Assembly (NCBI GenBank): GCA_963575745.1
Contig: CAUYUJ010000251.1
Location: 62,001 to 116,313 of the forward strand
Source: Prorocentrum cordatum
Lineage: Eukaryota
Length of the DNA: 54,313 nucleotides
Reading direction: 5' to 3'
Shown: positions 1 through 54,313 of the stretch, piece by piece
How positions within the stretch are numbered: position 1 is the first letter of the stretch
How the letters are laid out: every line of letters starts with the position of its first letter
The notes under the pieces: model-generated
The model's input: only the letters and a program-made list of their open reading frames with translations
Database searches by the model: none
Told to the model about the DNA's origin: nothing
Position numbers and translations under genes: made by a program

Positions 1-680
1 GAGCAAGGGGATGCTGGCTCCTTCAAAGGCGCCACCCTCCCACAGGTGGCAGGGTAGGTCGAGGAGACGGAAGGGTGAGGACGAGGAGAGGGGGGGCGGG
101 GAGGACAATGATGCAAGTGTCTCCGACGAATTCTGGTGATACTTTTGACTGGCACTGACACTGGCCGTTTGGGAGGCGGTGTCGAAGCTGCTTCGCTGTG
201 CCCCGCAGCACAATCCTCAACGGCTTGGCCGTTTCTCGGCCCCCGCCGACGGACTCCGCACGTGCCTGAGATACGCGCCAGGTGAGCCCATCTCTGCCAC
301 CTGCGGACAGCTCTAGTTCCCTTGGGCAAGAGGCAGGCAGGTCCTGAGGGAAGCGGGTCCTGGACCCAGGGGCGCCGTCCCCAGGACCAGCTCCTCATCC
401 TGAGTCCTTCTTGGCTGTCCTGGGGCCCCTGGAGAGCTTCGAAAAATGAACAATGCGAAACAACTCAGGACCGCTTCACTCAGGACCCCTTTTGATTCAC
501 GGCGATCCACGGGGGCCGAACACTGCCTGAGCAGTCTCTGGATCGAGTGGCCCACCTCCCCCCGCGCATCCGCTGCGGGGACAGCGCCCACGGACCCAAG
601 AAAGAACACGAATGGAAGTCGGTGGCGCTTAGGAGGGGGCGGGGCCTGAGAAGGGGGTGTCCTTCCGAAACGGGCTGAGC

Positions 681-1069
681 ATGATGACTATGATGATAAT
701 GCTGCTGGTGCTGATAATGATGCTGATGCCGATGCCGATGCTGAAGCTGCTGCTGATGCTGCTACTGGTGATGATGATGCTGATGATGATGATGATGATG
801 ATGCTGATGATGATGATGATGATGCTGCTGATGCTGATGCTGGTGCCGATGCCGAGGATGCTGATGCCGATGATGCCGCTGCTGCTGCTGCGGCTGATGA
901 TGATGCTGTTGATGCTGATGATGACAGGATGATGATGGTGATGATGATGCTGCTGATTATGATGATGATGACGATGATGATGATGATGATGATGCTGATG
1001 ATGATGCTGATGCTGATGATGATGATGATGATGCTGATGCTGATGCTGATGCTGATGATTATTGATGAC
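681..1069. repeat. (GAT)n/(GCT)n compound microsatellite
   Basis: Runs of gatgatgat mixed with gctgat; this explains the poly-Met/Leu ORFs. Confidence 0.95.
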
Positions 1070-1279
1070 GAGGGGGCGGGGCCTGAGAGGGAGGCGGCCA
1101 TCCGAAACGGGCGGGGGGGCACCCCCAGAGCGACCCCCGAAGGGCCTGATGAGGGCTCCCGTAGAATTCGTGGGCGCGCGAAGGTTCCTGGAAACCCGCC
1201 CCCCTCAATCGCGCCAACCCCCTCCCCCCCCCCCGCGCGTCACCTCGGAGGCCCCAGCCGCGATGTCGTGCTATCGCTG

Positions 1280-1553
1280 TTTTGTGTTATGACTGTGTGT
1301 ATGTGTGTGTGTGGTGTGTGTGTGTTGTTGGTGTTGTTGTTGCTGCTGTTGTTGTTGTGGTTGTTGTTGTTGTTGTTGTTGTGTGTGTGTGTGTTTGCTG
1401 TTGTTGTTGTTGGTGTTGTTGGTGTTGTTGTTGCTGTTGTTGTGGTTGTGGTTGTTGTCGTTGTCGTTGTTGTTGTTGTGGTTGTTGTTGTTGTTGTTGT
1501 TTTTGTGTGTGTGTGTGTGTGCGTGTGCGTGTGCGTGTGCGTGTGCGTGTGCG

Positions 1554-1593
<40 letters not shown>

Positions 1594-1835
1594 TGGGTGT
1601 GGGTGTGGGTGTGGGTGTGGGTAGGTGTGGGTGTGGGTGTGGGTGTGGGTGTGGGTGTGGGTGTGGGTGTGGGTGTGGGTGTGGGTGTGGGTGTGGGTGT
1701 GGGTGTGGGTGTGGGTGTGGGGGTGGGTGTGGGGGTGTGGGTGTGGGTGTGTGTGTGTGTGTGTGCGTGGCTTGTGTGTGTGTGTGCTGTGTGTAAGTGT
1801 GTATGTATGTTCGTGTTTGTTGTTTTTGTTGTTGG
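1280..1835. repeat. Compound GT-rich microsatellite: (GT)n, (GTT)n, (GTGTGC)n, (GGGTGT)n
   Basis: Read directly; the GGGTGT block spans about 1587-1750. Confidence 0.95.
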
Positions 1836-2699
1836 TGTGGGCACTCGGTCGCTGCTCCTTGCACGCGAGGGACGACCAAGCATGCCAATCCAGTGGAACT
1901 GTGAGTGACTAAACATGCAACAACAAAAAAACGATTGGTTCACAAACTCGTCGAACATGTTAATGCCGTTTTGGGGCATGCTGGCGTTGGCCTTCACGGG
2001 GCCACAGAAACCCCAAACGCGTCCTGGAAAAGGGGGTGATTAGTGGGCCCATGCCCCTCCCAATTTTGTTAAGTGTTGTTCAACTGATGTGTTGAATAAC
2101 ACGCGGGCACAACGCGCCGCCGTCCTTGTTTGGGACGCGCTTCTCGGAGTATTCCCCCCCACGCCGCTCGACGCGCGTCCCCTCCACCCCAGGCCGAATC
2201 TGATACGTCTTCTTGTGCCGCCGTCGGAGGCAACTACGGATCACAAGAGATTTGTTTTTTTTGAAGATGCCACAGAATATCCGGTGGGGGGGGGGGAAGT
2301 GCAGGCCGAAAACATCACCTTTTCGCTCTGGGCAGCCACGCGTTTGCCCGCGCGCACCAATACTGCGCACCCCTTTCGAACCTGCGCAACCGACAAGGTC
2401 AGGTTATCCTCGGCGGTGGACAAACCTCCCTTTAGTAAACCTCCCCTTAGTGAAAACGGCCTGGGACTGAAACCGGCGGACCTGGACCCGCAAAAATGAC
2501 GGCCGCGACGCCCTCTCGCGAACCGAAAACGGCCATTTCCTTAATCGACATGTCAGGGTAGGAGGTCTGCCCACCCCCGGTATCCAGGGGTGGAGGGTGT
2601 CGAAGTTGACCCAGCAGCATGTCACGAGCCAAACCTTGAGGTCTAAGACTGAGACCATGGTGACAACGTGGGGACGGCCGTCTTCAGCTCCTCTGGCGT

Positions 2700-3535
2700 C
2701 GGCCCGAGGAGGAGGAGATGGAGGAGGACAAGGAGGCTGTGGAGGAGGAGGAGGAAGAGGAAGAGGAACAGACTCTCTGGACTATGCGCTTGGGGGCACT
2801 GTGACGCATGTCGCTCGTATGCTAGCCCCTGCGACCGCTCGTTAAGAACGCTTGCGGAAAGAAGGGGAGGAGAAGGAGGACGGCGAGGAGAAGGATGTGG
2901 GGGAAGAGGAGCATGTGTACGACATGGGGAGGTGGGGGAGGAGAAGGAGGGAGGAGGAGGAGGAGGAGGAGGAGGAGGAGGAGGAGGAGAACGAGGAGGA
3001 GGAGGACGAGGAGGAAGAGGACAAGGAGGCTGTGGAGGAGGAGGACTTTCCAAGGGACTTTCCCAAACCGACGCTGTCGGGGCTGGAGAAGGAGGATGAG
3101 GAGGATTGGACTTTCTGGACTCTGCGCTTGGGGGCACTGTGCAGCCTGTCGCTCGTATTAGCCCCTGCGATCGCTCGTTAAGAAAGCCTGTGGTAAGAAG
3201 GGGAGGAGAACGATGTGTGAGAAGAGGAGCATGGGAACGATCTAGGGATGGGGGGAGGAGGAGGAGGAGGAGGAGGAGGAGGAGGAGGAGGAGGAGGAGG
3301 AGGAGGAGGAGGGGAGGAGGAGGAGGGGGAGGAGAAGGAAGAGGAGGAGAGGAGGAACACGAGGAGGAACAAGAGGAGGAGGAGGGAGAAGGAGGAGGAG
3401 GAGAACGAGGAGGAGGAAGAGAAAGAGGAGAAATAGGAGGAGGAGAAGGAGGAGGAGGAGAACGAGGAGGAGGAAGAGAAAGACGAGGAATAGGAGGAGG
3501 AGGAGGAGGAGGAGGAGGAGGAGGAGGTGGAGGAA
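2700..3535. repeat. (GGA)n low-complexity tract with an internal ~75-bp duplication
   Basis: GGA runs; tctggact(a/c)tgcgcttgggggcactgtg...gctcgttaagaa occurs at ~2776-2850 and ~3114-3185. Confidence 0.9.
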
Positions 3536-3700
3536 CAAGGAGGGCAGACCCCCCTCCCAGGACCGCGTGCCGCACACCTCCCCCCCCCGCCGACCACAGC
3601 GAGGTCCTCAGCGCCAGCGGGTCCTGCGCGCCGCGCCAGGCGCCCGCCGACCGCCAGGGAGCGCGGGGGGAGGGACTTTTCGGGACGCTGGCGAGGCCAG

Positions 3701-3812
3701 GCCGAGGAGAACGACGGCGAAGACGGCCACGAAGGCGGTGCTTCTCTGCCTCCGCTCCCTGAGGTCCTGGCGTCGCAATTGCTTTCGAGCCAAGCGTTGT
3801 TGAACAACTTCG
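3701..3812 (+). other. Possible isolated protein-coding exon (AEENDGEDGHEGGASLPPLPEVLASQLLSSQALLNNF)
   Basis: Non-repetitive open frame following a ccag|G acceptor-like site; no recognisable homology and the donor site is uncertain. Confidence 0.25.
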
Positions 3813-4356
3813 GGCCCCGGGGCCCTGACAGATCGATCCGGCCCGAAAATGACGCAGAAAGATGGGGTCCGGGTCTCTGGCCGTGATTTTTCGCGATGTT
3901 GCGTTTTTTCGAAACGTCGGATCTCAGGGCTGGCCGAGCGTCATCGCCACAGCGAGGGAGAGCATGGACTCCGCACGACTTCGCTGCGGCGGCTGCGGCG
4001 ACTGTGACGACGGGCCGCCAACGGGCGACGCTGGCCAACCGCCCTGGATGTGGGGGGGGGGCTACACCAGAAATGGGACGAATCCCAAACTGGTTCCAAT
4101 TCCAGCAGTTCGGAGCGAATTGCAACCAGACTGGTCCCAATTACAACCACTTGCTAATACGGAGTCTTCGAATTTGTGAGATAGTCAGAGATCTTCAGAG
4201 ATACTTATGGGTCTTCAATGATCTTCAGATATCTACTGGCCTTCGGCCGAACCCGCCACCGTGTGTGGGCTGTGGGCATGGGGCCCCGTGGCCCGATATG
4301 AGCATCTCATGGGGCGCCTCTAAGCGGCCTCTCGGAGGGCTCTTGGGAACAGGTTG

Positions 4357-6330
<1,974 letters not shown>

Positions 6331-6674
6331 TACTCCTGCTTTCATTCCCCATGTCCTAAGGTGGGGTTCTTGATGTTACTCTGACGCCTCCTACTCCTCA
6401 TCCTCCTCCTTCTCCTCTCCTCTCCTCCTCATGCCCAGACTTACGCATGCGCAGACTGGCTCACACTCAGACTTACTCATACCCAGACTTACTCACATAC
6501 AATATGATTCATACTTAGACCTACTCATACTCAGACCGACTCATACTCAGACCTACTCATGCTGAGACTCACTCATACCCAGACTTACTCATACTCAGGC
6601 CTTCTCATTGCCCGACTTACTCTACACACAGCAGGGTGTGAGGATGTCTCAGGCTGGGCGCTGGTTTCAGCACC

Positions 6675-7200
6675 CCAAAAAGGGAGCCGCCGAGGGGTAT
6701 GACACGGTCTCGTTCGCGGCAGTTTTGTGGGGATGTCTCAAGCGGTTTGCCTGTTTTCTGTCCCAACATCATTCGCTTTCGGAGCAGATCTGGAGGATGT
6801 CTCGAACGAAGCGCTCATTTCCACGCCCCTAAGGGGGGCCGCCGAGGGGTATGTCACGGTCCCGTTCGCTGCCGTTTTGCGGGGATGTCTCAAACGGTGT
6901 GCCTGATTTCTGTCCCAACATCATTTGCTTTCGGAGCAGATTTGGAGGATGTCTCGAGCGAGGCGTTCATTTGCACGCCCCTAAGGGGGGCCGCCGAGGG
7001 GTATGATGACACGGTCCCGTCCGCGGCCGTTTTGTGGGAATGCCTCAAGCGGTTTGCTTGCTGTCTGTCCCAACATCCGTCGCTTTCGGAGCAGATTTGG
7101 AGGATGTCTCGAGCGAGGCGCTCATGTTCACCCCCAGGTGGGACAGATGTTGAGGATGCCTCGTTCGGTTTGCCTGTTTTGGTGGCCAGACTCGTGGGCA
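6675..7200. repeat. Diverged ~152-bp tandem repeat (3+ units), related to the 9148 array
   Basis: The gccgccgaggggtat motif recurs at ~6680, ~6831 and ~6984; gttcgcg...gtctca...cccaacat is shared with the 9148 unit. Confidence 0.75.
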
Positions 7201-7209
7201 CAGGTTCTC

Positions 7210-7860
7210 TCATCAGGATGCCACAGGATGCTCCAACATGCTCTAGGAAGCCTCTGGGGACCACATGAGGTCCCAGGAGGCATCAGGATGCCACAGAACG
7301 ACTCAAGAGGCCACAAGATGTTTCAAGAGGCTCCAGGAGGCCCCAGGAAGCTCCAGGAGGCCTCAGGAAGCCACAGGAAGCCCCAGGATGCCACAGGACG
7401 CGCCAGGAGACGTCGGAAGGCGACAGGAGGCCCCGAGAGGCCCCAGGAGCAGGAGGCCTCAGAAGACAACAGGAGTGGCTCCAATCCCATGTGATTTACG
7501 TATGCTCCTATAGATTGGGCCTCACCTGGAGCACGAATCCTTGACGTTATACGTATGTTTCTATATATTGTCCTTCTCCTGCGAACGCAATCCTACATGG
7601 TTTACGTATGTTCCTATATGTTGGGCCTCCTCTGGGGCACGAATCCTTGGTGCTTTACGTATGTTCCTATAGATTGCCCTTCTCCTGTGGCTCCAATCCG
7701 CAATGTTGTATGTACGTCGGTTGCTATAGATTGGGCCTCTCCTGGGGCACGACGCCTCCCTGGGAGGTCCCAGGAGGCTCCAGGAGACCCCAAGGAGCTC
7801 CTGGAGGCCCCAGGAAGCCCCAGTAGGTTTCAGGAGGCCCCAGGAGGCCCCAGGCTCATG
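7210..7860. repeat. Degenerate ~10-bp (CCAGGAGGCC-like) and ~53-bp (tttacgtatgttcctatagattggg) repeats
   Basis: Read directly. Confidence 0.7.
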
Positions 7861-8038
7861 CGCAGAGACGCGCTCGTACTACTGAGGTTCATGCACACTC
7901 CAATTCATTCGCGGTTAGATTCATGACCAGACCGCCACAACTGAAGCACGTTTATAGTCGAAACCTCCTGCGCCTAGACATTCACGGCGTACAGGTTCAT
8001 GCGAATAGATGCACCTATGGGGAGCTCCACGCAGTGAA

Positions 8039-8112
8039 CTACTACTACTACTACTACTACTACTGCTACTACTACTGCTACTACCACTGCTACCACTACT
8101 AAAACAACTACA

Positions 8113-8164
<52 letters not shown>

Positions 8165-8165
8165 T

Positions 8166-8205
<40 letters not shown>

Positions 8206-8411
8206 TCTACGACTACGACTACGACTACGACTGCGACTACGACTACTATTGCTACTTCTGCTGCTCCTACTGCTACTCCTACTCCTACTACTACTGCTAG
8301 TACCACTGCGTCTTATTATCTTGCCATTGCCACTGCTATACCCACACTGCCACTACCACTACAACTGCCACTACCACTACAACTACTACTGCTACTACCA
8401 CTACTACCACC

Positions 8412-8456
<45 letters not shown>

Positions 8457-8489
8457 GCTACTACTACTACTACTACTACTACGACTACG

Positions 8490-8532
<43 letters not shown>

Positions 8533-8571
8533 GTAGTACTACTACTACTACTGCTACTGCTACGGCTGCTG

Positions 8572-8606
<35 letters not shown>

Positions 8607-8658
8607 GGTACTACTACTACTACTGTTACTACTACTACTACTACTACTACTGCTGCTG

Positions 8659-8698
<40 letters not shown>

Positions 8699-8733
8699 CC
8701 TTACTACAGCTACTACTACTAGTAGTACTATTA
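8039..8733. repeat. (CTA)n microsatellite
   Basis: Read directly. Confidence 0.97.
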
Positions 8734-8835
8734 TTCCCCATATCCTAAGGATTGGGGTTCTTGTTATTACTCTGACGCCTCCCACTGCTCCTCCTTCCTC
8801 CCGCTCGCGCCTCCCTCCTTTCAATGATAATCACC

Positions 8836-9090
8836 AGATAAGACAAGACAAGATAATATACTACAAGATAAGATAAGATAGCACAATATATGATAAGGTA
8901 AGATAAGATATATGACAAGGTAGGATAATATATAAGATAAGACAGCCTATGGAGTAATAAGATAAGACAAGATATGATGCGATAAGATGAGTTGATATAA
9001 GATAAGCTAAGACAAGATAAGAGATTTCAAGATAAGATAAGATAGAGGGTAATAAAGGTAAGATAAGATAGGACTCGATAAGATAAGATG
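8836..9090. repeat. Degenerate (GATAA)n pentanucleotide repeat
   Basis: Runs of agataagataag. Confidence 0.9.
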
Positions 9091-9147
9091 AGACTCACTC
9101 TCACTCAGACTCACTCACAGTCACATTCACTCACACTCACACTCTCT

Positions 9148-9995
9148 CATGATCACAAAACGCTGCCAGGGGCATCATTTGGGAGCCCCAAGGGGGAGCC
9201 ACCCTGGCTGATCTCACGAGCCCGTTCGCGCCGATTTGGTGGGACGTCTCAGCTAAAATTGCCGTTTGGCCTCCCCAACATGTCTCTCTTGAGAGCCTCA
9301 TGGTCACAAAACGCTGCCAGGGGCATCATTTGGGAGCCCCAAGGGGGAGCCACCCTGGCTGATCTCACGAGCCCGTTCGCGCCGATTTTGGTGGGACGTC
9401 TCAGCTAGAATTGCCGTTTGGCGCCCCCAACATGTATCTCTTGAGAGCCTCATGGTCGCAAAACGCTGCCAGGGGCATCATTTGGGAGCCCCAAGGGGGA
9501 GCCACCCTGGCTGATCTCACGAGCCCGTTCGCGCCGATTTTGGTGGGACGTCTCAGCTAAAATTGCCGTTTGGCCTCCCCAACATGTCTCTCTTGAGAGC
9601 CTCATGGTCACAAAACGCTGCCAGGGGCATCATTTGGGAGCCCCAAGGGGGAGCCACCCTGGCTGATCTCACGAGCCCGTTCGCGCCGATTTTGGTGGGA
9701 CGTCTCAGCTAAAATTGCCGTTGGCCTCCCCAACATGTCTCTCTTGAGAGCCTCATGGTCACAAAACGCTGCCAGGGGCATCATTTGGGAGCCCCAAGGG
9801 GGAGCCACCCTGGCTGATCTCACGAGCCCGTTCGCGCCGATTTTGGTGGGACGCCTCAGCTAGAATTGCCGTTTGGCGTCCCCAACATGTATCTCTTGAG
9901 AGCCTCATGGTCACAAAACGCTGCCAGGGGCATCATTTGGGAGCCCCAGGGGGGGTCCACCAGGGGCTTCATAGTCACCAAACGCTGCCAGGGGC
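9148..9995. repeat. 152-bp tandem satellite, 5 near-identical units plus partial copies
   Basis: Units start (catggtcacaaaacgctgccagggg) at 9148, 9299, 9451, 9603, 9754 and 9906. Confidence 0.97.
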
Positions 9996-10217
9996 AGCAT
10001 TTTGGCTCCCCAAAGAGGAGTCGACCCGGGCCTCCTAGTCGCCAGACACTGCCAGGGGCACCATTGGGATTCAGACTCGCACCCAGACTCACTCATACAC
10101 AAGCTCACTCACACTCAGATTCATTTCTTCAGAGTCAGGCACACACAGACGTACCCATACTCAGACTCACCCACACTCAGGCTCACCTAACCCAGACTCC
10201 GTCAGAAGCCAGTAGCG

Positions 10218-10231
10218 AAGAGAGCAGAGAG

Positions 10232-10280
<49 letters not shown>

Positions 10281-10363
10281 CGGGAGAGAGCGAGAGAGAG
10301 AGAGAGAGAGAGCGCGCGAACGCGAGCGCGAGCGCGAGCGCGAGCGCGAGCGCGAGCGCGAGC

Positions 10364-10395
<32 letters not shown>

Positions 10396-10668
10396 GCGAG
10401 CGAGAGAGAGAGAGAGCGAGGAAGAGAGAGAGAGAGAGAGGAAGATAGAGAGAGAGAGAAGGAGAGAAAGAGAGAGAGAGAGAGCAAGAGAGAGAGAGAG
10501 AGGAAGCGAGAGAGAGGGAGAGGAGAGAGAGAGAGAGAGAGCGGAGAGAGAGAGAGAGGGGGAGTTGAGAGAGGAGACAGGCGAGAGAAAGAGAAGAGAG
10601 AAGAGAAGAGAGAGAGAGAGAGAGAAGAGAGAAGAGAGAGAGAGAGAGAGAGAAGAGATAGAGATAGA

Positions 10669-10701
<33 letters not shown>

Positions 10702-10735
10702 AAGAAATGGAGAGGAGGGGGGGGGAGAGCGAGAT

Positions 10736-10772
<37 letters not shown>

Positions 10773-11185
10773 AGAGGAAGAGGAGAGAAGAGAAGCGAAG
10801 CGACGAGAAGAGAGAGATAGAGAGAGAGAGAGAGAGCGAGGAGACGAGGAGTAGAGAGAGATATGAGAGCAGAGAGAGAGAGAGAAGAGAGGAGCCGGAG
10901 AGCGAGCGAGGGAGAGCGAAATGAGAGCGAGAGAGAGCGATGTGAGAGCGATAGAGAGAGAGAGAGAGAGAGCGAGAGAGAGCGACAGAGAGCGAGCAGA
11001 GAGCAAGAGAGAGCGAGAGAGCGAAAGAAGAGAGGAGAAAGAAGAGAGAGACTGAGAGAGAAGATGAGAGAGAGAGAGAGCGAGGGAAGAGAGAGAGAGA
11101 GAGAGAGAGATAGAGAGAAAGAGAGAAAGAGAGAGAGAGAGATAGAGAGAGAGAAGAGAAGAAAAGAGAGAGGAAGCGAGAGAGC

Positions 11186-11218
<33 letters not shown>

Positions 11219-11250
11219 GAGAGAGCAGAGAGAGAATAGAGAGAAGAGAG

Positions 11251-11291
<41 letters not shown>

Positions 11292-11488
11292 GCAGACATA
11301 GAGGCAGAGAGAGAGAGAGGCACAGAGAGAGAGGCAGAGAGAGAGAGAGAGAGGCAGAGAGAGAGAGGCAGAGAGAGAGCAGCGAGAGAGAGAGAGATGC
11401 AGGAAGAGGGGGAAGAGGGCAGAGACAGAGAGAGGGCAGAGAAGAGGAGAGAGACCTCGAGAGCGAGGAGAGAGCGAGAGAGGAGAGG
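10218..11488. repeat. (GA)n polypurine tract, ~1.3 kb
   Basis: Read directly; source of the ER/SL ORFs. Confidence 0.97.
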
Positions 11489-11599
11489 CAGCGCAGCACA
11501 CTTAAATTCCAGGTTCGTCCTAACCGAGTGCCACCACCAAGGGAGAGCCAGCAAGGAGAGGCACATATGGGGGTCCCCACGCAGTGAATAATAATACTG

Positions 11600-12340
<741 letters not shown>

Positions 12341-12729
12341 ATCTCCTCCTCCTCTTCGGTTCTCCTCCCCCACCTCCGTCCTCCTCTTCCTCCGTCTTCC
12401 CTTCGCCCTCCCCCTGTCGCCCTCGTCGGCAAGCCAGTCGCGCCAGTCACGAAGACCGTGGCATTTCGGGGCGTCCACCCACTGTCCCAGCAGGGCATGG
12501 CCGCATGCGCGGGGCGACGTCCACTCGTGCCACACCTGCCACGCAAACCGAAAACGCATCGTGGTCGCAGTGGACATGGCCGCATGCGGGGCGGCGCCTC
12601 CGCCTCCTCCTCCTCTTCCTCCTCCTCCTCCTCCTCCTCCATCCGTCGTCCTTACAAACAGTTCCCTCCTCTCGCTCTTGGAGGTCACTCGAAAAGGCGG
12701 GCCGGGCGTTCCACCTGAGACCCCTTTAC

Positions 12730-13520
12730 CACTTATGGTCCTGAAACTTAAGAAGCTTGAAGGCAAATCCGCGGATGGAAGGCGGGCCGCATCCAAAAAA
12801 TGGCTCTCGCCTTGGCGCAGCGCAGGGCAAATAATCGCCAGAGTTTCACTCATTGCAGGAGGGTCGTTTTTAAAATGCGGCTGTCGCCTGAGCGCCGCGC
12901 ACATTCGGTTTAACAAATTGCAGGAGCTTCACGGATCGAGGGCGGGCCGTTTTCGAAATGTGGTTTTCGTCTCGGTGCCGCGCACGTTCGTTCAAAACGA
13001 TGTCAGAACTTGATGCGTTGATGGCGGGCCGTTCTTAGAATGTGTTTCCCGCCTTAGCGTTGCGTAATCCTGTATGACAGAATTCAAACATTTCACCCGT
13101 TGAGGGCGGGTCGTTTTCAACATGTGGTTCTCGCCTTCGCTCCACGCGCATTTGTTTCGAACAATTGTAACAATTCCACCCGTTGAGAGTGGCTCATGTT
13201 GAACATGTGGCTCTCGCCTTAGCGCCTCGCACCATTCGCTTGTAAAAACTTCGAAAGCGTTTCACGGACTCTCGTGGTTAACGTACCAAGAATTGTTTTT
13301 TTTTGAGCGATTCAGGATTTCCGGGGCGCAACAATTACGTTGATTCGCGGTGTTGAAGTCCGAGCAGTGGTGTTTTGGCACGAGTCCGGATCACCAAGAC
13401 GAAACACTGGTGTTGAAGTCTTGGGGGCGGTGTTTTGGCGCGGTGCAGGATTTTCGCACGGCTGTCCCCAGCGGGGCAACTCCCTCAGTGGACGTGGGCC
13501 TCTGTAAGGGCCTATGAACA
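12730..13520. repeat. Dispersed repeat built from ~80-bp degenerate units (copy A; copy B at ~40050-40640)
   Basis: gagggcgggccgttttcgaaatgtgg...ctcgcc units followed by ttgattc(g/t)cgg(t/c)gttgaa in both copies. Confidence 0.7.
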
Positions 13521-13699
13521 GGAAACTTGGTGGGAGGGTGCATTCCAACATTGTTGATGAGTCTTGGGTTCGCACTGGTCCTCGACCTCCTCCTCCCGCC
13601 TCTTCCCCCTCCCCGTCGTCCCCGACAAAGCCATGGCGTGTCGCGGGTCCGACGCGCCGCAATGCCATCGGGGGCGTTCTCGGGGCAACCCCAGACATG

Positions 13700-14430
13700 G
13701 GCCGAAAGCGGGGGGGGCCAAACGCCGTTCCCCCCGCGTCCACCAGGAGCTACAGCAGCCGCCAACCTGCCGACGGGGCGGAAGAAAAAAAGGAAGTGGA
13801 AGACGAAAAAGAAAGAAAGAGAGAGGCGCCAACTCACCGAAGCGCTGCTCCGCGAACAGCACTGACCACCGAAAGCGGCCAACCCCCATGCCTCCGTGGC
13901 TATTCCAACACCGCGGGACACTGGCCACCCCCAACGGACCTTCCGTGCGGGGCGAGCGGAGCGGGAAGGCGCATGGGTTACCAGGCGCACCCCCGCAGAC
14001 CCCCTTGCCTAAACAAGGTCAGGTGGAACCACGTCTCTGAACCGTGCCCAAAATGCCGACCCCCCTGACCACACCTGACACCACAAAGCGACGGGCAAGC
14101 AACAACAATGGCCAGAACCTGCCATCAATCCAGGCAGGTGCCGTACAGGCCAACGTGCACCCATCGCGAAAGACGGGATTGCGCCGACCCAAGGACGGGT
14201 GCCCTCGCGTGACCTCGAGGCCGGATCCCCGTGGGACCTGAGACGGCAGACCTGGCCACTTTGGGGGTCCACCCCAGCTGGTCCAGGGGTGCCGCCTCAG
14301 GCCCGACAAGGCATCGCCCCCCTGGCCCGCCGCGCCGCAAGCGACGTCTAGGCGGATTTCAGTGCACACCAGGGGACCCGATGCGCCGCCCACGCACCGA
14401 GGTACCGCCCTGGGGGCCCTCCACGTCCTC
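13700..14430. repeat. ~700-bp dispersed repeat (copy A; copy B at ~17220-17900)
   Basis: Collinear shared blocks cccccaacgg, gcgggaagg..catggg, cacccccgcagacc, ctgagacggcagacc and gcgacgtct.ggcgga.ttcagt.cac. Confidence 0.75.
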
Positions 14431-14719
14431 CCCCCTCCTCATCCTCCGCCTCCTCCTTCTCCTCCTCCTGTTCCTCCTCGTCCTCCTCCACCTCCCTCCT
14501 CTTCCTCCCCCACTCCTCTTTCTCCTCCTCCTCCTCCTCCTCCTCCTCCTCCTCCTCCTCCCCCTCCTCCTCTTCACCGCCACTCCTCCACCTCTTCCTT
14601 ATGCTCCTCTACACCCTCCACGTCCTGCAGGAACCCGACGCGCCGCGATCTCGCCCCCCCCCGCCCTCCTCATCCCTTCTGAACTTCCCTTCCTCTTCCT
14701 CCTCATCCTCGTCCTGCAC

Positions 14720-15360
14720 CACGTCCATAGTGATTTGGATATGTGGTATCACGGGATATCCGGTATGCAGACGACACATTTAGTATCGCGGCACCAAACA
14801 CATCTCCAGCCTATGCTTAACGCTGTCGTGGAAGAAGGGGGAAATACGGTTTGGACCTCTACTTGGGCAAACCATCTCATTTCCACAAACACACGAATAA
14901 CAAGACCGGGTGGGCATAATGTGGAGACAGTGCGGGGTGCAATATACTTTGGAGGGTTCATTCTTTCGTGCGATGGGGGAACTACATATGAAGTCCCAAG
15001 AAGGTCAGGATAAGTAGCCAACACGTTCAAACAATTCAATCAACTCTGGTCACGGTCGCCTCTTATATGGTAGAGCAATGCAAAATCTACGACGGCGTGG
15101 TGCTGATCAACCTTCTTTATTTATTGGACTCTCTTTGTTGATTCATGCAGATCGTGCTCGTATGGACGCGTTCTACGGCAAGAGCCTGAAGCGTATTTCA
15201 GGCATCCCATCTGCGCACATCTCTAGGATGTGTAACGCGAGCGTTTTGCAGAAGGCATCAGCGAAACCGCTGGCCCAAATGTTTCTTTGCAGCCACAAGA
15301 ACTTGCACAACAAGATCGCAACGTATGAAGACACAGCTTCTGTAAAGCACGCGCTTCCCA
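14720..15360 (+). mobile_element. LINE (non-LTR retrotransposon) fragment: RT C-terminal half, frameshifted
   Basis: gat atc cgg tat gca gac gac aca = DIRYADDT at 14755-14778, followed by AIYFGG..SCDG...EVPRR and ADRARMDAFYGKSLKRISGIPSAHISRMCNASVL, typical of LINE ORF2 thumb/post-RT sequence. Confidence 0.85.
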
Positions 15361-17219
15361 AACGCTGTAGTTTGCATGTGCAGCCTTCCTTTCTGCCCCT
15401 GCCACTCCCTGCCCATATCTTCTCCATGGTGGTCCGAATGCTTGGGCTTTCAGATTCTGCTTCACAATCGGGCGCTTTGCCTTCTGCTTCACAATCGTGG
15501 TGCGCTCCATGTTTTGCTTTCGCAATCACGATCGAGTTTCTGCACCGTCTGACGTGTATTGTTTCCGGAGAGTTGCCTAGTGCACAACCTTCTGCCCGCG
15601 CGCCTGGAGAGTTGCCAATTGCGCAATCTTCTGCCCGCGCGTCCTGGACGCTCGCCTCATGCTGCTGCTGCTGCTGCCCTCTGCTTCGGCCCCCGTGCAG
15701 TTCAGAGATTGGTTGCGAACTGCCCCGCGTGGCTCAGTTCGCTTGGCATGGTCCACTGGCGCTCGCCCGAGCTGCGTCGCCGCCTCCAGCTTCGGGCCCT
15801 CGCGCTGCACTTCATCAACTACAGCCTTGACTCGGTTGGCGTCAAGGGCGATGGCGAATGTTCGGTCTCTCGAGCTCGACGGTCTGCACAACCGCATGGC
15901 CGTCCTACCTGCGCACTCTGCGCGCCGCGCAAGCCTTACCGCGGGGTTCGAGACTGAGGCTCTTCGCGACGCTCTTCAAGTTTCGCGTGCTGCAAACCCT
16001 GCTAAACATGAATGGCATTGTGTGGGTGTTGCGCGCCACGTTCGGCTCGCCGAACTTCTCCTTCAGCCTTCTGGTGGAGGTGGTGTGGCGGGCGACTCTG
16101 CTCGCCCTGCTTCCTCCTCATATTCGGCTCCATCGCTCGGCATTGTGCCTTTGTCGTGGACTCCGGGAGATTGTGTAGTACCCGCTCGTGCTTCTCTTCG
16201 TGGGCCCCCGTCTGCCGACCGCCTTCCTGGTTTGCCGGCGGTTCCCGTCGGAGCCTGTCCTGCCACGGCGGGGCACCGCGGCGCCGATTCCAGCTGCCGA
16301 GGACGCGGAGGAAGGTGCTGGAGGGCGGAGGCGCCCCTGCCTCTGGCGCCCGGCTTCCCTCGGGCGGGAGGCCCCGCCCCCCCCCGGCAGAGGGCGGCCC
16401 TCTGAGGGTGAGCGGGCGGCAGCTGGTGCTGCGGCTTCCCGATGGGCCGGCGCGCGGAGGGCGTCGACGACGTTTACACCGCCACCGCTGCCGGGGGCCA
16501 CCGTGCTGCAGGCGAGGCTTCCGCCGCTGGCCCGCTGCCGCCACCTGCGCGGGCGCCCCCTGGTTCGGGCTCGCTGGGCCCTGGGGAAGGGCTCCTGTTC
16601 AGGCGCGTGTGCCTCCAATGTGGCTTGCCCCTGTGCTGCTGGATCGTGCGGTGGGCTTCCGCTTCTTCAGTTCGTCGCCGACGATTCCGATGATGCGGAC
16701 CCTGTGGACGAGTTCGATCGCGGCGTCGGCTTCTGATTGCGCTCGCATTTTTTCATCTGGATGGTTGGATATTTCTGCTAATTCTGGTGTTGAACTCACG
16801 GTTCCTTGCAGTTGTTGTGGCAGTATGAATTCTTTCGTGCGGGGCGCGGGCTTCCGGTTGCGATTCGATCGCGTTGTCTGTAGCACCGCTGCCCGACGTG
16901 ATCGAGCGTCGCGTTCGGGCTGCGCGTGCGGCATTTCGGAATTTTATATTGACTGTCGCGGCCTCCTGGAAGGTTCCCTTCCCTTATTGTCCTCCTTCTC
17001 CCCCTACTCCTATTCCCCGTCCTGGACGGTTCCCTTCCCTCCTCCTCCTCCTCCTCCTCCTCCTCCTCGTCCTCCTCCTCCTCCTCCTCCCTCCTCCTCC
17101 TCCTCCTCCTCCTCCTTCTCCTCCCCCTCCTCCTCGTCCTTCTCCTCCTCCTGCTCATCTTCCTGCTCCTCCTCCTTCCTCGACTAAGCCCTAGCGCAAC
17201 ATAGGTCTGTCACGCCGTA

Positions 17220-17900
17220 CGCGGAAGGGGCCGAATGCCCGCCCCCCAAGACTCCCTAGAGCATGGGGGCCGCAACGCCGCCGACGGGGCCCGAGAGAGA
17301 ACGAAGAAAGAAAGGGAGAGAAAAAGGAGAAGTAAAGAGGCGCCGGCCTCGCGCGTGCTGCGCGACGTGCATCACCGACTCGCTTGCCCCCATGCCTACC
17401 TGGCTCTTCCAGCACCAGGTGACAATGGACACCCCCAACGGGCCACCGCGCGGGGCACGCGGTGCGGGAAGGTCATGGGTGCCCAGGCCCACCCCCGCAG
17501 ACCTCTTGCCCAAGGGTGGTCAGGTGGGACCACGTCTTGAGCCGTGCCCGTAGGCCGACCCCCCCAGCCACACCCTTGCCCCGCGACGTGACGGGAGGGC
17601 CAATGCAGTGGCTGGGGGCTGCCCCGGCAGGAGCAAGTACCCGCAGGACGACGCGGACCGAGATCCACGCCGTCACAGGGGGGGTACCCTCGCGGCCCCA
17701 GAACGCCAGTTCCTGAGACGGCAGACCCGGACCACAGCGGGACCACCGCTAGAGTTCGGGGGGGCCGCCCCAGGCCCGTCAGGGCACCGACGCCCCTGGC
17801 CCGCCGCGCCGCCCCTGCGCAGGCGACGTCTTGGCGGAGTTCAGTTCACCCCAGGAGCCTCAACGTGCCGCCCACACGCCGAAGTGCCCTCCTGGGGGCA
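17220..17900. repeat. ~700-bp dispersed repeat (copy B of 13700-14430)
   Basis: Same collinear blocks as copy A. Confidence 0.75.
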
Positions 17901-19320
17901 TTCCTCCTCCTCCTTCTTCCTCCTCCTCCTCCTCCTCCTCATCCCCCAGTCTCTCTCCTCCTCCTCTGTCCTCCAAAGCCCGACTCAGAGCCCGAGCCCG
18001 CCCGGCGGCCGCCGAGCGTGTAATCCCTGCAAGGTGGCGGCTATGCCTTCGTGCGGCCACCGAGGTGAGCTCCATCCGAGGCCGGCTGAGACCCGCTCGA
18101 CGGCCGAGCGAATACAGACGCAGGAAGGGCTCAGACAGTCAACCCACGCGGGGCTCCTTAACGACATCCTCTTCTTCCTCCTCTTTCTCGTCCTCCTCCT
18201 CCTCTTCTTCCTCCTCCCTTTACTCCCTCCTCCTCCTCCTCCTGCTCCTCCTCCTCCTCCTCCTCGTCCTCCACCTCCCGCTGCCCCACCTCGTCCACCT
18301 CCTCCTCCTTCTCCGCCTCCTCCCGCCTCTTCCTCCTCCTCCTCCTCCTCCTCCTCCTCCTCCTCGTCCTCCTCCTCCTCGTCTTTTCCTCCTCGTCCTC
18401 CCTCTCCTCTCCTCCTCGTCCTCATCCTCATCCTCGCTCTCCCTCGCTTTTCTTCTCTACTTGTTCCTCCTCCTCCTCCTCAGCCTTCTCCTCTGTCTCC
18501 TCCTCCTCCTCCTCTTCCGCCTCCTCCTCCTCCTCCTAAATCCTCGTCCTCCTCCTTCCCCTCCTCCCGCCGCTTCCTTGTCCCCCCGTCCTCCTCCTCC
18601 TCCTCCGCCTCTATTTCCCCCTCCCTCTTCCTTCTCCTCCTCCTCCTCCTCCTCTTCCTCCTCCTGCTCCTCCATCTCCTCCTCTTCCTCCTCCTGTTTC
18701 CCCCCTCTCCTCATCACTCTTCCCGCTCCTCGCGTTTCCCAATGTATACACTGCCCTCTCTTCCTTCCCCCTCCTCCACATCTTCTTGGTATTGTTACTC
18801 GTCTTGTTCATCCGATTCGTATTATTAATATTCGTATTCCTCTTATTCTTATTACGCGTACTGATATTCTTAGTTGAACTCTACTTGTTATCCTCTTCTC
18901 CTCCTCTCCTCCTCCTCCTCCTCCTCTCCTCCTCCTCCCCTCCTCCTCCTCCAACTCCTCCTCCTCCTCCTCATCATCCTGTCGCCTCCATCCTCCCCCT
19001 CCTCCTCCTCCTCATCCTTCTCCTCGTCCTCCGCCTCTTTACTCTCCACTCCTCCTCTTCCTCCTCCTCCTCGTCCGCTTCTTCTTCTTTTTCGTCTTCT
19101 TCTTATTATTCCTCCTCCCTCTCCTTCTCCTCCTCCTCCTCCTCCTCCTCCTCCTTCCTCCTCAGCATCAGCATCAGCATCAGCATCAGCATCAGCATCA
19201 GCATCAGCATCAGCATCAGCATCAGCATCATCATCATGATCATGATCATGATCATGATCATGATCATGATCATGATCATGATCATCATCATCATCATCAT
19301 CATCCTTCCCCCCCTTCCTC
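17900..19320. repeat. (CCT)n low-complexity region ending in (CATCAG)n/(CATGAT)n
   Basis: Read directly; hexamer blocks at ~19162-19302. Confidence 0.9.
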
Positions 19321-19477
19321 GAAGAGGAGCCAGGATCGGGCGGGGCCGTCCCTTGCGACGAGGGCATTCGTGATCCCCTCGAAGAGGTGCGCGTACCAAA
19401 TCTGCAGCTTGGGGATGGCGATGGCGGAGACAAGGGTCGCCGCGAACAGGGCCCAGGCCTTGGGCTGACCAGGGTGC

Positions 19478-19634
19478 CTTCCTCGTATTCTGTCTCCTCC
19501 TCCGCCTCCTCCTCCTCCTCGATCTCTTTAATTGTCCTCATCTTCTCCTGCGACATGCTCTTTCGCGACCCCTCGATCCTCGATGTTTGATCCTCGAGGC
19601 TCTGACACTTGAATTTGTTGGCTTTTCGCAGGGC
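19478..19634 (-). other. Possible isolated protein-coding exon (ALRKANKFKCQSLEDQTSRIEGSRKSMSQEKMRTIKEIEEEEEAEEETEYEE)
   Basis: Open frame bounded by ggag|G and AAG|gcacc (GC-type donor); no homology recognised. Confidence 0.3.
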
Positions 19635-21161
19635 CTCCGGGGGCCTCCATGGACCTCCGCAGAACTCCGGAGGGCTCTCGAGATCTCTGGACATCCCCGG
19701 GGGTTCGGGAAGAGGGGGAGGAGAGGACGAAGAGGCGGAGGAGGAGAAGGACATTTCAAGTTTATCCCCTGCTCCCCCCTCCTACTTCCTCCTCCTCCTC
19801 CACGCGGCGGCGGGGAAAATGTAGGTTTGCGTTCTAAGCGGTGCCCATGGCACCCTCATTGCTGTCCTTCCCTACCGTCCCCGTTGGCTGTGTGCTCCCA
19901 TTGTTTCTCGCTCCGGCACTGCGTGTCCGCTGCCCCTCATCAGCCTCAACCTCCTTCTCTTCCTGCTCCCCTTCGAACGGCGGGGGCGCTGTCTGACGAG
20001 GCACGCCCAGCCACCCCCTGAGCTCCCGCCCCGCGAGACCGCGTCCAAGAGGGCCTCGTCGATCTAGTGTCGGCAACTCTTGGATAGCGTGTCGCCGCGG
20101 CGGCCCTGGCGACACACTATGCCATGCGAGTGGATAGCGTGTCGTTCCGCTCCGCGGGGCGGGAGGCTGGGGACAGCTCGGGACGTTGACGCCCGGGAAC
20201 CGCGAAGTGGATAGCATGTCGCGCCCTAGCTCGGTGGGCCTGATCTGGCGGCGCGACACGCTATCCGAAAAATCCCGACCGTATCAATGTTTATGTGCCT
20301 TCTCTCTCTCTCTCACCCTCTCGGCCTGTCTGCCGGCTTCTTCGCCGAGCCGTCTTGCGCGACGGCTGGACCGCCAAAGTGCGCAGGCGCGCGTTTACAT
20401 ATGTCCTCCTGGGTGGGTCCGTTTCTTCGTGGGTGCTGACACTGTGCCTTGGAGCGTTCCCGAAATTTCATGACGTTGTCCTCTTCGCCCTCTTCGGACA
20501 GTGAAAGATGCACGGTCCACCGCTGTCATGAAAAACGCGCGAATGCTCGGTGCCAATTGCGTGCTCCGCATCTCGGATGTACCGTGCCCTGATCAACCGC
20601 TGGCGCCGATGGCGCAGCACGCTGGAGCCTCATGTAGATTTCCCTGCCAGCTGCTCGGGACGGCAAAGGTTCGCACTCTGCCTTAAATCCATGGCAACAT
20701 TGAACAACGAACGGGTAAAACCGCCGATGAGCGCCGAAACGGGTAAAACCGCGCTTGTGGCCCTCCTTCTCGCCGGGGCCGAGTCGAGCGAGAAGACAAG
20801 TGGGGCAAAAGGAAGGAATGCGGGGGGGAGGGCGAGGAGCTGGAAGAGCCCTGGGCAAGAGATGTCCGGAAGCCACCTGCCGAGTCCACCCTCGCGCCCC
20901 CGCAAACGCTAACGACGGCCTGGGATGGGCGCTCTCCCAAAGTGTACCCTTAGGTCGGGCATGTCCCCCTACAGGCGGATCTGGAACAAAACAATAAAAA
21001 TGCCCCCCAAATGCACCAAGAATGCTCGATACTGGTCAAAACAGATTTGCCATACTATTTTTGACTATTTCTGATGATTCCTCCTTTAGAGAAGGGACAG
21101 GACCGACTTGAGGGTGCCCGCCTCCCCCGCGCAGCGCTTTCGGCTGCGCCCGCGCCCGGGA

Positions 21162-21337
21162 TGTGAATGCAGGTAGACGGCCGGGGGGCCGTTCCTGTAT
21201 AGGGTCCGTTGGTAGAGGCTTCTTCTCCAAGGCGCTGCGCAGCGAACAGCGCTTCAAGGTTAGCATGCCAATGCCTGCGCCAATGCAGTCGCGGCAAGGA
21301 TGCAAGAGGGAAGTGAACGGAACGGGCTTCACGCGCG
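21162..21337 (-). repeat. 3' LTR (176 bp)
   Basis: Aligns with 24044-24214; ends ...TTCACA on the minus strand and is directly preceded by the PPT. Confidence 0.88.
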
Positions 21338-21399
21338 CCCCCCGCCCCGAGGCCTGCCAGCTCCCCAATAGAGGATCGTCTGTCGTTGTGATCGCGGGT

Positions 21400-23907
21400 G
21401 GAGGACCGTGAAAGTCGTGTGGAGCCGATGTGGAACATCTCGCACCTCTCTCCATTCTTGCACCTGCCGATTTTAACGCCGCGCAGATCACATAGTCGTG
21501 TCTGGTCGACTCGTTCGTGGGGTTATGCTGGTTGCGCTCAAATCGGTGGAGTTCGAGATTGTCGAGAACTCGTTGCCGAAGCCACTCGTGCGTTCTGTTC
21601 TGTTGGGGTCGTTGGAAGTCATTTTGTTGTAGTCGTGTATGTCCTGTTTCATCAGATGGTTTCGTATCTGAACTCGGAATAGTGCCTCCAATATTATCGT
21701 GTCGGGTGTTTCGCGGAATTCCAATAACAGATGTCCCAGTCCACGATGAACCGTTGTAGGTCGTCGTCCCGCATGCGTAATAGTTGCAGACGCTCAAAGT
21801 CGTGCAGGGTGTCGTCGACTGCTGTGACTCTGTAGGACTGTAATATCGTCCAATAGATAATGTCGGCCCTGGAGCACGCGGCCGGCATTGTGCTCCTCAG
21901 CCGTGAGGTTCTTGATGCGGTAGCGTAGCTAAGACTTCAGAACAACAGCGAGCCCGGCTGCGAATTCGCAGTCGGTGCTCTCGAAGTCGCCGCTGTCCTG
22001 GAGGTCATCGTAGGTCGTTGTGGGTTGTTCTGCAACGTAGAGGAATGCGTAAGCCTCGACAGGGCGCCCAGCAACCCTACCAAAATTGTTGCGAACCGTC
22101 TGCTGCCACTCCTGTAGTTGTGTAATGCGTCGCAGTTGTGTTATACGTATGGTGTCGGACTCCTTGATAGGAATGGTGTTGGTAGCAGAGACGTGTGACA
22201 ACGCCTGCGGAGGAACCGGTTGCGGTGGAGATATGGAGGTCGAACAGGAGAAACGCTATGTGTCCGAGCGGAAGCCGCGGCTGAAGCGGCACCTAGCGAA
22301 GCACGTCGTGCACGGTCTGTGCGGATGTCGCCGTCGGCAGGCGTAGGAGCGCGTCGATGGTCAGGAGGTTGGAGGTGGAGCTCAGTGTTGCTGACGTGTG
22401 AGGTCAGTGTAGCTTCGTTGGTCGTGGCGCTGCGCTGCATTTGTTGGACCTATGTTGGAGACCGCGTATCTCGACGTTGGTATCGTGGGTCCGCTGGGAG
22501 TTACTGTCCAGCCTGCGCTCAAGGTCTTGGAGTCGTTGCTTGTGTGCTTCGCGACCTTGTTCCATGCGGGTGAGTAGTGAGTCGGCCCGAGCTTTTCCAG
22601 CGTCTCTTTCTTGGGGGATCTGGCTGAGTCGTGACTGCGCGTAGTCCGCCGTCTGCTGTACCTCGGCCATGCAGGCTTCGAAGGAGGCGAAATCGTAAAC
22701 CGAAGTCGGGGTGCCCAGCGGATCAGTCTGGGCCCGTGGAACATGCAACTCAGCCAGCGCAGTCCGCAGTTCGAAGATCTGCTGCTCGACCTGAAAGACT
22801 CGGTTCTCAAGCGTTTGCGCGCGTCCTTCGAAAGCTTTAAGACGGTGGGAGAGGGCCGTCTCGGCACCGCGCAGCTTACCATCTAACTCGAACGTGAGGG
22901 TGGTGTGGGTGGAGTGTATCGTAGCAGCGTGCTGGTGGACCTGGGTGCGAAGCGTATCCAAGTCCTCGCGTAGCTGAGTCCGTAGATCCATGTACCTCCA
23001 TAGGTGGGGTCTGTCGTGCCATCAGGAGCTCATCGTGTAGTGTCCTGACGGCAGCAGTCTCTGTATCCCTGGCGGCCACGAGTTGTGCCTCCAGACGCAG
23101 GAGGTAGTCGCGAAGCGTCTGGGTCTTTTTGGAGTTGGCACCTCGGTGTGACTCCATCTGGTCGAACTGGGATTGGGCCTGGGAGATGATCGATCGATCC
23201 TCGGCGATCCTAGCACCGACCAAGGCAAGGGCATGTTGCAGCTCCTGTCTCATTGTGGCCGTCTGAGCGGCCAGACCCAGCAGAAGTTGGGTCGCATATG
23301 TCTCAACCTGATCTCGGAGCTCTGCCAGATCGCTGGCAGCGGGAAAGGATTGCGCGAAGAGGTTGCACTGCTGAGAGCCCTGCCGGGAGCGCCTTTCTGA
23401 GGGGCTGTGGCTGGAGTCTCGAGTAGGAGAACGAATGCGATACCTTTCGGGAACCTGTCGCTGAGACGCCCGCCCGGCGCGATTCTCTATGGCCCGCGCA
23501 TGTTCTGTGACGGAGACGCTTGTAGGCGACGGAACCTTGGCCCAGCGGCGGCTGCGAGCGAGAGCAATGCCTGGAGACGCGTTCGCGGTGCAGCGGCCGA
23601 TGCGGGCGACTCTACCGACGCTGGTGTCGGCGAAAGTGGGCGGGGAGGCAGTGGGCGCAGTGAAGCCAGGGTCGGCTCCGACGGCAGACGTGACAACTGC
23701 GGGCGTGGCCACCGACGGGCGGGATGTATCGGGCTCAGCGGGGGGCGAATCCAGCGGCTGTCGCGAGGGTCGTGGCGCGCGAGAGGGGGGCGGCGGAAGC
23801 ATCGGATAATCGGGTGAGAGTTCCCCGAGGGCCGCCGCGAGAGACGCAGCGCTGCCGTCGCCTGAGCGGGGGGGAATGTGTAGCACAGTTTCTCGTGCCC
23901 TCTCCAT
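21400..23907 (-). pseudogene. Frameshifted retrotransposon gag: low-complexity N-terminus, long coiled coil, gag core, CCCH zinc finger
   Basis: Fragments 22876-23907 and 22404-22991 (heptad-rich), KESDTIRI..QEWQQTVR..AGRPVEAYAF..TYDDLQDSGDFESTD (21929-22201), DFERLQLLRMRDDDLQRFIVDWD and ILEALFRVQI; C-x7-C-x5-C-x3-H (C..IGRCKNGERCEMFH, one frameshift) at 21430-21485. Confidence 0.75.
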
Positions 23908-24043
23908 GATGCTACTGCTATCATGCGCCGTCGAGGAGAACCCGCGTTTGCGGGCAGCGCAACAAGGCTGCGTCGCACAGCGGCGGAATCCAAGATGACG
24001 CGAATTGCAACAGCAGAGAGCGGTTAAGAAAAGGCTGATAACC

Positions 24044-24214
24044 TTTGGATGCAAGTAGACGACCGAGGGGCCGTTCCTGTATAGGGTCCGTTGGTAGAGG
24101 CTTCTTTTCTAAGGCACTGCGCAGTGAGCAGCGCTTCAATGTTAGCTTGCCAATACCTGAGCCAATACAATTGCGGTAGGGATGCACTTGGGAAGTGGGC
24201 GGACTTCGCGCACG
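24044..24214 (-). repeat. 5' LTR (171 bp)
   Basis: Aligns with 21162-21337 and is immediately followed by the PBS on the minus strand. Confidence 0.88.
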
Positions 24215-24219
24215 CGGGA

Positions 24220-26060
24220 GGGCTGGGAGCGAGCCAGGGAGAAGACGCAGGGCCGCCCAGCGACGGTCCGTCGCACCCAGTGGCAGGGGGGGCAACCTCT
24301 GGCAGCCGGGACCGAGCCCGACGAACCAAGAGAGCGGGGAGGCCGTCGGGAACGAGGGCCGAAGTGACGGTCCCGGCGTGGACGCGCTGGGGTCGAATGC
24401 GACGGTTCGCGGCGGCAGCCTCCTGCAATTCTAGCGACGCCGCTCCAGCGACGCCGCTCCGGCCGCCGTCCGCAACACCTTTTCCCCTCGGCTTCGGGCT
24501 GGGAACGGACTCGAGAACACTGACCAGGAAATGACGTATGACCAGGAAATGACGTATGTCTTCAGGTTGACACCAGCACGGCGGGCTCCATAGATTCCTA
24601 AGATACCGAACAAACGTGCCATGCTGTATCGCATGCCCTCCAAGCTCGCTCACTCACTGACTGGCGCCATTGAACGTGTGGCAAACGAAACGCAGTGCTG
24701 TCGCCTGAGCCATGACCTGCATCGATTGATGGCTGCGCCCAGGGATCCACCCCTGAAGCCAGACAAACTCCAATTTCCGATTCGTGTTGGGGAGGCCTCA
24801 GAAGTTGGTCGGGGACCCGCGGCTCTTTCGAAACAAGACTGGGAAGAAGGAACGAGCTGGGCATGGCAAGACAGCGCAGGGAGAGCGCACGAGTTATAAT
24901 TCCTATTCAGCCTCAGCAGGGCTCTCGTGGCCGCCGCGCTCCTCGCCCTGAAGGAAGGGTTTGCCGCGGGGGGCTTCCACTGCAAGGCCAGCGCGGCCTC
25001 GGGCCCAAACCGCATGCCTCCATATTTGGCCACGCCTCGGATTGGACAATGAGGAAGGCTCGGCGCCGTCAGGGCGAGCGCCGCGCGAATCCTCTCGGAC
25101 GACGACGGCGATGCCTGCCCGCGGAGAGGCAATGCTATGCACTTGTTATCCTGCAGGCAGAGAGACGCCAGCGGTCGGGCTGCCTCGACGAGGGGGCCAC
25201 AAGAAGCCCGTCTTAGACCTGAAAGAAAAACGTCAACATCATAAACACACGCACCTGCCGCTGGCCGATCTGCAGGCGACACGCGCGCAGGCCCTTCGCA
25301 CCGGTGACGAAGAACCTTCTATGACTCGATTGCCAACGGCGCACCATCTGAGCGGGCACGCCTGCGCCGCTCCAGCCGAGGCGCGAAAGAAAACTTATCT
25401 GCCGTTCCCAACCCGTGCTCAACTCTGCATCTCATGATGGAGCGCCCGGGTATCGAACAAGAAGCCGGGCGACATGGAACTCGAAGGCAGCTGCCATCAA
25501 TGCCGACCCCGCCGAGGGGGAGGCGCCGCGTGCACCGAAGGTGAAGAATCCAAGTCGATGTCCACATGTATTCTTGTGCCAAACCACCATCCTAGCCAGA
25601 GCATTCAGCTCCGCAGTGTGAGAAGAGGACTGGCGGCCTTAAGCATCCACGCTGGATGCGATGGCGGCGAGGCTCTGCCGCGGCGCGCAGCTGAAGTTTG
25701 ACGACCGCCGCCGCCGCCGCCGCCGAATCATCGTTCTTCTGTGACAGCAGACGAAGGGCATCGAAGGCCATCGCAAGGTCAGCATGTTCTTTGGGCGCTC
25801 GCCCTTTGGGGTGGAGATCATCGGGTGGCGGTCGAAGCCCCGCGGCGGGCCCAGTCAACATACCATGTCACGTCAAGTCACGTCCCGTCGAGAGGCCTGG
25901 AGGCCGCTCGCTCCGCAAGCGGAGACGGAGGGCGTGAAACAATACGGCAAGGACATGCGCATGCATGAAATTGTGAATATAGCGAAAGATTTTCCTCGTG
26001 GGCCCGCGCGACAAATGCGAAGTGTCGTTTGCTTTAGCGCATGCGGACGCAGCGATCATA
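24220..26060 (-). mobile_element. Highly degenerate LINE ORF2 fragment (RT and post-RT)
   Basis: Remnant motifs in the expected order: LRLLSQKNDD (cf. RPLSLKN), ACVYDVD (cf. ACADD), LCLQDNKCIALPL, AKYGGMRFGP (cf. KYLG..GP), YNSCALPALSCHAQL. Confidence 0.65.
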
Positions 26061-26569
26061 TCGCGCTTGCGTCGAGGTGGGGCGTGGCATATGTTATGGG
26101 AGGCTGCTGGAGTTGGCCAGGCCCGCTGTGGTGCTCGAGCACCCGCATGTTATGGCGGCTGTGGGAGTTGGCCGGACCCCGTGTGTTGTGTCTTTCGGTA
26201 GGGGAACCCCTCCCCCGTAGAATCATAGCTTGTGCTAAAGGTCCAAGGCTCCGTGGATCAATTTCCCCATGGGCCGCTTTGTTTTAACTGTTATTATAAA
26301 TTCATTCCAAAAGAATTGGATCCACGAAGCTTCCACGCCAAAAAATTGGATCCAGAAGACGCGGAAATAAGATCCACGTGACTCTCGCGCACACGTAATT
26401 GGATCCAACTGGATCCGTGCGTTCCCATGCAAGAGGAAAGAACATTCGGACTGGGGGTGTATAGTTATAAAATTCTATCTTACATTATGCGTTCCACCAC
26501 GTGTAATTCGAAAATGCAGTCTCGAACCGCTGCCAGGGGAAAGGCTCTTGGCGACCTACGACATGTGAT

Positions 26570-29500
26570 CAACTCGTGCCTTGCTCTTGTCTTAAGAAAG
26601 AATCGACGGCAACTGTCCACCTACGTCGCGGCCGGCCTCGGCGTCGAACTCTGGGCGGGCGCCGTCGTAACATTTGCGCTGGCCGCGCTTGCGGGTCACC
26701 AGTGGCAAGACGCGCCACAAGACGCCGCAGGGGGGGATCCATCGCAGCGAGCCAGTCTGACGCAGGACAGATGCCTGAACGACGCGCACTTTTTTCATGC
26801 AGCGTAACGTCGCCCCGCTTCCTCCCAACTTCTGCTGGGATGCTTGTTGACGCCGACCATCTCGCGCGGCGTCTTCGCTCGCGTCGACGGAATCCGCGAC
26901 CGATGGACTGCTGTCTCGGCTGTCGTCGAGAGACCGTAGACCGCGGCAGGCGCAACAACCGCGTCGAAACTTTGCAAGCGAAGGGCCGCCGCCGCTGAGT
27001 CATGGGCAAGCCGCGCACTATGCGGGGCTCATTGGGACCAAGCGCGCTGGGCTTGCAACGTCGGTGACAACGTGCCAGAGCTTCGCGCGCAAGTAGCTGC
27101 AAGTCGGGCAATTCGCAGCAACGGGCGCGAACGGCCAGACAAGAATCATTTGCAGCGATTGACTGCGAGGGTTTCGCGCGGAAGACCGCGCCCAGCACCC
27201 GCGCAAGGCAGAAGTCGCGCCGCGAGCCCCCCATGCCGAATCAGACGACGCATCCGCGGTGAACTCATGGACGTCGCCTTCGGCATCTCGGGCGTAGACC
27301 CCCCCCCGCAGGCGCCGCCTCCTGATTCCGTTTTCCCGCGCCCAGGTCGAGAGCTCGAGGCAGCGCCAATCGGGGCCCCGGCGCAGAAGTCGAAGACGAA
27401 CCGCCAGGCCAAGCGTCTGCGCCTCGGCTGCCTCGCCGCATCCCCGCGAGGCGCGGGCCCCCGATGAGACCCGCCACTCGGGCAACTCGCTGTCGGGGCC
27501 GAGGCCCCGGGAGGAGGACAGACGTCTGTTGGGGCCGCGGAAACAGCTTGCGACAACACCCCTTCAGCAGGGGCGTCGGCCAGCCCAGCCGGCCCAGAAA
27601 ACAGCGAGCCCCTTGCAGGTGGGGGCGCGCCCGCTTCCGCCGGGGAACTGTGGCCCAGCGCCAGCAGCGAAAGCCAATGGCGCGGCGGGGTGCCTTCAGG
27701 AGGCAGCGCCGACGGTTGCAGCGTACGGCGCTGGGTGGGCCTGCCCGCAGTCGCTCGGCCGCAGCGCGTCGTTGGCGCCCATTCCACTCGCAATTGAGGC
27801 GCGAAGCCGAGTCGCGACAGGCCCCGGCCTTCAGCGGCGAATCAACGCCGCGCTCGTCATCGCGCAGGAAGCGTCGCACGATCGCCGAAGGATTCAAGAG
27901 CTCACTTGCCGGCGAAGCACCTTGGCGCCAGATGGCCCGCGCCGCGCTACGCAGGGCAAGTCGGCAAACGTCCTCTGCCCCCTGCCGAGCCGAGGCAAGT
28001 GGAAGCGATGGTAGAATATCGCGCGCGAGAAATGCAGCGCGAGTCATGAAGTCCCAGGCGCGCAGCCACTCCAATCCATGTGGTCGAGACCTGGCCAGAA
28101 GCTGCTGGTATTTAGGCGCCCGCATTGGCAAGGTCTGGCACTGCGCGGTCACGGGCGTGCATCCTCAGCTGGGGGCGACGCCGCGCCGGCGAGATAGCGT
28201 GATCGCTGAGAGCCAAGGCCTGATAGACGGGCAGCCCTCTGTTGCGCGGCCAGCGCAACCTCCGTTCCCTTCGCGAAGGGAGATGCGAGTGACATAACCG
28301 TGCGACTTTTCGTAAAGCAAACTGTTGTGAGCCTGCAGAAGTGCGCGATCATGGGCGACATAATGTCAGCCGCGCCATGGCGCACAAGAGAGCACAAGGC
28401 TGATGCCTCTGACCGAGCTCTTCTGATGGCCGCCGCGCTCGGGGGCGCAAGTGCGAATCAGGGGCCACCTTGGAGACGTTGAAGTCGCCCATGGCCGGGA
28501 AGCACCTGCTGCGCTCGTCGGCGCGAGCCCATGCCGCGGCCGCGTGCCAGAACTGTTGAACTGTCGGACGCGCTGCCTGCGCCGGGTGCTGAAGCCAGAG
28601 GTGTGGGCGCTGAGAAGGTGCGTCTCTTGCCCGCGGCCAGGTGCGAAGTTTTCACGCGCGCGCGTCGGGGCCGGGGTCGGCGGAGGGTGACAGAGCTGGT
28701 CCGCGGCGCACCAGGGGGCTAGGACGCACGCTCCACCATTGCCTGGCGAAGACGAGGCAGTAAACAGGATGCGACGTTCATTCAGCACCTTGCGAAATAG
28801 AAAATCGAGGTCCACTTCAGGCCCATGGAATTCTCGCATGCATATCGCAGCGCGAGCACGGGGACATATATCAATGCGCCGAAAGTTAGCCATGCGCAGG
28901 ACCGCCCCGTGGCAGCGCAGCCCACGAGCGTTCCAAGAGATAAGTTGTAGCGCGCTTTCCGATCTTCTCTGCTCCATCGGCGCGATCCTCCATGGTTGCG
29001 CCCATTTGCCAGGGCCACAACCACGCGCTAGCGTCGAGGCTGGCGAACGCGCGCTTGATATCCTCGGTGATAGGCCGCGCGTCCAGCCCGAGCCTGGCCG
29101 CCACGGCACTGTTCCAGAGCAGCTTCGGCTCATCAAAGGCTCCACGACATGCGACCTCAACGATCGAGTGCCCCTCGGCGTGCGCCAGTCCGAGCTGACG
29201 TGCAGCCCGCCAACGAATCTGCGGGGTGCTTGGACTGCTGCTCGCGTCTGATCTGCTTGGGGGGTCTGTCGGGGCTGACGCGCAGAAAGCCAAAAGCATG
29301 ACCGCGGCTGCGGGGGGAAACGTCTGCGTGGTTCACCTCGGCGTCAGCTAGCCATCCAGTGCTGGAGGAGTGAACCTCCCCGTGGTCAGCATCGGTCGCG
29401 GTGTTGAACGAACACATGTTGGGGTGCGGACCACGGTCGAAATCGGCAAGGCGAGCGAAGTTGGCAAGTCGTTGCTCAGCCTCAGCAAACGCCAAGCGAT

Positions 29501-30460
29501 TGTTGATGCGAGCGATGTCACTCCGTATGGGCTGAAACGCGTCCTCCCGCCGCTGCTGGGAACGCTGCGAATCACTGATCGCCACATCACGGCCGTCGAC
29601 ACTGCGGACGGTGGGGGCTACGTGCTACTGAAGCTGGGTGACGATGGTGCCCTGCGCCTCCTGCGTCGAGAAAACGACCGCCTCCTGGACGCGAGGGGTA
29701 ATGGATGTGGTGTGCACCTGCACCTGGTTGGCGACCACCTGCGCGATGTATGGGCCCCAGGACGTTGCCTGAGCAGGGCCCGCACGTGCTGCCGCTGACG
29801 ACGCAGCCGCTCCCGAAAAAAGGAATGGAAGTCGCCATGCCTCCTGCAGCGGCGTTTCCAGCAACATCACGACCAGGCGAAGCATGAGCAGGCGGCGCAC
29901 CCAGCACAGCTGCCGCATTCGCCCATGGATCAGCAAGACTGGGTTGACGACGGCCTGCGCCCCCCCGCGCGCGTAGCCTCCAGTCGCCCTGTATTGACCT
30001 CCTGGGACGGGAACGTGGCCACCCGGGAGAGCGTGACGCCCTCCTGGTCCATCGCGTGGACCATGTCGGCTGCAGATGGCCGTGTCCTCCCACGAGGCAG
30101 CTCATCCTCCTCACCATGGTGTGGTTTGCGACGTTGGCGGCGGCGCCTGGGATGCCTCGTCGGTGTCAGAATGGCTGGGGTTGTCGGAGGAGCTCGTCCC
30201 CACGGCGCTGGGGGCGAGCCACAAGAGTAATTAGAAACCCCAGAACGGCTATCATCATCCATCGTGCCCTCGCCGACGAGGAGCGCCCCTCCCAGAAACA
30301 CTCGGCCGGTCGCAGCTGGCCGTTCCCATGGACCCCGCGCGGAAGAGGACCAGATGATGAGAGAAAACCGTTTCAGCACTCTGGTACCACGACCCAGACC
30401 TTTGAGCACAAGCCGAAAGACGGTGTTTAGCTGTGGACTAGCGGTATCCACTTTGCTCCC
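26570..30460 (-). mobile_element. Degenerate LINE with ORF1-like region and APE endonuclease/RT ORF2, 3'-truncated
   Basis: LISWNARGL and CMREFHG (APE N-terminal motifs) at ~28820-28950; SGICPASDWLAAMDPPLRRL (cf. QGCP.S..F..AMDP) at ~26710-26780; upstream helical ORF1-like fragments at 29157-29936. Confidence 0.7.
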
Positions 30461-31289
30461 CAAGGAGCTTGGCAGATTGAGCCAAGGCGGAGGAGTAGGA
30501 GGAGGATGAGGAGGAGGAAGAAGAGAAGGGGCGGTGGAGGACGACGATTAGGAGGAAGAGGACGAGGAACATGGGATCAAACGTGGTTGCCAAAACTGCT
30601 ATCCCACGTCTCAAGAGTAAACACAACTCCTCGTCGTCCTCATCCTCTCGTCACCACCCCCCTCTCGGCTACACGCAACAAGGACCCCAGGCAATAGTGA
30701 CCCGTGGCGAGCGGGTCTAAGGGGCTCGGGGGCGGGGTCCCATCCCAACGCGGAAGTCAGTGCTGCGAGGACCGCGCAGCAGTCCTCGCAGCAGCAGGCT
30801 CGCACCAAGGACGCTCCGACGGAAGGTCGCTCTCACGCGTAGCTGACCCTCCCACATCGGGGATCTTCTTACCCGGGTCAATCCAGATTCAGGTCAGCCA
30901 ACCTCTGCACGATCTGGCAAAATCCTGGAGGGTCCTGCAGGATCCTGCACCCAAGCCTGGGTCAATGCAGCCCTGGCTCTGCAGGATCCTGCAGAGTCCG
31001 GCGCTCTGACTGACCTCCGTTTGCATTGACCCCCGTCTCTTAAGTCCCGACCCCAGTTCAGCGCATTGCGACCGGGGCGGTTGTCTAGCCTGAGGGAGAT
31101 GCGATGACTCTCACCGTGCCTCGGGGCCACCCCCCGGCTCGGAGGGCCCTGGCAGCGTCACGCAGCCGAATGCTTGCCCCCAAACCTCATGTGCTGCTTC
31201 TCGTCTTGAAATACGCAGCGCCGCGCGTCCCACATCACACCTCAACGCCATCTCGACCTCCCTCCTCACCCCATCTCTCCTCTCCCTGC

Positions 31290-32110
31290 CTCTGCTATTC
31301 GTCGGCATGCCCATTTCGGGGCACCCCTCGCACGCTTCGTGCTCCCTTAGCTGGGGTGCTCCATCTACGGCCCCTGCGGGCGCGCGCGCATGGTGGCGCC
31401 GCGCCCAAGCCGGCGCACTCCTCACACGCTTCGCGCCCCAGGTGAAGCTCAACCTGCGGCACCAGTCGACGCGCCCGCATGGTGGCGCCGCGCCTGTTGC
31501 GCCGCTCGCACTCACGCGCTCGTGCCACATAGGGAGCTCCACCTGCGGCCCCAGTGAACACGTCCGAATGGCGGCGCCGCGCCGATTTCGGCACGCCCCT
31601 CGCGCGAATGGTGCCCCACAGGAAGCTCCGCCCACGGCTCTAATGGGCGCGCCCGCACGGCGGCGCCGCACCCGTTCCGGCACACTCCTCACTCGGATCG
31701 CGTCTCACAGGGAGCTCCATCTGTGGCACCAGTGGGCGCGCCCGCGTGAGGGCGCCGCGCGGCGCACTTTTCTCACGCACGGTGCCCCGCAATGAGCCCT
31801 TCCCGCGGCCCCAGCTGGTACGCCCGCATGGCGGCACCACGCCCATCCTGGCACACCCCACACGCAGGCTATGCCGCGCAGGGGGCTCCACCGCCAGAGC
31901 GAGGGTGCTGGCATACGGGCCAGGGCCCATCCCGGCCCACTCCTCACACGGATTGTGGCCCTCTGGGAATTCCACGGGCGGCCCCAGTGGGTGCGACCGA
32001 ATGTGGGTCCGCGCCCAGTTCTGCACACTCCTCGCGCGGATCCCGCACTTCAGAGAGTCCATCGCGCCTGTGCGCGCTTGCTCCGCAGCCCCATCCGCAC
32101 CGCAAAGTGG
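31290..32110. repeat. Degenerate GC-rich tandem repeat (cgcatggtggcgccgcgcc...gcacactcctcac)
   Basis: The motif recurs about six times at ~110-240 bp spacing. Confidence 0.65.
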
Positions 32111-32738
32111 CGCGCACTAGATGGAGAGGGGGTCGCGCTTTGCGCCACACACCGCTACATAAGGCTGGGTCCTTCGCGAGACTATGCTTTAGGGGTCGGC
32201 CGATGCTGACACATTGGCTCTCTCCTCCCACTCCATCACCCGCATTCCTCTCCCATCCCTCGCCTTCCCTACTCCTTCCTACAGACACATGCCCCCTCCC
32301 TCCATCGTCGCCATGTCCCCCCCTCCTCCTCCTCCTCCTCTTCCTCCTCCTCCTCCTCCTCCTCCTCCTCCTCGTCCTCCTCCTCCTCCTCCTCCTCCTC
32401 CTCCTCCTCCCCCTCCTCCCTCTGTCACGTGTTCCCCTCCATCATCCGTCCTCTTCAACCCTCCACCCTCTCTCATCCTTATCCCGCCCCCCCCCCTCCA
32501 TCATCATTGTAACTTCTCCGCCCACCTTTCTTCCTCCTCTGGTTCAGCGGAGTGGGCCAGCTCCCGCTGCGCCAGGGGGGGAGCAATAGGAAGGAGGAGG
32601 AAGAGGACAGGGAAGAAGGATCGATGATGTAGGATCATGTAGGTCCTCCTCCACCCCCTCAGGAGTTGTGTTTGTCTCTCTCTCTCTCTCTTTTTCCTTA
32701 CTTTGCCACAACCCAAGAAACCTCAGTCTTCAGCTGTT

Positions 32739-33326
32739 TTACACTCTTGTTGCAAGAAGGCCAGCAGCCTCCCGGGAAGCCGCATCTAATGCTATTGCTT
32801 CTGCGCCGAATACGGTCATAAGTAATTCTAGAAATGTGCCATGTGCGATCCACGGTTCGTAATAATACTCGCTGTCATCGTCCTCGATATCCCGCTTACC
32901 CCAGAGGCCGATGATGAACGACGCTGCTGCGCAGTCTCGTTCACGAAGTCCTCCGTCTGTCTGAATGATGAGGTTGGCGTTGTCTATGCGTTGAATAGTC
33001 GTGTATTGCCTTGTCCATGTGCACCGCTTGTCCATGGTGAGATCAGCCAAGCCGTCGGCCACCTTGTTGTAATCCCGCCTCCACCACTGCACCGGGTCTT
33101 GGTTGATGTGCGGGGGTAGCCAACCTCTGCCCATGTGATCGACGGTCCTGTTCAGCACCCGTGTCAGGAGTGGCTCGTACCCTGGGTCGTGTGACTCAGC
33201 ATGTCCACATACAACATCTCGAAGTATTTGTGAATCCGTGACATTAAGAAAGTGCTGCCTTGCAGACGCCCAAGTTGACCGCGGCACTGTCGAGCAACTC
33301 GTGCGGCTCCGGCTCAAGACCTTCAA
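32739..33326 (-). CDS. Circularly permuted RNase H domain (C-terminus of LINE ORF2)
   Basis: Motif order VTDSQIL, WWRRDYNKVADGLAD, IIQTDGG, FGAEAIAL; the canonical order is DG, AE, DS, N..AD. Confidence 0.8.
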   Translation of the reverse strand: MKVLSRSRTSCSTVPRSTWASARQHFLNVTDSQILRDVVCGHAESHDPGYEPLLTRVLNRTVDHMGRGWLPPHINQDPVQWWRRDYNKVADGLADLTMDKRCTWTRQYTTIQRIDNANLIIQTDGGLRERDCAAASFIIGLWGKRDIEDDDSEYYYEPWIAHGTFLELLMTVFGAEAIALDAASREAAGLLATRV

Positions 33327-33475
33327 AGGTTAGTTAATAATTCTCGGATTTCCCGGTCTATGCGCATACGCTTTGCTGGACGATCTCCGGCAGTCTCGCC
33401 GTCGTCAACTGGTAACCGCCAGTTTGAACAGAAAGCCGAAGCGACCTGCACGCGAATTGCTTTCCACTCTGCCCA

Positions 33476-35770
33476 TTACGTGGACCCACGTTGATGGCGC
33501 CAATGCACTCCCAGAGCCATCACGATCGGATCTTCCCATGCTGGCCGGTGCCCGCTATTTCTCTGGAGCAGCCCTTCCGTGCGCCTTCGCTGTGCGTCCA
33601 AATCTTTCACCGTGGCCCACGTTACTCTCGAGTTGTAACCTCTTGCCAAACATAGCGGCGACATGCCCTCGTCGTTGCACGCCGCGGGCTCGTAGTTGGC
33701 AGCTTTGCACACGTAGCCGAGAACAACAATATGAATTGATTGAAAGCCCGCACGGGCCATCCGTCCTTCTATCCTGCTTGCCTTGATTTGCAGATCGTCT
33801 TGATACGTCTCGGCTGGTTTACGTCTTAGCCGAAAGGCGCGTCGGAGGAATTTGAACTCCCAGCTCCGCAGCTTGTGCATGAGATCAGCTGTCACGTGCC
33901 ACGTCTCTGTCCCGTGAAGTGCCGAAGCCCGCGGTCCTCTGCACCATGCTCGCATCTTGTCTTGCACCGTAGCTGGCGCGCACAAGGCGCGCGAATCTGC
34001 CCAGAAGTAACTTTCGGCTTCGCTCAACCAGAAGTCGATGCTGGCCGACGTGCTGCCCTGGCTGTCGATGATTTCCCCCAGCACGACCATGCCGTCGACC
34101 ACCACGAAAGCACGGTGCGGGGCCGGCCGGGCTGCCACGGTGAAGCCTGGCAGCGTCCGCGCTCGACGCGTCACCCGCCGCCGCGACCTGCAACGAAGCC
34201 CCTTTCCAAGAGAATCCGCTGGCTTCGATCGCCTCCGTGGTCGCCGCCATCATGCGTTCGAGGTCGCCCCTCGTGTCAGCTATCAGCCAAATGTTGTCGC
34301 ACCGAATTAAATGAGATATTGGAGTCCCGCTCGACAGCATGCTGCCGAGCCCACGGGCCTTCCAGGAGACAACAGTGCTATGCAGGAGGTACTCTATCAT
34401 GATTTTGAACAGGCCAGGGGTGTCGACGCCGCCCTGTGTGCCTCCTTTGGTGTACGGGAACAACTCAGTCAAGTCACATCCATCCAAAGATATGCGTGCT
34501 TGGAGGTCGCTGAGCTCTCGGAAGACATGAGAGATCGTCATTGGGTAAATGCATCTCCACCGCATTGCCTTTTCACGAACACCGTGCAGCATATCATCAA
34601 ACGCAGTGCGAACGTCCAGCGACGCTACATATGCAGAAGCACCCTGATAGACCGTAGCGCCATGAAATATCGGCCGGATGGTGCCCGAAATATGCGTCGT
34701 CCTCCGGCCTCGCTTAAACCAAAAAATGGACACAATCGACGGGCTTCACCTGTAAACGGAGCTGATCACGTAACGATACTTGATACCATTTATGGCTGGC
34801 CGCTCGCTTGCCAATACACCGCAAACTCTTTTCAAAAGTGAGCGGCCCGGTAACGTCTGGCTTGGGTATTCTGGCGTACTCCAAAATCTTCCATGACGTA
34901 GGGCACGCGTGTGCTAGATCACGTTGCTGCCGCTGGAAACAATTCCAATAAAACAAACACACAATAAATGGCAATGCCTTGTAGACCTCTGGCGGTATGT
35001 CGTCGATTCCAACGGCTTTTCCAACGTACAAAGCGGTCCTACCCTGTAGAACCTCAAATAAGCTCAAATGTGCATGGGACCTACCGTCAAAAATAGCATT
35101 GGTTCCTTCACTGTGTAATTGTTGTAATCGCATCCCTTGTGTGGCGTAACTGTTCGATACATCCGTGAACCTCCCCCTCCCGAACTCCTCCGCGGCAGTG
35201 CGGATTGATGCTCTGTCAGTCAACTCGCTGGCCTCCGTGTGCACTGCCATTGGCATGGCTCGTGGCCTGGATATGTTGGCCGTGCGGATCTTCAGCAGCT
35301 TGCGCCCCGTAACTGCCGCCCGCGATGCTTTCCGCAGTCTTCGCATCTCCCTCACCCGGTCCTGCCTGTCCAGCCCCGTACTTCCAGTGATCGAGCGTCT
35401 GGCTGCCTTCAAGGTCTGACTACGACTCGTCCTCTCGGATCGTCGTCTGCTTGCCGCCGTCGTGTGAGGGACAGTGTGTAGTATACGGCTCAACTGGCTC
35501 TCAAACGTGGTCATATCAGGACACCAGCGTAAACTATCCTGCACTTGCCGCTGGAATTCCATGTTAGCCTCCCCGTCAGCGAGCGCCCAACCTTTGATGG
35601 GACGTTGATGGATATGTCGACCTTGCAGCACGATAGCCCTCGGAAAACTAAACGAAACTGTGATAGGTATGTGGTCCGACTTGCACAAAATATCTGGCGT
35701 TCTCGTAATAGGCCGTGCATGCCCATTGACTGCCTGAGTGCACAACATGTAATCGATTTGCGATTTACAG
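33476..35770 (-). pseudogene. LINE ORF2 endonuclease C-terminus plus reverse transcriptase, in three overlapping frameshifted ORFs
   Basis: ORFs 34714-35748, 33885-34733 and 33476-34174 carry consecutive LINE ORF2 motifs (SDH; LDV..AFD; QGG..TP.LF; MVVLG; LHGTETW). Confidence 0.9.
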
Positions 35771-35895
35771 CACTTTTGTTCCCAACCCTCCTGCGTTGGG
35801 TTCTCGTTTTGAATAGAGCACTGCTCGCGCGTCTCCTTCCTTCGTTCCCGTCCCTCTCTTCAACCCCCTCCTTTTACCTCGCTCGTCGCCATCCC

Positions 35896-38088
35896 GCCAC
35901 TTTCGAGGCCTGCTGGGGGGCCCAGCACAGTGGGTACCCACCGCAGACTCAAATTAGACCTCGCCATCCCTGGGGGCTGCGATCTGTGAAACTGTCGCCA
36001 CTTTCGAGGCCTGCTGGGGGGCCCAGCACAGTGGGTACCAACCGCAGACTCAAATGGGACCTCGCCATCCCTGGGGGGCTGCGATCTGTGAAACTGTCGC
36101 CACTTTCGAGGCCTACTGGGGGGCCCAGCACAGTGGGTACCCACCGCAGACTCAAATGGGACCTCGCCATCCCTGGGGGGCCGCGATTTGTGAAACTGTC
36201 GCCACTTTCGAGGCCTGCCGGGGGGCCCAGCACAGTGGGTACCCACCGCAGACTCAAATGGTACCTCGCCATCCCTGGGGGGCTGCGATCTGTGAAACTG
36301 TCACCACTTTCGAAGGCTGCTGAGGGGCCCAGCACAATGGGTTCTCACCGCAGATTCAAATGGGACCTCGCCATCCCTGGGGGGCTGCGATCTGTGAAAC
36401 TGTCGCCACTTTCGAGGCCTGCTGGGGGGCCCAGCACAGTGGGTACCCACCGCAGATTCAAATTAGACCTCGCCATCTCTGGAGGGCTGCGATCTGTGAA
36501 ACTGTCGGCACTTTCGAGGCCTGCTGGGGGGCCCAGCACAGTTGGTACTCCAGTGGGTACCCACCGCAAACTCAAATGGGACCTCGCCATCCCTGGGGGG
36601 CTGCGATCTGTAACATTGTCGCCACTTTCGAGGCCTGCCGGGGGGCCCAGCACAGTGGGTACCCACCGCAGACTCAAATAGGACCTCGCCATACCTGGGG
36701 GGCTGCGATTTGTGAAACTGTCGCCACTTTCGAGGCCTGCTGGGGGGCCCAGCACAGTGGGTACCCACCGCAGACTCAAATGGGACCTCGCCATCCCTGG
36801 GGGGCTGCGATCTGTGAAACTGTCGCCACTTTCGAAGCCTGCTGGGGGGCCCAGCGCAGTGGGTACCCAACGCAAACTCAAATGGGACCTCGCCATCCCT
36901 GGGGGTCTGCGATCTGTGAACCTGTCGCCACTTTCGATGCCTGCTGGGGGGCCCAGCACAGTGGGTACCCACCGCAGACTCAAATGGTACCTCGCCATCC
37001 CTGGGGGGCTGCGATCTGTGAAACTGTCACCACTTTCGAAGGCTGCTGAGAGGCCCAGCACATTTGGTACTCACCGCAGATTCAAATTTGACCTCGCCAT
37101 CCCTGGGGGGCTGCGATCTGTGAAACTGGTCGCCACTTTCGAAGGCTGCTGAGGGGCCCAACACAGTGTGTACCCACCGCAGCTTTAAATTAGACCTCGC
37201 CATCCCTGGGGGGCTGCGATCTGTGAATCGTCGCCACTTTCGAGGCCTGCTGGGGGGCCCAGCACAGTGGGTACCCACCGCGGATTCAAATTAGACCTCG
37301 CCATCCCTGGGGGGCTGCGATTTGTGAAACTGTCGCCACTTTCGAGGCCTGCTGGGGGGCCCAGCACAGTGGGTACCCACCGCGGACTCAAATTAGACCT
37401 CGCCATCCCTGGGGGGCTGCGATCTGTGAAACTGTCGCCACTTTCGATGCCTGCTGGGGGGCCCAGCACAGTGGGTACCCACCGCAGATAAATTAGACCT
37501 CGCCATACCCTGGGGGGCTGCGATCTGTGAAACTGTCGGCACTTTCGAGGCCTGCTGGGGGGCCCAGCACAGTGGGTACCCACCGCAGATTCAAATTAGA
37601 CCTCGCCATCCCTGGGGGGCCGCGATTTGTGAAACTGTCGCCACTTTCGAGGGCTGCTGAGGTGCCCAGCACAGTGGGTACCCACCGCATATTCAAATTA
37701 GACCTCGCCATCCCTGGGGGGCTGCGATCTGTGAAACTGTCGCCACTTTCGAGGCCTGCTTGCGGGGCCCAGCACAGTGTGTATCCACACGCAGATTCAA
37801 ATTAGACCTCGCCATCCCTGGGGGGCTGCGATCTGTGAAACTGTCGCCACTTTCGAGGCCTGCTTGCGGGGCCCAGCACAGTGTGTACCACCCGCAGATT
37901 CAAATTAGACCTCGCCATCCCTGGGGGGCTGCGATCTGTGAAACTGTCGCCACTTTCGAGGCCTGCTGGGGGGCCCAGCACAGTGACGCCACACGCAGAT
38001 TCAAATTAGACCTCGCCATCCCTGGGGGCTGCGATCTGTGAAACTGTCGCCACTTTCGAGGCCTGCTTGCGGGGCCCAGCACAGTGAC
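35896..38088. repeat. 102-bp tandem satellite, ~21 units
   Basis: Unit gccactttcgaggcctgctggggggcccagcacagtgggtacccaccgcagactcaaa(tgg/tta)gacctcgccatccctggggggctgcgatctgtgaaactgtc; starts at 35896, 35997, 36099 and onward. Confidence 0.97.
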
Positions 38089-38257
38089 GCCTCCCAAGTA
38101 GCTTACACATCAAGTTGATTGTCCATACAAGTTTCGGCCAACTCCTCGTTTCCATTGATACAAATGGGTTGGGTAAGTCACATGTTTTTTTTTGTTCTGT
38201 CTCTCTATTTCTCCCGTCTCGTTTGCGTCTCCTGGCTATTTATTGCTACGCTTGAAA

Positions 38258-38570
38258 TGAGAGGACAAGAGGGGGAGGAGGAGGAGGGGAAGGATGAGGA
38301 GGAGGAGGAGGCGGAGGAGGAGGAGAAGGAAGAGGAGGAGGAGGAGGAGGAGGGTGAGGAGAAGGAGGAGGAGGGGAGGAGGAGGAGGAGGAGAAGGAGG
38401 AGGAGAAGGAGGAGGAGGAGGACGGGAGGAGACGAAGGAGAAGAGGAGGAAGAGGAAACGGAGGAGGAGGAGAAGGAGGAGAAGGAGGAGTGAGCAATAG
38501 CGAGGATGGGGGAGGGACCAGGAAGGAGGACGAGGGAGGAGGGAAGAGCAAGCAGGAAGAGGAAGGGAGC
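38258..38570. repeat. (GGA)n tract
   Basis: Read directly. Confidence 0.9.
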
Positions 38571-40049
38571 AAAAGAATGGAGAGAGCTGCCAGAGACCGC
38601 TGCCGTGCCCAGCTGCAGCACTGAAGCACTGTGTAGTGACAGGCACGAGCACCCACCCACCATGAGCAGGTCGAAAAGTCGCGGCCGAGGTGCCAGCCGG
38701 GGCTTCCTCCACATCCATCCTGGGACCCCAGGGGGCGGTGGATACGGATATACGCGGGGTCGCAATCTATCCATATCGACGACGTCTCGGGCGGTGGACA
38801 CGGGTACTTAACTACCGTATGCAGCGAGAGCAAGAACGGACGGCTCCCTTCGTCCACAGCATGCGGTACGCGTGCAGAAGTTGTCCCCTGGGGAAGCTAA
38901 CAGGTACTGCTACCACTGCTCCCAGGGCCTCGGGGCGCGTTCTGACCAGGATCTCGAGGCGAATCCAACGGTGGCGACGAAGCGGGGGTTTCTGGATGTT
39001 CGTCTTCCCCTCCACTTCCCATAGTTTCCCATATTTTCCACGGAATCGACGATCATTTATGTCTGTGTCTTCGGTCCTCCTGAGATCCAAGAGAACACAC
39101 TGGAACCGCTTGATCCGGGATGGCTCCTGTTTCAGAAGGGTGCTGGACAATATCTGCATGGGGCAGGATGTGAGCCGGGACAACTCGAAATCTAAGCACA
39201 ACCTGGGGAAACTCCAGCGCGACCACCCCTTGCCCTGATAACTCGGGGCTCTGAACGCCTGGCGGGGCCATGTTTGCCGAGGGATTGGATGATTGCAGGA
39301 CAGCCGACGCCGTCGCCGTCGCCGACGGCGCCAATTCCCGCGCCGACCGTCGCCTTCGCCGCGCGAGGCGCGCTCATCTGAGCGACGAAAAGACAAGGGC
39401 CTTAATTACGCGAGATGGCGTAGCGACCTTACGCGGTGGCTCACGCGGACCGCCAGCGTGGGACACCGCGTGGAGAAGAGAGCGTTTACGCACGACCTTA
39501 CGCGGGCACGGCTTCATTGCGTACGCGCCAGTGTCGGTTCAAACGGCTCCGGTTTCCTGCGGCACGCATCTGGGGCAACAAAAGGACACTGACCTCTCCA
39601 AGGGAACGCCCAGACCAAAACTTCGGGGAGCATCCAACCGTGGCGACGAGTACTCTCCAGGACGAGCAACGGTATTGGTATCTTCTCCCCTCCGACTATC
39701 GGAGAGAAGTGCGCTCGCCGCAGGCGGCGGCCCGGCGGCGCCTTCGCGCGCGAGGCGCGCTCGGCGAAGAACGGGCGCGCCACCGCGCACACGCAGCGCA
39801 GTGTCTGCAGCGGCGCGACCGCCTGTCCGCCGGGCGCCGACTGGTCGCCTCGCGCGGCGGGCGGGCCGGCGGCAGCGGAGCGTCCTCCTCCTCCTCCTCC
39901 GTTCTTCCTCCTCCTCCTCCTCCTCCTCCTCCTCCTCCTCCTCCTCCTCCTCCATCCCTTCTCCTTATAGATAACGCCCCCCTGTCGCACACGCAGGCGC
40001 GTCAGTGGGGCGCGCTGGGCGCTTCGCCTAGAACGCCCTCAACATGTAT

Positions 40050-40640
40050 GATCCTGAAGCTTGGAATTCGCGACCAAAGATGGAGGGCGTGCCTTTTCAA
40101 AATATGGCTCTCGTCCAGCGCTGAACGCATTCGTCCAACAATTATGCAGGGGTGTGACGAATGGAGGGCGGGCCTCTTTCGAAATGTGGATCTCGCCTGA
40201 ACGCCTCGCAGACTCGCCTTTAAATTTAGCACCAGCTTCACGGATGGAGGGCGGGGCCTTAGAAGGGCCTTGGCGCCGCGCGCATTCGTCTCTCAAGTTT
40301 GCAACATCTTCACAGATGGAGGGCGGGTCGAATTCAAATGTGATTCTCGCCTTGGCGCCGCTGGCATTCGTCTCAAATGTTTGCAGCAGTCTGAACTATT
40401 AATATGGCTGAGCTCCAGGAATGGTTTTCTAGCTAGATCTAGGTAAGCCGGAACGCAAGAGTCACGCTGATATGCGGTGTGGAAATCCCCCCAAAGGCGT
40501 TCTGGCACAATTTGATATTGTCAGGACGCGACAGTGAACTTGATTCTCGGCGTTGAAATCCCATCAACTGTATTTTGGCGCGATTAGACGATCTTCCAAC
40601 GGGGCACTTCCCGCAATGAATGTGTTAGCCAGCGTGGACC
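40050..40640. repeat. Dispersed repeat, copy B of 12730-13520
   Basis: atggagggcgg...aaatgtgg.tctcgcc units and the shared downstream block. Confidence 0.7.
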
Positions 40641-40669
40641 CCAAACATTGTGCTCCTAGCAAGATCTTA

Positions 40670-40966
40670 AGTGCAGTATATGTGGATTAACCTATGTTGT
40701 GCAGTAGATGTGGTGCAATCCATGGTGCGCAACCTATGTTGTGGAGTATCTGTGGTGCAAGCTAGGTGGTGCAATCGATGTGGCGCACTCTACGAGGTAC
40801 GCATTTTATGCGGTGCGATCGACGTGGTGCAATCTGAGTTGTGCAATGTATGTGGTGCGACCGATACGAAATTAGTGGTGCAATCTACGCGGCGCACTAA
40901 ATGTGTTTATATCTGTATCTATCGACTAGAACCATCGCGCGCGCTTCGCGCGTGCTCAAGTTCTAG
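40670..40966 (+). mobile_element. Putative non-autonomous Helitron 3' end with a 14-bp minisatellite
   Basis: Degenerate atgtggtgcaatct repeats, then hairpin gcgcgcgc-ttc-gcgcgtgc (40937-40955), 7 nt, and CTAG (40963-40966). Confidence 0.45.
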
Positions 40967-41249
40967 CTAGGCTTGATAGGCTAACTCATGTAATATCATG
41001 TTGGTCGCTTCTTGCGTCCAGGGACTCCCTTGGAGGCCCTGCGCAAGCCTCGGAATCGTATAGAAGGGGAAGTGCGGAAACACAGAAATCATTAATTCCC
41101 TTTCCATATTCAACGATTTGGGGCCCTCGAAGCCTTCCTGAGTTCTTTTTTGGGAGGTGAGGAGGGTCTGGGCTGTAGTCTGTTGTGCAAGAGTAGACTG
41201 GGGGCCAAACTCGGAAAAAAGAAGAAGAAGGAATTGTGGGATTCCCATT

Positions 41250-42760
41250 TTTTTCCATTTCCTCGGCGCTGTTCGGCGCTGTTCTTTGTTTGTGCCTCGC
41301 GGGTTTTGTTAGCCGTGCCCCTCAGGGGTGTGGGATCTTCCGGACCCCCTGGGGGTTCTGGAGGCCTCCTGGAGGCCTGGAGAGCCGTCGGAAGGGTGTC
41401 TCGGGCTGCGCGGGAGCGTGTTGGGCCGTTCTTTACGTTCTGGGGGCTCCTTATGGTCGTTATGGGCTGTCCTTCGGCGTGATGGGGGCTCCCCGGGAAG
41501 CCGGGAGACGCGGTACCGGCCAGACGTCAAGGGATGTGTGCGATCTCCGAATAGGAAACCACTTTGAAACAAAAACGGGCTGCGTGGTACCAGGCGCCTC
41601 TTCGGCAATGTTGGGGCTTCTTGGCCCGTCTTGGACCCGTCCTGGGAGTCTTTTGGGCGGTCTTGGGGCGGTCTTGGACCGTTGGAAACTCGACATCGCG
41701 AGAAGGCCAAACACATACAAAAAACAATCAAATCGACGATTTGGGGCTCTTCGGGCTTTCCCGGGACGCCTCTCGGACCTCTCTTGGGGCCTTTTGGAGG
41801 CCTCCTGGGAGTGTGGAGAGCCGTCCACAAGGTGTTTTGAACTGCTTGGGAGCGTCTTGGGCCGTTCTTTGCGTTCTAGGAGCTTCTTGGGGTCGTCATG
41901 GGCTGTCCTTTGGCGTCTTGGGGGCTCCCCGGGAAGCCGGGAGGCGCGGTACCGGCCAGATGTCAAGGGATCTGTAGGCCCCCCGAGTAGGAGTTCCATT
42001 TTGTTTTTTAGGAATTCCCTTTTTTCAAAATCCTCGATCTTTGAGGGTTGGAAGCGGGAAAACGTGAGAAGGCGAAAAAGATTGGAACAAAAACCATGGG
42101 GAAATCAACGATTTTTTGATTTTACCCTCTTTGGGCTCTTTCGGGACGGCTCTCGCAGCTCTCTTAGACTGTTCTTGGAGCCTCGTCGGGGTCTTTTCAG
42201 GACCTCTCAGGGATCGGGGAGGTGTTGGGGGCCTCTGGGTGGTTCTGGAGGCCTCTCAGAAGTCTCTGGAAGCCTCCTGCTCCCGCTCTTGGGCCCATCT
42301 TGGGCCTGTTCTGGGGTGGTCTGGGGCTGTCCTGGGCGCCTCTTCGGCAGTCTTGGAGCCTTGTTGGCCCGTCCTGAGGTTCTCTTGGGTGGTCTTGGGG
42401 CGGTCTTGGAAGCCTCTTCGGCGCTCTGACCGTTGGAAGCTCGAAAACGCGAGAAGCCAAAAACATAGAAAAAACAATTCCAATGGACGATGTTGGCCTC
42501 TTCGGGCCGGCCCGGGACGCCTCTCGGACCTCTCTTAGGGTCTCTTGGAAGCCACCTGGGAGCCTCGAGAACCGTTTGAAGGCTGACTTGGGCTGCTTGG
42601 GAGCGCCTTCGGCCATCATTTCGCATTCTGAGGGCTCCTGGGGGGCGTCTTGGGCCCTCGTGGAGCGCTGTGAAGGCTCCCCGGAAATGCCACGGGAGCG
42701 GTACCGGGAGCGTTTCCAAGATGTGGCGGGGAGGTGTGGGACCCGGGGCCGGGGGGGGGC
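41250..42760. repeat. Degenerate ggcctcttgg/ggtcttgg-rich repeat with internal duplication
   Basis: gggggctccccgggaagccgggag.cgcggtaccggccaga.gtcaaggga occurs at ~41484 and ~41920. Confidence 0.7.
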
Positions 42761-43029
42761 GGTATTTTCTTTTATATACATATATATATGTATACATATG
42801 TGTATATATATATATGTGTGTATGTGTGTGTGCCATTATGCACTGTGGAGTGTGCGTCCTTCAAGCGACGTGCTCTAGTCTATGTTGTACAAGGTATGTG
42901 GTGAAATTTACTTTGACTGTCTTGAAGCTGTCCACTCCACTGCTCGCGCAAACATCCCACCCACCCACCCGCAACTTGGTTCGCAAAATCTCTGAAGACC
43001 GTGACGGTGGGTACCAAATGGCACTTGGC

Positions 43030-43835
43030 AACGACAGCGACGCCGACGACGACAGCGGCAACGGCGACGACGACGCCACCGACAACGACTACGACGACAC
43101 CGACGACGTCTCCAACAACCTCGACGACGCCGACGCCGACAACGACGACGACGACGACGACGACGACGACACCGACGACGACGACGCCGACGCCGACGAC
43201 GACGACGATGACGACGACGACGAAGATGACGACGCCGACGACGACAACGACGACACCGACGACGACGACGTCAACGACGCCGGCGACGACGACGACGACG
43301 ACGACGACGGCAGCGACGACGACGGCTACGTCGACGGCGACGAAGACGGCAACGACGAAGGCGACGACGACGCCGACGCCGACGCCGACGACGAAAACGA
43401 CGACGACGACGACGACGACGACGACGTCGCCAACGAAGACGACGACGAGGGAGGAGGGAGGACGACGACGGCGACGACGGCAACGACGACAACGACGAGG
43501 GAGGAGGGAGGACGGCGACGACGCGAACGACGCAGAAGGAGGAAGGACGGCGACGCCGACGACGACAAAGACGAGGGAGGAGGGAAAACGACGACGACGA
43601 CGACGACGACGGCGACGAAATAGGAGGGACGACGACGAGACGCCGACGACGGACGACGACGACGACGAGGGAGGAAGAGGAAGGACGACCACGGCGACAA
43701 CGACGACGGAAACGACCACGACGCCAAAGAGGACGACGACGACGAACACGAGGAAAAACAGAGGACGACGTAGGCGACGACGACGACGACGACGCGGGAG
43801 GAGGGAAGACGGCGACGACGACGACGACGACGACG
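43030..43835. repeat. Degenerate (CGA/GAC)n microsatellite
   Basis: Read directly; source of the poly-Asp/Thr/Arg ORFs. Confidence 0.92.
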
Positions 43836-43839
43836 CAAG

Positions 43840-46800
43840 AACGAGCGCGCACGTTTTTGTTGAAAATCCGTGTTGCGAAACCTTGTGTTTTTGTATGTTT
43901 TTTGGACACACGATTTTGAAATCTTTCCGAAACCGATGGGTTTTGAAGGATTTCGGCATACGCGCGCGACGACGCGCGCGTCTGCACTTCGTCCCATTTT
44001 TTGCATGGGTTTCTCGCGACGGCACACGCGCAAGGGCGTTCGACAGATTTCGACATGCGCGCGCGAAGCCCGTTTGGTTGCATGTTGTGAACCATCTTGA
44101 AAAAAACCTACGGTTTTCTAAAAAAATCGCAAGAATTCGCGCGTAAGATTTTTTTTGTAGAAAATCCGTGTTGCGAAACCTTGTGTTTTTTTGCATGTTT
44201 TCTGGAAACTCGATTGCGAAATCTCTCCAGCACCGAGTTTTTGAAGGATTTCGGCATGCGCGCGCCGACGCGCGCGTGCGCATTCCGTCCCATGTTTTGC
44301 AAACGATTCGTGCAAAACTCTTATGTTCGAGCAACAAATGTCCCCGCGCATCGTTTTTTAAAGAGGGAACCTCAGGGGGACCAATCCCGGCCCCCCTGGG
44401 ATAATGCAGATTCATATTTAGGATGGACCTGTGGCCAGAATCATATATGATTTACATACCCGAAAAAACGAGCGTGGATAACGCCGGGGGGGGTAGAGTC
44501 TATTATTTTCTATAAGGAGGAAACTTAACTTTAACAAACGAGTTGACGTATCCCATGTTTTTGCAAACATCCCACCCACCCACCCGCAACTTGGTGTGCA
44601 AAACCCATGCGGTGGCGATTGCGATGCATGCTTGGCGTTGGCTGGTGGATCTTTGCGGCCGCGCCAACCCTAGCACGCGCGCGCGCAACGGCCAGCTAGT
44701 TTTGCGCCACCGACGCGGCAGCGGAGGCGCTGACCGCTGGGCGCAACCCAGCGGCCACTTCACCGCGAATCGGCGACTTGAGCGGGCGCGGTATCATGGC
44801 AACGCCGACAGCGGTAGACACGATGATGAGAGTAGCGATGCTGGTGACGATGTTCGCACCGACGAATGCAGGCCAGTGCGGGCGCCGATGCTGATCACGC
44901 CGGCGACGATGACGGCGTCCTCGCGTCGGTGGTGAAGGTTGTAGAAAGAGTTCGACATGCGCGCGCGGCCGACGCGCGAGAGTGGCCCGCATGGACTAAT
45001 GTGACATGGATCGTGCCCCCACAACACGCGCGCAAGGGCGTGCGAATGATGCCGGCATGCGGCGCCAGAGGCCCGTTTGGCAGAATTCATAGAAAATAGT
45101 GAACATAAGAACTCGCAAGAGCGCGCGCGCAAACTCGTTCTAGAGCTGATGTTGCGAGTCCATGTGTTTTTGCATGTGTTTTGGACATTCGGTTTGAAAT
45201 CGTTGCGAAACCGATGGTTCTCGAATGATTTCGGCATGCGCGCACGACGACGGGCGCGTGCGCACTTCGTCCCATCTGTTGCAAAAAATTCTCGGGACGG
45301 CACGCGCACAAAGGCGTTCGAATGATTTCGAGATGTGCGCGCGCGAAGCCGCTTTGGTAGCATGGTTTGAAAATATTGAAGAACCTACGACGACCATAAG
45401 AATTCGCAAGGACGCGCGCGCACGTTTTTTACTTGATGTAATCAAATCCGCGTTTCGAAAACCATGTGCTTTTATATTTGTTTTGGGCACTCGATGTCGA
45501 AACCCTTCCGGAACCTATGGTTTTGGGCGGATGTCGGCGTGCGGGCGCAACGACGCGCGCGTGCGCACTTCGTCACATGTTTCGCCACGGGTTCTTGTAA
45601 ACTGCTGATTTTTGATAAACGAGTGCGCGCGCATCGCATTTGTTGCAGAGGATGACGGGGGGGGCGATACAGGTTGGGCTGGGATGATACGAGTTCATAT
45701 TTCGGGTGGGCGATGGGTCAGGGTCATATGCAAATTGCGATACCACAAAGTGAACTGATAATCCGAGGGGGTGTGGTCTAATATTTTGATAGAAAAGAGA
45801 GCGTATGTGGCGCAAACTTGTAACAAGCGAGTTGACACATCCCATGCTCTTGCAAACATCCCACCCACCCACCCACAACCTGGTTTGCAAAACACACGCG
45901 GTGGCGATTGCCATGCACGCTTGGCGTTGGCTGGTGGATCTCTGCGGCCGCGCCAACCCTAGCACGCGCGCGCAACGGCCAGCTAGTTTTGCGCCACCGA
46001 CGCGGCAACGGTGGCGCTGACCGCTGGCGCAACCCAGCGGCCACTTCACTGCAAGTCGGCGACTTGAGCGGGGGCGGTACCATGGTAACGCCGACAGCGG
46101 TAGACACGATGATGAGAGTAGCGATGCTGGTGACGATGTTCGCACCGACGAATGCGCGGCCAGTGCGAGCGCCGATGCTGATCACGCCGGCGACGATGAC
46201 GGCGTCCTCGCGTCGGTGGTGAAGGTTGCGGAAAGAATTCGACATGCGCGCGCGGCCGACGCGCGAGAGTGGCCCGCATGGACTAATGTGACACGGATCG
46301 TGCCCCCACAACACGCGCGCAAGGGCGTGCGAATGATGCCGGCATGCGGCGCCAGAGGCCCGTTTGGCAGAATTCACAAAAAATGTTGACCGATGGTTGT
46401 CTGAGAAATTCGCAAGAGCGCGCGCGCAAGCTTCTTTTGAAAGCTGATGTTGCGAACCCATGTGTTTTTGAAAGTGTTTTGGGCATTTAGTTTTGAAATC
46501 GTTTAGGAACCAATGTTCTTGTTGAGGACTTCGGCATGCGGGCGCAACGACGCGCGCGTGTGCATTTTGGTTCGTTTTTTGTAAAAAAAAATTCTCGCGA
46601 CGGCACGCGCGCAAGGGCGTTCGAACGATTTCGACGTGCGCGCGCGAAACCCGTTTGGTAGTATGTTTCTGAACATGTTGAAAAACCATTGCTTGTTTCA
46701 AACATTCGCAAGAACGCGCGCGTTCCTTTTGTTTGTTTGTTTGTTTTGAAAATCCGTGCTGCGAAACCATTTGTGTTTTATATGTGTTTTGGACACTCGA

Positions 46801-46980
46801 TTTTGAAATCCTTCCGAAACCGATGGCCTTGGGAGATACATGGAGATACCGGCATGCGGGCGCGACGACGCGCGCGTTTGCACTTCGTCATTTTCTGCAA
46901 GGGATTATGTTCTCATGTGTGAATTGCAATACAAAGAGGGGAACCGACAATTCGGGGGGGAGAGTCTTTTCTCTTTTAGG
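43840..46980. repeat. Cluster of related repeats including a ~560-bp duplication (44537-45090 vs 45826-46380)
   Basis: ttcggcatgcg.gc.cgacg.cgcgcgt units recur about six times; the cgagttgac...ggcagaattca blocks are near-identical; caaacatcccacccacccaccc occurs at ~42949, ~44564 and ~45853. Confidence 0.85.
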
Positions 46981-47319
46981 TAAGGAAAAAATATGCGGTG
47001 CAATGTACGTCGTGCAATTTAGGCGGCGACGGGCGGCGACGGCGACAACATAGCAGCCAGACCAGCGGTAAGGCCCAGACGACGGGTGGAAAAGAGACGA
47101 CGTCGGGGCGGCGACGGCGACAACATAGCTGCCAGACCCGCAACCAGGCCCAGACGACGGGCGGCGACGAGGCAGCGACGGCAGTTCCTTAGAACAAAAG
47201 AAAGACCCCCCAAGAGCAAGTGCAATTTGGGAAAGGAGTTATTATATGAACCTTCGAAAGAGGACCTTGGAGAAACTGTTTATGAAACATGATTGCTGCG
47301 TTGTTTGTTTGCACAGGTG

Positions 47320-48463
47320 CTCCTCCTCCACCTCCCTCTCCTCCTCCTCCTCCCTATCCTTCTCCTCCTCCTCCTCCTTCTCCTCCTCCTCCTTGCCTCC
47401 TCCTCCCTATTTTCCTCCTCCTCCTCCTCTTCCTCCTGATCCACCTCCTGATCCTCCTCCTCCTGCTCCTCCTTCTCCTCCTCTCCTCAGCCTCCCCCTT
47501 CTCCTCCTGCTCCTCCTCCTCCTCCTCCTCCTCCTCCTCGTCCTCCTCCTCCTGTATGGCGACGTGCTCGGCGAGCTCGACGAGGACGGCGGCGAGCTCG
47601 ACGGAGACTGCGACGGCGGCGGCGAAACCAGCGACGGCGGCGTCGAGCTCGGCGGTAGCGACGGCAGTAGCGGCGAGCTCGGCCGCGACGACGACGGAGT
47701 GGGGGATTGTGCGCAGAGCTGTGCCGGCATCATGGTGCGCGAGGCGTCGTGCCGCGCCGTAGGCTTGTATCAGAAGTTGTGGAGGATGTGGATTAATCAG
47801 GAGGTCACGCAGGGGAAAGAGGGAAGGGGGGAGTTGGAAGAGGAGGAGGAGGAGGAAGGAGGAGAAGGAACGGGAGTAGGAGTAGGAGGGAGGATGAAAA
47901 ATAGGGAGGGCGACGGAGAGTATGGGAAAAGGGAGGAGTGGGCAGGAAGAGAAAGAGGGCAAAGAAGGGGGGGGGGAAAAGGAGGAAGAAGTGGTCGTGC
48001 ACGTGTTGGCCGATCCTGCGAGCGGTTGCGCTTGTCTTCTTATCCTCCATCCTGCGTGGAGGGGGGGGCGCAGCGTGGTCAGGAGCATTAGGGATGAGGC
48101 GGGTGGGTGGGTGGGCCGAGGGGTACGGGGGGGGGGGAAGGGGAGGGCAGGAGGGGATGGCGGGCGGGGGGGTGGGCTGTGGATTCTTTCTGGGGCCGCC
48201 AAAACGGTCCGCCTCCTCCAACTCCCTCTCCTCCTTCTCCTCCTCCCTATCACCATCCCTCCTCCTCCTCCTCCTCCTCCTCCTCCTCCTCCAACTCCTT
48301 CCTCTTTTTCTCCTCCTCCTCCTTCCTCCTCCGGATCCTCCTCCTCCTCCTCCTCCTCCTCATCCTCCTCCTCCTCCCCCCTCCTCCTCTCCTCAGCCTC
48401 CCCCTCCTCCTCCTCCTCCTCCTCCTCCTCCTCCTCTTCCTTCCTGTATTGCGACGTGCTCGG
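47320..48463. repeat. (CCT)n/(GGA)n tracts with a duplicated junction
   Basis: cctctcctcagcctcccc...cctgtat(g/t)gcgacgtgctcgg occurs twice (ending ~47571 and ~48463). Confidence 0.8.
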
Positions 48464-50549
48464 ACAAGAACGATATCATGATGCGATTGGCTCAAGACAT
48501 CTTCCAGGAGCTCCAAGGTAATCATCCAACGACCCTCGTCTCTGCAGCCCGTGTGAAACGATAGGACGTCAACCTTGGCAGCCCTGGGAACCTTGGACAT
48601 CTTGGAACGTACCAGTATCATAAGCTCTTGCTCCCTTGCACGGTGGCACCGGGCCAACGGGTGCGCGGCGATGGTACCGCGAAGCCAGAAATTCGGCGAC
48701 CCCGTAGCGGCGGCCCTCCGCAGTGCCTCGAGCGCTTTCCAGCCCGACGGCCCGCTCTGGCCCCTTCTGCCCCCCCGCCCCCTCCCACGAGCGCCTTGGA
48801 GCTCCAACGTTTGGACGGCATCGAGGCGGCGGAGGTTCTTCGGCTTCTCGGGGCCGTCGCCGGGCCCAGGGAGCGTCAGAAAACGACCCGGGGACGGCAA
48901 GCGGGCCGGGGGGGAAGGGCCCCCGTCCGGGAACAAGCGCGAGACCTCGGATCTCTGGGCACCGAGCCCGCCCATCGGTGGCAACGCATGGGAGCCTCCC
49001 GTACCATTTTGTTGGCATTTCGGCATCCACGCTAATCGACACGAGTCGACGCCCAAATCGTCCACCAGTCAACGCTGGTCGGCGCCAATCGACGCCACAT
49101 CGGCGCTCTCCCATCGACTACGAGACGCTAATCGACGCCAGTCGACGCTGGAGACGGAATCGAGATTCTGGCGTGGGAGCGTCACGCTGTCCCATCGCAA
49201 AACCATCGAAACGCAAGAAGCCCAGGGCACCCTGGAGGCAAGCAGGGTGCTTCCTGGCATGGGCCTCCTGTGACGCGATCCAGTCCCCTCCACGCCTCGT
49301 GGGAGACAGCCCACTCCCCCGCTGCCCCAGGGCGGCCTGCCCGACCCCACGCTCCATCGGGGAGCTCGGCAGCAAGCAAGCGGCGGCGAAAGAGGCCGGA
49401 GCCAGAGCGCGCGAATGCAGATCGAAAAAGCGCAGACATCGTCCGGTATGCTCTTGTGTTTGTTGTTGATCGTATGTTTCAATCCGCAGCCCTATACAGT
49501 AAGAGCTCGACCACACGAAACCTTCCACAAGAAACCCAACCCTGAGAACCCAGGACGTCCACTGTTTTTTGTTCTGCGTGGGAGCGTCACGATTGCCATA
49601 GCAAAACCATCAAAGCCCAGGAAACCCAGGGCACCCTGGAGGCAAGCCGAGTGTTTCCTGGCATGGGCCTCCACGGTATGTCCTTTGACATGGTCATTCG
49701 ACCCGCGACCCGGCAGCCCTCCCGACCCCTTCCCCGGGAGCAGTCCCGCGACCCGGAGCCGCTCCTGGCCACCTCCGGGGCCCGTTCGCGGGCCCCTTTT
49801 GAGGCCAGCGTCGACAAACACGCCCGCATCGGGTGCGGACGACGACGGCGACGGCGACGGCGACGACATCGGAGCTCTGGGTGCAGGCAGCAAGAGCGCC
49901 AGCCTCCGCTGGGCGGCGGCGCGGCCCCGCCCTTGCGGGCCGGCCGCTGGCCCGCGTCCTGGGCCGAGGGGGAGCGCCAGCGGGGGGCCGGATCAATTGG
50001 GGGAGCGTCGACCTGGAACTCGGCGATGCATCGCCGATGGATCGGCGATCCATGGGCCCATCAATGAGAGCGAATCCTAGCGTTCCTGGGCCCGGTGGTC
50101 AATCGGGCCCCTATCGGCGATCGATGGGCGATGGGGGATCGACGCACCCCCCCACCCCCCCAGCTTACCCCCCGTAACGTTGCCCCTGGGAGGAGGAGGG
50201 AGGCATGGGGAGGAGGAGGCAGGAGGCGGGAGGCGGGGGGCGGGAGGAGGAGGAGGAGGAGGAGGAGGAGGAGGAGGAGGAGGATGAGGAGGAGGAGGAG
50301 GAGGAGAAGGAGGAGGAGGAGGAGGAGGAGGAGGAGCAGGAGGACGGTGGATAAGGTGGAAACGTGCATGCGTCCGTGGCGCCTCGCATCCCGCGAAGGG
50401 AGGGCGGCCCCCCCCTGGCGCCTGCATGGACCGCCGGCCACGCGCCAAAAAGCGCCCCGTGGGCTCTCGCCTCCCCCCGAGCGCAGGGGAGGCCGACCCC
50501 GGAGGCGGCACCAGGGAGCGCACGACGAGGGACTCACCCATGCTCTCAT

Positions 50550-51700
50550 CCGGTTCCACCTGCGGCACCGCCGCGGTCTCCGCGATGGTCCTCCTCCACG
50601 CTGGAGGGCGGGAGAGGTGGGACGGCAACCTCCGACGCGGCCACCTCGCCCACGGAGCAGCCCGCGACGTGCTGCGCCCCCAGCACCCTCTCGCCGCTCC
50701 CGACGCCCACCGTCGTCACCTGCTCGAGCTCGTGAGTGAGCACGTCGGCGTCGCACCGGCAAGTCAAACGCAACGTTTGGGGACGAGAATCCTTGCTGCC
50801 CTCCTGACCTCGAGCTGCGACTGCGGATCGGCCGCGATCGGCTCGTCCGCCACGTCCTGCGCGAATTGAGCCTTGCCGATACTCTCGCCATGCTTCACCT
50901 GCATCACCTCCACGGTCCTCTCGATCTCCAAGGCCTCCTCCTCGTTAAAAGACGGGAGCGGCGTGATGACGGCAAACTCCGCCCCGGCCTCCTCGCATGC
51001 GGAGCTGCTCTCGACGTGCTGCATCGCCTGCACCTTCTCGTCCTTCCCGTCGCCAACCATCGTCTCCTCCAGCACCGCCTGAGACCGCGCTGCGGGACCT
51101 CCTCGCCATAACCGTGCCAGCTGGCCCAGCCATCAGGCACATGGCGCTCCTCCGCGTCGTCGCCGTCGTCTTCGCCCATGTCGAAGAACTGCGGCCCGAG
51201 GGAGGCAGCCTCCTCAACAGCACCACCAGCACAGGCGCCTCCAAGCAGGAAGTTGGACAGCTCCGCCGCGGTGATGAAGCCGATGGCGCTGATCAATTGC
51301 GGCTGCGCCTCCTGACCTTGCCCTGGTGCTTGTGCTTCTTGTCCTTCTTGCCCTTTTTGTCCTTCTTGCCCCCATGAGCGACCACCGAGTCCTGCTCCGA
51401 CATCTTCGGCTTGAACCCGCGGCTCTCCTGCTCCTGCTTGCAGGCCTCGAGCGCCCGCTCGAAGTCCAGCCGCACCTCGCTCTTCGGGGCGTTCTGCACG
51501 GCCTCCCGCTTCACGCCAGGAGCACGGCTGCGGCCCGCCCCCCTCCTCGGCTGCGCAGGCGTGGCCGCCCAGTCTCCCGGCGGCGGCTCCATGGGCGCAC
51601 CCGCGATCGCCGGGAGCGGCGCCGAGGCCGGCCGCGCCGTGGGCATCGCCCTGGGCGGCGCCACCACCCGTGCAGGCCTCCTCGTGGGCCACTTGACCTG
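50550..51700 (-). pseudogene. Decayed coding sequence of unknown family
   Basis: Successive frameshifted GC3-rich fragments (EVRLDFERALEACKQEQE..KKDKKGKKDKKHK; LGPQFFDMGEDD; FNEEEALEIERTVEVMQVKHG). Confidence 0.4.
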
Positions 51701-53579
51701 TCATGTTCCCAGGGCCGCGCGCGCGGAGGCCGCCGCCGAGGTCCCCACCGCGGCCCCGACCGCCGCCTGCAGCGCGACCGCTGCCTCGCCCGCGGGAGGA
51801 GGAGCCTCGCCGGCCGGCCGCCAGGGCGCCGCCGCCGCCGCTGCTGCGGCGTCGCGCCATGCCATCGGCTCGGTGTTCCTGCGCCGCTTTCAACTGCGGA
51901 GCGCCAACTCCCTGAGCGCCGCTCGGGAGAAAAAACGGCTGAGGAGGAGGAGAAGGAGGAGGAGGAGGTGGAGGAGGAGGAGGGAAGGAGGGCGGGAGGG
52001 GAGAGGAGGAATGAGGGAGGAGGGAGGAGGGAGGAGAAGTAGAGGGAGGGGGAGGAGGGAGGAGGGAGGAGGGAGGAGGGACTGCGTGAATTGGACTGCG
52101 TGAAGCGAGGGTGCCCCTCGGGGCGCCCTTTGGGGCGGGTCCACCCAGGTGCGAGCGCCAACATCCACGCAGGGCCTCCGGGCCAGCGCAACGGGGTGGC
52201 GGGCGGCACCCCGAAGGGGCGCCCCAGGGGGGCAGCCGCTTGGGGCCATCCCTGGTGCACGCAACGCGCGACTCTTCTCTCTCGCGCACTCTGCCGTCCC
52301 CCCCCCCAATTCCCAGCGCTACCACCTGCCGATAGTCCCGATAAATTCTCCCAGAGGCGGCATGCTGACAGATGGGCCGGATGCCCGATGCGCCGTGTGG
52401 GCTGTCCCTCTTAGCCGTTCGATGGCGGTGGCGCCGGCACTCCCAAAACCACGGATAAGCCGGTACGGCTCAACAGAGCCGTACGATAGCGGATGGGCCG
52501 GCGCGCCCAAAAGAGCGGATGGGCGGCACGTCCTCCAGCCCACGGGGCACTTCCCCAAGACCTTGGGGCCCTCCCTGGTGCACGCAGCGCGCCACTCGCC
52601 TTTCGCGCACTCAACCGTGCACCCCCAGGGTTCTTCCCAGTGCAGCCTATCTGCCCATTACCCTATGACAAACCGCCCGGAGGCGGCATGCCGCCGGGTG
52701 GGCCGGATAGCCCTCACCCGCGGATGCGCTGGACAGGCCATGTAGTCTGTCACTCGCTGACAGGCCGCCTCTTGCCGCCGTACTGCCGATCAACCGTTCG
52801 ATAGCGGAGGGACCGGCATGCCCATTGGCGCGGGTACGCCGGCACGGCTTAGCAGAGCCGTACGATAGGGGATGAGCCAGCACGCCCCACAAAAGCGGAT
52901 GGTCGGCACGTCCAAAGACCACACCCCACATATGGGAGCATCCAGTCGGGCCCAGCTCCTCCAGAACCTGAGCAAAAACCATCGGGAAGATGGCTGTGGG
53001 GGGAAGGGAAGGGAGGGGGGCGAGGGAGGAGGGGGGGGGGACCGGGACGAGGGCGGGAAGGGGTGGGGGGAGGGTGGACGGCGCGCGGCCCCCGCGGTTC
53101 CTTTTACACAGGCGCCCCGCAGGCGTGGACGAAGGCCGCACACGCCAGACCCACGCACTGGGCCTTGCCCGCGAGCTCCGAGGCATCCGCCGTATCCGTG
53201 AGCGCCCACCCCGCCGAGGCGGGCGACGGGCTCCAGGCACGAGGGGCCGTGGGCCGCCAGGCCTCGGTAGATGGGCACTCCACCAGCAGGTGCTGCAGCC
53301 CTGCCTGCCCGCCGCGCAATGATGGGCACGCCTACGGCAAGCGACCCGCAGGGATCCCCCAGAAGCCGGCAGGCGCCTCGGCCGCAATCCGGGCCGCGCA
53401 CCACGCCCTGTGGAAGCGCCACATGGTCTTGCCCCAGAGGGCCCACCGCAGAGCCTCCGGCCACGCGCTGTGCAAGTGCAGCACTTCCGCTGGCGGGACA
53501 AGGCCTTCGTCGTTGAGGAGGGCCGGTTGCTCGCAGAACCATGTCCGCTCCGCTTCCCGAATCTTCGGGATGACAAGGA

Positions 53580-53887
53580 CGAGAAAGAGGACGAGATGAA
53601 GGAGGAGGAGGAGGAGGAGGATGATGATGATGATGAGGAAAATGAGGAGGAGGAAGATGAGGATGAGGATGATGAGAAGGAGGATGAGGAGGAGGAGGAA
53701 TAGCAGGAGGGGGCACGAGAAGCAGAAGGGAGCATGGAGGAGAAGGGATGAGGGGTAAGCGGGATGAGGAGTAGGGGGGGGTGTTGATGAGGAAGCTGAT
53801 GATGCGGAGCAGGCGGGATGAGGATAAGGATGAGGATAAGGATGAGGATGATGATGATGCTGCTGCTGCTGATGATGATGATGATGC

Positions 53888-53949
<62 letters not shown>

Positions 53950-54313
53950 TGATGATGATGATGATGAAGCTGATGATACTGATGATGATGAGGAGGAGGA
54001 GGAGGACGAGGAGGAGGAGGAGGAGGAGGAATAAGAGGAGACGGAGCAGGAGGAGGAGGGGAATGAGGATGAATGAGGATGAGTAGTAGAATGAGGAGGA
54101 GGAGCAGGTGGTGGAGGAGAAGGAGGAGAAGGAGGGACGGAAGGAGGCGGAGGAGGCGGAGGAGGAGAAGGCGGATGAAACTAGGGAGGAGGAAGAGGAG
54201 GACGAGGACGAGGACGGGGAGGAGGAGGATGAGGAGGAGGAGGCGGAGGAGGAGGAGCAAGAGGAGGAGGAGGAGGAGGGGGAGGAGGAGGAGGAGGAGG
54301 AGCAGGAGCAGGA
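53580..54313. repeat. (GGA)n/(GAT)n compound microsatellite running to the window end
   Basis: Read directly. Confidence 0.93.

What the first reader, a model, noticed from the sequence alone, without database searches (positions are those of the whole stretch)
32739..33326. Circularly permuted, archaeal-type RNase H fused to a LINE reverse transcriptase
Seen: the last ORF2 segment has VTDSQIL (D31), WWRRDYNKVADGLAD (R84, D91), a ~20-aa linker, LIIQTDGG (D124) and VFGAEAIAL (E176), then a stop. Known: RNase HI (E. coli numbering) has the order D10 (TDG), E48 (AE), D70 (TDS), D134 (N..AD), and archaeal-type RNase H has Arg in place of H124 (R..N..AD). All four carboxylates are present here, but the two halves are swapped. 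My manual translation of 33480-33240 shows no DG/AE half upstream, so a tandem pair of truncated domains is unlikely. Inference: a natural circular permutant that may define a distinct LINE lineage. I know of no description of this but cannot search the literature.
Basis: partly seen in the sequence, partly recalled or inferred. Interest (0 to 1): 0.9.

Follow-up and report, generated by a model that had tools for sequence, protein, structure and literature searches.

The report
Circularly permuted RNase H in LINE
The tail of a decayed LINE retrotransposon encodes an RNase H domain whose two halves are joined in swapped order, and the same swapped order is kept across a large family of related elements from marine protists, so it looks like a natural rewiring of a classic enzyme fold.

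Summary
The 196-codon ORF at 32739-33329 (minus strand) carries D31, R84/N87/D91, D124 and E176 exactly as described, followed by a TAA stop.

It is the last part of a 5'-truncated, frameshifted LINE copy with an endonuclease remnant and a reverse transcriptase (RT). This copy is dead.

The swapped order is not a local accident:
- 329 cluster representatives match at E<=1e-3.
- Of the 154 relatives I scanned, 120 have both halves in this order and none has the canonical or a tandem order.
- The domain always sits at the extreme C-terminus. Four long relatives have RT upstream of it.
- The four carboxylates are kept in at least 66 of 68 aligned members.

The link to archaeal-type (Pfam RVT_3) RNase H rests on three results:
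- A family profile hits solved archaeal-type RNases H as two stretches in swapped order.
- Pfam RVT_3 hits 27 of 68 members, again half by half in swapped order.
- Re-ordering the alignment gives an end-to-end hhalign match to canonical RVT_3 RNase H (126 columns against 68). All catalytic residues pair, and this order is the best of 24 block orders.

An AlphaFold2 model (pLDDT 91.7) has the RNase H elements in permuted order.

Clustering of the carboxylates in 3D and enzyme activity were not tested. I rate it a new variant of a known kind.

The parts
32739..33329 (-). Terminal ORF segment of the LINE ORF2 (196 codons from stop to stop, ending in TAA). It holds the whole permuted RNase H domain.
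   Evidence: 60% identity over 175 columns to the C-terminus of P0002, an 836-aa protein with RT plus this domain.
33018..33263 (-). First half in the chain (residues 22-103). It equals the C-terminal half of a canonical RNase H: beta4, alphaB, alphaD, beta5, alphaE. It carries D31 (=D70 in E. coli numbering), R84 (in place of H124), N87 and D91 (=D134). The E. coli numbering is recalled.
   Evidence: hhalign pairs P0001 23-99 with canonical RVT_3 positions 63-132. The family profile pairs this half with residues 101-135 of 3hst and 72-130 of 2ehg/3aly. The model has E25-30, H33-39, H48-66, E79-81 and H88-100. D31 is kept in 57 of 58 non-gap rows, R84 in 66 of 68, N87 in 68 of 68 and D91 in 66 of 68.
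32976..33017 (-). New linker (residues 104-117). It joins what would be the old C-terminus (end of alphaE) to the old N-terminus (start of beta1). It includes a short extra strand and the family's conserved S/T-W.
   Evidence: The model has E104-107 followed by coil to residue 117. The stretch has no partner in the canonical template (blocks). The family consensus here is TMDxxxSW.
32751..32975 (-). Second half in the chain (residues 118-192). It equals the N-terminal half of a canonical RNase H: beta1, beta2, beta3, alphaA. It carries D124 (=D10), G125, R128 and E176 (=E48).
   Evidence: hhalign pairs P0001 121-191 with template positions 4-62. The family profile pairs the DGG strand with residues 3-25 of 3hst, 3u3g and 4h8k. 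The model has E118-128, E132-144, E154-166 and H172-192. D124 is kept in 67 of 68 rows, G125 in 68, R128 in 68 and E176 in 67.
32675..32738 (-). 3' UTR of 43 nt, then an A5(GA)8 tail at 32695-32675. This is the likely 3' end of the element, so nothing further is encoded after the AE helix.
   Evidence: Sequence read. That this is the element's true end is an inference.
33401..34108 (-). Post-RT region of ORF2 (thumb/C-terminal region), in a different frame and with an in-frame stop.
   Evidence: tblastn of P0002 382-616, frame -1, 46% identity, with a stop inside the match.
34185..34796 (-). Reverse transcriptase core, in another frame again and with an in-frame stop near its start.
   Evidence: tblastn of P0002 152-357, 55% identity, frame -3. 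Pfam RVT_1 gives E 5.6e-4 and 20.1 bits, below the 29.6 cut-off in this copy; in P0002 it gives E 7.3e-14.
34723..35766 (-). C-terminal remnant of the AP-type endonuclease (IDY...SDH motifs, recognised by eye) plus the linker and the N-terminal part of the RT. The element is cut off at its 5' end here.
   Evidence: tblastn of P0285 120-465, frame -2. Translation. No Pfam endonuclease hit.

Best explanation
The segment is the C-terminal domain of a LINE ORF2 protein. It is a natural circular permutant of an archaeal-type (Pfam RVT_3-like) type 1 RNase H.

In a canonical RNase H the chain runs beta1-beta2-beta3-alphaA-beta4-alphaB-alphaD-beta5-alphaE. Here it starts at beta4 and runs to alphaE. 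It then crosses a new linker of about 14 residues (104-117) into beta1-beta2-beta3-alphaA and stops. So the old alphaA/beta4 loop has been opened and the old termini have been joined.

Shown:
- The order is fixed across a large family.
- The DEDD carboxylates and the Arg/Asn of archaeal-type enzymes are conserved.
- Each half is homologous to the matching half of canonical RNase H.
- The chain is predicted with high confidence to fold as one compact domain with the right set of strands and helices.

Inferred:
- The folded domain rebuilds the usual active site.
- In intact elements it cuts the RNA strand of the RNA:DNA hybrid made during target-primed reverse transcription, which frees the first cDNA strand for second-strand synthesis.
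- The permutation arose from a tandem RNase H duplication that lost its outer halves.

Both the new and the old termini lie at the end of the fold away from the active site (recalled from RNase HI structures). That would explain why the rewiring is tolerated.

The copy in this window is a dead, 5'-truncated pseudogene.
For: Family and order:
- 329 representatives match at E<=1e-3, and 97 at E<=1e-10. The match is a single colinear stretch in each of the 150 listed.
- 120 of 154 scanned proteins have both halves in this order, and 0 have any other order.
- Long relatives P0002, P0285, P0286 and P0287 have RVT_1 upstream and end 2-12 residues after the second-half match.

Conservation in 68 aligned members:
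- D31 in 57 of 58 non-gap rows, R84 in 66, N87 in 68, D91 in 66.
- D124 in 67, G125 in 68, R128 in 68, E176 in 67.

Homology to RNase H:
- The family profile searched against PDB sequences gave 10 hits at E<=10. The first 6 are all archaeal-type RNases H: 3hst at E 1e-4, then 3u3g, 4h8k, 3aly, 2ehg and 4e19. For 3hst, 3u3g and 4h8k HMMER reports two stretches in swapped order.
- Pfam RVT_3 hits 27 of 68 members at E<=1, best 2.5e-6. No other family hits more than one member.
- Of 24 members looked at singly, 11 hit RVT_3. In 10 the first half maps to profile positions 52-123. In P0089 the second half maps to positions 2-56. P0114 passes the curated cut-off.
- The re-ordered hhalign gives probability 95.4%, E 1.7e-8 and 126 columns over template 4-132, with all six key residues paired.
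- Controls: best of 24 block orders, 20 column shuffles reach at most 16.7, and the reversed order scores 20.2.

Structure:
- The AlphaFold2 model has pLDDT 91.7 and pTM 0.88. It has five main strands and four helices in permuted order.
- The non-Foldseek structure search (VIA-align 2, 'pdb_via_wide') aligns model 14-105 to the C-terminal part of 3u3g, 3aly and 4e19 (Z 3.7-4.1). It aligns model 110-194 to residues 346-419 of Ty3 RT, rmsd 2.9 over 68 residues.
- Feature search in the ESM Atlas lists RVT_3 and RNase_H clusters at 0.91.
Against: - The window's own sequence gets no Pfam or PDB hit, whole or by halves, at E<=10.
- Foldseek finds no RNase H and nothing at E<=1e-3.
- In the full structure search the RNase H rows have Z of only 3.5-4.1. 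They rank below unrelated folds such as RlmH-like proteins at Z 6.2, and all rows are within the tool's stated noise range. This is expected for sequential aligners on a permuted chain, but it means the 3D identity of the fold is not shown independently.
- No coordinates were available, so clustering of the four carboxylates is untested.
- The score gain on re-ordering is modest (47.2 to 52.9), and the canonical template set has only 4 sequences.
- Against E. coli-type RNase HI profiles no order scores above background.
- No enzyme activity has been measured.
- Most relatives are short metagenome or transcriptome gene calls, and I could not check their stop codons.
Confidence: 0.85

Rival explanations
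1. The domain has a permuted RNase H-like fold but no longer works as an RNase H. It might serve as a structural or nucleic-acid-binding 'connection'-type domain, or as a nuclease with a different substrate.
For: No activity data exist. The curated RNase H models barely see the domain. The family has invariant residues of its own, such as R128, W81 and M98.
Against: All four catalytic carboxylates plus R84 and N87 are kept in at least 66 of 68 members (D31 in 57 of 58 non-gap rows) across sequences only 24-56% identical to P0001. That pattern is what a working active site would give. R128 belongs to the DGGxR motif, which the canonical RVT_3 sequence L084 and the solved archaeal-type RNases H also have.
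Confidence: 0.07
2. The two halves do not fold within one chain. Instead they complement between two ORF2 molecules, as a domain-swapped dimer that rebuilds two canonical RNase H folds.
For: I ran no test that tells intra-chain from inter-chain assembly. I recall that permuted or duplicated proteins can swap domains.
Against: The monomer model is compact and confident (pTM 0.88, pLDDT 95-98 across the linker blocks). The linker has a conserved length.
Confidence: 0.05
3. The swapped order is a local artefact of this decayed copy. It could come from an internal rearrangement, from two truncated domains side by side, or from a misassembly.
For: The copy is clearly degenerate, with at least 3 frame changes and at least 2 in-frame stops upstream.
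Against: The same order is found in 120 of 154 independent relatives, and none has another order. That includes ORF2 proteins of 827-1131 aa at 32-42% identity to P0002.
Confidence: 0.01
4. The motifs resemble RNase H by chance, and the domain belongs to another alpha/beta fold.
For: The top structural rows are RlmH-like and CinA-like proteins (Z 4.6-6.2), not RNase H. Foldseek's top hits are PelC and LptE-like lipoproteins.
Against: Those rows are within the stated noise range (Z under 8). Three independent profile methods point only to RNase H/RVT_3, with the catalytic residues paired. Shuffled and reversed controls score far lower.
Confidence: 0.02

Closest known systems
Archaeal-type RNase H (aRNH; Pfam RVT_3, PF13456) at the C-terminus of plant L1 and oomycete LINE ORF2 proteins. 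Sources: Ustyantsev et al. 2017, PMC5348765, passages read; Smyshlyaev et al. 2013, recalled and not read.
   Same: An RNase H of the archaeal/RVT_3 type placed after the RT of an AP-endonuclease LINE. It has the DGGxR, AE, DS and R..N..AD motifs. RVT_3 is the only Pfam family hit by more than one member (27 of 68).
   Different: Those domains have the canonical order, with beta1 first. Here the chain starts at beta4 and ends with alphaA. A search of the main text of PMC5348765 for 'permut' gave 0 occurrences.
Solved prokaryotic archaeal-type RNases H: Sulfolobus tokodaii RNase HI (2ehg/3aly), the Rv2228c N-domain (3hst), LC11-RNase H1 (3u3g) and Halobacterium RNase H1 (4e19).
   Same: These are the best sequence-profile matches and the RNase H rows of the structure search. 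They share Arg in place of His124, the N..AD helix and the DGGxRGNPG-like first strand.
   Different: They have the canonical topology and are free-standing or differently fused proteins. Each matches only one half of the query at a time.
The circular permutation between two RNase H-like domains reported by the CIRPIN screen of AlphaFold DB clusters (PNAS 2026, PMC13552848, passages read).
   Same: A natural circular permutation within the RNase H-like fold class. The authors say their literature search found no earlier ribonuclease permutation apart from RNase T2/BECR.
   Different: The proteins in that pair are not named in the text I could read, and the supplements could not be read. The main text has 0 occurrences of 'retrotranspos'. 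I cannot tell whether it is this family.
Dual (tandem) RNase H domains of retroviruses and Tat/Ty3 LTR elements (Ustyantsev et al. 2015, PMC4408406, seen only as a search listing).
   Same: They show that retroelements do carry two RNase H domains in tandem. That is the intermediate required by the duplication-then-truncation route to a circular permutant.
   Different: They are LTR elements with two complete domains. No tandem form was seen in this family (0 of 154).
E. coli RNase HI (rnhA, Pfam RNase_H PF00075).
   Same: The same DEDD chemistry is expected. hhalign places P0001 119-192 on rnhA 5-68, with TDG on TDG.
   Different: There is no significant profile similarity in any order. E. 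coli RNase HI has His124 and a basic protrusion (recalled).

Membership tests
Type 1 RNase H, archaeal/RVT_3 type | Four catalytic carboxylates (D-E-D-D) | tested here: met
   D124, E176, D31 and D91 pair with the template's D, E, D and D in the re-ordered hhalign. They are kept in 67 of 68, 67 of 68, 57 of 58 and 66 of 68 members.
Type 1 RNase H, archaeal/RVT_3 type | Arg instead of His before the last Asp (R..N..AD), which marks the archaeal type | tested here: met
   R84 is kept in 66 of 68 and N87 in 68 of 68. They pair with the template's R and N and align with WVPRxxNxxAD of 3hst and 2ehg.
Type 1 RNase H, archaeal/RVT_3 type | Canonical chain order beta1-2-3-alphaA-beta4-alphaB-alphaD-beta5-alphaE | tested here: not met
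   The order is beta4...alphaE, then beta1...alphaA. It is the same in 120 of 120 members that have both halves.
Type 1 RNase H, archaeal/RVT_3 type | A match to the curated Pfam model above its gathering score | tested here: not met
   P0001 gets 0 families at E<=10. Among relatives, RVT_3 is hit in 27 of 68 at E<=1. Only 1 of the 24 examined singly passes 21.6 bits (P0114, 23.2 bits).
Type 1 RNase H, archaeal/RVT_3 type | RNase H fold in 3D (five-stranded mixed sheet with the carboxylates clustered) | tested here: inconclusive
   The confident model has the right elements. The half-by-half matches have Z 3.5-4.1, within noise. Foldseek found nothing. There are no coordinates for distances or for a permutation-aware superposition.
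Type 1 RNase H, archaeal/RVT_3 type | Cleavage of the RNA strand of RNA:DNA hybrids | not testable with these tools
   This needs a biochemical assay.
AP-endonuclease-type LINE (non-LTR retrotransposon) | LINE-type reverse transcriptase in the same ORF | tested here: met
   RVT_1 gives E 7.3e-14 in P0002 and 1e-7 to 4.7e-9 in P0285-P0287. The window copy is 55% identical to the P0002 RT but scores below the cut-off itself.
AP-endonuclease-type LINE (non-LTR retrotransposon) | N-terminal AP-like endonuclease | tested here: inconclusive
   Only the C-terminal IDY...SDH stretch remains in the window and in P0285/P0286. I recognised it by eye. There is no Pfam hit.
AP-endonuclease-type LINE (non-LTR retrotransposon) | 3' A-rich or simple-repeat tail, 5' truncation and target-site duplication | tested here: inconclusive
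   An A5(GA)8 run lies 43 nt after the stop, and homology starts at residue 120 of P0285. Target-site duplications were not sought.

The most novel reading that the evidence does not exclude
This is a widespread LINE lineage of dinoflagellates and other marine protists whose RNase H is an active, natural circular permutant of the archaeal-type enzyme. It would be the first permuted RNase H described in any retroelement. It would have arisen from a tandem RNase H intermediate. It would attach the nuclease to the RT through beta4 rather than beta1, and so change how the RNase H active site is placed relative to the polymerase.
Probability: 0.6. Interest if true: 0.75.

Novelty: new variant of a known kind. 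Interest (0 to 1): 0.68.

Why it matters
RNase H is one of the most studied folds in retroelement biology and in protein folding. I found no description of a natural circular permutant of the enzyme in a retroelement.

If it is confirmed:
- It gives a natural test case for how chain connectivity affects the folding and catalysis of RNase H.
- It explains why standard domain models report no RNase H in these LINEs. Annotations of such elements as 'RNase H-less' may be wrong.
- It gives a clear shared derived character for defining a LINE lineage that is abundant in marine plankton data.
- It raises the question of how the spacing between polymerase and RNase H is set when the nuclease is tethered through a different strand.

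Tried and rejected
- **Single-sequence searches.** Pfam on P0001, on its halves and on the neighbouring ORF pieces gave nothing at E<=10 except a weak RVT_1 hit. phmmer against PDB gave nothing.
- **The window's genome.** None is held. There is no second copy of the element in the window.
- **Foldseek against PDB.** No hit at E<=1e-3, and no RNase H among the listed rows.
- **Full structure search.** No row reaches Z 8. The RNase H rows rank 12, 14 and 28, and RT-linked RNase H rows rank 15 and 39. I treat this as compatible with the reading, not as proof.
- **Re-ordering test against E. coli-type RNase HI.**
  - A single rnhA sequence gave probability 0.65%.
  - 85 enterobacterial sequences gave a flat score of 16.4-17.4 at every cut point. 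That protein search returned only relatives at least 79% identical and was largely wasted.
  - 80 more diverse proteobacterial RNase HI loci gave a flat score of about 21.6.
  - These templates are uninformative. The test worked only with RVT_3-type templates.
- **Dinoflagellate spliced-leader motif.** 0 matches in the window with up to 2 mismatches.
- **Pfam sweep of 61 other long ORFs in the window.** Only one sub-threshold hit, so the window's organism stays unidentified.
- **Cluster names.** 3 of 30 proteins looked up carry an organism label.
- **Literature.** Searches found no paper on a permuted RNase H in a retroelement. The main text of Majorek et al. 2014 (PMC3985635) has 0 occurrences of 'permut' or 'circular'. 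The 'permutation' hits in PMC5029228 and PMC13524379 are statistical permutation tests.
- **Earlier scan findings.** Nothing for this place or this sequence.

Full report
**1. What is there**

On the minus strand, 32739-33329 is an open frame of 196 codons ending in TAA.
- VTDSQIL (D31)
- WWRRDYNKVADGLAD (R84, N87, D91)
- LIIQTDGG (D124)
- VFGAEAIAL (E176)

The frame is the last piece of a LINE. Comparison with the longer relatives P0002 and P0285 shows continuous homology from 35766 down to 32751. It falls into four blocks in frames -2, -3, -1 and -3, with at least two in-frame stops.

The blocks cover the C-terminal end of an AP-type endonuclease (IDY...SDH, recognised by eye), the reverse transcriptase (RT), a post-RT region, and the segment in question. 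The RT gives Pfam RVT_1 at E 5.6e-4 in this copy and 7.3e-14 in P0002.

After the stop come 43 nt and then an A5(GA)8 run at 32695-32675. I take this to be the element's tail.

At the 5' side, homology stops about 130 nt before a 102-bp satellite array at 35895-38086. So this copy is 5'-truncated, frameshifted and dead. It is the only copy in the window.

**2. Is the swapped order real?**

A search of 1.84 billion cluster representatives with P0001 found 329 proteins at E<=1e-3, 97 at E<=1e-10 and 8 at E<=1e-30. Each of the 150 listed matches as one colinear stretch, typically query 17-186.

I built separate HMMs for the two halves from a 68-member alignment (A1) and scanned all 154 family proteins then in hand:
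- 120 have the DS/R..N..AD half followed by the DGG/AE half.
- 19 have only the first half and 14 only the second. These are fragments.
- 1 has the same order with the second half split in two.
- None has a DGG/AE half upstream or a DS/N..AD half downstream.

In 96 proteins whose second-half match reaches the AE helix, 93 end within 26 residues of that match. The longest tail is 67 residues.

Four long relatives (836, 1120, 1131 and 827 aa; the last three 32-42% identical to P0002) have RVT_1 upstream. They have the same two halves at the extreme C-terminus.

The arrangement is therefore a fixed family character and not damage to this copy.

**3. Is it RNase H?**

The single sequence gives nothing in Pfam or against PDB sequences, whole or in halves. 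Profiles do give a signal.

(a) *Family profile against PDB sequences.* The A1 profile returned 10 chains at E<=10.
- The first six are all archaeal-type RNases H: 3hst (E 1e-4), 3u3g, 4h8k, 3aly, 2ehg and 4e19.
- The other four have E>=1.1 and are unrelated.
- For 3hst, 3u3g and 4h8k HMMER reports two stretches in swapped order. Profile positions 170-191 (DGG strand) match chain residues 3-25. Profile positions 118-152 or 130-151 (R..N..AD) match chain residues 101-138.

(b) *Pfam on each member.* Scanning the 68 A1 members one by one, RVT_3 is hit in 27 at E<=1 (best 2.5e-6). No other family is hit by more than one member.

Of 24 members examined singly, 11 hit RVT_3.
- In 10 of them the first half of the domain maps to RVT_3 profile positions 52-123.
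- In P0089 the second half (290-347) maps to positions 2-56.
- One, P0114, passes the curated cut-off (23.2 against 21.6 bits).

I then ran hhalign with A1 in the native order and in re-ordered forms.

| Order of A1 columns | Score | E-value | Aligned columns | Template positions |
|---|---|---|---|---|
| Native, best hit (P0001 22-99) | 47.2 | 1.8e-7 | 68 | 62-132 |
| Native, second hit (P0001 121-190) | 21.8 | 0.0069 | 58 | 4-61 |
| Re-ordered [108-195][18-107] | 52.9 | 1.7e-8 | 126 | 4-132 |

- The re-ordered form has probability 95.4% and is the best of all 24 orders of four blocks.
- Cut points that split the R..N..AD motif drop the score to 30-34.
- Twenty column shuffles reach at most 16.7, and the reversed order scores 20.2.
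- In the re-ordered alignment D124, E176, D31, R84, N87 and D91 pair with the template's D7, E47, D71, R117, N120 and D124.

The gain in score is modest, and the template set is small. The gain in coverage and the pairing of every catalytic residue are clear.

Against E. coli-type RNase HI no order scores above background. This fits an archaeal/RVT_3 affinity.

**4. Conservation**

Across 68 members that are 24-56% identical to P0001:
- D31 in 57 of 58 non-gap rows.
- W81 in 66, R84 in 66, N87 in 68, D91 in 66.
- D124 in 67, G125 in 68, R128 in 68, E176 in 67.

This is the pattern of a working DEDD active site with the Arg/Asn of archaeal-type enzymes. The DGGxR motif is also present in the canonical RVT_3 sequence L084 and in the solved archaeal-type enzymes.

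**5. Structure**

AlphaFold2 with A1 gives mean pLDDT 91.7 and pTM 0.88. The elements in chain order are: strand 25-30, helices 33-39 and 48-66, strand 79-81, helix 88-100, short strand 104-107, strands 118-128, 132-144 and 154-166, and helix 172-192.

I read this as beta4-alphaB-alphaD-beta5-alphaE, a linker, then beta1-beta2-beta3-alphaA. That is the full element set of an RNase H without a basic protrusion, cut in the alphaA/beta4 loop and re-joined at the old termini.

Sequential structure aligners cannot overlay a permuted chain, and they behave accordingly.
- Foldseek finds nothing at E<=1e-3 and no RNase H.
- The full search of 48,161 chains has 3 rows at Z>=5 and none at Z>=8. The top rows are RlmH-like proteins at Z 5.6-6.2.
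- RNase H appears half by half. Model 14-105 aligns to 3u3g, 3aly and 4e19 (Z 4.1, 4.0, 3.7). Model 110-194 aligns to Ty3 RT residues 346-419 (Z 3.5, rmsd 2.9 over 68 residues). Model 62-195 aligns to CaMV RT (Z 4.0).
- All of these rows lie within the tool's stated noise range. They are compatible with the reading but do not prove it.

No coordinates are returned.

**6. How it most likely works**

*Shown:* a conserved, C-terminal, single-chain domain made of the two RNase H halves in swapped order with an intact catalytic signature.

*Inferred:*
- It folds into the usual RNase H architecture.
- In intact elements it removes the RNA template from the RNA:DNA hybrid made during target-primed reverse transcription.
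- In RNase HI structures (recalled), the start of beta1, the end of alphaE and the alphaA/beta4 loop all lie away from the active site. Joining the first two and opening the third should therefore be tolerated.
- The usual route to such a permutant is a tandem duplication followed by loss of the outer halves. Tandem RNase H domains are known in retroviruses and Tat-type LTR elements (PMC4408406, search listing only). No tandem form was found in this family.

**7. Distribution**

Most relatives are unnamed ENA or JGI gene calls on short contigs. Of 30 proteins looked up, 3 carry organism labels:
- Biecheleria cincta and Karenia brevis, both dinoflagellate transcriptomes.
- A 63-residue fragment, 92% identical to the window, labelled Pyramimonas sp.

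The window's organism was not identified. The spliced-leader motif was absent, and the Pfam sweep found only one weak hit.

**8. Prior knowledge**

Seven full-text searches found no description of a permuted RNase H in a retroelement.
- The RNase H-like superfamily survey (PMC3985635) and the oomycete aRNH paper (PMC5348765) have no occurrence of 'permut' in their main texts.
- The CIRPIN screen (PMC13552848, passages read) reports one circular permutation between two RNase H-like domains in AlphaFold DB. It says no earlier case was found in the literature.
- That paper's text does not name the proteins and does not mention retrotransposons. Its supplements could not be read. It may or may not be this family.

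**9. Verdict**

This is a natural circular permutant of an archaeal-type RNase H that is fixed in a large LINE family, seen here in a dead copy. It is a new variant of a known kind. Confidence is 0.85 and interest 0.68.

Noticed in passing
window 35895-38086: A 102-bp satellite array (21.4 copies, 91% matches) lies directly next to the truncated 5' end of the LINE. All six frames are open across it.
   Followed up: partly
window 31358-31760, 32322-32419, 38269-38542 and 39883-39953: An 89-bp tandem repeat (4.5 copies) and long CCT/GAG/TCC triplet arrays flank the element. The window as a whole is GC-rich (42-70% in 2-kb windows) and repeat-rich.
   Followed up: no
window 25745-26284 (+): This was the only other ORF of the 61 scanned with a Pfam signal: Carbam_trans_C, E 5.9e-5, 23.1 bits, below the cut-off of 27.
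   Followed up: no
P0011 (63 aa, 92% identical to P0001 98-160): The closest named relative carries a EukProt label of a green alga (Pyramimonas sp.). The other two named relatives are dinoflagellates (Biecheleria, Karenia). Either the family crosses these groups or one transcriptome is contaminated.
   Followed up: no
P0001 residues 95-106 (window 33009-33044) and the family consensus: A family-specific conserved motif, N-x-T-M-D-x3-S-W, follows the N..AD helix and runs into the new linker. M98 is nearly invariant. Rv2228c (3hst) shows a similar N-D-A-M-D in the alignment.
   Followed up: partly
window 32739-33329 compared with 33401-35766: The RNase H segment is the best preserved part of this dead copy. 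It is 60% identical to P0002 with no stop, while the RT and post-RT blocks are 46-56% identical and carry frameshifts and stops. In DNA this GC-rich, that could be chance.
   Followed up: no
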